Virus record (IMG/VR): IMGVR_UViG_3300049433_000104
Coordinates: 1 to 51,234 of that record
Source of the DNA: a virus
Lineage: Duplodnaviria; Caudoviricetes
Reading direction: 5' to 3' (one strand)
DNA: 51,234 nt
Part shown: positions 1 through 51,234 of the stretch, in pieces
Numbering within the stretch: position 1 is the stretch's first letter
Layout: the number at the start of each line of letters is the position of its first letter
The notes under the pieces: generated by a model
Seen by the model: the letters and a program-made list of their open reading frames with translations, nothing else
What the model was told of the DNA's origin: nothing
The model's database searches: none
Position numbers and translations under genes: made by a program

Positions 1-824
1 ACGATGCCATCTTCCGGATAGAGGCTGGTCTTCTGGCCAAAGCCACCACCGATATCGCCGACCAGCACACGAATGCTTTCCTTCGGCCGCTTGAGGACAG
101 AATCCGCCAAAATATCGCGGGTCGAACCCGGCGTCTGCGACTGCACATGCAGGATCAGCCGTCCCGATTTCTTGTCGATCTCGGCGATGGTACTGCGCGG
201 CTCCATTGCGGAGGGGACGAGACGCTGGCTGACGACGTCGAGCGAGACCACATGCGCGGCCTTGGCGAAAGCGGCTTCAACCGCGGCCGCATCGCCATAG
301 CTCATCGCCGCCACGATATTGTCGGGCGCATCCGGCCAGACAACGGGCGCGCCGGGCTTGGTCGCCGCAATCGGATCGACGACGGACGGCAACACTTCAT
401 ATTCGATGGCGATGGCTTCAGCCGCGGTCTGAGCTGCGACGCGCGATGTGGCGACAACGGCGGCAACGGGCTCGCCGGCGAAGCGCACGATCTCGTGGGC
501 CAGCAATCGCCGTGGCGGCACCGTCATCGGCTTGCCGTCGGGACGCTGGAAAACCGCCAGCGTCGGAAGCGTGCCGATATCATCGGCGACCAGATCGGCG
601 CCGGTGTACACCGCTTCGACACCGGGCATCGCAGCCGCGGCTTTGGTATCGATCGACACCATCAGCGCATGGGCATGCGGCGAGCGCAGCACATACAGCC
701 ATAGCGCGCCATCTTCGGGCCTGTCGTCGATGAACTGCCCCTTTCCGGTCAACAGCCTCTGGTCTTCAAGACGTTTTATCGGCTGGCCGGCGCCGAAGTG
801 CATGTTGCCGGGCAGAATGTTCAT
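1..824 (-). CDS. Xanthine dehydrogenase/CoxL-family molybdopterin-binding subunit (5' part; runs off the window)
   Basis: Manual minus-strand translation MNILPGNMHFGAGQPIKRLEDQRLLTGKGQFIDD...LRSPHAHA...VRFAGEPVAAVVA...MEPR...DIGGGFGQK matches Mo-hydroxylase large-subunit motifs. Absent from the ORF track because there is no stop in the window. Confidence 0.9.
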   Translation of the reverse strand, partial: MNILPGNMHFGAGQPIKRLEDQRLLTGKGQFIDDRPEDGALWLYVLRSPHAHALMVSIDTKAAAAMPGVEAVYTGADLVADDIGTLPTLAVFQRPDGKPMTVPPRRLLAHEIVRFAGEPVAAVVATSRVAAQTAAEAIAIEYEVLPSVVDPIAATKPGAPVVWPDAPDNIVAAMSYGDAAAVEAAFAKAAHVVSLDVVSQRLVPSAMEPRSTIAEIDKKSGRLILHVQSQTPGSTRDILADSVLKRPKESIRVLVGDIGGGFGQKTSLYPEDGI

Positions 825-844
825 CAGTTTGTCCTTTTCAATTC

Positions 845-984
845 CGTCATTCCGGGATGCGCCTCTTGGCGCAGGCCCGGAATCCATAACCACGATCGGC
901 GGTTATGGATTCCGGGCTCGCTCGCGGAGCCTGTCATCGGGCCGCGCTTTGCGCGGACCCGTTGGCTCGCGCCCCGGAATGACG
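845..984. repeat. REP/RIME-like palindromic intergenic element with a nested second palindrome
   Basis: Terminal inverted repeat CGTCATTCCGGG...CCCGGAATGACG, internal CCCGGAATCCATAACC/GGTTATGGATTCCGGG, and a nested GAGCC...GGCTC unit at 927-968. Confidence 0.8.
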
Positions 985-1016
985 AACGTAATGTGTTTGA
1001 CGCCATCAACAAGTGA

Positions 1017-1892
1017 TCAGCCGATATCCCGCAATACCGCTTCGACCACCTTGCGTTCATCCGCCGTCAATGCCGCCTGCGGTGCAATGGGATCGCCGAC
1101 GTCGTAGCCCTGGATCGCAAGCCCGGCCTTGATGCAGGCGGCGAGATTATACTTCGCGAACGCTTCGTTGAGGCGCCACAGCCGGCGCTGCAGCTTCATC
1201 GCTTCGTCCCAGCGCTGCGCTTTACAGAGAGTATAGAGCTCGACGCTCTGGCGCGGAATAATGCAGGCCGGTCCCGCCATCCAGCCGACGCCCCCGATCA
1301 GCATCACCGCGGCCGGAATATGCGCCGACGCCGAGAATACGCTGATGGCATCGCCGCAGCGGTTCATGATCGACAGCAGCCGCCCGGTATTGGTCGAGGC
1401 GTCCTTGATGGCGACGATGCGCGGATGCGCGGCGAGCCTTGCGATCACGTCGAGCGAGAGATCGGAGCGCTGAAACTGCGGATTGGTGTAGATCACCACC
1501 GGGATGTCGACCGCGTCCGCAATGGCACGGAAGTAGGATTCGACTTGCGCGTCTTGAAGCGGAAAATACGCTTCAAGGATTGCGAGAATGCCGTCGGCAC
1601 CGAGCTTTTGATATGATTTCGCCTGCGCCACCGCGTCCGCGGTCGACGTCGAAGCAACGCCGGCGATAACGGGCACGCGCCGTTGCGCAGCTTCGATGGT
1701 CGTCTTCACCACCGCGGTGCGTTGCTCGGAATTCAGATAGGCGAACTCGCCGGTCGAGCCGAGCGGCGTCAAGCCGTGCACGCCGGCCTTGATCAGATCG
1801 TCGCAGAGCCGGCCGAGCACCTCGTTGCGGATGTGTCCGGCGGCATCAACGGGCGAGACCAGGTAGGGAAAGACGCCGTGAAAATCAGCCAT
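1017..1892 (-). CDS. Dihydrodipicolinate synthase (DapA/NanA) family protein
   Basis: GSTGE motif, YTNP, Schiff-base lysine in IKDAS; 291 aa. Confidence 0.92.
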
Positions 1893-1953
1893 GGGTAGGA
1901 TCAGGTCTCAATTCGCTTGACGCGCAAACGAGGCGCCGGAACTCTATAGTTCA

Positions 1954-3255
1954 ATGACCGTTAGGGAGAAAGCCCCCAGAAATCGACCAATTCCGCGCCA
2001 CGGAGTCCCCATTAACACCCTCGAGTCCGACAACACCGAGCAAGCCGACCTGCGCGGCGGCCGTTCGCCGTGGTTTGCGCATGCCGGGCAGCGCACCCGA
2101 GCCGATGTAAGCGAGGATCTGAAGTGCGACGCGCTGATCGTCGGCGGTGGCATCACCGGATCGCTGATCGCCGAGCAGCTGACGCGGCAAGGCCTCGATG
2201 TCGTGATCATCGACCGGGAATTTCCCGGCCGTGGCAGCACGGCGGCAAGCACATCGATGCTGCTATGGGAAATCGACCGTTCCCTGACGCAACTGACCGA
2301 AATCTACGGCTTTGAGCGGGCGTCGCGCGCCTATCAGGCAAGCCTGCAGGCGGTGAGCGGTTTGAAATCGCTGGTGCTCGACCTCGGCGTCGCCTGCGAC
2401 ATGCGGACCAAGGATTCGATCTATCTCGCCGCCGGCAGCACCAGCAAGGAACTGATCGAAGAACACGCGCTTCGCCGGCGTGCCGGATTGCCGGGCGCGT
2501 TCCTCGACCACGCCATGCTGCTGGAGAATTTCGGCATCGCGCGCGCCGGCGCCATCGTATCGCCTGATGCGGCCGACGCCGATCCGATGCAACTGGCGCA
2601 CGGGTTGCTTAGGGTCGCGGTTTCCCGCGGCGCGCGCCTGTTCGAAGCCGAAGCAATCGAATTCGACGCCGCATCGCGCTCCGTGGGCGTGCGGTTGCAG
2701 AACGGCCGCCAGATCGAAGCGCGCCACGTGGTTCTCGCCACCGGTTATGTGATGCCGAAAATCATTCATTCGACCATCCAAACAGTGTCGTCGAGCTGGG
2801 CGATCGCGACCGCGCCGCAGCCGGAAAATATCTGGAACGGCGGCGCGCTGATCTGGGAGGACAGCAAGGACTATCTCTACGCGCGAACCACGGTTTCGGG
2901 CCGCATCATCATCGGCGGCGAGGACAGCGATGAAATCATCGAGCCGGAGGCGCGCGACGCGCTGATCCCGGAAAAGTCGCGCATCCTCGCACAAAAGCTT
3001 GCAGCGCTTTGGCCGCATGCAAATCGCGACATCGCGTATCGCTGGGCTGGAACGTTCGATACCACCAGTGACGGCTTGCCGTTGATCGGTCCGGTGCCTG
3101 GAAAGAAGGGCATCTTTGCGGCCTATGGTTACGGCGGCAACGGCATCACGTTCAGTTATCTCGCCGCGCAGTTGATCGGCGGGCTGATCGCAGGGGAGAC
3201 TTCGAAGCTGCTGAACGATTTCGCGCTGGATCGGGATGGAAAGGCTGAGGTCTAG
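1954..3255 (+). CDS. FAD-dependent oxidoreductase (DAO family); start uncertain
   Basis: IVGGGITG Rossmann motif, GRGSTAAS, DGLPLIG, GYGGNGIT. Confidence 0.9.
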   Translation: MTVREKAPRNRPIPRHGVPINTLESDNTEQADLRGGRSPWFAHAGQRTRADVSEDLKCDALIVGGGITGSLIAEQLTRQGLDVVIIDREFPGRGSTAASTSMLLWEIDRSLTQLTEIYGFERASRAYQASLQAVSGLKSLVLDLGVACDMRTKDSIYLAAGSTSKELIEEHALRRRAGLPGAFLDHAMLLENFGIARAGAIVSPDAADADPMQLAHGLLRVAVSRGARLFEAEAIEFDAASRSVGVRLQNGRQIEARHVVLATGYVMPKIIHSTIQTVSSSWAIATAPQPENIWNGGALIWEDSKDYLYARTTVSGRIIIGGEDSDEIIEPEARDALIPEKSRILAQKLAALWPHANRDIAYRWAGTFDTTSDGLPLIGPVPGKKGIFAAYGYGGNGITFSYLAAQLIGGLIAGETSKLLNDFALDRDGKAEV

Positions 3256-3271
3256 CACGACAAAAAATAGT

Positions 3272-3280
3272 CGCTCCCTA
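3272..3280. repeat. Degenerate copy of the att core / tRNA-Glu 3' end (CGCTCCCTA)
   Basis: Exact 9-bp match to the att core inside the 26-bp gap where base composition shifts from host-like to lower GC. Confidence 0.55.
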
Positions 3281-3281
3281 A

Positions 3282-5063
3282 TCAAATTCCGCGAACCGGG
3301 TACCGTTCCAAAACACGTTTTCCCTGTTGCACATGAGGTGTAACAGGAGCCCCAAGATCTTTTTTTTCGTTAGGAAGTTGAGGCGCGCAACCACCAATCG
3401 CGACGGCGCACTGCGAAAATTCGCGCGCGGTCATTTCTGCGAGATCACGCGGAAGGGCGTTGATCCACTGTGGCAGATCGTTGATCCGTTCAAAATTAAA
3501 ATTGACGCCCCGAACAGTTGAAACGCCTTTAGCAAGATCTGCAATTATTGGAAGCTTCGACGAACCGCCGGTAAGAAGCACATGTATTGGTACAGGGCGG
3601 CCTAACGCTCTTGTTGCATTCCGATATTCGTTAACATTTTCTTCGGTTAGCGCTGCTGCTAAAAGCTCATCACGCTGAGTTCGGAGGTCTTTACCCAACT
3701 CTTGATAGGATGCTTCTGCGATAACCTCTTCGAGAGTTAAAAGGCCGGATGCGCCAGGCCGCAGCGAAATTGCAACTGTTCCCTCGGTGAATAGTTGTCG
3801 CTTTAAGCCTCGAATTTGAGAATCCAAATCTGCCTTGATAATTGCAAAGTCCTCGGCATTCCATGGGCTGCCATTCTCTGGCTGTACGTTACAGGCTCGG
3901 AGCATTATCGGCCGAAGCGCATGATCAAAGCGATTTCCGGCGACTCGCGACATTCTCACTGCCGATGAAATAAGCGCCAGAGACGAAGTTTCAGTCTTGC
4001 GGTCGTAAAAACTTTGAAACAGCGCAAAATCCGTTGTGCCGGCTCCCGCGTCAATAACCAGCATTAACTGTCTCGCCTGCGGTGACACCGACGTGTCCAG
4101 AAAGTCTTCGAACTGCGTTGCGCCTGCAGCGACTGGCTCGCGAATAGACGCGTGAAGAGCTAGTATCGGCTCTAACTTAGAGACATCTTGTTTTTTCACA
4201 GCATCTAATACGGATTTGGCGCGGTGTGTCGTTAAGGTCGCCCACTCCTCGCTTAACGTATCAGCGACTATTTGTGCTTGTAGAAGCGCCTTTGCCAAAA
4301 CCCCCTGTGCCCATTTTGCGCGTTGCGCACTAGGAACGTCATCCACAGAATGTTCAAAGCACGGTATCGCGTATCTCCGCACGGCAGACCGTAAATCGGA
4401 ATATTTCGTAACGAGCTCTAGTGCATCAGCTTGCGCAGCAGCCGTCAGGGCTTTCAAGGCGAGATCTGTCAACCAAGCTAGATAGAGTACAAGTAAATCT
4501 CCCTTCGTAAGTCCTGAACCCGTAGGATCAATTCCATCGGTCAACGGAATCTCGGAAATATTGAGATTGGGCGCAACCTCGCTCAGTAGACGTTTGATGT
4601 TGTCAAATCTGTATCTACCTGTATGAATTTCAGCTTCCTGTTGGCGTTCTGCCGCATTGCCAAAAAAAATGGTGCCAACTTTAGTAATAAAAATCGAAGA
4701 CGGCACAGCAAGAACGGACTGACCATCTGCTTGTTTACCAAGGACTAGCGGCAAGGTTGCGATAGAGCTGGACATACAAGCCCAAGCTTTTGACATCGCC
4801 GTCCCAAAATCTAAACATATCCGCAAGGCCTCTTCCGGGATTGGTGAGCGTGTTAAGGCTGCTAAATTCAATTTGGCATCAACGACTATTGGCGCGGTCT
4901 GCCGAATCTCCGCTTCAATTGTAACCCCAGCAAGCTCGCGGAATGCCTCGACTTCATCCTTGGACAGAGTGCTTCCAGGAATTTGAAAGTAATCGCCTTC
5001 CTTGTGCAATCTATTTAGGAAGCTAGACACCAATGCTCGTGCAATTGCCTTATCCAAGATCAA
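3282..5063 (-). CDS. Hsp70/actin-fold ATPase, nucleotide-binding domain only
   Basis: Motifs in the correct order: CLDFGTAMSKA, FFGNAA, NIKRLL, EPVAAG, LVIDAGAGTTDFALF, AGNRFDHAL, VLLTGGSSKLP, AVAIGG. Ends about 30 aa later, so no substrate-binding domain. TTG start at 5063 or 5057. Confidence 0.85.
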   Translation of the reverse strand: MILDKAIARALVSSFLNRLHKEGDYFQIPGSTLSKDEVEAFRELAGVTIEAEIRQTAPIVVDAKLNLAALTRSPIPEEALRICLDFGTAMSKAWACMSSSIATLPLVLGKQADGQSVLAVPSSIFITKVGTIFFGNAAERQQEAEIHTGRYRFDNIKRLLSEVAPNLNISEIPLTDGIDPTGSGLTKGDLLVLYLAWLTDLALKALTAAAQADALELVTKYSDLRSAVRRYAIPCFEHSVDDVPSAQRAKWAQGVLAKALLQAQIVADTLSEEWATLTTHRAKSVLDAVKKQDVSKLEPILALHASIREPVAAGATQFEDFLDTSVSPQARQLMLVIDAGAGTTDFALFQSFYDRKTETSSLALISSAVRMSRVAGNRFDHALRPIMLRACNVQPENGSPWNAEDFAIIKADLDSQIRGLKRQLFTEGTVAISLRPGASGLLTLEEVIAEASYQELGKDLRTQRDELLAAALTEENVNEYRNATRALGRPVPIHVLLTGGSSKLPIIADLAKGVSTVRGVNFNFERINDLPQWINALPRDLAEMTAREFSQCAVAIGGCAPQLPNEKKDLGAPVTPHVQQGKRVLERYPVRGI

Positions 5064-5075
5064 TCTCCCACTGGA

Positions 5076-6488
5076 CTAATTTGCAGATGCCAAGCCCTTT
5101 AGAATAACATCTGATCCGCCATCATGTCGGCGACGCACGATCGGCTGACGCACAATTTTTACGGACCGCTCTTTAGGAAAATCCCCTGACGGGAGATCGT
5201 AGACATTTGGCGAATATTCGACGATGTCACCAACGCTTCCGATGGCGGCTAATCCGTGCTGCGACGCAATAGCTCGAACCGCCCGTTGCAGCGAGTCATT
5301 GTTTACATTCTCACGATTGTCCAGTGATAAACGAAACATTTCAGCTAGTTGGCGCACGAATGATTCCGCACCGACAGCAGAAAGAGCGGAGGACGACCTT
5401 TGTTTGCTTGTTCCACGTTCCATTCCGCGAATCCAATCCTGGATTTCTCCTGATAACCCAGCTTCGCTACTGACTATCTCCGTTATTCGATTTTTGTACT
5501 GTTCTTCATTATTTATTGCTTGTTTAAGTCTCTGCAGAAGTACTTCTGATCGTTGGCCGCCTCGCGCACGAAATACTAAGCCGGCGGTCAACTTATCAAT
5601 GATCGGTCCTAGAGCTGCATTTATAATCTCGGGGAAAGATCGCGGCGACCACCACCGATTTATGACTTGGACCAAATCATAAAGTTCAGGTTCGTCCATT
5701 ATGGTCAAACGGACGGCAAGAATTTCATCCAACAACTCAATCGCCGCCTTTGCCGTCAAGTCTAGTCCTTTCGGACGATTTTGCTTAGGTCCGAGGGAGA
5801 TCATCATACGGATAAGTTTTGCCAGTAATTGCCCGGATACAGGAGTGACAGTTAACTTCGAGCGTTTTGTTCGAATCCCCTCAACAAGAGCATCGCATAT
5901 ATCCTTCAGCCGTCCGGCGGCGGCTTCAAGATCTCGTGCAGCGACGTCCTGCAACCCGGGCTCATTAAGCAAACGCTCGATCCATTTATCAATTGACGGC
6001 TCTTGATGTGCAATCTCGCGGGCTAACGCCAATCGACAGCGCTGCGAACGCTCTTCGTCGCCGAGAGCCCTGAAGACGTAAGGTGACAACCATGGGCCGG
6101 TCGCGTCTTTAAGTGCCTCCGCAATATTTTCGCGAACCTCAGCCGGTTTGGCGCTGCCTGGAAGAGATTTTTTATCAGAAATCGTGGATAGCGCAGGTAA
6201 CGGCAGTGAAAGAGAGGCTCGCCTAACCTCGGACGCCATTGCTTGCACCCGCTTATTGTTCTTCATTGAAGCGGGAAGTCGAACGAGAAGGTCAATTGCA
6301 ACTAGCCTACTGGTATCATCTCCAGATCGTGCGATATGGCCTAAGCCCTCTAATCCTTGCTGTAGCCAAGAATAGAATGATTCACCGTTAGGCTTGGCCT
6401 TCGAACTCATCATTTGACGAGCCGAGGACCATTTTTCTTCTAGAAGAGTTGCTTCTGCGAAAGCACGGACTTGTTCGAGTGGATCCAT
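5076..6488 (-). CDS. Alpha-helical hypothetical protein with a GrpE-like C-terminal domain
   Basis: 470-aa lower-GC ORF ending 12 bp before the Hsp70-like gene. C-terminus GLAAIGSVGDIVEYSPNVYD...VKIVRQPI...VILKGLA resembles the GrpE beta domain. Confidence 0.6.
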   Translation of the reverse strand: MDPLEQVRAFAEATLLEEKWSSARQMMSSKAKPNGESFYSWLQQGLEGLGHIARSGDDTSRLVAIDLLVRLPASMKNNKRVQAMASEVRRASLSLPLPALSTISDKKSLPGSAKPAEVRENIAEALKDATGPWLSPYVFRALGDEERSQRCRLALAREIAHQEPSIDKWIERLLNEPGLQDVAARDLEAAAGRLKDICDALVEGIRTKRSKLTVTPVSGQLLAKLIRMMISLGPKQNRPKGLDLTAKAAIELLDEILAVRLTIMDEPELYDLVQVINRWWSPRSFPEIINAALGPIIDKLTAGLVFRARGGQRSEVLLQRLKQAINNEEQYKNRITEIVSSEAGLSGEIQDWIRGMERGTSKQRSSSALSAVGAESFVRQLAEMFRLSLDNRENVNNDSLQRAVRAIASQHGLAAIGSVGDIVEYSPNVYDLPSGDFPKERSVKIVRQPIVRRRHDGGSDVILKGLASAN

Positions 6489-6587
6489 CTAATAATTCCA
6501 AATTAGGCCGAGCGGACTCGAACTATGGATTGTCGCTATTGCAGCGAACTCCTCGACGGGAATGGCGCATAAGTCTTTGACAGTGCT

Positions 6588-6601
6588 TGGCGCTCCCTAG
6601 G
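6588..6601. repeat. Left prophage att core TGGCGCTCCCTAGG
   Basis: Exact 14-bp direct repeat of 49496-49509, the 3' end of tRNA-Glu. Confidence 0.93.
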
Positions 6602-6672
6602 AGGGCGGGAGCGCTTTTTTACTGCCAAATTCGACAGCGATTTCAGTCTACACGACGCCGGCGCCGGCGCAA

Positions 6673-6696
6673 TGTTGGACACTTTGTTGGACAGTT
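6673..6696. promoter_or_regulatory. Putative integrase arm-type sites (left arm)
   Basis: TGTTGGACACTTTGTTGGACAGTT, two TGTTGGACA units; 23/24 identical to 49396-49419. Confidence 0.7.
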
Positions 6697-6772
6697 CCCT
6701 TGCCGTTTTGTTCGCTACTTGTCCGGGGCCGAACGTTGCGCCGCGAGAGCCGAAACGCTTTGATCGCGCCCG

Positions 6773-7132
6773 ATGTCCGGCCGCACAAACTATCCCGTTC
6801 GCTTCCTAGGCGTCCAGCCGTTCCGTCGCATGCCGATCGCGCCTCTGTCCAACGTCGAAGCGGCCGAGCAGCTGGCGCTGGAACGCGACCTGAGAAATGA
6901 ACCGACGCCACTTTCAGGCGGCATGCGGAAGGCCCAGCACAAGGCGCTAGAGGCACAGAACAGCTTGCGCCGACGAATGCCGCGCCGGCACGGCCAAGCC
7001 GACGCCTTGCGGGCCTATGGCCTTTTCACCGCCACCTGCCCGCGGTGCCGCCATTCCATGTTCTTTGACCAGATCGACGACGACGACTTGGGCGCTATCC
7101 GATGCGACCGCTGCAAGCGGCCGATCTGGTAA
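6773..7132 (+). CDS. Small zinc-ribbon protein (start may be 6830)
   Basis: CPRC...CDRC pairs near the C-terminus; followed by a hairpin. Confidence 0.6.
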   Translation: MSGRTNYPVRFLGVQPFRRMPIAPLSNVEAAEQLALERDLRNEPTPLSGGMRKAQHKALEAQNSLRRRMPRRHGQADALRAYGLFTATCPRCRHSMFFDQIDDDDLGAIRCDRCKRPIW

Positions 7133-7136
7133 AGAC

Positions 7137-7173
7137 AAAAAAGCCCGCCACCGAGGGTTCCCGATGGCGGGCT
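7137..7173 (-). terminator. Intrinsic terminator ending the late operon (possibly bidirectional)
   Basis: AGCCCGCCA...TGGCGGGCT stem with a T-tract on the minus strand, between convergent genes. Confidence 0.7.
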
Positions 7174-7220
7174 ATCTTCACTCGGAACGTGGCAGAGACC
7201 TTTAAGCCATAGATGCCCGA

Positions 7221-7670
7221 TTATTCGACACGGAAGTTCAGCGTTGGCGTCTTGATGCAGAACAGCCGCGGTAAGATTGTCTGCAACAAATTGCACTGGA
7301 AACACACGTCGCCTTGATAAGTTACCTCAGGCGGCAGCTTCATCGGCGGCAACATGAATGCGCGCGCCAAGTGCGTATCGCCCTTGCTAACGGTCATGGC
7401 GGCCGGCGTGGTGTCATACGTGATCAGCTTTTCGCCTGTCCGGGCGTCCCATAGGGTTCGCTGTAGCGTTCCGGGGCAAAGTCGCGAAGGCGGTTCGGCG
7501 AATTTCCAGTCGACGACCACCATTGAATGCTGTGGCGCGGGATCGGGCGAAACGAAACTAAGTTTCTGATCATAGGAATACGGCCGCTGCGTATCGAGCC
7601 ACATCACACCGAGCCACCCGCCGAACGCCATCATTGCGAGTATGAAAAGAGCGAAGCGCAAGTGTCTCAT
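7221..7670 (-). CDS. Membrane-anchored hypothetical protein (lysis region)
   Basis: N-terminal TM segment FALFILAMMAFGGWLGVMWL; ATGA overlap with the upstream gene. Confidence 0.75.
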   Translation of the reverse strand: MRHLRFALFILAMMAFGGWLGVMWLDTQRPYSYDQKLSFVSPDPAPQHSMVVVDWKFAEPPSRLCPGTLQRTLWDARTGEKLITYDTTPAAMTVSKGDTHLARAFMLPPMKLPPEVTYQGDVCFQCNLLQTILPRLFCIKTPTLNFRVE

Positions 7671-8044
7671 TTGCTACCCGCAAAAAACATCTTTACCCTG
7701 TCCCATAAGATCAGGACGGTGGTCAGCCCGCCGACGATCGCGGCAATCCCCCAAAACAGATAGCGGCCGGTTGAGCGCAGCAGCAGATAAGCCTGCAGGC
7801 CCTGCACTTCCTCCTTTCGAAGATCTGCAAGGAACGCAAGCGTTTCTGGTTTTGCTTTGCTGAGAAAATCCTGCAGCGGCTTCTGCTCCGGACTTCCTAT
7901 CTTGCGCAGAATTTCAAGCCCGTCCGGGTTCATATCGCCGATGATGTCGGCCATCTCCAGCAGGTTTGCAAACCGCTGCGTCGTCATCATTTTTAGACGC
8001 CACTGAACGACAGCTTCTTCAGTCGCGAGGCCCTGATCCGGCAT
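7667..8044 (-). CDS. Hypothetical protein with a C-terminal TM helix (lysis region)
   Basis: YLFWGIAAIVGGLTTVLILW hydrophobic segment; in operon. Confidence 0.7.
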   Translation of the reverse strand: MPDQGLATEEAVVQWRLKMMTTQRFANLLEMADIIGDMNPDGLEILRKIGSPEQKPLQDFLSKAKPETLAFLADLRKEEVQGLQAYLLLRSTGRYLFWGIAAIVGGLTTVLILWDRVKMFFAGSK

Positions 8045-8059
8045 TTTCGATTTCCGCCG

Positions 8060-8545
8060 TCAGTTCGTCCGTGCCTGCGCGATGGTGGCCTGCACTTTCG
8101 TGACCGTGTTCGCCTTGGCGCTCTTTTCGACAGGGCGAAGGCCGAAGATCGCCAGCGGAATGCCGAAGGCGAGATAGTCGAACGGGAACGGCAACGGCGT
8201 CATTGCGATTCCGACAAACTTCGCCACGCCGGGCAGCGTGGCCTGCAGGACGACGCAAAACCAATAGAACCAGGCGGGCGCGGCGTATGCCGGCCTGATC
8301 CATGACGTGCGCTTGTCCTGCCGGTCGGCAAGGTTCTGCGTCGCCTGCAATTCGGCAAACCGGGCATCCGTCTTGAAACCCTCAAGCGTGATATCCGTCG
8401 CGGCCTTTGTGTCCATGCCGTGCTGATCGGTCAGCGCCTTTTGCTTGGCGGCCCAGCCGTCCGCAAGCTTGCCGGTGATAGAGCCGACCGCGCCAATGGC
8501 GACGCTTGCGCCACTGCCCATCAGCCACGCGGTGAGCGCGCCCAT
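8060..8545 (-). CDS. Putative holin (3TM / GTA-holin-like)
   Basis: Start reassigned to MGALTAW, which overlaps the upstream stop. SWIRP, TM segments and FGLRPVEK motif are typical of this holin family. Confidence 0.7.
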   Translation of the reverse strand: MGALTAWLMGSGASVAIGAVGSITGKLADGWAAKQKALTDQHGMDTKAATDITLEGFKTDARFAELQATQNLADRQDKRTSWIRPAYAAPAWFYWFCVVLQATLPGVAKFVGIAMTPLPFPFDYLAFGIPLAIFGLRPVEKSAKANTVTKVQATIAQARTN

Positions 8546-9153
8546 TACCGCACCGCCCGCTTTTTCGCAGGCTTCCGCTTTGCGGCCTTGCGCTTCGCAG
8601 GCGCCCGCTGCTGGCGAGCACGCCGACGAGCGGGCACGGCGGGAACCGCAACAGCTGGCGAGGTGGCAGGATCGACAATCGCCGCAAGTGCCGGCGTCGG
8701 AGTAGAGCCGTCCACGTTGTTGCTTTCGCCCGCCACCTTGACGGCCAATGCCGGGTCGATCGTGCCCGGCGCGGTTGTGGTGTGGTTGCGCAGATAATCC
8801 GTCAACCGGCCAAGCCCGAGAAAGATCAGCGGCGAATACTGCGCGGGCGAGAGGATCGCGCCATCGGCCCATGGCAACGGAATCGCCGGCAGTATCCCGT
8901 TCAAATCAATCCCGCCGCCGCCAAGCCATTCACCGATCGCGTTGATGGCCGGCACGGCGACGCCCAAGCCGTCCAGGAGCCGCGACAGCATCTTGGTTCG
9001 GAGGCCCTTGAACAGCACCAGCACCTTTGTGCCGAACGGCGCGACCTGCAGCTCGGGAGCGTGCTGGAGATAGTCGCGCCAGCGGATATAGACGGGATGC
9101 AGAATCCAGAAGCCGACCAGGACGGCGGCGAGCAGAGCAATGAGATAGATCAT
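8545..9153 (-). CDS. Membrane protein with a basic C-terminal tail (lysis region)
   Basis: N-terminal TM helix plus further hydrophobic segments; tail PAKRKAAKRKPAKKRAVR. Confidence 0.75.
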   Translation of the reverse strand: MIYLIALLAAVLVGFWILHPVYIRWRDYLQHAPELQVAPFGTKVLVLFKGLRTKMLSRLLDGLGVAVPAINAIGEWLGGGGIDLNGILPAIPLPWADGAILSPAQYSPLIFLGLGRLTDYLRNHTTTAPGTIDPALAVKVAGESNNVDGSTPTPALAAIVDPATSPAVAVPAVPARRRARQQRAPAKRKAAKRKPAKKRAVR

Positions 9154-9183
9154 GGTTGCACCTTTGTGATGGGGGTTGACTGA

Positions 9184-10698
9184 TCAGGCTGCGCGGCGGT
9201 GCGCAGTTCGTTTCTTGACGGCCGCCCGGCGCGCTGCGGGCTTGCGTGGCGCGCTGCGTTTCGGGGGGATGGGTTTGGCGGCCGGTTTGCGGGCGCGCGC
9301 CAGTGGCGGCGGCAGGGGCGGCGGCAGGGGCGGCAAAGCCGCTGCCGGAATACTCGTCGCGGCGGCTGTCCGGCGCGCTTTCCACCACGGCCAGACGTAG
9401 CGCCATGCCACATAGGCGAGCACGGCCAGCAGCACGATGCCGCCGGCCAGCATCGACCATTGCATCAGGCTCCAACCCTGCTTGACGCCGTGGGTTACGG
9501 CGCCGCCACCGGCCGCAGCCACAGCGATCTTTGCGAGGTCAGCGCCGCCGCCCTTCGCGGCCGGCGTCTCAGCTGCGAACTTCTTCGCCTCAACAAGCGC
9601 CTTGTCCCATCGGTTGATCAGGCCCTGCCGCAGATTCGGCCGGCCGGGCGCCACCTGGTCCTCGTAATGTTCACGCGCGGCGCGCAGCTTGTCGAGCAGT
9701 TCACCGGGCACGGCCTTTGACAGCGCGTCGCGGGTTTCGCGACCGACCGAACCATCGACGCCGACGCCAAGCGCAATCTGGAGGATCTTCGCCGCCCCTC
9801 CCGGCCCACGGTTGAAAACGCAATCGCGCAGGTAAAATTCGACGCCCGCATTCGTTGTCCAGCCTGCCGCCGCGTCCGTATACTTGACCATGTATTCGAC
9901 GGCCGAAGCTTCCGCTTCCGCGAACTGGCCGGCTTGAATGAGGGATCGAAGGTGTGACGCCTGCTCGGGGTGATATCGGTCGTTGATTCCGGCGACTTCA
10001 TAGGAGCCGCCACCGTCATTGGCCGGAAGCTTGTAAACCGCGAGCCTGCCCTGCGCGTCGCGCCGCGCCTCGAATGATAGGATCACGCGGCCCATGCGGG
10101 TCCGCCGATCGGTGGTATCGATCGGCTTTGCTGTCACCGTTGCGGCTACCGGCACGGCTTCCACCGGTGCCGCTCCGAAGATTGGCGGCATTGACTGCGG
10201 CTTGCGGCCGCCGTTGTCGACAAATTCGAAATGCATCCAGTCCGGACGGTTGACGTACCAGCCGCCCCACATGGCACCCTGCCGGCAGAACGCGTCCACG
10301 ATGAACGCCGGCATTGTCCCCTTTTTTACGCCAAGGGCATTGTTCAGCGCGTTCAGGTCGATCGCCGCAGCATATGCATGGTTCGACCATTTCATGGTAG
10401 ATCCCCGCACGTAACGAGAGTTATAAGCGCCGAAATATTTTGATGCGCCGGAAGCGTCGACTTTGGCTTGGTCGCGTCCGCAATAATCCCAAATCTCATT
10501 GAGCGCGGCGAGCAGCGCGGGCGCGCATTTGCGATGAAACAGAATCGATTTGATGACTTTTGTTCCGTGCTCGTCGGTATAGGTCATGCGAAATGGCGGC
10601 ACCACCGGCACCATTTGCGCTGTGATCTGGCCTTTGCCCGGATCGCCGTAAAAGGCGTTCCGAGACTCCTGATTGTCTTTCGGCCACGTCGTCGGCAT
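9184..10698 (-). CDS. Endolysin: M15 peptidase + GH108-like lysozyme/PG-binding domain + TM helix
   Basis: WSNHAYAAAIDLN and DWMHFE (M15). E...DGGG..AGI, FNRGPGGAAKILQIALGVGVDGSVGRET and GLINR (GH108/PG_binding_3-like). Confidence 0.85.
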   Translation of the reverse strand: MPTTWPKDNQESRNAFYGDPGKGQITAQMVPVVPPFRMTYTDEHGTKVIKSILFHRKCAPALLAALNEIWDYCGRDQAKVDASGASKYFGAYNSRYVRGSTMKWSNHAYAAAIDLNALNNALGVKKGTMPAFIVDAFCRQGAMWGGWYVNRPDWMHFEFVDNGGRKPQSMPPIFGAAPVEAVPVAATVTAKPIDTTDRRTRMGRVILSFEARRDAQGRLAVYKLPANDGGGSYEVAGINDRYHPEQASHLRSLIQAGQFAEAEASAVEYMVKYTDAAAGWTTNAGVEFYLRDCVFNRGPGGAAKILQIALGVGVDGSVGRETRDALSKAVPGELLDKLRAAREHYEDQVAPGRPNLRQGLINRWDKALVEAKKFAAETPAAKGGGADLAKIAVAAAGGGAVTHGVKQGWSLMQWSMLAGGIVLLAVLAYVAWRYVWPWWKARRTAAATSIPAAALPPLPPPLPPPLARARKPAAKPIPPKRSAPRKPAARRAAVKKRTAHRRAA

Positions 10699-10743
10699 GT
10701 GTGTTCTCCCAGGGGGTTGAAAAGCGAGTTGCGGGATTAGCGG

Positions 10744-11145
10744 CTATTCGGGCGCCATCACCGCCGCAGGGTCGGCGCCGATCGCCTGCAACACCTGCAG
10801 CATTTCAGGATCGTCAGCATTGACGACGGGCTGATCAGACGCGCGCCATCGTTCCGCTTGCCGCGTCGTGAGCAGCCCGAGCGCCTTGTCAAGTTGACCG
10901 TCAGTAAGCCGCGCGATGATCGTGCTCTTACGCACGCGATGGTAAGGCGGGACGTTGGCGTCGCGCAGCACCGCGATCAGATCGTCCATCGATGCAATGG
11001 GCGTGACGACGCCGCCGCGCTCCAGCCATGCGACATAATCCTGATCGGCTACATCGACCGACGCATCGCGCGCGCTGGAGTAAACGCGGCCCTTGTCGCC
11101 GCCGACAATCCAGTAGTGATCTTTCGGAAAGTAAAAAAACCTCAT
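10744..11145 (-). CDS. Putative tail fibre assembly chaperone
   Basis: Start reassigned to MRFFYFPKDHYW (ATGA overlap with the fibre gene); DYVAWLERGG motif; directly downstream of the fibre gene. Confidence 0.6.
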   Translation of the reverse strand: MRFFYFPKDHYWIVGGDKGRVYSSARDASVDVADQDYVAWLERGGVVTPIASMDDLIAVLRDANVPPYHRVRKSTIIARLTDGQLDKALGLLTTRQAERWRASDQPVVNADDPEMLQVLQAIGADPAAVMAPE

Positions 11146-12506
11146 TGATACCATCCCGGCGATGAAGTGCTTCCGGCCGAATTGCCGGGAAAATAGTTGA
11201 TGCCCGCGCCGCCGGTGATGATGCCGCCGCCGAAGTCGGCGCCAAAGCGCGGCCCGGTCCCGGACCCGGTGAAAGTGTTTCCGTTTACTTCCAGCGTGCC
11301 GCCATAAGTCGAGTAGGCAAAAGCACCGGAGAATGCCGGCGTGCCGGACAGGGTGACGGTAAGGCCAGCACAGACAATGATGCCGTCCTCTCGCGCCAGC
11401 CAGTGAATGCCCGTGCTTCCGCTGATGGTATAGGCGGCGGTAATCAAGATCAGCCCGCCGTAATAGCAAAACATGTGCTGACCGGAGCACGCGCCATATT
11501 CCATCTTGCCGGTGATGTTGAGCGTGGCCTTGTTGCTGACGTTGATGCCTTGGAAACCGCCAGTGATCTTGAATCCGCCGATGTTGAGTGTCGCGCGGTC
11601 GGACAGGATCACGGTGACGCCAGAGATAACCACGTTGGACGGCGTGACGGTGTCGCCCAAAAGCTGCACGGTGCCGCCGCCGATGAAGGGCGCGTTCAAA
11701 GTCACGAGGCCGGTATACGTGCCTGCCGCCACCTGGATGGTCACCGCGAATGTGTTGAGATCGAGCGCAGACACCACCGACAGCGCCTTACCGATCGTCA
11801 GGAACGCGCCACCGGCCGAGTTCACCAAGCCAGTATTGGGATCGCCGCCGTCCGTGCGGACGTAATAAGTGCGAGCGGCGGTTAGAACCTCACGCGCTGG
11901 CGCCGAAGGATCGTATAAAACTTCCCGCCAGTTGCCCGCAGAGTCCTGCTTATAGACGCCGATATCGTTGGCCGCGGTGACCCGGTTTCTTCCGCCTTTC
12001 AGGATCAGCTTTGTGGCATCGTGGATCAGCGTCGATCCGGAGTGCCGGACAATCCGGTATTGATCCCGCGTCGTTGAACCGAAGTCCGTGATCGGACCCG
12101 TGGTGCCGCTCAGCGCAACGAACAGGCCCTGAGCCGCGCCTATGTCGCAGGTGGCAGCAGAGACGACAGAAATTTCTAACGTGTTCAGGTGCACCATCGC
12201 CCGGCCGGGAACATCGACGAAAATCTCCCCGACCCCGCCGCTGGAAAAACTTACCGGCGCCCCGCCGTTCGAACTTTTATAGACCGCTGTTTGCGTGCAC
12301 GTCGTGCCGTTGTAGGTCCACAAGCCGATCGACTCTTCGCCCGTTCCCAAGGTCCGCCCCGTCCCCCAGAACGTGTCGCCGGCTGCATACTTCGAATTTA
12401 ACGGGTGCGATTCCTGCGCAGCACCGCCCAACGTTACCGTTGTCGAGTTCGCGCCGATAAACGTCTCCCGGATATTGTCGCAATCTTTAACCTGAAATAT
12501 CGCCAT
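11142..12506 (-). CDS. Tail fibre/spike (receptor-binding) protein
   Basis: Gly/Thr-rich; TYYVRTDGGD..TG...AFLTIGKA...IQVAAGTY lead-in typical of a beta-helix. Confidence 0.8.
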   Translation of the reverse strand: MAIFQVKDCDNIRETFIGANSTTVTLGGAAQESHPLNSKYAAGDTFWGTGRTLGTGEESIGLWTYNGTTCTQTAVYKSSNGGAPVSFSSGGVGEIFVDVPGRAMVHLNTLEISVVSAATCDIGAAQGLFVALSGTTGPITDFGSTTRDQYRIVRHSGSTLIHDATKLILKGGRNRVTAANDIGVYKQDSAGNWREVLYDPSAPAREVLTAARTYYVRTDGGDPNTGLVNSAGGAFLTIGKALSVVSALDLNTFAVTIQVAAGTYTGLVTLNAPFIGGGTVQLLGDTVTPSNVVISGVTVILSDRATLNIGGFKITGGFQGINVSNKATLNITGKMEYGACSGQHMFCYYGGLILITAAYTISGSTGIHWLAREDGIIVCAGLTVTLSGTPAFSGAFAYSTYGGTLEVNGNTFTGSGTGPRFGADFGGGIITGGAGINYFPGNSAGSTSSPGWYQ

Positions 12507-12560
12507 GCATCAGCGTCCGCGCAGAGCACGGGCGTCCCTTACGTGTCTGGAGAGGTTGAG

Positions 12561-13373
12561 CTAGACCAATTCGTCGATTGTCACGGGAGCGGAGTACATC
12601 GGTCCGCCGTCAAAGCCTGCGATCGACGCAACCGGCACGTCGTCCTGAATTAGGCCAAAGATCGTATCCCGCCCGAGATTTGAACTGGAGGGGTCCAGGA
12701 TCAAAAGAAGTGGCGTTGATCTTCCGTTGGTCATCCCGATCGCCTGGAAAACCGACCAGCGCTGCGCTTCCGTCAAACACCCGACAGTGAGAACACAGCG
12801 CCGGTACTTCGGACCATGCCCGATGATGTTGGTTGTGCCGCCCGCCGTTTTCTTCTGCTCGCACGGGTCGATGGGATAGAACTGATGGCCATAGTCGAAG
12901 TTGTTTTTCAGCTGTGTCCGCGTCGAAATGAACAGGTATCCCCCTTCGATATAGGTCAGCGACGTATCCGTCAGGTCGACCTTGACCGCTTTCCATCCTG
13001 TCATGACGGATGGCGCGAGAATGACCGCATCTTCATAAAGCGGATCGACTTGACCGGCTGCACTCGTCGGGTTCGAGTCCCATATGACGTTGGTATTCGC
13101 TGCAGCGTCCGCCGAAGTCGGGAAGAGCCGCACCCGAACAATGCCGGCCGCCGTGAGATTGGTTCCTAGAATATCGAACGTGTCGGCCGACTGATTTGTC
13201 AGATAGACTTCGGTAAAGCTTTGCGAGTTGCCCGGCGCGCTGCGCCAGTGGCGGATCACGTCTTTTTGCTGCAGCAACGTGATCGGCATAGCCGATGCGG
13301 CGCTGGTCGCCGTCAGCGTTCCGTTGCCGGCGATGTTGGCCCATGCGGCTGAGATGTTGAACGGTGCTGTCAT
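12561..13373 (-). CDS. Phage tail tip / distal tail-like protein
   Basis: 270-aa beta-rich ORF within the tail operon. Confidence 0.65.
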   Translation of the reverse strand: MTAPFNISAAWANIAGNGTLTATSAASAMPITLLQQKDVIRHWRSAPGNSQSFTEVYLTNQSADTFDILGTNLTAAGIVRVRLFPTSADAAANTNVIWDSNPTSAAGQVDPLYEDAVILAPSVMTGWKAVKVDLTDTSLTYIEGGYLFISTRTQLKNNFDYGHQFYPIDPCEQKKTAGGTTNIIGHGPKYRRCVLTVGCLTEAQRWSVFQAIGMTNGRSTPLLLILDPSSSNLGRDTIFGLIQDDVPVASIAGFDGGPMYSAPVTIDELV

Positions 13374-13376
13374 CGA

Positions 13377-14405
13377 TCAAGCCATAATTTCAGAGACGCG
13401 CTGCAAATCCCTCATCACCGAAAGGAACTTGAAGCCCCCGCCAGTGCCGCCAATGGTCAAGGTTGCTGTGTTCAGGGATGGCCCGAGACGAAGCCAAAAA
13501 CTTTGCTGCGTGATCGCGCGCGCGTTCTGAATGTGCACAACATGAATTTGCTCTAACCCGTTCACGCTGGCCATATATTTTGCAGTAGCGGCGCGGGCGT
13601 CCGTTTCGCTGTTGAGGAATATCGCTGCAACGGTGTGGATCGCGGCCGTGTCCGATGCCACGTTCGCCATAAATTCCACCATCAGCACATTCGCCTTTGA
13701 CCGCGGCGTGGTCTGAACGATGCCATACGCCACACCTTCACTGCTTTGCGGGATCGTGTTGTCGAACGGGATCGCCGTGCTGGTCGTGCTCAACCCGCCT
13801 ATGTTGACCGCGACCGAAACCAGATCGCCCGGCAATTTCATGCCGGGGCCGAACATCTGAATTATGTCAGGCGCGGTGTCCCATGTTCCCGGCGTGGTCA
13901 GGCCAGAACTCCATTCCAGAAACCCGACGATGCGAAATGGCTTCGACGTTACCGCGACCGTTGAATAGATCGTGCCCTGAACATCGGCCCCGCCAGCGCC
14001 GCCCTCAGCGACCGAAGAGTCCACTCCATATTCAACGAGCGCGCGGACCGGCGCGACCGTGGTACACAGCACCGCGCCAAGCCGGAATGTCCCCGCATCG
14101 TCGAAAAGCAGTATCCAAACCCGAAAAGGCGTCGGCGCCGCGAACAGGCCCGAATTGATAACCCCGAGAGTTGATCCAGGCGTGGCGACGAAGCTTGGCG
14201 AAGTCGTGATCTGGCGGCCTTCGAACAGCGCGCCGCCGCCGGCCGTTTGCGGCATCGCCGTATACAGCGGAGCGACCGCGCTTGGGCTAGTGCCGTCCGC
14301 CGCCTGAATTGCAACAGTGAGCGCATTCGCGGCCACCGTGGCGGCCAGCTTACCTCTCGGAATCGAATACGAGGTCACCCCCGACGACTGATCGAGCGAT
14401 GCCAT
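13377..14405 (-). CDS. Minor tail / fibre-like protein
   Basis: Start likely MASLDQ; TAIPFDNTIPQSSEG motif reminiscent of phage fibre proteins; within the tail operon. Confidence 0.6.
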   Translation of the reverse strand: MASLDQSSGVTSYSIPRGKLAATVAANALTVAIQAADGTSPSAVAPLYTAMPQTAGGGALFEGRQITTSPSFVATPGSTLGVINSGLFAAPTPFRVWILLFDDAGTFRLGAVLCTTVAPVRALVEYGVDSSVAEGGAGGADVQGTIYSTVAVTSKPFRIVGFLEWSSGLTTPGTWDTAPDIIQMFGPGMKLPGDLVSVAVNIGGLSTTSTAIPFDNTIPQSSEGVAYGIVQTTPRSKANVLMVEFMANVASDTAAIHTVAAIFLNSETDARAATAKYMASVNGLEQIHVVHIQNARAITQQSFWLRLGPSLNTATLTIGGTGGGFKFLSVMRDLQRVSEIMA

Positions 14406-14406
14406 C

Positions 14407-16065
14407 TCAGCGCATCCCTTCGACAGAAACAACGCCGTCATCAAACCCGTTATCTATTTCGACAACGGTCAGAGGCGTCGGCGTGGAAAGCCCATAGCGC
14501 GGCGTAAGGGTCGTGTCGGTCAGTCTCTCCACCGCTCCCATTGCAAGCACGAATGCCGCCGGCGTCATGTCGGCCCGGAAGAGAGACCGTGGCGCGCCTC
14601 CTTTGAGAACCAGAACGCGGTTGCATTCCGGGATTGCGTCGGACTCGTTCACGAAGAACGACTGTATGACTGCGGAATCCGTCGAGTTCTGATAAGCCGC
14701 GACGATGGCGGCGCTTGTGACCGCGTCGTTTGATGCTGCAATCGAATACGGCTCTTTGACCAGCGTCGCGGTGCCGGCGTCCACCTTCGCGTCAATGTCG
14801 GGTTGAATGGTCCAGTTGCGGCCCCATGCCGCGAACACACGTTTCGGCGGCACGGCGTAGCTGGAAGGAAGCGCCACGGATTTAACTTCGCCGTACCAAT
14901 CGACCGCCGTGAAGTCGCCGACGACAGCGCCGATCGGCAGTGTGAAGATGCCGATATTAAACGAGCGGTCAGCCCGGAAGCCGCCAAAGCCGCCGATACC
15001 GTCCAGCAATTCGTCGATGGCCTCGCGCTGTGTCTTGTTGTCGTCCGCGACGATGACGTAAGCGATAGGCGCCGGTTGCGCCGCCTTCACCGCGAGGATC
15101 GAGGCCGTATCAACCACGACGTTCGCGCCCGAGACGGTGATCAGGTAATGTATAATGCTCGCCGTGTCGGTCAGCGCCGTCCCCGCGATCGGCGATCCCG
15201 CCACAAGGCCGTTGCTCACGGCGCCGCCGACCAAATTGACGGTGACTTCACCATCCGGCTTTGCGGCGAGCCTCACACAGCTAAGAGCGCTACAGGTTGC
15301 CCAAGTGCCCGGCGTGATGGTGCCCGCGATCAGGGCGGCATAGTTCGGATAATCCGGCACCGCATTGACGTTCATCTGAACGCGGCGATCGTAAGCATGC
15401 GAGACGCCGACGCTCGGGCCATCGCTGTATTGAAAGACCAGGTTGACTTCGTCGATCAGGAGACACGGCACATTGTCCGCGGGGCCAAACGCCAGCTGCT
15501 TGCGCTTGCCCTTGACGTTGGCGTCGCCGTCGATGCCGCCCGTGCCGCCATAGACGTTCGGCAAGGCCGGAATTTCCAGACGCTTGTTGTCATCCTTGAA
15601 GTTGATGATCAGCAGATCGCCGTCACACTCTGGTTTTCCGTCAGCAAGGCCAACCACAACGTTGACGAAACGGTCATAGGAGATGCCGCGCCAGCCGATC
15701 TTCACGGTTACCAGCGCGCCATCAAGCGGCGCTGCTAAAAGATAGTCGTATTCCCCGCTTTGGTTGTTGAGGTGCAGCGGACCGACTGCCGTTGACATGC
15801 CCCCGAACCCATCGCCGGTTTTGATCGACCACTTGAACGACGGCGCTTTCGCCAGCGTGCCGTTGAACGGGATCGAGGGACGCGAGTCCGTGATCAGCGT
15901 CGTGTATTGTTCCGTGCCGACGAAAACCGGAGCGCCCGTCGCCGGAGTAATTTCAGCCGTATAGATGATCACAGAATTGACGCCAGCCGCCATCGTCGCG
16001 ACCAGCGGACGGCTGATTAAAAACGATATCGGGCGGCGGCCCATCGGTCCGAATGACATTGGCAT
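14407..16065 (-). CDS. Phage tail tip/hub protein
   Basis: 552 aa directly after the tape measure gene; YGGTGGIDG..VKGKRKQLAFG..NVP motif. Confidence 0.7.
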   Translation of the reverse strand: MPMSFGPMGRRPISFLISRPLVATMAAGVNSVIIYTAEITPATGAPVFVGTEQYTTLITDSRPSIPFNGTLAKAPSFKWSIKTGDGFGGMSTAVGPLHLNNQSGEYDYLLAAPLDGALVTVKIGWRGISYDRFVNVVVGLADGKPECDGDLLIINFKDDNKRLEIPALPNVYGGTGGIDGDANVKGKRKQLAFGPADNVPCLLIDEVNLVFQYSDGPSVGVSHAYDRRVQMNVNAVPDYPNYAALIAGTITPGTWATCSALSCVRLAAKPDGEVTVNLVGGAVSNGLVAGSPIAGTALTDTASIIHYLITVSGANVVVDTASILAVKAAQPAPIAYVIVADDNKTQREAIDELLDGIGGFGGFRADRSFNIGIFTLPIGAVVGDFTAVDWYGEVKSVALPSSYAVPPKRVFAAWGRNWTIQPDIDAKVDAGTATLVKEPYSIAASNDAVTSAAIVAAYQNSTDSAVIQSFFVNESDAIPECNRVLVLKGGAPRSLFRADMTPAAFVLAMGAVERLTDTTLTPRYGLSTPTPLTVVEIDNGFDDGVVSVEGMR

Positions 16066-19000
16066 CAGGCAGCCGCCGATACTTCTTTTGCCGCCTGCGT
16101 GGTCGCATAGGCGATGCGCCGGCCGCTCTTGTCCACGGCTCCGATCTGTTCATCCGATTTCTTGACGATCGTCTGTGCGATCTGATTGCCGCTGCCCGAG
16201 ACCACCTGCTGCAGTCGCTGTAGTTCGGCCTTGACTTCGCGCAACTCGGCAATCAGCGCGGCATTGCCATTGTCGCTAGCAACACCGCGGAACGATGGCG
16301 GCGCGGAAACATTGACCGCGCGGAAATTATCGTTCTGCGGAAGCCTTCCGCTGTTGATCATGTCCATGATCCCTGCGCCGTAGTCTCGCGTCAGGCGATC
16401 GGTGGCATATGGATTGACGATGAACTCTTTTTGCTGCGCGAGAATGCGGACGCTGTCGACGCCCGGGATTCCACCCCTTACCCAACCGCCCGTGGCGTAC
16501 ACGCCGATACCAGCGTGACCGTGAGCCAGCGTTCCATCGGATTGTTTATATGCCGTATTACTGGCGATGGCATAAGTGTTATAAACAATCTTATTTAGTG
16601 CAGTGACTACCTGATTGTTAAGAACACCAGGAGGCAAGCCGCCGCCAGCGGAAGGCGCACCCAAATTACCGGCGGGCGTGCCGATATTCACGCTAACAGC
16701 GGTCGGTGTGAGTGCGTCCTTCAGTAGCGTCAGTTGCGTGTTCGCCGTCCCCTGCAACGTCTGGATCGCCGTAAGTATCGTGTTGCCGCCACCCGTCAAC
16801 TCGTTGTTGGTGCCGGTCAGCGCGTTGTTGGTATCCGCCCGGATGCGAACCTGATCGACGCTCAGGTTCGTGTTCGCGGTGTTCTGCGCCGCAAGCGCTG
16901 TTGAGCCGACCATATTGGTTGTGGTCAGGACGAGAGACGCCAGTCGGCCGCTCGGGTCGATTTGATTGAAGTAAGCCGCCAGCGCGCCTGCCACATTGGT
17001 GGCGTTACCGGCGTTCACGGCGGGCAGAATTTGTTGCGTCAGCGCTCCGGTTCCTGAATTTACCGCGCCCGTGGTCCCGGCCTGCACAGCGCTGAGATTG
17101 TTGAAATACGCGGCAAGATTTGAGGCCACCGCGACGGCGCTGCCTGCGTTCACTGCCGGCAGGATCACGCCGTTCAGGGTGGTGGTGCCTGCATTTACTC
17201 CGCTGGTGATGGCGGTGTTCGCCGCGTTCACCGCGCCCGTGGTCCCGCCCGCCGTGGCATTGAGCAGGTTCAGCACCTGGTTGCTGATGTTGATTGCCGT
17301 CAGCACGTCGCGCATCACTTGCACGGTGGAATCGGTCGTCTGCTGTACCGCGGGCAACGATAGAAGCTGAGCCGTGACGTTCTGGAAGATCAATTGATAG
17401 CCGGTCGACGAGGCGTAGACGGCCCGCGCGGCGTCCAGCAGGTTTTGCGCGTCGGTGGTGATGCGCCCTTGCGCTCCAATGTCCCCGGTTTGCGCCAGCG
17501 CCAGCGTCGCGTTGTAGGCCGTCTGACTGGCGGCGAGACGTGCGGTCGGCGAAAGCGGCGAGTTCGCGCCAGCGGTCAAGCCGCTGATGAACTCCACGAT
17601 TGTTTTCGCCGTACCGTTGATGGAATCCTGCAGCTGCTTTGCCGACGAGGCCACGTCGGCGGTTGCTTCGACCACCACGCCGGCAAGATCGGGAAACTGT
17701 TTTTTGAAACCGGTAAACGCATCGCCGACCAGGTTAGCCGAATTTACGATCTGCTGTGCTTCGGCCTTGAAGGTTGCGGCGACCAGCGCAGGATCGGTTC
17801 CTAGCGAAGCCGCGTCGAGCAAGTCCTGCTGGTGCTGCGCGATCAGCTTCGTGGCGTCGTTGATGAACGATTGCCCGTTCGCCGTGTTGAGCCGTTCGGT
17901 CAGCCCGGCCTCGAATTGCGTCTTGAGGCTGGAGATAGCCTTGCTCACGCCGTCGTTGATTGCCTTGGCGGCATCCGTCGACGACATGCCCAGCTGGACC
18001 AGCGCGCCTTGCAGGGCGTTTGCCGTGCCCTGGATTTGGGACAAGCCGGTCTGGACTGGCGTCAGCGCGGCCGGCGTCTGCAGCAACGATAGGAGGTAGG
18101 ACTGCGAAGCGGTGCGAGCCTGTTCGAACTTCACGCCGTCGATCGACGCGCCGGCTCCGATCGCCGTGTTCGCGTCATCGATAAAGGCCAGTGCGGTGTT
18201 CAGCGCCGTCCTGGTCGTGTTCACCGCTTTGAGGAACGGGGAATCCTGACCAAGGCCATCCGAGAAGCCCTTGACCATCGCGGCGAAGGTCGACTGGAAC
18301 AACCTCTTTTGGCTGTCTGAGAAATTCTGCAGGCCGGCGCGCGCGGCGTTGATCGCGGCGGTGTCGCGGGCGTCCCAAGCCTCTTTTTCGAATGCGGCTT
18401 CCCGCGATGCCGCGTCCTGAATGCGGGAGACCAGGTCGCCTTGCACGCCGCCGGACATTTCGGTCAGGAACTTTTGGAACGCAGGCCCGGCTTCCACCCA
18501 GGTCTGTTTCGCCTTTTTGACCTTTTCTTCACCGCCACTGGCGGACGACATAAGCCCGATGCCGACGAGGATCGCCGTGATGGCCGCGATCGGTCCCCAA
18601 ATCGCCTGCCCGGCCGCAGCACCGCCAGCGGTCAGAACCGTCGCAGCCCCAACGGAGTCGAATACCAGGATGGTCCCCGCCGCAGCCCCGCCGCCCGCCA
18701 GCTCAGCAGCCGCAGCCGCGGCGCCGATCGGCAACTCCACCGCGGGAAGGCCCAGCGCCGCCGCAGCGGACGCGCCACCGGCCGCCAGCGCGGCACCAGC
18801 AGCCGTACCAGCGGCGGTCAGGGCAGCCGCCGCAGACGCCCCGCCAGCCGTGAGGGCGGCGGCCCCGCTCGCACCACCGACGCCGCCCGTCAGGCTGCTG
18901 GTGACCGCGCCAAGCCCGGCCGTGACCAGCGTATTGAGGCCGGCGTCGATCAGCTTCTGGCCAAGGTTTACGGCCGCAGCCGAAACGGAATCCAGCAGCG

Positions 19001-21155
19001 ACTTGCCCTGCTCGAGGCCGTGTGCAAGGTCGGTTGTAAATCCGGTGGTATAGCCCTGGAGGTCCTTAAGGGAACCGGCCAGCCGCAGCGAAGCGGACAG
19101 GCCATCGTTCATGAACGCCTGCCACGCGTCGCCGCGAAGCTGGAATTGAACCTGCGCGATGCTCTTCTCAGTATCGGACAGGAACATCGTTTGAAGGTCG
19201 AAGTCCGCCTTGCTCTTCGCCGACACCTGCGCGGATGCCTGCGCTTTCAACCCGAGCGCGGTTGACGTGTCGTGAAGGTCTTTCAACTCCTTCGGCGTCA
19301 GAACCTGCCTGTCCTGGACGGCCTTGTTGAGGCGGGTCTGCTCTGCCGTATATGCAGCCGCCGCGCCGACCGACATTCCGACCGTCTGCTGCTTTACAGC
19401 TTCGGCGTCGATCTGCGATTTAATCTGGTACGTGCCGAGCGCCTGCGCGGCCGTCAGCTGCTTTTGAAACGCGATCTGCTGCGGCGTGAGGTTGGCACCC
19501 TCTTGCTGCAGCTTTTGCAGCTGGAGGCTTTTCGCCGTCACAAGATCGATGATCGGCGCTGACGCGCCCAACGCAGCATTTTGATTGTTCTGCTGCGCGA
19601 TCTGCGTGTCCAGATTTACGGACGCCACCGCGCGGTCATAAGTTTCTCGGCTTACAAACGTCTGCTTTAGCGCCGCATCTAACTCTTTAATCCTTAGCGT
19701 TTGACGTTCAGTCGCGGTCGCGGCCGAGCCGAGATAGCCGAGTTCTTCCTTGCCAGTGTTAACTTGTTTAATTGCAGCATTGATTTCTTCTTGCCGCGAA
19801 TCTTTTTGCTTTTTCTGAGCGTCGGTTACTCCTTCGATGGCCTTCCTTTGCGCCTCATATCCCGACAGATCGGGTTTCTGATCAGCAGCAAGGCCGCCAC
19901 CTAAATTCTTTTTTGCGCGATCTGCAGGCGTGTCAGTCACAAAGCTTTCGTCGTTGCCGTAAATGGTCGTGTCCCCAACATCGTACCATTTACCGGCACC
20001 TGCTCGCGTCTTTGTCGATTCCATAACGGAGCGGGCGATGCGCTCTTCAAGTTGCGCCGCCTGCAGCATTCGATCGAGAACGTCTTGCGTGTACGTCGCC
20101 GCCATCAAGTTCGCGGTGCGCTTTTGCGCCTCTTCGATCTGAACCTTCGTTATGCCCCATTTCTTGATCGCATCGTCGTCAAGGCCGTTGATCTTCTGCT
20201 GGCGTGCAATGATGGCATCCAGCCCGCCCGCCGCATTCGTTACATCGAGGACCAAGCCCGTTTCTAAGCCGCCCTTATTGAACGCCGCCTTGGATAGCGC
20301 ATTCTTCGATTGATCGGACGCCGCGGCGCGCGCTTTGGCGAGCACATCCCAAGCCTGAGCGGTGGTCGTCGTCGCGGAAAGTTCATCGGCCAACCCGCGA
20401 TCGATCATGCGGACCGCGTTGTAAAGATCGCCAGTGCCCTTGCGGGCCTGTTCCATGTTGATTGTGAACTTCTCGACACTGGCCCCGATTGCGTCGGTGC
20501 CAACTCCAAATTCAGCGCCGGACCTTCCCAGCGCCTTAAGCTGCGTGATCGATAAGTCTGTCGTTTCCGACAGCCTTCGCATCGCGATTGAGCCATCACC
20601 CATCCGGTTCGCTTCGGAAATCATATGATTGATGGCTGACGATACCGCCCCAATGCCAACAGCGGCGGCGACGCCCCAAGGCCCCAACGCAGAGAGAAAC
20701 ACCCCTACAGGTCCGGCACCGGCGCTGAGCGCGATCAGTTGACCCGAGACGCCTGACGTGGCGTTCTTAAAACCCTGCCACGCTTTTTCATTCGTCGTGA
20801 GCTGGCCGGTCTGCTCACGGATCGTCTGGATTATCCCTTCGTGTTTCTGCCGGACGGCGTCCATCTGCGCCTTGGCCGCGTCGGTCGTCGCGATCCCAAG
20901 TTGAACGGCCCGGGTGTTGATCCCCTCTTGTTTGGCAAGATCATCCTTCATTCTGATCTGCGCGCGGATGACGGGATCGGTCGCGCCAAGCGACTGAACC
21001 CAGCGCCTTTGCGCAGCCTCGAATGACTGCGCGGTCGCGTTACCGCCATCGATGCCCGCGGCTTTCGCCCGAGCCATCGCCGCTTCGAACTCGGCAACGC
21101 CAGTCTTGGCGCCGCTCGAATCGACGATAAGTTGAGTGACGACGGGAGCGGGCAT
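16065..21155 (-). CDS. Tail tape measure protein
   Basis: 1696 aa, Ala/Gly-rich and helical; C-terminal YATGGWVRGG..GVDSV motif; follows the tail chaperones. Confidence 0.92.
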   Translation of the reverse strand: MPAPVVTQLIVDSSGAKTGVAEFEAAMARAKAAGIDGGNATAQSFEAAQRRWVQSLGATDPVIRAQIRMKDDLAKQEGINTRAVQLGIATTDAAKAQMDAVRQKHEGIIQTIREQTGQLTTNEKAWQGFKNATSGVSGQLIALSAGAGPVGVFLSALGPWGVAAAVGIGAVSSAINHMISEANRMGDGSIAMRRLSETTDLSITQLKALGRSGAEFGVGTDAIGASVEKFTINMEQARKGTGDLYNAVRMIDRGLADELSATTTTAQAWDVLAKARAAASDQSKNALSKAAFNKGGLETGLVLDVTNAAGGLDAIIARQQKINGLDDDAIKKWGITKVQIEEAQKRTANLMAATYTQDVLDRMLQAAQLEERIARSVMESTKTRAGAGKWYDVGDTTIYGNDESFVTDTPADRAKKNLGGGLAADQKPDLSGYEAQRKAIEGVTDAQKKQKDSRQEEINAAIKQVNTGKEELGYLGSAATATERQTLRIKELDAALKQTFVSRETYDRAVASVNLDTQIAQQNNQNAALGASAPIIDLVTAKSLQLQKLQQEGANLTPQQIAFQKQLTAAQALGTYQIKSQIDAEAVKQQTVGMSVGAAAAYTAEQTRLNKAVQDRQVLTPKELKDLHDTSTALGLKAQASAQVSAKSKADFDLQTMFLSDTEKSIAQVQFQLRGDAWQAFMNDGLSASLRLAGSLKDLQGYTTGFTTDLAHGLEQGKSLLDSVSAAAVNLGQKLIDAGLNTLVTAGLGAVTSSLTGGVGGASGAAALTAGGASAAAALTAAGTAAGAALAAGGASAAAALGLPAVELPIGAAAAAAELAGGGAAAGTILVFDSVGAATVLTAGGAAAGQAIWGPIAAITAILVGIGLMSSASGGEEKVKKAKQTWVEAGPAFQKFLTEMSGGVQGDLVSRIQDAASREAAFEKEAWDARDTAAINAARAGLQNFSDSQKRLFQSTFAAMVKGFSDGLGQDSPFLKAVNTTRTALNTALAFIDDANTAIGAGASIDGVKFEQARTASQSYLLSLLQTPAALTPVQTGLSQIQGTANALQGALVQLGMSSTDAAKAINDGVSKAISSLKTQFEAGLTERLNTANGQSFINDATKLIAQHQQDLLDAASLGTDPALVAATFKAEAQQIVNSANLVGDAFTGFKKQFPDLAGVVVEATADVASSAKQLQDSINGTAKTIVEFISGLTAGANSPLSPTARLAASQTAYNATLALAQTGDIGAQGRITTDAQNLLDAARAVYASSTGYQLIFQNVTAQLLSLPAVQQTTDSTVQVMRDVLTAINISNQVLNLLNATAGGTTGAVNAANTAITSGVNAGTTTLNGVILPAVNAGSAVAVASNLAAYFNNLSAVQAGTTGAVNSGTGALTQQILPAVNAGNATNVAGALAAYFNQIDPSGRLASLVLTTTNMVGSTALAAQNTANTNLSVDQVRIRADTNNALTGTNNELTGGGNTILTAIQTLQGTANTQLTLLKDALTPTAVSVNIGTPAGNLGAPSAGGGLPPGVLNNQVVTALNKIVYNTYAIASNTAYKQSDGTLAHGHAGIGVYATGGWVRGGIPGVDSVRILAQQKEFIVNPYATDRLTRDYGAGIMDMINSGRLPQNDNFRAVNVSAPPSFRGVASDNGNAALIAELREVKAELQRLQQVVSGSGNQIAQTIVKKSDEQIGAVDKSGRRIAYATTQAAKEVSAAA

Positions 21156-21231
21156 TCACGAAACCTGTGAGGTTAGAACTTGCCTTGGCCGAAAATATCG
21201 GCATCCTCCCCCGGATTATCGGGAGGTGGAG

Positions 21232-21642
21232 ATGCGATATTTTCTGGCGTTGTTTCTATTGATCGGATTTGAAACCGTGGCATTGGCGCAAAGCAGCGCC
21301 GCCCCGAAAACTACCGAAATGACCAATTACGTCGCGCAGATTGACAAGGCCCTTCTGGAAAACGGCATCAATATCTCAGTGACCGTTCAAACGAAGTGCG
21401 AGAAATATGACGGATTGGCCGGCTCCCCGAGCGCTTGCCCAGCGCTATCGTTTCTCGGCAACTACATTGATCGTCCGACGACGTATGCGATTGTGACGAG
21501 GGTACTAAACTCGTTCACGGAAGCGCGCGCTCTCGGGTTTAAGAACGTTGTCTTTTACGGGATGAACCGACAAGCGGGCAGCCGACACACCTTCGACCTG
21601 ACAAAGCCGCCGCCCGCCTGCAGCATTGATCTGTGCTTCTAG
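21232..21642 (+). CDS. Moron: exported Cys-containing protein on the opposite strand
   Basis: GGAGG RBS before ATG 21232; signal peptide MRYFLALFLLIGFETVALA; 4 Cys. Confidence 0.75.
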   Translation: MRYFLALFLLIGFETVALAQSSAAPKTTEMTNYVAQIDKALLENGINISVTVQTKCEKYDGLAGSPSACPALSFLGNYIDRPTTYAIVTRVLNSFTEARALGFKNVVFYGMNRQAGSRHTFDLTKPPPACSIDLCF

Positions 21643-22046
21643 GACGACGGCCGCGAGTTTGCCGACGCCTCGTTCTGCACTTTCATGTAAACGTCATCGA
21701 GGTTTTCAATGGCTTCGTGCTCCCATGGCGCAAGCTTCATTTGATGCCTGCGTTCATAGGACTCGATGTCCTGCCCCTCGATCGCGCTCGGGCCGAAACC
21801 GTTCGATCCCTTGCGCCGCCTGATGCTGCTGAAGATCTTCCAGAGATACATCAGCTCGTCGGGAAACGGCTTGCCCGCAAGCTCGTCCTCGATTTCATCA
21901 CGCCGGCCGGGTCTCTTGGTGCGCTCCAGCCTGCTTTCAAGTTCCTCGCGGACAGTGAACCCGTCCTTATCCGCGAGGTTTAATCTGAATTGGGACTCTG
22001 CGGCGTCGTTCAGTCGCCCGCAAAGCCCTTCATAAAAGACTTTTCC
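21639..22046 (-). CDS. Tail assembly chaperone C-terminal extension (lambda gpT-like, -1 frame)
   Basis: The frame is open from the slippery site through ...PFPDELMYLWKIF..RRR..GFGP..I...LAPWE..AIENLD. Confidence 0.75.
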   Translation of the reverse strand, partial: GKVFYEGLCGRLNDAAESQFRLNLADKDGFTVREELESRLERTKRPGRRDEIEDELAGKPFPDELMYLWKIFSSIRRRKGSNGFGPSAIEGQDIESYERRHQMKLAPWEHEAIENLDDVYMKVQNEASANSRPSS

Positions 22047-22471
22047 GCGACCAGAAAATCAACGATCTGGCCAAAGTAGACGCCCTTTTTCGGGTCGCTG
22101 AACAGATTGACCGCGGCATTTTTGGAGAACTCCACCGGCCCTTCGCCGAAGTCGACCGGCGTCCAGGTGACGATGCGCGCCACGATCGTTTCGATAAACT
22201 CGCGCCGGTTATCTTCCGGCTGAACGTCGTCGATCAGCACCTTCCGGCCGTTGGCCTGCTGCTGCTTGATGCGCCGCGTTTCGTCGAGTTGGCTGCGCGA
22301 AGTCTCGTTGTTGACCGCGACGGTTTGCGGATGCCCCGGCCCCGCCATCGTGATCACCCATCCCGTGCGCTTGCTCGTTCCGGGAAATACAATGTGTAGA
22401 TCGGCGGTGTCCATCGGCAGAGCATCTGCCATGTTGACAACGGTCGGCTTGGTGCTGGTTTCGGTTTCCAT
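22010..22471 (-). CDS. Tail assembly chaperone (lambda gpG-like)
   Basis: Start METETSTK with a GAGGA RBS; lies between the tail tube and tape measure genes. Confidence 0.75.
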   Translation of the reverse strand: METETSTKPTVVNMADALPMDTADLHIVFPGTSKRTGWVITMAGPGHPQTVAVNNETSRSQLDETRRIKQQQANGRKVLIDDVQPEDNRREFIETIVARIVTWTPVDFGEGPVEFSKNAAVNLFSDPKKGVYFGQIVDFLVAEKSFMKGFAGD

Positions 22472-22578
22472 GATGTCCTCTATTCGGAAGGAAAGGTTGT
22501 GGCAGGCGGCGCCGATACGCCGCCCGCCGTGCAACGCGCGCGCTACTTCTTTCCAGCGTATGCGGCGCCGGATTTACT

Positions 22579-22878
22579 TCACGACGCCGGCTGGTTTTTC
22601 AGCGCGGCGATCACGTCCGCCTTGGTCGCACCGGAATGAATGTCGATGTTGCGAGCCGTGGCGAGTTCGACCAGCGCCGCCTTGGTCATGGACTCGTATT
22701 CGTCACCGGGTGCGGGCTTCTCAGCTTCACCAACCCGGCCAGTTTCGCTGATCGCGATAGTGGCAAGGCCGGATGGGTTGCCGGGCCACTCGATGCGATA
22801 GCCCGCCGCGGTCGCTTCGTCGATCGCCGTCTTTAACGCCAGTGCGGCGTCGCGGACGGGCTTTTCTTTGTCAGCCAT
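22579..22878 (-). CDS. Small protein with a C-terminal Rho-N/HeH-like domain
   Basis: YESMTKAALVELATARNIDIHSGATKADVIAAL. Confidence 0.7.
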   Translation of the reverse strand: MADKEKPVRDAALALKTAIDEATAAGYRIEWPGNPSGLATIAISETGRVGEAEKPAPGDEYESMTKAALVELATARNIDIHSGATKADVIAALKNQPAS

Positions 22879-22914
22879 GGTGGTGTTGCCTTTCAGTTTC
22901 GAGGGGGAAAACTA

Positions 22915-24168
22915 TCAAGCGCCAGTGCTCTGCCACTTGATCATGGCAGCGTCGTAAGCGCCGCCAGTCTCGTCTTTGCCGACCAGGCCAACGGGGACCT
23001 GGATCGTCTGCGTACGCGGTCCCGCCGCGCGGTTCAGTGCCGACTTGTCGACGCCGCCGAAGGTGAAGTTCGTCAGCGAGAACGCGATAAAGTTCGTTGT
23101 GCCATGCTCAACCGCGAGGCAGTGCAGCGTCAGAACATCTTCGGCGATGTAGTTCGCGACGTAAGCCAAATCCTTGCGCAGGGCGGTGAGGCTCAGGTTC
23201 ACGCCCATCTGCCCGGTCATGACAGTCGGGGAGTATTTCTGCGAACCGGAGCCGAAGGTTTCCGGCGCGACGCCGCCGATGTCCATGGTGAGGTCGAACG
23301 CCGTCAGTTCGGTAAGGTCGGTGGTGCCGAGCCTGAGCGTCGCATCGACCACCGCCAGCGGCACCGCCGTGTTGAGTGCCGGCGACGTGAACAGCGGCGC
23401 GCTGGCGCCGGTCAACGTCTGGAACTGACCGGTGCCGATGCCGCCCGGATCGAGCATCAGGATTCCGTTCGGCGCCATCGTAACCTTGGCGTTAGTCCAG
23501 GCGAAGTCGGTCGCCACTTCGGTGCCGTCGATGTCCGCCTCATAATCTTCCGTGGTGAACCAGCGGGAGAGCAACGAGCCGCCGGCAAACGGAACGAGTT
23601 TCTTGCCGGGACGCGTGATCGTGAACGAAGTGTCCGGCGTGGCGTTCACGGTCAGCGTTTCGGCCGTCGTGATGATCAGCGCCGTCAGTCCCGTGATGCG
23701 AACGTTGATACCGTTGTTCCCGGCATCGGGCAGGCCGGAAGGGCGGACCACGTCGCCGACCCGGAAGCCCTGCAAAATCCACGATCCGGCCGCGGCGATA
23801 ATCGAATTTGCGCCGGTGGTGACCGAAGTCGCGGCGGCGGACCCGCCTAGCGTGGTGGCCTGCGTGATGGCCAGATCGGCCGTGCCCCATGTATCGCGCG
23901 CGATCGCTTCGATGATCGGCTCACACGATCCGATCGACATTTGATGACGCCACGAGCTGGCGACCTTCTGAATGCCGTGCCGCCCGCGCGACCGCATGCC
24001 GTCCGGGCGGACTTCGGTGCTTTCCGTAATACCCTTGCTGAACTTGTGGCCGGCGCTGCCATCCGCCTGTCGCAGCTGCGTAGCACCGGCGCCGCTGACC
24101 TGCGTTCCCTGGAGGGACTGCAGCTTGTAAGCCATCAGCGCATTGGACTGTGATTGATAGACGGCCAT
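22915..24168 (-). CDS. Major tail (tube) protein
   Basis: Start MAVYQSQ; ESTEVRPDG..RHG motif; position in the tail module. Confidence 0.8.
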   Translation of the reverse strand: MAVYQSQSNALMAYKLQSLQGTQVSGAGATQLRQADGSAGHKFSKGITESTEVRPDGMRSRGRHGIQKVASSWRHQMSIGSCEPIIEAIARDTWGTADLAITQATTLGGSAAATSVTTGANSIIAAAGSWILQGFRVGDVVRPSGLPDAGNNGINVRITGLTALIITTAETLTVNATPDTSFTITRPGKKLVPFAGGSLLSRWFTTEDYEADIDGTEVATDFAWTNAKVTMAPNGILMLDPGGIGTGQFQTLTGASAPLFTSPALNTAVPLAVVDATLRLGTTDLTELTAFDLTMDIGGVAPETFGSGSQKYSPTVMTGQMGVNLSLTALRKDLAYVANYIAEDVLTLHCLAVEHGTTNFIAFSLTNFTFGGVDKSALNRAAGPRTQTIQVPVGLVGKDETGGAYDAAMIKWQSTGA

Positions 24169-24274
24169 GGAGGCGTTCCTTCGTGTGCAAGTTGTGAAGC
24201 GCCCTGCCCAACGGCGCGCGGGTTTTCGCGGCGCGGGCGTCACGCCGAATTAAAATTTGGATTTAGAGGATGAC

Positions 24275-24556
24275 TTACTGCGCGGGTGCCGCGGCCGGTT
24301 TCCACTCGCGGTATTCGCTATCACCCGGCAATTTGATATCGATGCGAAACCGGCCTTCGACGCGCTCGATCATCAGCTCGTCTCTGTTGTCGGGGTTGGT
24401 GACCACATGGCCGGCGTCGTCCAGCGCGTAGCGGCGCAGCCAACCGGCGTCGGAATCTATCTCGATAACGGAGGTTAGCCTTTCACCCGGCCGATCAAGA
24501 TCGATGATTTTCAGGTAAACGGACTCGGGCGTTTTGTCGATGTGTGCATATGGCAT
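24275..24556 (-). CDS. Hypothetical phage protein
   Basis: 93-aa ORF in operon orientation. Confidence 0.6.
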   Translation of the reverse strand: MPYAHIDKTPESVYLKIIDLDRPGERLTSVIEIDSDAGWLRRYALDDAGHVVTNPDNRDELMIERVEGRFRIDIKLPGDSEYREWKPAAAPAQ

Positions 24557-24562
24557 GACGCT

Positions 24563-25048
24563 TTATCCCAGGTGCCAGTATTCAAAGGGGATCGTTGCCG
24601 TGGTCGTGAATTGCTGCCCGTTGTCTGAGGTCACATCGCCGTTGTCGATGCGGGGCTGTCCATCCTTGTCGTAACCCGAGCGCACGTAGCAGCCATCGGT
24701 CACGTCGTTATAGAAAACCTTGTTGCGGAACATTTCCCCGATCGCGACGGCCATCGCCAAGCCGTCTTTGGTGCCGGTGTTGATCGGTGTGAATACGTGC
24801 CCTTTTATGAACCCGTCATAGACGATGGTTTGCTGTCCAGGCGTCCCGCTCCCGATGACGTAGGAGCCATTGTGGACAATCTCGAAAAACACCCATGCAA
24901 CCGGCTTGTTCGATACCGGGTCGACGGGAGGTTCCGGCAACGAGTCGTTGACATATTCGACGGGCGTTATCGGGTCGGCGCCGACTTTCCAGTTATCCTT
25001 GAAGCGTTGGGTGATCGCTTCGCATGCGTCGGCGTAGTTAGCGGCCAT
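24563..25048 (-). CDS. Tail terminator-like protein
   Basis: Size, position, and VFTPINTG...FRNK...IPFEY pattern. Confidence 0.65.
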   Translation of the reverse strand: MAANYADACEAITQRFKDNWKVGADPITPVEYVNDSLPEPPVDPVSNKPVAWVFFEIVHNGSYVIGSGTPGQQTIVYDGFIKGHVFTPINTGTKDGLAMAVAIGEMFRNKVFYNDVTDGCYVRSGYDKDGQPRIDNGDVTSDNGQQFTTTATIPFEYWHLG

Positions 25049-25057
25049 GGTGAAGGA

Positions 25058-25273
25058 TCACTTGCAGCACAGTTCAAGCGCCTGCGCTTCCGTGAAGCCC
25101 TCCGCGACATAAAAGAGGTAAGCAGCGCGGCGAATCTTGGCGATCGTCCGCTGATTTTCGATCAGGTCGTCCAGGTGACGCCGGATGCTATCGCCAGCCG
25201 CAGCAATTTCATTCTTCTGCCCCGGCAACTGCAGGAGGGTTGCGCTAGCGGGTTTGTCGGTGCCATCGGTCAT
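25058..25273 (-). CDS. Hypothetical phage protein
   Basis: 71 aa ending YVAEGFTEAQALELC; GAGG RBS. Confidence 0.6.
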   Translation of the reverse strand: MTDGTDKPASATLLQLPGQKNEIAAAGDSIRRHLDDLIENQRTIAKIRRAAYLFYVAEGFTEAQALELCCK

Positions 25274-25284
25274 TGTGATTTTCC

Positions 25285-26019
25285 TCAGTTCAAACCCGCG
25301 CGCGACATGAACGAGCCGGCCGGGTTGATCGTGATTGTTGGCCAGCGGACTTCGGCCTTGTTGTGCGCGCGCTGTCCGCCCTGGTGCACGAAGCGTCCCT
25401 TGGTCCCGCGCTTCGGAGCCGTCTTGCCTTGCGTGAGTTGGTCCACCTGCCCCGAGCCGAACACGGCGCGGTACGTGAATTGAATTTCTGCGGCGTTTCG
25501 AATGTCGGGATCGCGCTTCAAGATTTGCTGCGCGCGTTGGTAGACCCGCCCGCCGCCGTCGATCCTGAACTTCTTTCCGCCACGGCCGCCGACTTCGATC
25601 ACCCGCGAATAGTCCACCGTATTCGTGATCGATATTTCCTGCCCTTCGTGCCAGTCGGTCAGGGTCTCAACCGCGTGCCCGTCGACGAAGAGCCTATGGC
25701 TATCGCGATAAAGTCCGGGATGCGGGTCGCGTCCCTTGCCGACTGGCGATATCGACCGCAGAATTTCAATGGCGCGCTTCGCGATAATGTCCAGACGGTT
25801 ATAGTCGTAGACGATGACGCCACCCAGCCGCAGCGCTTCTTCCTGCGCAATCACCCCGTCAACGTGGCGGACGAAACCCATAGGACGCGGATCGGAGTTC
25901 AGCACTTCGGCGTTGAGCCGCTTCGCCTCGTCGATGATCTGTTGCCGCGTCAGCGCGAGAACGTCGGCGACCGCGGCATCAAACTGCGTGGCTGGCGATT
26001 GAAACTGCATAACGCTCAA
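25285..26019 (-). CDS. Neck / tail completion protein (HK97 gp10-like)
   Basis: SPVG...GLYRDS...NTVDYSRVIEVG motif. Confidence 0.7.
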   Translation of the reverse strand: MSVMQFQSPATQFDAAVADVLALTRQQIIDEAKRLNAEVLNSDPRPMGFVRHVDGVIAQEEALRLGGVIVYDYNRLDIIAKRAIEILRSISPVGKGRDPHPGLYRDSHRLFVDGHAVETLTDWHEGQEISITNTVDYSRVIEVGGRGGKKFRIDGGGRVYQRAQQILKRDPDIRNAAEIQFTYRAVFGSGQVDQLTQGKTAPKRGTKGRFVHQGGQRAHNKAEVRWPTITINPAGSFMSRAGLN

Positions 26020-26405
26020 CCCGTCGCGTGAATTTCAAGAGCAATGAGCGTGCCGCCGACAACGCGCTTCATAGGATTTTTGATCGCGAACTCCCTTCCG
26101 CCCCTCGTCATAGCGCCGTCCATCGTGACTACGCCGTCGATCACTTCGAAACCGACGATCAGCTTATCCTTCACAGTGACCGGGAGGATTCCGGACAGAG
26201 TGTCGACCAACGCAATCGCGGTCTGATCGCCCTGAACAATGGTCCCGATCAATTCGTTTGAGCCGTAGTACCGGACATAAGCGCGCGTCACTGTGTCGGT
26301 GCGGTCCCGGCTCGTCCCGACGTAGCGGCCGATTGCGATGTACTCTCCCCTGCGGCCGATATCGTCGCGGTACTGCGCGAGAAGTTGCGCGGCTTCGGCG
26401 TTCAT
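26016..26405 (-). CDS. Head closure/stopper-like protein
   Basis: Follows the adaptor gene; ELIGTIVQGD motif. Confidence 0.6.
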   Translation of the reverse strand: MNAEAAQLLAQYRDDIGRRGEYIAIGRYVGTSRDRTDTVTRAYVRYYGSNELIGTIVQGDQTAIALVDTLSGILPVTVKDKLIVGFEVIDGVVTMDGAMTRGGREFAIKNPMKRVVGGTLIALEIHATG

Positions 26406-27028
26406 CGGAATATCCGATACCCCGAGAGAAGCGCCGCGACGGTCGTGTCGATCGCCTGCGCCGCGTTCGGTCCAACCACGTATTGCGTGGACCCGACGCC
26501 TTCCGTAGAGGATGCGCTGATGAAAAGGTTTCGCGCAGACAGCGACCGAATGTTGCTCGCCGTCAACGCTATCGCAGATCGAATGGGCTCGGGCACGTCG
26601 CCGGGCTCGCCGTATCCCACAACGAAGTCGATCGACACGGCGTCAGACTGACACCGCGTTGCAGGCCATGTTTTGCCAAACGCTGGCGTGATGTACGGAC
26701 GCCGGCCCGGAACAATCTGATAGTCGGAATCTGGAAATTCGATCTGCGCACCCGTTCCGTCGATGTAGTTGATCGCGAGAACGTCCTGCAGCGGCGGAAG
26801 CGGGATATTCATTTCCCAACATGGGAAGCGATCGAGCGTCCCGCGCCACGCTTGCGTGATCAGCGCCCGCCCTAGCCAGCCTTCAGCACCATCAATCTGC
26901 TGACGCGCGGCGGTGATCAAAGCGTCCATGACTTCATCGGACACTTCGTCACCGATATTGAGGCGAGCCTTCGCCTCTTCCGCGGTCAACGGTTCGAATG
27001 CTGGAGGTTCGACCAGGACGAGGCGCAT
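26402..27028 (-). CDS. Head-tail connector (gp6-like adaptor)
   Basis: EPLTAEEAKARL, GRALITQAW, GYG..DVPEPIRSAI. Confidence 0.85.
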   Translation of the reverse strand: MRLVLVEPPAFEPLTAEEAKARLNIGDEVSDEVMDALITAARQQIDGAEGWLGRALITQAWRGTLDRFPCWEMNIPLPPLQDVLAINYIDGTGAQIEFPDSDYQIVPGRRPYITPAFGKTWPATRCQSDAVSIDFVVGYGEPGDVPEPIRSAIALTASNIRSLSARNLFISASSTEGVGSTQYVVGPNAAQAIDTTVAALLSGYRIFR

Positions 27029-27034
27029 AGGGGA

Positions 27035-27409
27035 TCAGCAGTCGATCAGGAGGTGGAACACGCCGACCTTGGCGTTTCCGCCTTGGGCCAGAACGAGCTT
27101 GATGCGGTCGCTGGCAAGCGCCATGCGGTCCTGAACCGCCGTACCAGCAGCGGCATAGAGCGCCGCCGTACCATCGGCCGCAGAAGTCGGCGCGCGTGGG
27201 TACGCCACGAACGCGGCGCTTACGTTGGATCGGCTGACGAGGGACTCGCCGGTCGCCTCCGCAGTGATCGCCATGTCAACCGTGTTGGGATAGGGGTTGG
27301 TGCCGTCCGGCACATAATGCACACTGTGCAGCTTGCCTGCCACGCGCGGAGAATACGCCGTGACGGTGCCATCCGCAGCCGTGGTGACCGTGAGTTTGAA
27401 GCGATGCAT
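27035..27409 (-). CDS. Hypothetical virion protein (possible head decoration)
   Basis: 124-aa beta-rich ORF in the head module. Confidence 0.6.
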   Translation of the reverse strand: MHRFKLTVTTAADGTVTAYSPRVAGKLHSVHYVPDGTNPYPNTVDMAITAEATGESLVSRSNVSAAFVAYPRAPTSAADGTAALYAAAGTAVQDRMALASDRIKLVLAQGGNAKVGVFHLLIDC

Positions 27410-27475
27410 TGGGGGTGGTCCTTTCTCTTGAGGTGGCGCCGAAAATGACGCCGGGGTTGACGGAAGCGCGCGGGC

Positions 27476-27775
27476 TTACTTCTTGCTCTTCCGTCGGCGA
27501 TCGGCCTTGTCGCTGTGAGGCGGCGCGGCCTTGTTCAAGGGTGCAGCTTCGGCCTTTGCGCCAGCTGGCTTGGTGCCAATGGGAGCTGCCGAAGGTCCGT
27601 TCGGTTCGGGTTTGTTGGTCACTGCGGAATCCTCTTCAAGTTTTCTGAACAGCGTCGGGTGACGTTTCAAAAGGTCCTCGCCAACCGCGTCGCTGACTTC
27701 GAAACTTTGTCCGGCGCGAAGGCTGTCGCGACTGACGGCGCTGATATGGACTTGGTCGAGTGCTTCAAGTTTCAT
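27476..27775 (-). CDS. Hypothetical protein following the capsid gene
   Basis: Start MKLEALDQ with a GGAG RBS; KAEAAPLNKA-type low-complexity tail. Confidence 0.65.
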   Translation of the reverse strand: MKLEALDQVHISAVSRDSLRAGQSFEVSDAVGEDLLKRHPTLFRKLEEDSAVTNKPEPNGPSAAPIGTKPAGAKAEAAPLNKAAPPHSDKADRRRKSKK

Positions 27776-27805
27776 TGACGTTGCTCCGGGGATGGATTTG
27801 AACGG

Positions 27806-27841
27806 AAAACGCGCGCGGCGCCCTGTTGACGCTGCGCGCGC
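27806..27841 (-). terminator. Putative terminator/attenuator after the capsid gene
   Basis: GC-rich stem CGCGCGCAGCG/CGCCGCGCGCG followed by TTTT on the minus strand. Confidence 0.5.
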
Positions 27842-27849
27842 TGTTACCC

Positions 27850-29196
27850 TCAGGCGGCAAGCGCCGCGGTGAAGCCGCCCTTCACGAAGGACTCGGGACG
27901 ATACACGGCGAGCGCCAGGCGCTCTTCGCCGCGGATCGTGACGAGGTTCTTCCGGAAGTTGTCGCTGTCCTCGGTGCTGATCTCGACATTCGCATCTTCG
28001 CGGTCGAACAGCTGCGCGCCCAACTGGAACGCACCCGTCAGGAACTTGTCGACAGTCATGGCCTGCGTTTCCACAACCGGCAAACGCCACAGACGCGGGT
28101 CGGTGCCGTTCTGCGGATTCGCAAACAGGTACGCGCCCTCGTCCGTCTTAGTCAGTTCGATATCGGCCCAATCGGACGGATGCAGAACGATGCCGTTCGC
28201 CGGATATTCCGCGAGGAACGCCTGCAGGATGGCAAGGCGGATGACATCGATCTTCGTCAGGTTGCCGGCCATCGACGGGGCGATCGGCGCCGAATAGGCC
28301 GTGGCCTGCGTATAGATGCCGTTCAGGTCGGTGCCGCCGCCAGGACCGTTGAGAAGCTGACCCTCTTCGACGTACTGAAGCCCGTAACGCAGGCGGCCGT
28401 CGATGTAGGACTGCAGCTGCGGCACGTCGTCGAGAATTTGCTTGGTCGCCAGAACCCAATGCGCGATCGTGGTAACGGCCGTGGTGACGATGTCGAACTT
28501 GATATCCGACTGCGGTTTGGCCGCACCGCTGGTTTCCGACACCGTCGCGGCATTGTTGGTGAAGCCGGTTTCCTTGATGTATTGGATCGCGTTCTTGTCG
28601 GTGCGGCCAGGCGTGATCAGGTCGCGGATCGTCATTCGGCGCAGGCTCGGGGTAATGATGCCAGGCAGGCGCTGCGGGACGATCAGATCGCCGGCAGAGC
28701 CGTCCGCGTCGGTGGTGAGGGACGAAATGATCGCCTTCACCTTCATGCTTATGCGGCCCTTGCCGCCGGACTTGATCCAGTTCTTGACCGTTTCATCTTC
28801 GGTCACGGTCTGCCCGAGCGACTTGACAGGCTGCGGACCTTCGCCGCGGCGCACCAGCTTCTGCTCGATCTCGGTCATTCGGGCGCTGATCTCGTTGTGC
28901 TTGATCAGCGCGTCGTCGGCCGTCTTTTTGGTAGCTTCGGTCACGTTGCCGAGATTTTTGATTTCCGTCGCCGTGGTTTCGGCGGACTTCTTCACATCAT
29001 CGGCTGCGCTCTTCAGTTCGACCGACAGCTTTTTCACATCCTCCAGGGCGGCGGCAAGGCCGGCGTCCGCGATCGTGAGCAGTCCAAGGCCATCGCTGGC
29101 GTGAACGGTGGCATAGGTGATGTCCAGGCCGAGCACCGCAACGCATGCGATGGCGACCACCGCGGCGAATGCCACGAGGGGAATATAGCGCTTCAT
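27850..29196 (-). CDS. Major capsid protein, HK97 family
   Basis: AGDLIVPQRLPGII, TIAHWVLATKQILDD, NFRKNLVTIRGEERLALAVYRPESF. Confidence 0.95.
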   Translation of the reverse strand: MKRYIPLVAFAAVVAIACVAVLGLDITYATVHASDGLGLLTIADAGLAAALEDVKKLSVELKSAADDVKKSAETTATEIKNLGNVTEATKKTADDALIKHNEISARMTEIEQKLVRRGEGPQPVKSLGQTVTEDETVKNWIKSGGKGRISMKVKAIISSLTTDADGSAGDLIVPQRLPGIITPSLRRMTIRDLITPGRTDKNAIQYIKETGFTNNAATVSETSGAAKPQSDIKFDIVTTAVTTIAHWVLATKQILDDVPQLQSYIDGRLRYGLQYVEEGQLLNGPGGGTDLNGIYTQATAYSAPIAPSMAGNLTKIDVIRLAILQAFLAEYPANGIVLHPSDWADIELTKTDEGAYLFANPQNGTDPRLWRLPVVETQAMTVDKFLTGAFQLGAQLFDREDANVEISTEDSDNFRKNLVTIRGEERLALAVYRPESFVKGGFTAALAA

Positions 29197-29206
29197 TGGT
29201 TCGTTC

Positions 29207-29923
29207 CTATTTTCGGGTGATGAAACCGGAAAGATTTCTGCGGATTTCATCCAGCGAATCTTTCACGGCGGACGGGTTCGCCTCTCCACCCTCGGACTCA
29301 CTCCGAATGGCCTTCGCATAGCCGACAGAGGCGATCTGTACGGCCATGGCTTTGGGAACGCCTGCCTCGCGCAGGACATCCTCGAATTCCTTGATTGACG
29401 GCGCATCGCCGTCGCGCAGACGACGCGCAAAATCTGAGATCATACCATCGGCCTTGACGCCCTCGATGCGCGCGCGACGGTTGGCGGGGAATGACACGAT
29501 CGAGGCTTCCAGCAAATCCAGCTTGATCAGCTGGCGCGGCGTGGTGTTGTCGGCCGGCGATACATCGACTTCACGATAGCCTATCGAGAGTCCTTGAATG
29601 GCCTTGGCCTTCAGCATGATCAGTGCTTCGTCGGCGCGGCGCACGCCCTGCAGCAGCTGCCCCTTTGCGAAAAGTCCCCTGCCGTCGTCGCTCAATTCAT
29701 TCCAGACGCCGATCGGCTCGTCGGGATTGTGCTGCCACAGCATCAAGGGATAGGTGCCTTCGCGCTGATGCTTCGCGAGACTGTCGGCGAACGCGCCAGG
29801 CAGCACCACTTCGTTGTAGCTGTCGCGCACCCCAAACACCGACGCGTAGCCCTCGATCGCTCCCGTATCGTCCGCGGCCTTCACCTTGAATGCGAAGTCT
29901 TTGGTTTTGTAAGCGATCGTCAT
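29207..29923 (-). CDS. HK97-family prohead protease
   Basis: IEGYASVFG, MLWQH, GLSIGY, LLEASIVSFPAN. Confidence 0.95.
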   Translation of the reverse strand: MTIAYKTKDFAFKVKAADDTGAIEGYASVFGVRDSYNEVVLPGAFADSLAKHQREGTYPLMLWQHNPDEPIGVWNELSDDGRGLFAKGQLLQGVRRADEALIMLKAKAIQGLSIGYREVDVSPADNTTPRQLIKLDLLEASIVSFPANRRARIEGVKADGMISDFARRLRDGDAPSIKEFEDVLREAGVPKAMAVQIASVGYAKAIRSESEGGEANPSAVKDSLDEIRRNLSGFITRK

Positions 29924-31257
29924 TGGATTGTTTCTCCAGGCCGCGGGCCATTGCCAATTGCCGCTCTTACGTGCTGCTGAATCATCGCGCCAAGATCGCC
30001 GCCGAACAGCCAGTTCGACATTGCGCTGCGCGCCTGCTGGTCGGCATTGCCGACTGTTTTCCCGAGTTGGTCCAAAGGAACGAGGTTCGATTGAACCGTA
30101 AGGATGTTGCCGCCAGGCATTGAGGGCCGGTTGTCGAGTGCGCGACCTTCGTTGCGCGTGAGATAACCGTTCTGGCCGAGTGCGCTCAGCAGCGCTGCGC
30201 GGCCGGCGCTATCGGCGCGAAGCAATCCTTCAACGTTGAATTCAGCGAAGAACAGCTTTCGTTGGGCCGGTACGATCAACCGCTTCTTAATCGCCTGCTC
30301 GATCCGCGTGAGGTATGGCCGCAAGCCCAGCGTGAGCCAAGCGAGCATGATCTGTTCAATTCCAGATCCCCACATCGTCTGCCCTTCGCCCGAGTGTCCG
30401 ATCAGAATTGGCGGGATTCGAATCCAGCGGCAAATTTCCTCAATGCTGAATTTCCAAGACATCAGCAGTTCGGCATCCTTCGGACTGAGGCTGACCGTCT
30501 TGACGTCAAACCCATGTTCCAGCAGTCCCGCCGACGCCGTCGCTTCCGCGCCGACATAAGGATCAATGAAGGTTTCCTTGAATTCCTTTCGCTGGTCGGC
30601 GTTCATCTTGACGTTGGGCGGCGCGGTGAAGAACGCCGACGCGCGCATACCGTTTTTGAACGTCGCGCCGGTGCTGGCCGCAATGGCCTCCGAGATCGCG
30701 AGCGTCTGGCGCGCAAGATAGACCAGCGGCAAGCCACGATCGCCGCCATCGCCGAAGCCGCGGATATGGAAAATTTTATCCTCGGTGTCGTTCTCGGCTT
30801 TGCCGCGGTACACGTAGCGATAGCGAAGCACGCCGTTTGTGTCGCGCTTCACGTCCATGTCGCCGCGCGCGGGTGACAGCGGCGTCAAGGATATCAGCCT
30901 TTCGCCGAGAAATTCCTTTCGCGCAAAGAAGTCGCCATGATTGCAGAGACAGACGATGACGCCTTCCCAAAATTCGGCGGCGGTTTGATCGGCATTCGGG
31001 CTGTCGTGCAAAAGATCGTAAAGGTAATGATCAGTCGCGGCCTCTTTGCCGCCGTTGTCTTGCCTTTTGTAGAATCCCATCGGCAGCGTGCCGACCGTTT
31101 CGGCGGTGCAGCGGACGCCAGAGAACCACGCCGCCAGTTGCATCGCGCCATCGACGCCAGGCGCGCGGCCGGCCCAGGTATCGCTTTGCGAACCACGCCG
31201 TGAGTTCTCCGGGTCTTGGACTTTCAGCGCAGGCTTTCTCCACCAAAGCAGGTTCAT
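29920..31257 (-). CDS. Portal protein, HK97 family
   Basis: LLHDSPNADQTAAEFWE, IFHIRGF, EFNVEGLLRAD, TRNEGR. Confidence 0.95.
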   Translation of the reverse strand: MNLLWWRKPALKVQDPENSRRGSQSDTWAGRAPGVDGAMQLAAWFSGVRCTAETVGTLPMGFYKRQDNGGKEAATDHYLYDLLHDSPNADQTAAEFWEGVIVCLCNHGDFFARKEFLGERLISLTPLSPARGDMDVKRDTNGVLRYRYVYRGKAENDTEDKIFHIRGFGDGGDRGLPLVYLARQTLAISEAIAASTGATFKNGMRASAFFTAPPNVKMNADQRKEFKETFIDPYVGAEATASAGLLEHGFDVKTVSLSPKDAELLMSWKFSIEEICRWIRIPPILIGHSGEGQTMWGSGIEQIMLAWLTLGLRPYLTRIEQAIKKRLIVPAQRKLFFAEFNVEGLLRADSAGRAALLSALGQNGYLTRNEGRALDNRPSMPGGNILTVQSNLVPLDQLGKTVGNADQQARSAMSNWLFGGDLGAMIQQHVRAAIGNGPRPGETIQ

Positions 31258-32978
31258 CCGGACACCATCAACCCGTTTTTGAGGAAGTCGCTGATGTCCG
31301 GCTGGCCCGCGGGATTCCAGCTCATTAAAATCGCCGCCTGGAACAAGGCAATCAGCGGGTCGATTTTAGCCCGGCCCGATATCTGCTTCGTCACCATCGG
31401 GGCATTGCCTCGCATTTCGACTTTGGCGTTGCCCAGCACCCAAGTCATGAGGCCCTGGTCGGCATGCGACAACGTTCCGTCACTCAGCTTGCGTTCAAGT
31501 CCGTACATGGCTGGAGACAGTGCCGGCCCCTGCAATAGGCGCCGGATCATTTCATCCGTTACGCCTGCCTCGATCAGCGCATCGATCACTGCGGATGCAT
31601 TGTTCGGATCGATGCCGACCGCGTTTTTTTCCGGCAACAATCCGGAGTCGACAACTTGCTTAACGACCGCAGCAAGCTTCGCGACATCCTCCGGCACTTT
31701 GCAGATTGTCAGCGAGCCTTCACTCTCAAAATCTGCAAGAGCGGTTGCGATGTCCTGCCGCAAGTGCAGTACCTTCGGATGCACCCACGCACAACACCAT
31801 ACCAGCCAATGCCGCGTCAGTTTCTCGCGGCCGATCACGGCCAGGCCGAGCAGATCGTCTAGGCCGCCGCCATCGATGCCGAGCGTCACAACTTCGGACC
31901 GGTTCAGCAACGTTTCGAGTGTTAGCGTTTCGTCCGCGGCGGCTTCCCAATAGTCGGTGCCGCGCCATCCGTCGTCCGATATGCCGTCGCCGATCTCGAT
32001 ATTAAGATGCTGCGAGGCCCAAACCTTGATGGCGTCGTCGCCCTTGTCGCGCTCGGTTTGCCAGTCGGCTATCAGCTGATCCAGATGACTAGACTTGCCA
32101 AGGTTCGGCATAACCATTGGCCAATTGGCAGGGTCTTTCCAGCGCTCGGTTTCTTTACGGACCTTTTCTTCTTTTGTTAGCGTGGCGATGTCGCGGGGAA
32201 ATTCGTAAAGCACCGGTAACAACGGGCGAATGATGCGCCCGCGGTACTTTCCATCACGGATCGCGCGCGCCATTTTCAATTCGGACTTGAAGGCGCCGGC
32301 AGGGATGCCGTCGCTCTGCGTCGTCGTGATCAACAGCAAGCCTTCCGGGGTCTTGTCGAGTCCTCCGCGTATCTGACGCAACACCTTGGCCGTGTGAATG
32401 CTCTTGCCGAGCAGGTGCAGCTCATCGAGCAACACGAAGATTAGGCCCATCGCGCCAGTCAGAATCTTCAAATCGAAGGTTCTCACCTTGATCTCGGACT
32501 TGGTGACTAGATCTTCGATTGTCTTGATGTGATCTCGCGGCCGGAAGCGGCGCTTCAGATCGGGAGATTCGTCGATCATTCCGACCGCTTGCTCATACGC
32601 GCGATCGGAGATCGCCTGAGTCGGTCCGACAAACAGCGCTTCCGCGCGCGGGCGATAGTTCATCAGCATCGACACCAGCATCAGCGCCGCGCTGTAGGAA
32701 GTCTTTGACGATCCCTTCGGTGCCATCGCGAAGATTTCGCGGATCATGCGCACGCGGTTGACGGGGTCCCATGAACCGAACGCGGCGCGCACGATATCGC
32801 GAAACCACTCACCCGACGCGGTCCGCAGCTTCGGCGTGCCAGGCACGTCAGGCAGCTGCATTTCGTCATAGAACGCGACCGCGTCTTTTGCCTCGCTGGC
32901 GAACAGCGGCAGATCAGGGATAAGCGGGCGGCCCTCGCGTATACGATCCTCCCAATCGACGCAGCTGAGGTCCCACAT
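31254..32978 (-). CDS. Terminase large subunit
   Basis: Walker A PKGSSKT, Walker B VLLDELH, nuclease GIDGGGLDDL, KIDP. Confidence 0.95.
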   Translation of the reverse strand: MWDLSCVDWEDRIREGRPLIPDLPLFASEAKDAVAFYDEMQLPDVPGTPKLRTASGEWFRDIVRAAFGSWDPVNRVRMIREIFAMAPKGSSKTSYSAALMLVSMLMNYRPRAEALFVGPTQAISDRAYEQAVGMIDESPDLKRRFRPRDHIKTIEDLVTKSEIKVRTFDLKILTGAMGLIFVLLDELHLLGKSIHTAKVLRQIRGGLDKTPEGLLLITTTQSDGIPAGAFKSELKMARAIRDGKYRGRIIRPLLPVLYEFPRDIATLTKEEKVRKETERWKDPANWPMVMPNLGKSSHLDQLIADWQTERDKGDDAIKVWASQHLNIEIGDGISDDGWRGTDYWEAAADETLTLETLLNRSEVVTLGIDGGGLDDLLGLAVIGREKLTRHWLVWCCAWVHPKVLHLRQDIATALADFESEGSLTICKVPEDVAKLAAVVKQVVDSGLLPEKNAVGIDPNNASAVIDALIEAGVTDEMIRRLLQGPALSPAMYGLERKLSDGTLSHADQGLMTWVLGNAKVEMRGNAPMVTKQISGRAKIDPLIALFQAAILMSWNPAGQPDISDFLKNGLMVSG

Positions 32979-32985
32979 CGGCGCT

Positions 32986-33483
32986 TTAGTTCACTACTTT
33001 CGCCGCTTGCTGCCGGCGCGCCATCAGCTCGCCCATCGGCGTGCCGGCATCCGGTTGCTGCGCGGCTAGGCGCGCTTCTTCTTTCTTTCCAAGCTTCGGC
33101 GCTTTGGCATCTTTCGCTGGTGGCGCGGCGGCGGGTCGCGAGGTTTGCCCGTAGTTCATCAGATCGTTGCGATCGAGCAGCTTGCCGAATTCTTTGATCG
33201 CGCTGACGTTGCCAGCCTGCACCTGATCCCAAAGCTTCATCGCCAACCCGGCGTCGAGACGATCGCGCGAGACACCGCGGAATTTCAGCTCGGAAAAATA
33301 ATGCTTCCGCAACGTTGGGAGCGTGATGAAAAGCGCTGCGGCAATGCGCTTATTGCTCCAGCCAAACGCCACCAACATGCTGACTTTGTTACGGTTTTGC
33401 TGTGACGCAACGTGCTCGGGCCGGCCACGCTCGCCCCAATTGGCTGGAACCGGATCGCCGAACAGGTCAAAAACTTCGGGCAT
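32986..33483 (-). CDS. Terminase small subunit
   Basis: Start MPEVFDLFGDP; GRPEH, HTH-like TLRKHYFSEL, KLGKKE. Confidence 0.8.
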   Translation of the reverse strand: MPEVFDLFGDPVPANWGERGRPEHVASQQNRNKVSMLVAFGWSNKRIAAALFITLPTLRKHYFSELKFRGVSRDRLDAGLAMKLWDQVQAGNVSAIKEFGKLLDRNDLMNYGQTSRPAAAPPAKDAKAPKLGKKEEARLAAQQPDAGTPMGELMARRQQAAKVVN

Positions 33484-33565
33484 CAGAAAAAAAACCCCTG
33501 AATGAGGCCCTGCCGGTCCGAGCCCCCAAGAGCGCTGGAGTTTTGACCCACCCCCCCCCCCCGGC
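33484..33565 (-). other. Putative cos packaging region
   Basis: Gap between HNH and terS containing a G12 run followed by TGGGTCAAAA...GGACCG on the minus strand, the usual cos location in HK97-like phages. Confidence 0.55.
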
Positions 33566-33841
33566 TCAGTACCAGACGCCGCGCTCGTGCAACGTGGCCT
33601 GTTCCTCGCGTTGCTTGACGGTGTCGTGGCAGCGCTTGCAGAGCGTCTGCAGGTTGGTCTCATCCCAAAACAGACGCTCATCGCCCCTATGCGGGATAAT
33701 GTGGTCGCACACGAGTAACGCTGTATTGCCCTCTAGGTGACCGCAATCTTTGCATGTGAACAGATCGCGAAGAAAGATTGCCAGCCGCAATTCACGCCAA
33801 CGCGCTGTCTTGTACCAACGCTTCCAAGGCAGCGCCGGCAT
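33566..33841 (-). CDS. Terminase-associated HNH endonuclease
   Basis: C..CG, VCDHIIPHRGD, NLQTLCKRCH. Confidence 0.92.
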   Translation of the reverse strand: MPALPWKRWYKTARWRELRLAIFLRDLFTCKDCGHLEGNTALLVCDHIIPHRGDERLFWDETNLQTLCKRCHDTVKQREEQATLHERGVWY

Positions 33842-33859
33842 CCGGCATCCCCGCCGCCA

Positions 33860-33889
33860 CAACGAAAGACCCGCAACGGTGCGGGTCTT
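33860..33889 (-). terminator. Hairpin/terminator ahead of the late operon (tR'-like)
   Basis: AAGACCCGCA/TGCGGGTCTT stem followed by TCGTT; a TTGACA lies upstream at 33947-33942. Confidence 0.5.
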
Positions 33890-33943
33890 GTCCGACGCGA
33901 TTCGCGCCGTTACCAGATAAGGAGCCGAAGTCTGTCATACTTG

Positions 33944-34777
33944 TCAACGGCTGACATACGGTTCGCCCAAGACGGTGCACAAACCGGTTTCGCCGGCCGC
34001 CACTTCGGAGTCTGCCGGTCGCCATGTCCGCATCGGTTGCCTACTCGGGTTCGGATGCCAACGAAGCCCGAGTTGCGTCAGCCCTTCGCGCACAATGCGG
34101 CCTACGTAGTTTGCATCCCGAGCCTTGACCTTCTGCCCTTCCAAGTAACCACACACCAATCGCGCGGTCGCCTCCGCGGTGTGACCGTGGCACACAATCT
34201 GTTCGACTATGACCGTCGCCTGTATCCCGAGAACGGCGCGCGCGTGTCTCAGCGTTTCGCTGGCGGCAAGCACGGCCTCAGGCGGCGACTTGGAACCCCC
34301 GCTCCCCCCGCGAACCCGATCGAAGTCCATTGCGCCCCCAAGTGTAGCGTGCATGGTTTCGAATGCCATTCGATAGGTTTCGGCAGCTAGCACCTGTTGG
34401 CGCCCAAGCTTGTTCTTTCCGGTCAGCCGGTCGACCCCCGACAACGTACGCGCCATTTGACCGACGTATTCGATCGGGTCCGCACCAAGCATCCGCTTCG
34501 GTTGCTTCCCTTTGGTGTGTCCAGTTATGTTCAGCGGGTCAGCTCCGACCAGCGCCCGCCTTTTTGCTTCTCGCGATAGGTGCTGCAGCCGGTCACGCTC
34601 AGCCATCGCCCGAGCAGCGCCCGGCGTCTGGCGGCCCTCGATCAGATCGAGGCAATCCAAGATGAAGTCGCGTTCAGCCTCCGCTGAGCGCTCGATCGAG
34701 CGCTGCAACTCAGGGTCCGCGGCCACCGCTAGCGAGAACCGTTCGTGTCGGCGGTATCTGCGCGCCTGCTTAATCAT
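33944..34777 (-). CDS. Putative late-gene regulator (DUF6456-like)
   Basis: LAAETYR...DRVRGG...ARAVLG..IVEQIVCHG pattern; sits just upstream of HNH/terS; GGAG RBS before ATG 34777. Confidence 0.6.
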   Translation of the reverse strand: MIKQARRYRRHERFSLAVAADPELQRSIERSAEAERDFILDCLDLIEGRQTPGAARAMAERDRLQHLSREAKRRALVGADPLNITGHTKGKQPKRMLGADPIEYVGQMARTLSGVDRLTGKNKLGRQQVLAAETYRMAFETMHATLGGAMDFDRVRGGSGGSKSPPEAVLAASETLRHARAVLGIQATVIVEQIVCHGHTAEATARLVCGYLEGQKVKARDANYVGRIVREGLTQLGLRWHPNPSRQPMRTWRPADSEVAAGETGLCTVLGEPYVSR

Positions 34778-34850
34778 CAAATTTGCTCCAACATACCGAT
34801 TTGCCCTCGATTTGCTGGCCATCCCGGCAGAAGCCGGGGTCTCAAAACTG

Positions 34851-34903
34851 AAATGGTTCCTGCCTAGAACCATTTCCGAAAAATGTTCCGAACTAGAACA
34901 TTT
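34851..34903. promoter_or_regulatory. Two tandem palindromic sites (GTTC-N7-GAAC core)
   Basis: AAATGGTTC-N7-GAACCATTT and AAATGTTC-N7-GAACATTT, both with perfect arms. Confidence 0.6.
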
Positions 34904-34932
34904 GGAACTTTCAGCTAACTAAGAATTCTCCT

Positions 34933-35245
34933 TTGCGAGGGTTTGCGAAGGTTTGGAGAGGGTTTAGAAAAAGAATTGCGAAGGTTTTTATTATTATTAT
35001 TCAATCCTTTAGAAACAAAACGCGAGGGTAACGAGGGTTTTGCTCGTGTGATGCCTGAGTCACCTTGCCTATATCGCGCTGTCGCCGCCGCATGCCGCGC
35101 GCGCCCCCTCTCGCACGCATATGCGCGCGCGTAACCTTCGAAACCCTCGCAAGCGTGCCAGAAGTGCCTGCGCCCGTGGGGAAACGCGCGCGCGAAGGTA
35201 CGCGAAGAACTCTCGCTAAACCCTCGCAAAATCCCTAACCCTCGG
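34933..35245. repeat. Iteron cluster / putative replication origin
   Basis: About 10 copies of (G)CGA(G/A)GGTT(T) in both orientations plus an AT-rich tract, directly downstream of the primase-helicase gene. Confidence 0.65.
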
Positions 35246-35279
35246 TGCCTTATGCGCAACAGGTGTGCCTCAATGGAAA

Positions 35280-38153
35280 CTAGAACGGTTCATCACCAAC
35301 CCCCGAATGGTGGTGGTGGTCGTGTGGCGGTCCGTGCTCCGATTGATGACTGGCGACTTCGGGCATGTCGTGCAAAGCCACATCGACATAGACGCGAATT
35401 CGCTTCGTATCGTCGCGCTTCAATTTCTTCTTCATGGTCAGCCCGAATCGCGTTTCGAACATCTTTGCGGTGCCGTTGACTTCGCACCAGAGTTTATAGG
35501 CGTCGTACATCGCGCGGCCGGTGACGCCTGGACCGCCAGGATCAGCCTTCACATGCGCTTCGACGAATTGGCCGCACGGGTCCATTTCAGCGAAGTGGTC
35601 GGCTGTTGTCTTAAGCACGTCGTCGGAAATGATCAGGCCGCTGTTCAGAAAATCGAGCGCGCCGGCGATCAGCCAGTTAAGAATGCCCGATCCCTCGGCA
35701 ACAATTCCCGAGACGACATCTTCGAAGTCGCGGTGCTTTTCCTCTGCGAGCGTCACGCTCCATTCGACGATGATCAGGCGGCGCTTCATGCCGCCGTCCG
35801 CGCCGTCGAATTTTGGTTCGCCGTTGCCGCTCATGTGCGGTTTCGCAGTCGGCTTGAATTCGAAATAGCCTTTGTACATCGTGCGCACTGGCCAGCGCTC
35901 GCCGCCGGTCAGCTTCTTGATGGTTTCCATCTTAAGCGGCGCATCCTTTGGCAATTCGGCAATGCGCAGGTATCGCTTGGCGTAGCAGCGCGCGATGTCC
36001 GGCGTCGGTGCGCTCGGGTTGTTCTGCACTTGGCCGGAAACCGTCTCAGCAGGTACGCCAGCCGACAGCCCGTCGCCGAACACGCGCGCCAGCACTTCAA
36101 GGTAAACACTCTTGCCGTTGCCGCCCGTGCCGGTGTGGAACATCACGCGCTGAACCGGCTGCGCTGTAAGGCTCATTCCCGAATACTGCTGGACCGTGCG
36201 GCGCTTCTTTGCCTCCGGCTGAAACAGATCGAGGAAGACGTTGAACTCTTTTGCTGTCGCCTTCGGATCGTAGGCGAAGGGGATCACAGCGGTTAGCATG
36301 TCGTCGCGATCGTGGCCGCGTTTGGCGCGAAGTTTATATTGAACGCGCCCGTTCTGGCGATCGACCAGCAGCCGCTTGCCCTCAGGGTCGGGATCTTCGT
36401 CGTCTATAATCGGAATGAACGTCAGGGTGTGCGTCAACGTTGCCACTTTGAGCGGGTCGGCGTTGAACGCGTCCGGATGCCGGCGCAAATGCGGCGCGGC
36501 ACATTTGAGCATCGCGGCAATACGTCCCGCGTTTTTGGTGGAGACGCCCCATTTGCGACGATTGGTTTTTCGCGTCGACAGCGCTGCGCGCGCTTTCTTT
36601 GCAGCTGTAACCAGTTCGGTCAGCGTTTCGCATCGCGCCCGTTCCTCTGTGCTGTCCGAATCCGGGTCTAAATCTTTCAATTCCTTTGCGGCGGCGTCGC
36701 CAGCCGAGACCGCGCGGGCTTCCGGCGGCGTGAAATCGATATAACCGGCTTCTTGTTTGATCAGGTCGCCGACGCGCTGACCGATCAGATGCGCCAATGC
36801 TTCGCCGCCCGCCAAATCCCAATGGGTGCCTGTCCAGGCGAGCATTTGTCCGGCCGGAACGTCGTCCTCTTGCCGCACCAACAGGTCGCGGCCGAAATAC
36901 GCTATCAGCCGTTGCCCGTTGTCGACATCCGATTGATCAAGGCCTGCGCAAAAGCGAAACGTATCGTCGCTGACCGTATCGTCAGGCGGCGGCGCTTCAT
37001 CGTCCGCGTCTTTGGCTTCGCCCTTTTCTGTTTTTGCGAGGGTTTGAGGGTCGCTTTTTTCCCCTGAGGGGGAACGGGGGAGAGGGTCGGAAGAAGAAGA
37101 ATCAGCCGCAGTAGGGGAAGAAGATGTGCGGACGGCCGCTTTACGCGGCCGACTTTCTCGATACGCCGCTGCGCGGCGTATCTCGTCTAAGTCGCGGGGC
37201 TGCGCTTTCCCTTTGCGGAACCCGGAGTCGATCGTGGCGCGCACCCCGCGCAGACCATCATCCTTGATCAAGCCGCAAACTGCCGCGGCATCCTCTAGCG
37301 CCGCGCGCACGAAGCCTTCGTGTAGCGCGCCGGCGGCCACCAGCTGCGCTAATTTCAGCGCGGCGATATTGAGCGCGTCGTTTCGACCGCCCGTCTGTGA
37401 CGCTCTCAAGGCCTGCAGCTCGGCATCGAGCGCGGCCAGGCCGTATTTGCGAACAGCTTCGTCACCGGCCGCGATGCTCGAGTCGCCGGCCGGCGGCCGC
37501 TTTACCGCAGCCGCGGCACGCGCGCCGATGCCCGATCCTTCATCGACATCGCGCCGATCGGCAAATTGACCACGGCGGAAGATAAGGTCGAGAAGCGCCG
37601 GCGGCGCGATCGCCGGCGCGGTGTCATGCGCCACGCCCCAGTGATAGGTCTTGCCGTCTTTGCGGAGCGACGGCGGCGCAATCACATAACCACCGTCACC
37701 GCGCACGTCGACGCGCTTGACGATATTGGCGCGGTTGCCTGGCGCTGCACCTTCGGCCGGTAATGCGAAGTATAGATGCACGCCGCCGCGGGGAGTATTG
37801 GCAAACAGCGTCGGCGGCAGCTTCGCGCCGATTTGCTTCTCCAGCTCGAGCTGCAGCGCGGCCGCTTCGTATACCTCGCCGGTTTTCTTATCCTCGCCGG
37901 CGTCGACGTCGACCACGAAGGCGCCGATCGCTTTGCCGGTCGGCAAGCCGATCATGGCGTTCGGCCAACGCGTCCACCACTCGCGGACCTGGTCGGGATC
38001 ACAGCTGGCCTTTTTTACGCCGCCAGAATTCGGGATCAGAGCGCCGTCGGCGTCCCTGTCACCTTTCACCAGCGGTTGCTTGGTGTCAGGGTGGCACGGA
38101 AACACCGGCCAGTTACGGGCGGCGAACGCTAGGGCATTTTGCAACATGCTCAT
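35280..38153 (-). CDS. Bifunctional primase/polymerase fused to a P4/D5-type SF3 helicase
   Basis: WPVFPC, VVDVD, TPRGGVHLYF, VDVRGDGGYVIAPPS; D5_N-like region; GTGGNGKS Walker A; IKKLTGGE. Confidence 0.93.
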   Translation of the reverse strand: MSMLQNALAFAARNWPVFPCHPDTKQPLVKGDRDADGALIPNSGGVKKASCDPDQVREWWTRWPNAMIGLPTGKAIGAFVVDVDAGEDKKTGEVYEAAALQLELEKQIGAKLPPTLFANTPRGGVHLYFALPAEGAAPGNRANIVKRVDVRGDGGYVIAPPSLRKDGKTYHWGVAHDTAPAIAPPALLDLIFRRGQFADRRDVDEGSGIGARAAAAVKRPPAGDSSIAAGDEAVRKYGLAALDAELQALRASQTGGRNDALNIAALKLAQLVAAGALHEGFVRAALEDAAAVCGLIKDDGLRGVRATIDSGFRKGKAQPRDLDEIRRAAAYRESRPRKAAVRTSSSPTAADSSSSDPLPRSPSGEKSDPQTLAKTEKGEAKDADDEAPPPDDTVSDDTFRFCAGLDQSDVDNGQRLIAYFGRDLLVRQEDDVPAGQMLAWTGTHWDLAGGEALAHLIGQRVGDLIKQEAGYIDFTPPEARAVSAGDAAAKELKDLDPDSDSTEERARCETLTELVTAAKKARAALSTRKTNRRKWGVSTKNAGRIAAMLKCAAPHLRRHPDAFNADPLKVATLTHTLTFIPIIDDEDPDPEGKRLLVDRQNGRVQYKLRAKRGHDRDDMLTAVIPFAYDPKATAKEFNVFLDLFQPEAKKRRTVQQYSGMSLTAQPVQRVMFHTGTGGNGKSVYLEVLARVFGDGLSAGVPAETVSGQVQNNPSAPTPDIARCYAKRYLRIAELPKDAPLKMETIKKLTGGERWPVRTMYKGYFEFKPTAKPHMSGNGEPKFDGADGGMKRRLIIVEWSVTLAEEKHRDFEDVVSGIVAEGSGILNWLIAGALDFLNSGLIISDDVLKTTADHFAEMDPCGQFVEAHVKADPGGPGVTGRAMYDAYKLWCEVNGTAKMFETRFGLTMKKKLKRDDTKRIRVYVDVALHDMPEVASHQSEHGPPHDHHHHSGVGDEPF

Positions 38154-38533
38154 GCCTTGAAGCGCTCCAACAATTCCACGTCGCTCATGATTTTATCGAT
38201 CAGCCGCACGATGCCGGCGAAGTCGTCGCGCCGTTCCACCTGTTCAGGCATCGGCTCTTTAAGCTCGCCGTCGCGAACACGAGCGTCCTGACTTATCTCG
38301 ATTCTCTCGGCTTCTAGAAATGCCGTTCGTTGCATTCGATTCAGCGAGGTTTTGCCTGTCGGCGGTTTATGCCGGCGCCAGCAGCGATCGGCGCGATCGT
38401 TTGCGTCTGCTGCGAGATCAACCAACAGCGACCGCAAGGCTTCACGCTCGGCCCGCGGACGCGCCTGCAGCTTTTTCATGCCAGGCAGAGCCAACAAAGG
38501 ATTGCGGACAAACGGCCGCGCTGATCGGTTCAT
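38150..38533 (-). CDS. Hypothetical phage protein
   Basis: ATGA-coupled ORF in the early operon. Confidence 0.6.
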   Translation of the reverse strand: MNRSARPFVRNPLLALPGMKKLQARPRAEREALRSLLVDLAADANDRADRCWRRHKPPTGKTSLNRMQRTAFLEAERIEISQDARVRDGELKEPMPEQVERRDDFAGIVRLIDKIMSDVELLERFKA

Positions 38534-38802
38534 GCTACACCGTTCGGCCGCAGGCCTGCGGCGTTCAGCCAGTCGTTAATTTTGCCGAGCACCTGCCGGT
38601 GTGCTTCGTCTATATCGCGCGCCGGTGTCCAGGCTGCGGATGATGTGAAGGGAAGATTGATCCGGAAGCACAACGGATAAAGACTGCGCGGATCATGCAC
38701 CGGCCCGATCTCGCCGACCGGTATCCTGCCGAGCATTATCGATTCACGGCCAGGAGAAAGCGGATTGAATGTCACCACGCCGTGATGCGATTCCATGCTC
38801 AT
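38530..38802 (-). CDS. Hypothetical phage protein
   Basis: ATGA-coupled 90-aa ORF. Confidence 0.6.
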   Translation of the reverse strand: MSMESHHGVVTFNPLSPGRESIMLGRIPVGEIGPVHDPRSLYPLCFRINLPFTSSAAWTPARDIDEAHRQVLGKINDWLNAAGLRPNGVA

Positions 38803-39113
38803 TCGGCACCCGGCTTGTTTTCGACCGCGTCAGAATCAGGAGCTGGTGCGACGGCGATCCGCTGCAGCGCTTCGCGAACATCGGCAAAGGTCCAACATCG
38901 GCAATCGGTGCGACCGTTGCCGAAGTCGAACAGTGTCAGTTCCTCATATGGAAGATTGTTTTGACCGGTTCGCCACGCCGCCAGGCAGCAGATCGCCGGC
39001 GGCGTGTCGTTTTCCGATATCGAGACGGTCCAGCCATTGGCCAGGCGCAGCCAACACCTGCCGCCCTTTACAGCGGACAGGTCGACGTAAGGCGCTAGCC
39101 GATCTTTCCGCAT
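38799..39113 (-). CDS. Hypothetical phage protein
   Basis: ATGA-coupled 104-aa ORF. Confidence 0.6.
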   Translation of the reverse strand: MRKDRLAPYVDLSAVKGGRCWLRLANGWTVSISENDTPPAICCLAAWRTGQNNLPYEELTLFDFGNGRTDCRCWTFADVREALQRIAVAPAPDSDAVENKPGAE

Positions 39114-39119
39114 TTGCGA

Positions 39120-41060
39120 TCAGCCCTTGCGCGCTTTTTTCGCCTTGGACTTTTTGGCGGCCGTTTTCTTCGCAGGTTTCTTTGAAGCCGCCGCGCGCGT
39201 CGCCGGCGAGGCTGTCGCCTTTTTTGCCTTTGGCTGCGCTGGTGCAATTCCGCCCGGCTTGGGCGGTCCCGGAACAAACGGCGCCGCAGCCTTCAACGCC
39301 GGCGGCTTGTAGTGTGTGGTGCGAAGTTCTTTCGGCAGCCAACCGGTCTTTGCGACGTTGACCTTGGCAAACTTGCCAACGTCGGACTTGGTTTTTGCGG
39401 CAAGCTTCCGCGCTTCGTCGGGGTTAATGGCTTCCGCGATTGCTTTCAGAACAAGCCCCTTCGGCGCATTGGCGAAATAGTCGTCAGCATCGAAATGCTT
39501 CGCGATCGTGGCGCTGATGATCGCGGCGGGCAGCGCTTCGCGCAGCGCCGTCATTTTGGTCCGTATTTCATCCGGCATGTTTACATGGCTGCCATTGACC
39601 CTAATTTGGGCACAGACGATTTTGGCAAGCGCGCCAGCCAGCGGCGATTTTAGCAGCTCACATGGAAGTTCGGCCGCCTCCGCGATCGCGCCGCGCGTGG
39701 CTGCTACAAGCTGCGCCCTCAGGCGATCGGCCAACGCGTTGGAAACCGTCGTCGACTCCGGAGCTGGCTTTCCTTCGGCGGCGGCCTGCTTTATCTCGGC
39801 CTGTTTGGTTTCGCGCTTAACCGTCTTTTGCTCTTGCGCTGCGGCTTCCTTTTTAGCCGGCTTCACGCGGCCGTATTCGATATCGATCAAGCCATCATCA
39901 TCAATGCCGACAAAGCAACCCGCCGTCGCCATCAACTTCGCTTGATAACTTCGCAATGTGATGGTGCGGTCCAGGTCGCAATATTCGAGATAGGCCCGCT
40001 GCTGCGACCCGTTCAGTTCTGCCAGCGATTCGCCTTGGTAATAACCGTGGCGAACAGCGTTTCCTGGATTAAACACCGCATTCAATTCGTCGAGCCGCTT
40101 CAATTCATCTTCGCTCGGCTTTTTCTCTATGTTCAACCGACCATAGCTATGCTGCGAATTGCGAACCGCCTCCGTCGTGACGGCAAAACTCCAGCCGGCG
40201 GCCACCAACCCTGCGCATTCGTTCTTGAGCTTTTCGGCCGCCATCGCCTTGGCAAGTTTCGGATCGGAAACCTTGTGATCGGTTCCGAATAGGTCGCGCG
40301 TCACCTTCCCGCCGCGCTTCACATACGCATCGATGCCGACAAACTCGACCATAGTTCCAGAATTATCGTTGCCGATCTTCAGCATCGATTTGACTTCGTC
40401 TCCTTCGACTTCGATCAGATCGCACCCGCGGCCGGCTTCGGCATCGGCCTTCAGGTTGTCGAAGATGGTATCCTGCGCCTTGTGATCGGGCGCGAGCGTG
40501 AACGCCTTCGCGGCCGTCGCCTTGATTTCTCCCTTGCGCCAGGCATCACGGATCCGCGGCGACAGATGGCCGAGCGCAAGCGCCTGTTGGACTTCACGCT
40601 CAGTCATCCCGTATTGCCGAGCGATCTCTTCCTCTGTTTTGCCGCCACGATCGCGCAGCCGGGCGAAGGCTTCGTACTGGTCGACAGGATGCAATTGCTT
40701 CGCGGTCACCGCCGTGGTCAATGATTGCTCAAACGCCACGTTTTCGTCGACGTCATGGGAAGTGACCCGGACGAGGTGCGTGCTGGTCTCGCTGTAGATC
40801 ATGTGAAACGCCGCAAGCCGGCGATTGCCGTTGCTGACCGAATACATATCCCGCGCGCCCTTCCATCCCTCCGGGACCGGTAGGCCGGGATCATCACCGC
40901 AACGACGGACTACAAGGTTCTCGATCTGCCCGTTGGCGTGAAGGTTGGCGGCGAGTTCAGCAATACCGTCCTGCCGGCCAGTGATCCGCGCATTGGTGCC
41001 GGCACCATCTTCCTGGCCGAATTTCAGGCGGTTAAGTGGGATTTCGAAATCCATGGTCAT
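39120..41060 (-). CDS. ParB/Spo0J-like protein with a histone-like basic tail
   Basis: IAELAANLHANGQIENLVV, NGNRRLAA, LHPVDQYEAF, HTH EEEIARQYGMTEREV. Confidence 0.85.
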   Translation of the reverse strand: MTMDFEIPLNRLKFGQEDGAGTNARITGRQDGIAELAANLHANGQIENLVVRRCGDDPGLPVPEGWKGARDMYSVSNGNRRLAAFHMIYSETSTHLVRVTSHDVDENVAFEQSLTTAVTAKQLHPVDQYEAFARLRDRGGKTEEEIARQYGMTEREVQQALALGHLSPRIRDAWRKGEIKATAAKAFTLAPDHKAQDTIFDNLKADAEAGRGCDLIEVEGDEVKSMLKIGNDNSGTMVEFVGIDAYVKRGGKVTRDLFGTDHKVSDPKLAKAMAAEKLKNECAGLVAAGWSFAVTTEAVRNSQHSYGRLNIEKKPSEDELKRLDELNAVFNPGNAVRHGYYQGESLAELNGSQQRAYLEYCDLDRTITLRSYQAKLMATAGCFVGIDDDGLIDIEYGRVKPAKKEAAAQEQKTVKRETKQAEIKQAAAEGKPAPESTTVSNALADRLRAQLVAATRGAIAEAAELPCELLKSPLAGALAKIVCAQIRVNGSHVNMPDEIRTKMTALREALPAAIISATIAKHFDADDYFANAPKGLVLKAIAEAINPDEARKLAAKTKSDVGKFAKVNVAKTGWLPKELRTTHYKPPALKAAAPFVPGPPKPGGIAPAQPKAKKATASPATRAAASKKPAKKTAAKKSKAKKARKG

Positions 41061-41398
41061 GCTCCTCCCTGTTGGACGTTTGATAATTCACGCAACAAAT
41101 CCGCAGCTCGGCCGATCACCGACGCCGCAGAACCGTTCGGATCGCGCTTCATTGATTTGCTTATGATGTCGGCCGGGCAGCCGTACTGCAGCAACATCGA
41201 AAACAAGATCGCGGCATCGGCGACCATCAAGTCCGCGGCTGAATCAACCTTTTGCGCGTTCAAAAATACTTCAACGATCGGCCCGACCGCGCCACGATCG
41301 AACTCGCGACCGAAACCGATCTTGAAGCGCTGGCCTTCGTGCTCGATCGCGACGACTTCGTGATGTCTGCGATCGGAAACGCGCTTGCGCGTCGTCAT
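41057..41398 (-). CDS. Stand-alone TSCPD (NrdJb-like) domain protein
   Basis: RKRVSDRR, EVFLN, AILFSMLLQYGCP, ASVI pattern of the class II RNR C-terminal domain. Confidence 0.7.
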   Translation of the reverse strand: MTTRKRVSDRRHHEVVAIEHEGQRFKIGFGREFDRGAVGPIVEVFLNAQKVDSAADLMVADAAILFSMLLQYGCPADIISKSMKRDPNGSAASVIGRAADLLRELSNVQQGGA

Positions 41399-41688
41399 TG
41401 CAGCCCCGCGCTTTCAATGATGCCTTCGGCTTTCACACGGGCTTGCGGCAGATACTCCTCGATTGCTTCCATGATCGCGTCGCGGCCCGCGTCCTCAACA
41501 TGTGCAAAACAGACGCCTATGACGGCCGTCATCGCGCCCGCCATAAAGCATTGCACTTGCTCAATGGCAGAAAGAGCCTTGTAGTCTTTGCTTTCCATGG
41601 CGCGCGTTGCCAGCTCGGCGATATCCTTGCGGATTTGATCCGCCGCGCGTTCGAAAGGATGCTCAGCGTTATACGGTTGCAGTTTCAT
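41395..41688 (-). CDS. Hypothetical phage protein
   Basis: ATGA-coupled 97-aa ORF. Confidence 0.6.
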   Translation of the reverse strand: MKLQPYNAEHPFERAADQIRKDIAELATRAMESKDYKALSAIEQVQCFMAGAMTAVIGVCFAHVEDAGRDAIMEAIEEYLPQARVKAEGIIESAGLQ

Positions 41689-42764
41689 GCCGCCTTCCCC
41701 GTAAATTCGAGTTCATCGCCCCAGCTGATCCAGCCTGGACGCGGCCGGCGCGCCTGCAGCTCGAGATACGGCCCTTCGGTAAGCCGCTCGATCCGCTCCA
41801 GTGCTTCGTCGGGTTTGCGGGAATGCTCCATCACCGGCGCGATGATCAGCTGCCGCACGTCGGCATAAAGCCGTTTCGGCTTGCCCTTGGTCGCCATCCA
41901 ACAATCTTCTGGATTAGCGCGCGTCCAGAAGCCCTGGCCCATGTGCCATCCTTCGCCGGAAGGATTTTGCTTCACCCATGTGAACGCAGTGGTCACATGT
42001 CGCAAACCGTAATGCGCCAAAAGATCGAGCGCATCCTGCGGACACCAGTCGACCATCCACATGTAAAAAGCCGCGTCGTCGTCCAGCAGTTCGCCGACAG
42101 GAAGGTTCTTTATTTTGGCCACCTCTTCCGTCTTGTAATGAATGTTGGCGCTTCGGCCGTCGCCGAGCGGCGAGCGCGTCAGAAACTTCCACTGCGGATC
42201 GGACGACGCAGACTTGGCGCGAAACCCGGACAGGGCGAGCCGCCCGAGATCTTCAACGGTGCCGCCGTTCATCGTGCGCGCGGCGTGATCGTCACGGCGC
42301 TGCTGCTGCTGAGCGAATTTTCCCGCCTGGTCGACCGGATCGACCACGATCGACTTGCCTGCGGCCATCTTCGTTCGCATGCCGGCGATCGCAGCTTCAA
42401 ACCCATCCGGCTGCATTGCCGCCGCCTGCTGCGCTTTCGCTGACAGCTTCCTATCGACGCCGATGTCTTTCAACGTGGCAGGCGGCAATCCGCCGATCGT
42501 TTCGACCAGTGTTTTAGGTCTGCCTTTACCATCCTGCAGCAGGCCGGAAGCCCTTGCTTCCTGCAGCAACTCGCCCAACCGACGTTCGACGCGCATCTGA
42601 AATTCCGTCGCATCGGCCAGCAAGGCGCGATCGCGTATCTGGCGCGCGTGCAACTTGACGTGCTCGATTTCATCGCGGCTGGCCAGGACGCGGTCGACTC
42701 GAGTCGCCTGCAGGGCTTCCCCGAGCGCCACCAGCGCGCGATCGTATTGCGCCAGCAACATCAT
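41685..42764 (-). CDS. MT-A70 family N6-adenine methyltransferase with an N-terminal extension
   Basis: DPQW (motif IV), HY.T, FTWVK, GQGFWTRANPE, EHSRKPDE, YLELQAR, WGDE; ATGA overlap at 42764. Confidence 0.88.
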   Translation of the reverse strand: MMLLAQYDRALVALGEALQATRVDRVLASRDEIEHVKLHARQIRDRALLADATEFQMRVERRLGELLQEARASGLLQDGKGRPKTLVETIGGLPPATLKDIGVDRKLSAKAQQAAAMQPDGFEAAIAGMRTKMAAGKSIVVDPVDQAGKFAQQQQRRDDHAARTMNGGTVEDLGRLALSGFRAKSASSDPQWKFLTRSPLGDGRSANIHYKTEEVAKIKNLPVGELLDDDAAFYMWMVDWCPQDALDLLAHYGLRHVTTAFTWVKQNPSGEGWHMGQGFWTRANPEDCWMATKGKPKRLYADVRQLIIAPVMEHSRKPDEALERIERLTEGPYLELQARRPRPGWISWGDELEFTGKAA

Positions 42765-43408
42765 GCGGAGATTTCGCTGGTCTCTCGGCACCGCCGCGGC
42801 CGCCGGAAAATACCGTGAGCGGTTGCAATCGCGCTGACATCACCAGGCTCGATCAACCAGTCAACTGCGATTTCTACATAAGGCGTACCCTCGGCAACCG
42901 CTGCCAGAATCGACGCAACGCCGCTCTCATCCAATTCCAAACGCCGCATGAGATGCGTTAAATCTTTTCGATAGGCCTTCTTACGCTCCTTGTTCTCCGG
43001 ACGCTGAGCGTAGGCCTTCTTACGCTCCTTGTTCTCCGGACGCTGAGCGTAGGCCTTCTTACGCTCCTTGTTCTCCGGACGCTGAGCGTAGGCCTTCTGA
43101 CGCTCCTTGTTCTCCGGACGCTGAGCGTAGGCCTTCTGACGCTCCTTGTTCTCCGGACGCTGAGCGTAGGCCTTCTGACGCTCCTTGTTCTCCGCGTACC
43201 AACGCTGAGCGTAGGCCTTCTTACGCTCCTTGTTCTCCGGACGCTGAGCGTAGGCCTTCTGACGCTCCTTGTTCTCCGGACGCTGAGCGTAGGCCTTCTT
43301 ACGCTCCTTGTTCTCCGGACGCTGAGCGTAGGCCTTCTTACGCTCCTTGTTCTCCGCGTACCAACGCTGAGCGTAGGCCTTCTTACGCTCCTTGTCTTTA
43401 TACGGCAT
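42761..43408 (-). CDS. Charged tandem-repeat protein with a C-terminal HTH-like segment
   Basis: GGAG RBS, MPYKDK start, ER(K/Q)KAYAQR(P/WYA)ENK x10, then GTPYVEIAVDWLIEPGDVSAIA. Confidence 0.75.
   Translation of the reverse strand: MPYKDKERKKAYAQRWYAENKERKKAYAQRPENKERKKAYAQRPENKERQKAYAQRPENKERKKAYAQRWYAENKERQKAYAQRPENKERQKAYAQRPENKERQKAYAQRPENKERKKAYAQRPENKERKKAYAQRPENKERKKAYRKDLTHLMRRLELDESGVASILAAVAEGTPYVEIAVDWLIEPGDVSAIATAHGIFRRPRRCRETSEISA
42972..43395. repeat. Coding tandem repeat: eight 39-bp and two 45-bp units plus a partial unit
   Basis: Unit TAGGCCTTCT(T/G)ACGCTCCTTGTTCTCCGGACGCTGAGCG; the 45-bp variant has CGTACCA in place of one G. Confidence 0.97.
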
Positions 43409-43664
43409 GGCCACTCCCCCTGTTCTCTCGGATGAAGGCACAGGCGAGCTGATAGCCGGGGATGCTCAAGGCGAAGAACGGACCCTCGAGCGACGGCGCG
43501 TCACACGCCTGCCGGTACCAGACCTCGACGACGCCGCGGCGCCGCAGTTCTTTGACGTCGCCGCGCTGGCGCGCGGCGAGCGTTACGCGCCCGCTTGCGC
43601 CGGCACGTAAGAGCGCGATCTCGTAGCGGTTCAGACGACGGCGACGGGCGGAACCACCGTTCAC
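43398..43664 (-). CDS. Hypothetical phage protein
   Basis: GTGA-coupled 88-aa ORF. Confidence 0.55.
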   Translation of the reverse strand: MNGGSARRRRLNRYEIALLRAGASGRVTLAARQRGDVKELRRRGVVEVWYRQACDAPSLEGPFFALSIPGYQLACAFIRENRGSGHAV

Positions 43665-44812
43665 GACAGCACCCCCGGCATGCCGTTGTGTTCGACGCCG
43701 TCCAAGTGCCTGCCCGCTTGCTTTTTGCCGACACGGTACAGGTCCGGTTCATCGTCGATATGGCCATCGGTGTTGGCGAGGTTTTCGCGGTCGAAAAACC
43801 ACTTCTCTCCAAACCAGTCGGCCGTCGCGACAATGCCGCGAGTTCGCTCCACATTTTCTCCGGGCGTCCAGATGCCCCACTGCTTGAAGAAAAACGCCGT
43901 GCCTGACTCGTGGCAGTCATCGCGAACGTCCCGCACCCAATCCGGATGCAATGGACGCGCTTTCTTGCCGCTCTCGCCGCCGACGATTACCCAATCGAGC
44001 TTGGTGACGCCGTCAGACTCGTTGCTGTAGGCTGAAGCCGAATCGCTGTTTTCAATCCACGCTTCGGCGGTCAGCGCATTCCAGCGTACATCGCAATCTT
44101 CATCACGATAGCGAATAGCCTTCAGGTCTATCGGTGCAAGCATGGGTTCTAGTGAAACGCCGCGCACCGCCGCCGGCGTCCGCAGGATCTCCGGAACGAA
44201 CTGGTCGGCATCTTTTTGTTCGCTGCAGGATGTCAGCAGCCAAACGTTCGGAAGCGGAAAATCGACATCCTCGATCGCGCCGGCCGCGCATGGCGAGTCG
44301 GTGACATCGGCCGCCGCTTGTCCCCAACGGCGCGCGAAGTCAGCATCGGAGCCGTGATAGCACCGCTGCATTTCTTCGAAATAAGCCCGCTGCCGCGCAG
44401 GACGCTTCGTCAGGATGATGAACGTATGCTGCGGACATAACGCCGCGACCGCGACAATCTTGTCCAGCCATTCATCCGACACCCACGCGCCGAACAGATC
44501 GGTCATTGAGCAGACAAAAATCCGTGTCGGCTTGCGCCACTTTAGCGGCGCGCGAAGCGTGGCTTCGTCCAGCTCAATTTCGACCTTGGCGCGGTTTCCG
44601 GGCTTGTAGGCAAGCCCGGTGCCACCGCGAGCCTGCGTCTTGTTCTGGCCTTCGGCGTAGCAGAGCTTGCAGCCCTCGTGAACATGTTCACAATGCCACC
44701 CGCGAACGCGAACCCGTTGACCGTCTTTGACAGTCCACCGATAGGCGCGGATCGGATTCCAGCTTTTACCTTTCGAACCGTCCGGATTGCGGGTCCACTC
44801 GATCGTCGTCAT
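43661..44812 (-). CDS. Phage Gp37/Gp68 (DUF5131) family protein
   Basis: TTIEWT, SWNP, C-x6-C-x2-CYAE, IFVCSMTDLF, LTKRP, SLEPML, WVIVGGESG, FFFKQWG. Confidence 0.92.
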   Translation of the reverse strand: MTTIEWTRNPDGSKGKSWNPIRAYRWTVKDGQRVRVRGWHCEHVHEGCKLCYAEGQNKTQARGGTGLAYKPGNRAKVEIELDEATLRAPLKWRKPTRIFVCSMTDLFGAWVSDEWLDKIVAVAALCPQHTFIILTKRPARQRAYFEEMQRCYHGSDADFARRWGQAAADVTDSPCAAGAIEDVDFPLPNVWLLTSCSEQKDADQFVPEILRTPAAVRGVSLEPMLAPIDLKAIRYRDEDCDVRWNALTAEAWIENSDSASAYSNESDGVTKLDWVIVGGESGKKARPLHPDWVRDVRDDCHESGTAFFFKQWGIWTPGENVERTRGIVATADWFGEKWFFDRENLANTDGHIDDEPDLYRVGKKQAGRHLDGVEHNGMPGVLS

Positions 44813-44994
44813 AGTGCCCTCGCCGCGCGCAGCACTTCATCACGCCGGCGCTCGATCAGCAGCGGGCAGTTTTCGCAGGCTTCGGTAAAACGTGTGCCGC
44901 ACTGTTCGAGGGCGCCGCCCGTCCAGTGCATTTGTCCGCAGCATTGATCGAACTCGGCCATCGGCATCGGCCTGGCATCCGTTGCTGACTTCAT
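44809..44994 (-). CDS. Small Cys-rich phage protein
   Basis: MKSATD start by ATGA overlap; CC...C...CENC. Confidence 0.55.
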   Translation of the reverse strand: MKSATDARPMPMAEFDQCCGQMHWTGGALEQCGTRFTEACENCPLLIERRRDEVLRAARAL

Positions 44995-45311
44995 CCTTCG
45001 GCCCTCGCTTTTTTCTCGTTTTGAAGCGCGACATAGGCTTCGGCCCGAAGGATCGGCAGCACGGCGCCAGCCAGGATCAGCCATTGCGATCCGGCGTAAC
45101 GATCACTGTCGCGGAATTCCTCGATCGCCACCGTCATGATCAGCGCCGCCCGCGTGGTGCGGATATTTTCGGCAGGCAGAGCGTCGGCATATCGAACTTC
45201 GACCGCGATCGCGTTCAGCCGCTCATACCAATCATGGTTGCCGTTCGGCCGCGTGATCACGCCTTCGGCAAAGACGATCAGTTCGGTAAGGGTTGACGAA
45301 ATTGGTCTCAT
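44991..45311 (-). CDS. Hypothetical phage protein (paralogue pair, copy 2)
   Basis: Start MRPISS by ATGA overlap. Confidence 0.6.
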   Translation of the reverse strand: MRPISSTLTELIVFAEGVITRPNGNHDWYERLNAIAVEVRYADALPAENIRTTRAALIMTVAIEEFRDSDRYAGSQWLILAGAVLPILRAEAYVALQNEKKARAEG

Positions 45312-45643
45312 GTTCGCTGCGCTCCGCTGGTTGCGAGTTCGGTGGACTCGTGACGCAACAAGGGAACGAATGCCTTCATGACAGCGCGCCACCGGCGGGC
45401 GCGTTTGCCGGTCGAGATCGCGGTGCGCATCATTGCGACCACCATCAACCGCGTCGGATCGGCGATCGCGTTGCAGCACGGATCGTGGCCGATCATCTGC
45501 AGCTCTAAGAGAATGCGTTCCGCTTCATGTCCAAGCTTCGCGCCGTCACTGCGGCCGTCGAGATAGCTTGTCGAAGCGGCGACGGCTTGCGCGGCGAGCA
45601 GGTTCGCAACTTCGGGCGCAGTAAAGTCCTTATGCTGCGGCAT
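45308..45643 (-). CDS. Hypothetical phage protein (paralogue pair, copy 1)
   Basis: Start MPQHKD, overlapping the end of the upstream gene. Confidence 0.6.
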   Translation of the reverse strand: MPQHKDFTAPEVANLLAAQAVAASTSYLDGRSDGAKLGHEAERILLELQMIGHDPCCNAIADPTRLMVVAMMRTAISTGKRARRWRAVMKAFVPLLRHESTELATSGAQRT

Positions 45644-45953
45644 CGCCGCCACGCCAGAAATTGCGGATGGAGGCCAGCCACGAGGGCAGTATCGGCCGGC
45701 CTCCATCCGCGTCCGGTCGGAGGGCAAGTCCGGCGGAATGGTTTAAGGGTCTAGTGGCGAATGATCGGCGCAGAGGATCGCGCTCAAAATCGCGCAGCTG
45801 CGCATCTGTCAGGCGAGGCACATCGCCGAAGGGGTGAAAGAACGGATCAGCCTGCGGGATGCTACGACGCAGGCTGATCCTCACGGCGCACGCAATGCCA
45901 AGCGCCGTGAATGCGAGAAGAACGCCAACTGTGATTTTCAGCGCAACAATCAT
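45630..45953 (-). CDS. Small membrane-anchored phage protein
   Basis: N-terminal TM helix; ATGA overlap. Confidence 0.6.
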   Translation of the reverse strand: MIVALKITVGVLLAFTALGIACAVRISLRRSIPQADPFFHPFGDVPRLTDAQLRDFERDPLRRSFATRPLNHSAGLALRPDADGGRPILPSWLASIRNFWRGGDAAA

Positions 45954-46351
45954 TCAGCGATCTCCAGTTGGAGCGCTTCGATTGCGCGCTGGCTTTCGAC
46001 CAGCTGTTTACGAGCCTTGTTGACATCGAGCTGCCGACGATACCGGACGATCCAATCTTCCTTGCTGCCGGCGACGACAACGAACAGCACGTCACGGCCG
46101 AACCGGGACCGCAGAAGCTTGACCAACTGTTTGCTATTTTCGACCCTGTCGCCGGACAGCAGTTTTTGACAGTTGCCAAGCGGCTCATCGATCAGGATCG
46201 CCAAGTGCTGCGCGGCCTTCTTCGTCGGCAGCAAGCTCTTCACTTTTTGCATGACCGGGGAAATCTGATTCCTATTCCGGAAATTCGGTTTCCGGGTTTG
46301 GGAACGCGCAGATTTGGTTGCACTGGCGCGAGTTGCTAGTTTCCCGTGCAT
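45950..46351 (-). CDS. CII-like regulator
   Basis: Directly after cro; HTH-like KKAAQHLAILIDEPLGNCQKLLSG; coiled-coil C-terminus. Confidence 0.55.
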   Translation of the reverse strand: MHGKLATRASATKSARSQTRKPNFRNRNQISPVMQKVKSLLPTKKAAQHLAILIDEPLGNCQKLLSGDRVENSKQLVKLLRSRFGRDVLFVVVAGSKEDWIVRYRRQLDVNKARKQLVESQRAIEALQLEIAE

Positions 46352-46557
46352 GTCCCGGTCCCCTGCATTTGTTCGCCGTGAGCTTGGAAAATCGCCTGGA
46401 CTTCGCGGGTCAGGGCCATGCGCCCCGGTCCACGGCTTGGCGGCCCTTCGGTTTCCCACCGATGCGCCGTGCTTTGATCGACACCGAAGCGCGCCCCAAA
46501 CGCCGACTGGCTTTCACCGGTCAGTTCGCGCGCCCGACGAATCATTTGTGCGTCCAT
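46336..46557 (-). CDS. Cro-like XRE HTH protein
   Basis: IRRARELTGESQSAFGARFGVDQSTAHRWETEG; divergent from cI. Confidence 0.85.
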   Translation of the reverse strand: MDAQMIRRARELTGESQSAFGARFGVDQSTAHRWETEGPPSRGPGRMALTREVQAIFQAHGEQMQGTGTCTGN

Positions 46558-46564
46558 GACCGAA

Positions 46565-46627
46565 CTATGCGCAACGCATAGTGATGGTCAATGCCTAACG
46601 CATACTATCCCTATGCATATTGCATTT
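46565..46627. promoter_or_regulatory. OR-like operator triplet and cro promoter
   Basis: 17-bp sites at 46565 (CTATGCGCAACGCATAG), 46589 and 46611; TTGACC -35 on the minus strand. Confidence 0.8.
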
Positions 46628-47242
46628 ATGACGGAACCTCACGAACGACTGCAAAAGGCCCGCGAAGAAGCGGGATATGCCGATGCAACCGCCGCGGCCG
46701 AAGCCATGGGGGTAAAGCTTCCCACCTATTGGGGACATGAGAACGGCAACCGCGGCCTAGCGCGAAGCGCCAGCCGGTACGCCGCTTTCTTTCACGTCTC
46801 GCTTGATTGGCTGTTGACCGGAAAGGGAACGCCGCGACGTACCAAATCGCCGGCAGAGAAACATGCCAGCGTGCCCCTGGTCGGCTATGTTGGTGCGGGT
46901 GCGGCCGCCAACTTTTTTTCGCAAGACAGCGGACATCTGGACGAAGTTCCGGCACCAGGAGGATCTTCGGAAGCAACCGTGGCCGTCGAAATTAGAGGTG
47001 ACAGTCTCGGGTCATTTTTCGATCGCTGGCTGGTCTTTTATGACGATGTCCGTCGACCAGTCACGTCCGATCTGCTGAACAAGTTATGCGTCGTCGGACT
47101 TGATGATGGGCGAATTCTGATCAAGAAAATACAACGCAGCAAAACGCGCGGGCACTACCATTTGTTGTCGCAGACCGAAGAACCTATCTTCGACGTTGCA
47201 ATTGATTGGGCGGCACTGGTGAAAAGCATGGTTCCCCGGTGA
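46628..47242 (+). CDS. CI-like repressor (XRE HTH + S24 peptidase)
   Basis: ERLQKAREEAGY..HENG..VSLDWLLTGKG; VPLVGYVGAG cleavage loop; IRGDS and LIKK catalytic dyad. Confidence 0.92.
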   Translation: MTEPHERLQKAREEAGYADATAAAEAMGVKLPTYWGHENGNRGLARSASRYAAFFHVSLDWLLTGKGTPRRTKSPAEKHASVPLVGYVGAGAAANFFSQDSGHLDEVPAPGGSSEATVAVEIRGDSLGSFFDRWLVFYDDVRRPVTSDLLNKLCVVGLDDGRILIKKIQRSKTRGHYHLLSQTEEPIFDVAIDWAALVKSMVPR

Positions 47243-47246
47243 CTTA

Positions 47247-47307
47247 GTGTGCGAAACGCATATCCCATGCGTTTCGAATTGACTTAACTATGCGTTACGA
47301 ATAGTTT
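47247..47307 (+). promoter_or_regulatory. OL-like operator triplet and PL-like promoter
   Basis: Sites at 47247, 47265 and 47288 match ATGCG-N3-CG(C/A)AT; TTGACT-N17-TAGTTT promoter. Confidence 0.75.
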
Positions 47308-47335
47308 TCTCCCGTCGAAAACACGGGAGAGATTC

Positions 47336-47623
47336 ATGCGCCGTTCCAGCTGCAACCGCCTGCCTGGCATTCGCTTCCACGCCCTGCCGGCGAACGCCAC
47401 CGTCCCGGCATTCATCGATAGCGCGCTGATCAAGCCCCGCGCCAGCCTGCAGGGACAAACCGCAACCCGCCAGATGGCCGACGATATGCGTCAGGCCGGC
47501 CACCGCGAAGGCGGCGTCACGCGCGACGATCTCAGCCGCATGGGCTGGACGCCGATGCAGATCGACACTCACGCCGCGGCCGCCAACATTCAGGCGCAGG
47601 CGATGTCCGGACTGACACTGTGA
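47336..47623 (+). CDS. Hypothetical early phage protein
   Basis: GGGAGA RBS; first gene after the PL-like promoter. Confidence 0.65.
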   Translation: MRRSSCNRLPGIRFHALPANATVPAFIDSALIKPRASLQGQTATRQMADDMRQAGHREGGVTRDDLSRMGWTPMQIDTHAAAANIQAQAMSGLTL

Positions 47624-47865
47624 TGAATCGGCGCGGTCACTTGCGTTTGTTGGACGGCCCGCTGGTCGACACGCAATCCGAACGCGACTCGTTGGTCGAG
47701 TCCATGGCCAACGATCTAGTTCACGCCGGCACCGCGAACGACGAAGCCGCCGCCATCCGATCGCTACGAAAACGCAGTTACGCGCCGGCCGACATCGTGA
47801 CGCTGGTCGACGACGCGCGCAACCTTGCACTTTGCGGAATCGTGTCCGCCGAAATGAGCAGCTGA
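47620..47865 (+). CDS. Hypothetical early phage protein
   Basis: Translationally coupled to the previous ORF. Confidence 0.6.
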   Translation: MMNRRGHLRLLDGPLVDTQSERDSLVESMANDLVHAGTANDEAAAIRSLRKRSYAPADIVTLVDDARNLALCGIVSAEMSS

Positions 47866-47866
47866 C

Positions 47867-48067
47867 ATGTCAGCGGCCGCGCCCCAAACGTTCACCGAAG
47901 AATGGCTGATCGGTGCGATCGGCCTGATCTCGGAAGTGATCGTCGAACATGGCGCGAAATACGGCCCTTGGCTTGATCTGCTGGAACGCGAGCTGGCCGA
48001 CATCAAGCGGCATGACGATCCGGTCAGCCGCGCCCGGCGCCACCTTGAACGACGGCCAGCTGCCTGA
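47867..48067 (+). CDS. Hypothetical early phage protein
   Basis: Follows the previous stop by 1 bp; convergent with and overlapping the 3' end of int. Confidence 0.55.
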   Translation: MSAAAPQTFTEEWLIGAIGLISEVIVEHGAKYGPWLDLLERELADIKRHDDPVSRARRHLERRPAA

Positions 48068-49385
48068 CGGCGTATTCCCCCGGCATCCCCGGCGCCAGCG
48101 CGATCATCTGAATATATTTCAGCTTCAACCGTAGACCGTGACCGTCGCCATACTTCGGCTTGCCGGTATTGTGGCCCATCAACTCGTCTTTGAGTTCTTC
48201 CGGCGTCTCGACTTCCCGCAACCGATCCTTGAAGCCGTGGCGCAGCGAATAAGCCGTGTGCAGATCGGACGGCTTCATGCCGTTCTCTTTGAGATATTTG
48301 TTCACGGCGGCCGAGAACGCATCGCCCTTGTCGAAATAACGCGGGAAACCATTCGGGAAGGCGCGCATCGCATCGAGCGAAATACCGATCAGCGGGATAT
48401 CTCGATATGACCAGCCGGTTTTTAATACGCGATCATCATCCCGCACCTGAATGTGCGGGATCTCCGCATCGAGCAGGATCCTATGCGGCTGGAGGTTGAT
48501 GATTTCAGACGGCCGCGCACCGGTGTTGACCATGACATGCACTGCGGCGCGTTCTTCATCGTTCATGCCATCGAGCGCACCAGGCGCTAGGATCACATTG
48601 ACGATGAAAGCGGCGTCGAACGGCTTGCGCGATCGCGACGTGCCGCCCTCCAGCCGCGTGCCGGCAAACACCGGATCAAGCCGCAGACGGTGTCGCTTGC
48701 TGACGGCGCGCAACATGCCGGTGATATGGGTTATGTTTTTATTAGCGGTGCCTTCCTGCAGGCCTTCGTCCAGCACCCGTTCTTCCCATCGGTCGCTGTA
48801 CTTAAGCGCGTCGTCCCGCGTCAGTTCGCCGATCGCTTTGTCGCCGACAACCTCGATCAGAATTTCAACGGCGCGCTTTTTAGCGGACTCCCATTTGCGC
48901 AGCTGGTTCGGCGAGAATTTTGCGATCGTGGTTTTCTTCGCGATCCTGTATTCGGCGAACAGTCCGGAAAGCTTGATGATCGGCAACGCCACGCCGCCAA
49001 GCACGGCGGCCGTCGTCGCGGCATCATGCCGGCGATCGCCCTTGGCCAGCTCGTCGACTCGCCGAATGATATCGGCCGCAGCTTCCGTTACCGCGGCTTC
49101 GATCGGCTTATACTCGAGTCCAAGGGCGCGCGCGCGTTTGCGGGCTTCGTCAACGTCGATCGACGCCTGCAGCGTGCCGGCACCGGCGCCGACACGCCAT
49201 GAAGCTTCCAGATCGAGATTGAGCCGATCGGCAACCCTGCCGGCGCGGACTCCAGCTCGATCGCCGGCAGCTCTGATCTTGGTGGAAAGCTTGATCACGC
49301 CGCGCGGGTCAACCGCGGCGAACTCTGCCGGCACCCGCCGCACAAAGTACCAGAGACCGTTCCGTTTGGTTAAACGCTCTGCCAC
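48024..49385 (-). CDS. int: Tyrosine integrase with a DUF6538-like N-terminus
   Basis: WYFVRRVP N-terminus; TGARPSEI, YSLRHGF, LMGH and KYG catalytic motifs. Confidence 0.95.
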   Translation of the reverse strand: MAERLTKRNGLWYFVRRVPAEFAAVDPRGVIKLSTKIRAAGDRAGVRAGRVADRLNLDLEASWRVGAGAGTLQASIDVDEARKRARALGLEYKPIEAAVTEAAADIIRRVDELAKGDRRHDAATTAAVLGGVALPIIKLSGLFAEYRIAKKTTIAKFSPNQLRKWESAKKRAVEILIEVVGDKAIGELTRDDALKYSDRWEERVLDEGLQEGTANKNITHITGMLRAVSKRHRLRLDPVFAGTRLEGGTSRSRKPFDAAFIVNVILAPGALDGMNDEERAAVHVMVNTGARPSEIINLQPHRILLDAEIPHIQVRDDDRVLKTGWSYRDIPLIGISLDAMRAFPNGFPRYFDKGDAFSAAVNKYLKENGMKPSDLHTAYSLRHGFKDRLREVETPEELKDELMGHNTGKPKYGDGHGLRLKLKYIQMIALAPGMPGEYAVRQLAVVQGGAGRG

Positions 49386-49395
49386 GGCTCGCTCG

Positions 49396-49419
49396 TGTTG
49401 GACAATTTGTTGGACAGTT
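49396..49419. promoter_or_regulatory. Putative integrase arm-type sites (right arm)
   Basis: TGTTGGACAATTTGTTGGACAGTT; matches 6673-6696. Confidence 0.7.
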
Positions 49420-49495
49420 TTGTCGCAACCGCGAGGTTTTTTGTCAATGAAATTAAAGTAATGCCCGATTTACAAGGATAACTTGCAATAAATCG

Positions 49496-49570
49496 TGGCG
49501 CTCCCTAGGGGAATCGAACCCCTGTTTCAGCCTTGAGAGGGCCGCGTCCTAACCGCTAGACGAAGGGAGC
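49496..49570 (-). tRNA. tRNA-Glu (CTC); its 3' 14 nt form the right att core
   Basis: GCTCCCTTCGTCTAGCGGTTAGGACGCGGCCCTCTCAAGGCTGAAACAGGGGTTCGATTCCCCTAGGGAGCGCCA folds as a cloverleaf with a CCA end. Confidence 0.97.
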
Positions 49571-49623
49571 GTGCGGTTGAAGGGAATAGCCTCGAAATCC
49601 AATTGCGGCAAGAGCGCCCTGCT

Positions 49624-49959
49624 CTAAGGTTCGTTGGCAAATTTCAGCTTGCCCGTAGGTTTCAGCGTCTTGGCGTCGAAGGTGCGGATTTCGATTACGC
49701 CGGCTATATCCAGCGTCACCACCAGGCGGTCGCCGGCGACGGCGGTGGAGACGATACGGGCGCCTTTCGGCAGCGTCGCCGTGGTATCGGTGGCGGGAGC
49801 ACTTTCGCCTGAGCGGAAAAGACGGTAACCGACGGCGATCAGCACCGCCGCCACCGCCAGCGCGGAGGTCAGGCCCGCGATCAGCATCATCCGCCGCACC
49901 CGCGCGAAAAGTGCTGCCTGCTCGGGGGTCGGTTCGGGCGCAACAGGTTGTTCGGTCAT
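49624..49959 (-). CDS. Small membrane protein
   Basis: One TM helix (IAGLTSALAVAAVLIAVGY); divergent from rluD. Confidence 0.8.
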   Translation of the reverse strand: MTEQPVAPEPTPEQAALFARVRRMMLIAGLTSALAVAAVLIAVGYRLFRSGESAPATDTTATLPKGARIVSTAVAGDRLVVTLDIAGVIEIRTFDAKTLKPTGKLKFANEP

Positions 49960-50962
49960 GCAAGGCTCGAATGGTCAAAGGCTGGAAGTCGTTGTCGACG
50001 GCGCCGAGGGTTTTGCGCGGCTCGACCGCGTGCTCGCAGCACGCCGGCCCGAACTGTCGCGGTCGCGGCTGAAGGCGCTGATCCTCGCCGGACAAGTCAC
50101 GATCAAAAACACCCCCATTCGCGACCCCGCTTATCATGTCGCCAAAGGCGATACGATCACAATCGACGTGCCGCAGGCCATCGCCGCCGAGCCTCAGGCT
50201 GAGCATATCGCGCTCGATATCGTCTTTGAGGATGACGACATCATCGTCATCAACAAGCCGAAAGGCCTGGTGGTGCATCCCGCCGCCGGACACGCGACCG
50301 GCACGCTGGTCAACGCGCTGATCGCGCATTGCGGGAGTAGTCTTTCCGGCATCGGCGGGGTGAAACGGCCGGGCATTGTGCACCGGCTCGACAAAGACAC
50401 CACCGGGCTGATGGTGGCGGCGAAGAACGACCGCGCCCACAAATCGCTGACCGAGCAATTCGCCGATCATGGCCGCACCGGCGCGATGCGGCGCGGCTAT
50501 ATGGCGTTTGCCTGGGGAGTTCCGAACCGGCAGCGCGGCACCGTCGATGCGCCGATCGACCGCCATCCGCATGCGCGGGAGAAGATGGCCGTGCGCGAAA
50601 GCGGCCGGCAGGCGATCACCCACTGGGAAATCACCGAGTCCTTCAACGGCCGGGACGGCAAGCCGATCGCGTCGCTGCTGGCCTGCCAGCTGGAAACCGG
50701 CCGCACCCATCAGATCAGGGTGCATCTGGCCCATATCGGGCATCCCTTGCTGGGCGATGGCGTCTACGGTCCGCATTTCAAGACCAAGGCCAGCCATCTC
50801 GGCCCCAACAGCCAAGCGGCGCTCGCAGCCTTGGGACGGCAGGCGCTCCATGCTTACCTGCTTACCATCGAGCATCCCCGGAGCGGAGAAATTCTCAGCT
50901 GGGAGGCGCCGCTGCCGGAGGATTTGCTTCTCCTGCAAAACGCGCTCCGAGCGGCGGAATGA
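49958..50962 (+). CDS. rluD: RluA-family 23S rRNA pseudouridine synthase
   Basis: S4 domain, INKPKGLVVHP, GIVHRLDKDTTGL, LETGRTHQIRVH, QALHA. Confidence 0.95.
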   Translation: MQGSNGQRLEVVVDGAEGFARLDRVLAARRPELSRSRLKALILAGQVTIKNTPIRDPAYHVAKGDTITIDVPQAIAAEPQAEHIALDIVFEDDDIIVINKPKGLVVHPAAGHATGTLVNALIAHCGSSLSGIGGVKRPGIVHRLDKDTTGLMVAAKNDRAHKSLTEQFADHGRTGAMRRGYMAFAWGVPNRQRGTVDAPIDRHPHAREKMAVRESGRQAITHWEITESFNGRDGKPIASLLACQLETGRTHQIRVHLAHIGHPLLGDGVYGPHFKTKASHLGPNSQAALAALGRQALHAYLLTIEHPRSGEILSWEAPLPEDLLLLQNALRAAE

Positions 50963-51178
50963 CGCACTACTTTGGTAAAAAAGCCGCCATGCCAACAGGT
51001 TATGCCAGCCACACGATGACGTGAGACCGGTTATCCTTCCATCCGGTCCCCCGTTTAGTGTATGCTGCACCTGCGTTGAATATCCAACGCGGAACATCGC
51101 AGCGCGGCTGGCTTTAACACAGCGGCCGTCTGCCGGGTCCGCCGCTATCGGGGACCTGAACCACTGGAGGGCGCTAAA

Positions 51179-51234
51179 ATGGCCCGTACAGCTACCTTGC
51201 CGGTCCTCAACGGAGAATCCGGCCTCTCTCGCTA
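51179..51234 (+). CDS. rpoH: RNA polymerase sigma-32 factor (5' fragment)
   Basis: GGAGG RBS; MARTATLPVLNGESGLSR; rluD-rpoH synteny typical of alphaproteobacteria. Confidence 0.8.
   Translation, partial: MARTATLPVLNGESGLSR

Follow-up and report, generated by a model that had tools for sequence, protein, structure and literature searches.

A prophage-flanking islet that pairs an Hsp70-type ATPase with a solenoid protein carrying a GrpE-like module, a candidate chaperone-derived immune switch

What might two linked genes be doing at the border of a prophage if one encodes an Hsp70-type ATPase and the other a partner with a GrpE-like segment? The window analysed here comprises 51,234 nucleotides of the IMG/VR record IMGVR_UViG_3300049433_000104. 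The pair occupies an islet of ~3.3 kb in it, which contains two minus-strand genes only, 12 bp apart, and has a low GC content (0.47–0.53 across positions 3251–6500 vs 0.60–0.66 in the flanks). A sequence-only reading of this DNA had pointed out the tight linkage of the two ORFs, their visibly lower GC content and the lack of a J-domain or nuclease gene, and the ORF calls, base composition and gene content of the islet bear it out in each respect; nor is any third gene conserved across 38 related loci, the next family being present in 5 of them. The landmarks of the region are:

1017–1892, minus strand: DHDPS-family gene, host flank
1954–3255, plus strand: FAD-dependent oxidoreductase (DAO family), host flank
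3272–3280, plus strand: partial att copy, 9-bp core CGCTCCCTA; left islet edge, between the host DAO gene and the stop codon of gene B
3282–5063, minus strand: gene B, PDC-M61B-type Hsp70-NBD-like ATPase (ORF, PADLOC, AF2, Foldseek)
5076–6488, minus strand: gene A, first gene of the pair, PDC-M61A-type partner (ORF, PADLOC, AF2)
6588–6601, plus strand: att repeat, exact copy of the tRNA-Glu 3' end; distal prophage border and right islet edge
49496–49570, minus strand: tRNA-Glu(ctc), the integration target, whose 3' 14 bases form the att core

Gene A has an ATG start and encodes 470 amino acids according to the ORF list and its translation. Gene B, as an ORF, starts with TTG and encodes 593 amino acids; translation more likely begins at its third codon, a TTG at 5057 that would yield 591 amino acids, since a GGGAGA Shine-Dalgarno motif lies 6–7 nt ahead of it and an identical database protein (P0003) has precisely this length. 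A scan of positions 3100–6800 for sigma-70 promoters found 0 sites against 2.8 expected, and we therefore propose no promoter for the islet.

The 14 bp at the 3' end of the tRNA, TGGCGCTCCCTAGG, recur as an exact second copy at 6588–6601, and an integrase gene is located at 48024–49385, so that the prophage spans positions 6602–49495 (43 kb). Because the second copy lies ~100 bp upstream of the start codon of A, the islet is situated just outside the prophage, where the sequence-only reading had placed it, though the tRNA gene borders the other end of the prophage, at a distance of 43 kb. This position rules out that the islet is cargo of the prophage. The 9-bp core occurs three times in the window, where 0.25 copies are expected and where three were reached in 0 of 100 shuffles; as one of these copies directly follows the stop codon of B, the islet itself is bracketed by att-like repeats. 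With its low GC content and att-like repeats at both ends as signs of mobility, the islet is an att-bounded, imported insertion. A search for the empty integration site among 151 genomes of the order of locus L001 matched 34 of them, none with the DHDPS–DAO–tRNA arrangement, and the best match (81 %) covered the DHDPS gene only.

Is the pair a novel system? The first reading had called it undescribed, a claim that has to be withdrawn. B matches the PADLOC-DB model PDC-M61B (E 4.3e-90, residues 53–570 on profile positions 97–567 of 588) and A matches four PDC-M61A models (best E 1.3e-20); by these profile matches, the islet pair is a member of the phage-defence candidate PDC-M61, with which it shares gene order and the two-gene make-up. 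Payne et al. entered PDC-M61 into PADLOC as one of 145 PDC systems, nominated because they lie within BREX, DISARM and type I R-M systems, and called untested by the authors (10.1101/2024.01.29.577857). A separate study reports a negative correlation between PDC-M61 and the number of prophages in P. aeruginosa isolates (10.1101/2024.04.30.591980). In the main text of Payne et al., the words Hsp70, chaperone, GrpE and DnaK do not appear, while its supplementary tables may carry such annotation (10.1101/2024.01.29.577857). Those tables aside, we found no printed account of the Hsp70/GrpE domain reading of PDC-M61, which we consider the new part of this work and which offers a testable mechanism for such a candidate.

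The structural, profile and conservation data support an assignment of B as an NBD-only Hsp70-like ATPase. Its AF2 model (pLDDT 86.5) and alignments suggest three parts:

4839–5063, minus strand: small N-terminal alpha/beta domain and low-confidence linker, residues 1–75, specific to the A-linked form (AF2)
3390–4838, minus strand: nucleotide-binding domain (NBD) that retains the complete catalytic set and contains large helical insertions, residues 76–558 (hhalign, conservation)
3285–3389, minus strand: conserved, low-confidence C-terminal tail, residues 559–593, with no substrate-binding domain (SBD) after it (AF2, conservation)

All 49 matches listed in a Foldseek comparison with the PDB are Hsp70-family chains, either NBDs or full Hsp70s (best E 1.3e-13); among them, TM scores are highest against NBD-only chains, at 0.57–0.66 when normalised to these. 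The same 49 matches rule out a filament ATPase of the ParM/MreB type. Using hhalign, residues 82–510 align with DnaK/HscA (P 0.0011), pairing D85, K157, E309, D338, T343, D345 and G499–G500 with the phosphate-1, Lys, Glu, phosphate-2 and adenosine motifs of DnaK, and these catalytic residues are invariant in 40 sequences. The beta-sandwich and helical lid of a substrate-binding domain are absent, the model ending with the last NBD helix (539–558) and the short tail. Hence the hhalign alignment, the invariant residues, the Foldseek matches listed and the AF2 model all agree with the initial description of B as a protein with every Hsp70 ATPase motif and no SBD, including the fold check that had been suggested for it. 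The tail is modelled at a pLDDT of 49–71, and its residues P564, E566, P576 and G581 are nearly invariant in the 40 sequences. In the N-terminal domain, AF2 places a helix at 5–17, a beta element at 20–33 and a second helix at 35–44, with a pLDDT below 50 for residues 49–56; no fold or family could be assigned to it, the best ESM Atlas value for residues 1–76 (0.80) being at chance level. A partner-less paralogue of B, found at 42 loci, lacks both the N-terminal ~75 residues and the tail, and matches the B profile only at positions ~75–567.

Family searches of B returned less. A Pfam scan yielded no family at E≤1, with B below the gathering score of HSP70 (PF00012); a PDB profile search reached an E of about 0.01, to BiP/DnaK NBDs only; and NCBIfam and Pfam provided nothing usable for A or B. 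Longer, fused forms of B did not turn up among the 7,998 candidates that were scored; this evidence is weak.

The second protein, A, is modelled with high confidence (AF2, pLDDT 91.3) and has about 410 helical residues, close to the ~400 first estimated. It appears to be divided into two parts by a linker (residues 354–364, pLDDT below 50 in AF2):

5430–6488, minus strand: ARM/HEAT-like alpha-solenoid, residues 1–353, the proposed sensor or target-binding part (AF2)
5079–5408, minus strand: GrpE-like module, residues 361–470, two helices and a small beta domain after the flexible linker

The sequence-only reading had likened the C-terminal segment to the GrpE beta domain; the motifs it quoted are in the translation, and VIA-align, hhalign and ESM Atlas results support a GrpE-like fold for this part of the model. 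In an exhaustive VIA-align run, the only fold search of the whole model to reveal the GrpE match, residues 361–470 superpose on GrpE 74–193. Foldseek with the whole model returned weak ARM-repeat matches only and no GrpE. hhalign of the module against GrpE gave a P value of 5.4e-4 at a probability of 30 %, with a score reached by 0 of 150 shuffled nulls, compared to a P value of 0.49 for the solenoid as a control; A's YSP and RQP.V stretches align with the conserved FDP..H and RPA.V of a GrpE alignment built here. In ESM Atlas, GrpE clusters are among the nearest, both by features (0.87) and by structure (TM 0.52–0.65). G417, P448 and G457 are conserved residues of the module. In a Pfam scan, A matched no family at E≤0.001 and the GrpE model (PF01025) not at E≤1, and the best E in a PDB profile search was 0.064.

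How far does the likeness to the canonical DnaK–GrpE complex (PDB 1DKG) extend? Both comprise an Hsp70-like and a GrpE-like protein, encoded side by side in the islet; B has the NBD fold with its catalytic residues, and the module of A, with the helical pair and C-terminal beta domain of GrpE, resembles it in superposition and in conserved profile stretches. Unlike DnaK, B has neither SBD nor lid, and it is extended by a further domain at its N-terminus, by large helical insertions and by a conserved tail. In A, the long N-terminal dimer helix of GrpE is missing, its place being taken by the 350-residue solenoid and the flexible linker, and a GrpE-type dimer geometry of A is therefore not assured. 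The pair further differs in that the islet contains no DnaJ, that A and B miss the Pfam GrpE and HSP70 models, and that the genes are mobile and patchily distributed rather than universal. A complex prediction for full-length B and A 361–470, supplied as alignments, gave an ipSAE of 0.00 in 2 runs without controls and weighs neither way on binding.

Co-occurrence of the two genes elsewhere had been named as a point on which the first reading could fail. They are linked in 36 of 38 PDC-M61-type loci, with A upstream of B on the same strand in 33. Among loci in which both genes were placed intact by blastp, the intergenic distances are -4 to 61 bp, apart from one of 773 bp (L004). These loci span Alpha-, Beta- and Gammaproteobacteria in a patchy distribution and include decayed copies of the pair (L006, L007, L013 and L037). 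An exhaustive search recovered 229 representative relatives of A at E≤1e-3. B exceeds A in conservation in all 12 pairs that could be compared (34.3 vs 27.6 %), and within A, the module is better kept than the solenoid in 3 of the 5 distant loci, those in which A is less than 30 % identical and blastp scored both halves. Among IMG/VR viral contigs, 81 pattern matches contained 0 relatives of B, which fits a gene of host islands and would add no link to phages.

These data bear on whether a small helix-plus-beta fold might resemble GrpE by chance, in which case A would be a scaffold or sensor only and B alone a switch or an ATPase that self-assembles; a replacement of STAND NTPases by Hsp70-like NTPases has been proposed along such lines. 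We nevertheless consider a chance resemblance decidedly unlikely, given that VIA-align, ESM Atlas and hhalign give GrpE and nothing else for residues 361–470, that the profile alignment hits the most conserved stretches of our GrpE alignment, that A is best preserved in its module in the same 3 of 5 distant loci, and that a GrpE fold beside an Hsp70 NBD in one operon would rarely arise by chance.

In what company is the pair found? Following the neighbourhood analysis suggested with the first reading, PADLOC models matched 30 of 128 neighbouring ORFs in 21 of 31 scanned loci (within 4 kb, E≤1e-10), among them BrxA/B, BrxL, type I R-M, DndB/E, GmrSD, AbiLi and HEC-07. At loci of the partner-less paralogue, which come from a different clade and thus serve as a control that is not taxon-matched, the figures were 1 of 150 ORFs and 1 of 24 loci. 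The pair is found within operons of BREX and type I R-M systems, as expected from the way PDC systems were discovered and with nothing to set it apart from PDC-M61, and it adjoins Dnd, GmrSD and AbiL-type genes elsewhere. It thus moves among variable, defence-rich contexts. No PADLOC neighbour was present in 10 of the 31 scanned loci, and at the 7 loci outside the scan the neighbours look like housekeeping genes by Pfam.

These ten scanned and seven other loci, which show no defence neighbour, would suit a reading in which the pair is cargo of an integrative element and serves, for example, maintenance or addiction, stress tolerance or specialised assembly as a chaperone; PDC-M61 is also without a known phenotype, and the islet is att-bounded and adjoins a prophage. 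Such a non-immune role appears rather improbable in view of the embedding in defence operons and the contrast with the control (1 of 24 loci), the patchy spread over three proteobacterial classes, the decayed copies, and the faster evolution of A, which fits an arms race.

On balance, we lean towards a model in which the pair represents a chaperone cycle converted into an immune switch: an effector-less ATPase with an integral exchange factor and a sensor solenoid that evolves fast. B would be an Hsp70-type NBD that still hydrolyses ATP and has lost its peptide-binding domain. The conserved GrpE-like module of A would dock on the ATPase domain of B and set its nucleotide state, acting either in nucleotide exchange or as a brake. 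The fast-evolving solenoid would bind a protein, most likely of a phage, and capture of this target may alter how A and B are coupled. Driven by ATP, the complex might then hold, remodel or sequester the target, or signal to a host factor, and the pair would thereby protect against phage with no nuclease or other classical effector involved. This output step is guesswork, as no effector is visible. The ATPase of canonical Hsp70s is slow without a J-domain partner.

A more specific version, which we regard as speculative and rather unlikely, is that of a self-contained, effector-less machine: the solenoid of A would replace the SBD in trans and capture a protein of the phage, which the NBD of B, driven by the exchange module, would lock, unfold or sequester at the cost of ATP, blocking infection without killing the cell. 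The N-terminal domain and tail of B might then be docking points on A, similar to the Hsp70 tail on TPR co-chaperones.

To our knowledge, the GrpE fold acts on Hsp70 NBDs only, and the module of A might instead target host DnaK, present with GrpE in every host (5 of 5 and 41 of 41 genomes), so as to monitor or hijack the housekeeping DnaK/DnaJ/GrpE cycle that many phages need, with B as a decoy NBD or second switch. That host DnaJ mediates phage sensing by bNACHT25 (PMC12169576) lends this idea some appeal, yet the strict linkage of A to B (36 of 38 loci), the conservation of the module along with B across hosts with differing DnaK, and a full catalytic set in B that a decoy would not need make it very unlikely.

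If the switch model is true, immunity would here rely, for both its sensing and its acting part, on a recruited chaperone cycle, made up of just an Hsp70-type ATPase and a solenoid that brings its own GrpE-like exchange factor. In most known bacterial defence systems, by contrast, the last component is a nuclease, an NADase, a pore or a nucleotide-depleting enzyme. Even without a phage phenotype, the pair would be the first example in which a GrpE-like module is joined to a repeat scaffold and reserved for an Hsp70 that lacks the SBD. The catalytic residues and tail of B, the 361–470 module of A and a conserved patch in its solenoid provide handles for experiments.

The domain reading also links two computational observations, one on Hsp70-like and HEAT domains in CoCoNuTs and one on HSP70 and GrpE in GTPase-centred systems. 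CnuD and CnuCD of type III CoCoNuTs likewise combine an Hsp70-like ATPase with HEAT-like repeats in a predicted defence role, and these systems are described as frequently embedded together with type I R-M and BREX (Bell et al. 2024, PMC11090510). CnuD, as described there, unites NBD, SBD and repeats in one protein, is partnered by HEPN genes and a McrBC-type GTPase, and is read as an RNA binder because its ATPase motifs are degenerate (PMC11090510). Set apart from this description, the islet distributes NBD and repeats over two proteins, lacks the SBD, includes a GrpE-like module and keeps its catalytic residues invariant; no McrBC is conserved beside the pair, an AAA_5 gene adjoining it in 1 of 38 loci (L025). 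Kaur et al. (2020) reported that predicted GAP1-N2 GTPase-centric conflict systems use HSP70, its exchange factor GrpE and, in a subset, an HSP70 devoid of the peptide-binding domain, and that TPR or DnaJ fusions occur in their vicinity (PMC7159879). The theme of HSP70 and GrpE, including an NBD-only HSP70, is thus common to both, while neither the GAP1-N2 GTPase core gene nor any other GTPase is among the conserved neighbours at the PDC-M61-type loci, where no family besides A and B exceeds 5 of 38. The GAP1-N2 systems are described as multi-gene, GTPase-centred and found in Actinobacteria and Firmicutes, with a free-standing GrpE (PMC7159879); in contrast, the A–B pair consists of two genes, occurs in Proteobacteria and carries its GrpE-like module fused to a solenoid.

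The two-gene feature is real, and the structural calls made for it from the sequence alone were right: an Hsp70-type ATPase lacking a substrate-binding domain (SBD), encoded by gene B, is paired with gene A, whose product consists of a solenoid (residues 1-353) and a GrpE-like module (361-470), and no effector gene accompanies the two. On the evidence described here, we propose that B is an active ATPase that would itself be incapable of holding peptides, and that A, produced together with it, provides a GrpE-type module on a putative protein-binding repeat scaffold. The GrpE-like module of A may dock in the cleft of B and control ADP/ATP exchange, the solenoid may recognise a phage protein, and such recognition would then alter the coupling between A and B. 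Because an effector gene is absent, the output would be direct, with the target held or remodelled, or a host factor acted on. Taken whole, with its ATPase, module docking, phage sensing by the solenoid and direct output, we regard this scheme as having a somewhat better than even chance of being correct.

The window, 51,234 bp long, is an entire IMG/VR virus record and comprises a prophage and its host flanks; the following features frame the islet.

1017-1892, host gene of the DHDPS family, left of the islet
1954-3255, host gene for a DAO-family FAD oxidoreductase, left of the islet
3282-5063, minus strand, gene B, 593 aa, TTG start
5076-6488, minus strand, gene A, 470 aa, ATG start
48024-49385, tyrosine integrase of the prophage
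49496-49570, tRNA-Glu(ctc), at the prophage end

A and B are separated by 12 bp. Translation of B probably begins at the third codon (5057), since GGGAGA lies 6-7 nt ahead of it and the identical database protein, P0003, has 591 aa. GC content is 0.47-0.53 over the two genes versus 0.60-0.66 in both flanks. The final 14 bases of the tRNA have one further exact copy in the window, at 6588-6601, which places the prophage at about 6602-49495 and the islet just outside it. A third copy of the repeat's 9-bp core (3272-3280) falls inside the 26-bp gap between the DAO and B stop codons, so that the 3.3-kb islet is flanked on both sides by att-like repeats; three copies of the core occur on one strand against 0.25 expected, a count reached by 0 of 100 shuffles. 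We infer that the islet is a remnant of, or cargo from, a previous integration event at this tRNA and that the prophage arrived later, in tandem; no integrase gene belonging to the islet was found. Pfam-named prophage genes encode tail-tube, HK97-type capsid, portal, terminase, Prim-Pol/D5 primase-helicase, ParB-HTH and MT-A70 methyltransferase proteins; DUF5131 and an M15 peptidase with a PG-binding domain are also present, and a 1,696-aa ORF has no Pfam match. A 24-bp direct repeat (6673-6696 and 49396-49419; 23/24 identical) lies about 75 bp within each prophage end; two TGTTGGACA units are contained in each copy, and the repeats are candidate arm-type integrase binding sites.

B has no Pfam match, lies outside Pfam HSP70 membership, and matches only weakly a YegD-like chaperone model in NCBIfam (E 7e-4). 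Its AlphaFold2 model (40 homologues; pLDDT 86.5, pTM 0.82) retrieved at least 500 PDB matches at E<=1e-3 with Foldseek; among the matches listed, all 49 were Hsp70-family chains (DnaK, BiP, Ssb, Hsc70, mortalin), with a best E of 1.3e-13 and TM scores of 0.57-0.66 normalised to chains containing only the nucleotide-binding domain (NBD). DnaK and HscA sequences of five pair-carrying genomes, combined into a profile, aligned to B at 82-510 (hhalign P 0.0011), pairing D85 with the phosphate-1 aspartate of DnaK, K157 with its catalytic lysine, E309 with the glutamate of the NEPTAA motif, D338, T343 and D345 with the phosphate-2 motif DxGGGTxD, and G499-G500 with the adenosine motif. None of these residues varies across the 40 aligned sequences. 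Beyond the last NBD helix (539-558) the model has just a short tail, with neither beta-sandwich nor lid. Thus the description of B as an NBD-only Hsp70 with every ATPase motif stands. Three elements are additional: a small N-terminal alpha/beta domain (1-45), attached by a linker that is modelled poorly; long helical insertions at about 187-300; and a conserved C-terminal tail.

How closely are the two genes tied to each other? Scanning 185,579 species, each represented by one genome, brought up 126 relatives of B, and profile HMMs of A and B, applied to every ORF of the 80 loci kept, divided these into two groups. The first (L001-L038) carries a B-type gene, full-length except in four decayed copies, in Alpha-, Beta- and Gammaproteobacteria, including Hyphomicrobiales, Roseomonas, Pandoraea, Paraburkholderia, Variovorax, Rhodanobacter, Pseudomonas and Thioalkalivibrio. 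Of these 38 loci, 36 also carry A, and 33 have it upstream of B on the same strand. Where both genes were placed intact by blastp, the gaps are -4 to 61 bp, plus 773 bp in L004. In the gammaproteobacterial loci L022 (9435-10937) and L029 (9433-12858), A is downstream on the opposite strand and convergent, the A-like part of L029 forming the C-terminal 465 residues of an open frame 1,142 codons long. Among the decayed copies, B is truncated and A absent in L006 and L007, B is fragmented into five frames in L013 (8001-9377), and L037 (7362-8573) is an in-frame deletion fusion joining A profile positions 6-187 to B 225-596. A longer, fused form of B was not found, which is weak evidence. When all ORFs of L001-L038 were clustered, two families alone proved conserved: B, in 38 loci, and A, in 34 by BLAST clustering and 36 by HMM. 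The next-commonest family occurs in 5 loci, and no conserved J-domain protein, nuclease or other effector emerged. The second group (L039-L080; 42 loci, Hyphomonadaceae and Caulobacterales) holds a shorter paralogue (456 aa in L042, 7959-9329; Pfam HSP70 E 7e-6) that matches B profile positions about 75-567 only and never occurs with A, indicating that the N-terminal domain and tail of B accompany A. Its synteny is conserved: genes for a response regulator and a histidine kinase lie upstream of it, and in some loci its stop codon is overlapped by a downstream radical-SAM gene. It is a different, core-type gene.

A has no match in Pfam or NCBIfam. An exhaustive HMMER search gave 229 representative relatives at E<=1e-3, and a word-based search only 23 because the family diverges fast. 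In the AlphaFold2 model (45 sequences; pLDDT 91.3), a low-confidence linker (354-364) leads into two helices (365-410) and a small beta domain (413-469). A profile of 34 GrpE sequences compared with the C-terminal columns of the A alignment gave P 0.0057 with 45 A rows and P 5.4e-4 with 114 (score 26.5, probability 30 %); none of 150 column-shuffled GrpE alignments reached that score (mean 10.1, maximum 17.3), and the solenoid, as a control, gave P 0.49. Conserved GrpE stretches G..FDP..H and RLLRPA.V align with G..VEYSP..H and V.IVRP.V of A. In the ESM Atlas, the named cluster closest in features to A 361-470 is a family of GrpE fragments (0.87, no more than a lead), and GrpE-family clusters account for four of the structure matches (TM 0.52-0.65). 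These results support the GrpE call at the strength of a remote homologue, not a family member. The likeness may instead be incidental and B may work alone, a reading to which we give a small probability. GrpE-like modules also occur in non-chaperone architectures in the Atlas, with cyanobacterial clusters joining HTH_26/HTH_3 to GrpE, and a 1,022-aa DEAD/Helicase_C/ResIII cluster aligning with A residues 371-470. Reuse of the GrpE fold as an accessory module may thus be more widespread.

What is already known of this pair? The sequence-only reading had considered it undescribed, but A and B match the PADLOC-DB v2 models PDC-M61A and PDC-M61B, and the pair is thus catalogued, solely as an unnamed candidate. 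The PDC sets derive from Payne et al. (bioRxiv 10.1101/2024.01.29.577857), who term them untested; their main text mentions no Hsp70, chaperone, GrpE or DnaK, and the supplementary tables may annotate PDC-M61. A full-text search for PDC-M61 returned one paper, on prophage number in P. aeruginosa, and variant spellings returned none; searches of the literature on Hsp70/GrpE-like proteins in anti-phage defence gave no account of the pair. The nearest printed ideas are threefold: CnuD of CoCoNuT, which combines an Hsp70-like NBD/SBD with HEAT-like repeats, is tied to McrBC and is interpreted as binding RNA, its ATPase being degenerate (PMC11090510); GAP1-N2 GTPase-centred systems of Actinobacteria and Firmicutes with HSP70 and GrpE, at times plus an NBD-only HSP70 (PMC7159879); and HSP70-like NTPases that can replace STAND switches (10.64898/2026.10.19.760177). 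We regard the pair as a candidate of a known kind, the Hsp70-like NTPase conflict systems. What is new is the domain reading, an SBD-less Hsp70 ATPase with a solenoid carrying a built-in GrpE-like module, which appeared in none of the texts searched.

It is conceivable that the pair is no defence system at all. We consider this improbable beside the genomic context. Neighbours named by Pfam no more than 4 kb away comprise BrxA/BrxB (L016), BrxL (L024), HsdM-HsdS ahead of the pair with an ABC/OLD-type ATPase behind (L026, L028, L032), DndB/DndE/HNH (L008, L030), GmrSD with a UvrD helicase (L014), E2/E1/JAB with an integrase (L001), SNF2 helicases (L002, L017, L031), a KAP NTPase (L036) and a type III methylase (L023). 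A PADLOC scan covered 128 neighbour ORFs out of 210 (the remainder were already Pfam-named or short), and 30 of them matched a model at E<=1e-10, spread over 21 of 31 scanned loci; the same scan around the paralogue gave one match among 150 of 265 ORFs in 24 loci, which, coming from another clade, serve as a method baseline, not a matched test. IMG/VR viral contigs yielded no relative of B. Among P. aeruginosa isolates, PDC-M61 is reported to correlate negatively with the number of prophages (10.1101/2024.04.30.591980). The gammaproteobacterial loci L026, L028 and L032 share the order HsdM, HsdS, A, B, ABC/OLD-type ATPase and a 290-aa unknown; the ATPase is NsnB/PDC-M55A/HEC-03B-like, and a type I R-M locus here houses the pair side by side with another candidate system.

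The two proteins evolve at different rates. Conservation is higher for B than for A at all 12 loci in which most of each protein aligns (mean identity to the window proteins 34.3 vs 27.6 %), and in about 20 further loci A falls below BLASTP detection while B retains 25-30 %. Within A, the C-terminal module is better kept than the solenoid in three of five distant loci (A <30 % identical, both halves scored by blastp), for example 39 vs 22 % in L010 and 35 vs 24 % in L020. This is the pattern expected if the module contacts the conserved ATPase and the solenoid follows a changing target. That the module acts on the host DnaK instead seems to us the least likely of the alternatives, with A so regularly found beside B. 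A fragment of the solenoid recurs in P0144, a 265-aa metagenomic protein that is 73 % identical to A 114-185 before diverging into a PF14267 (DUF4357) region, and is probably the remnant of an A gene fused to other sequence.
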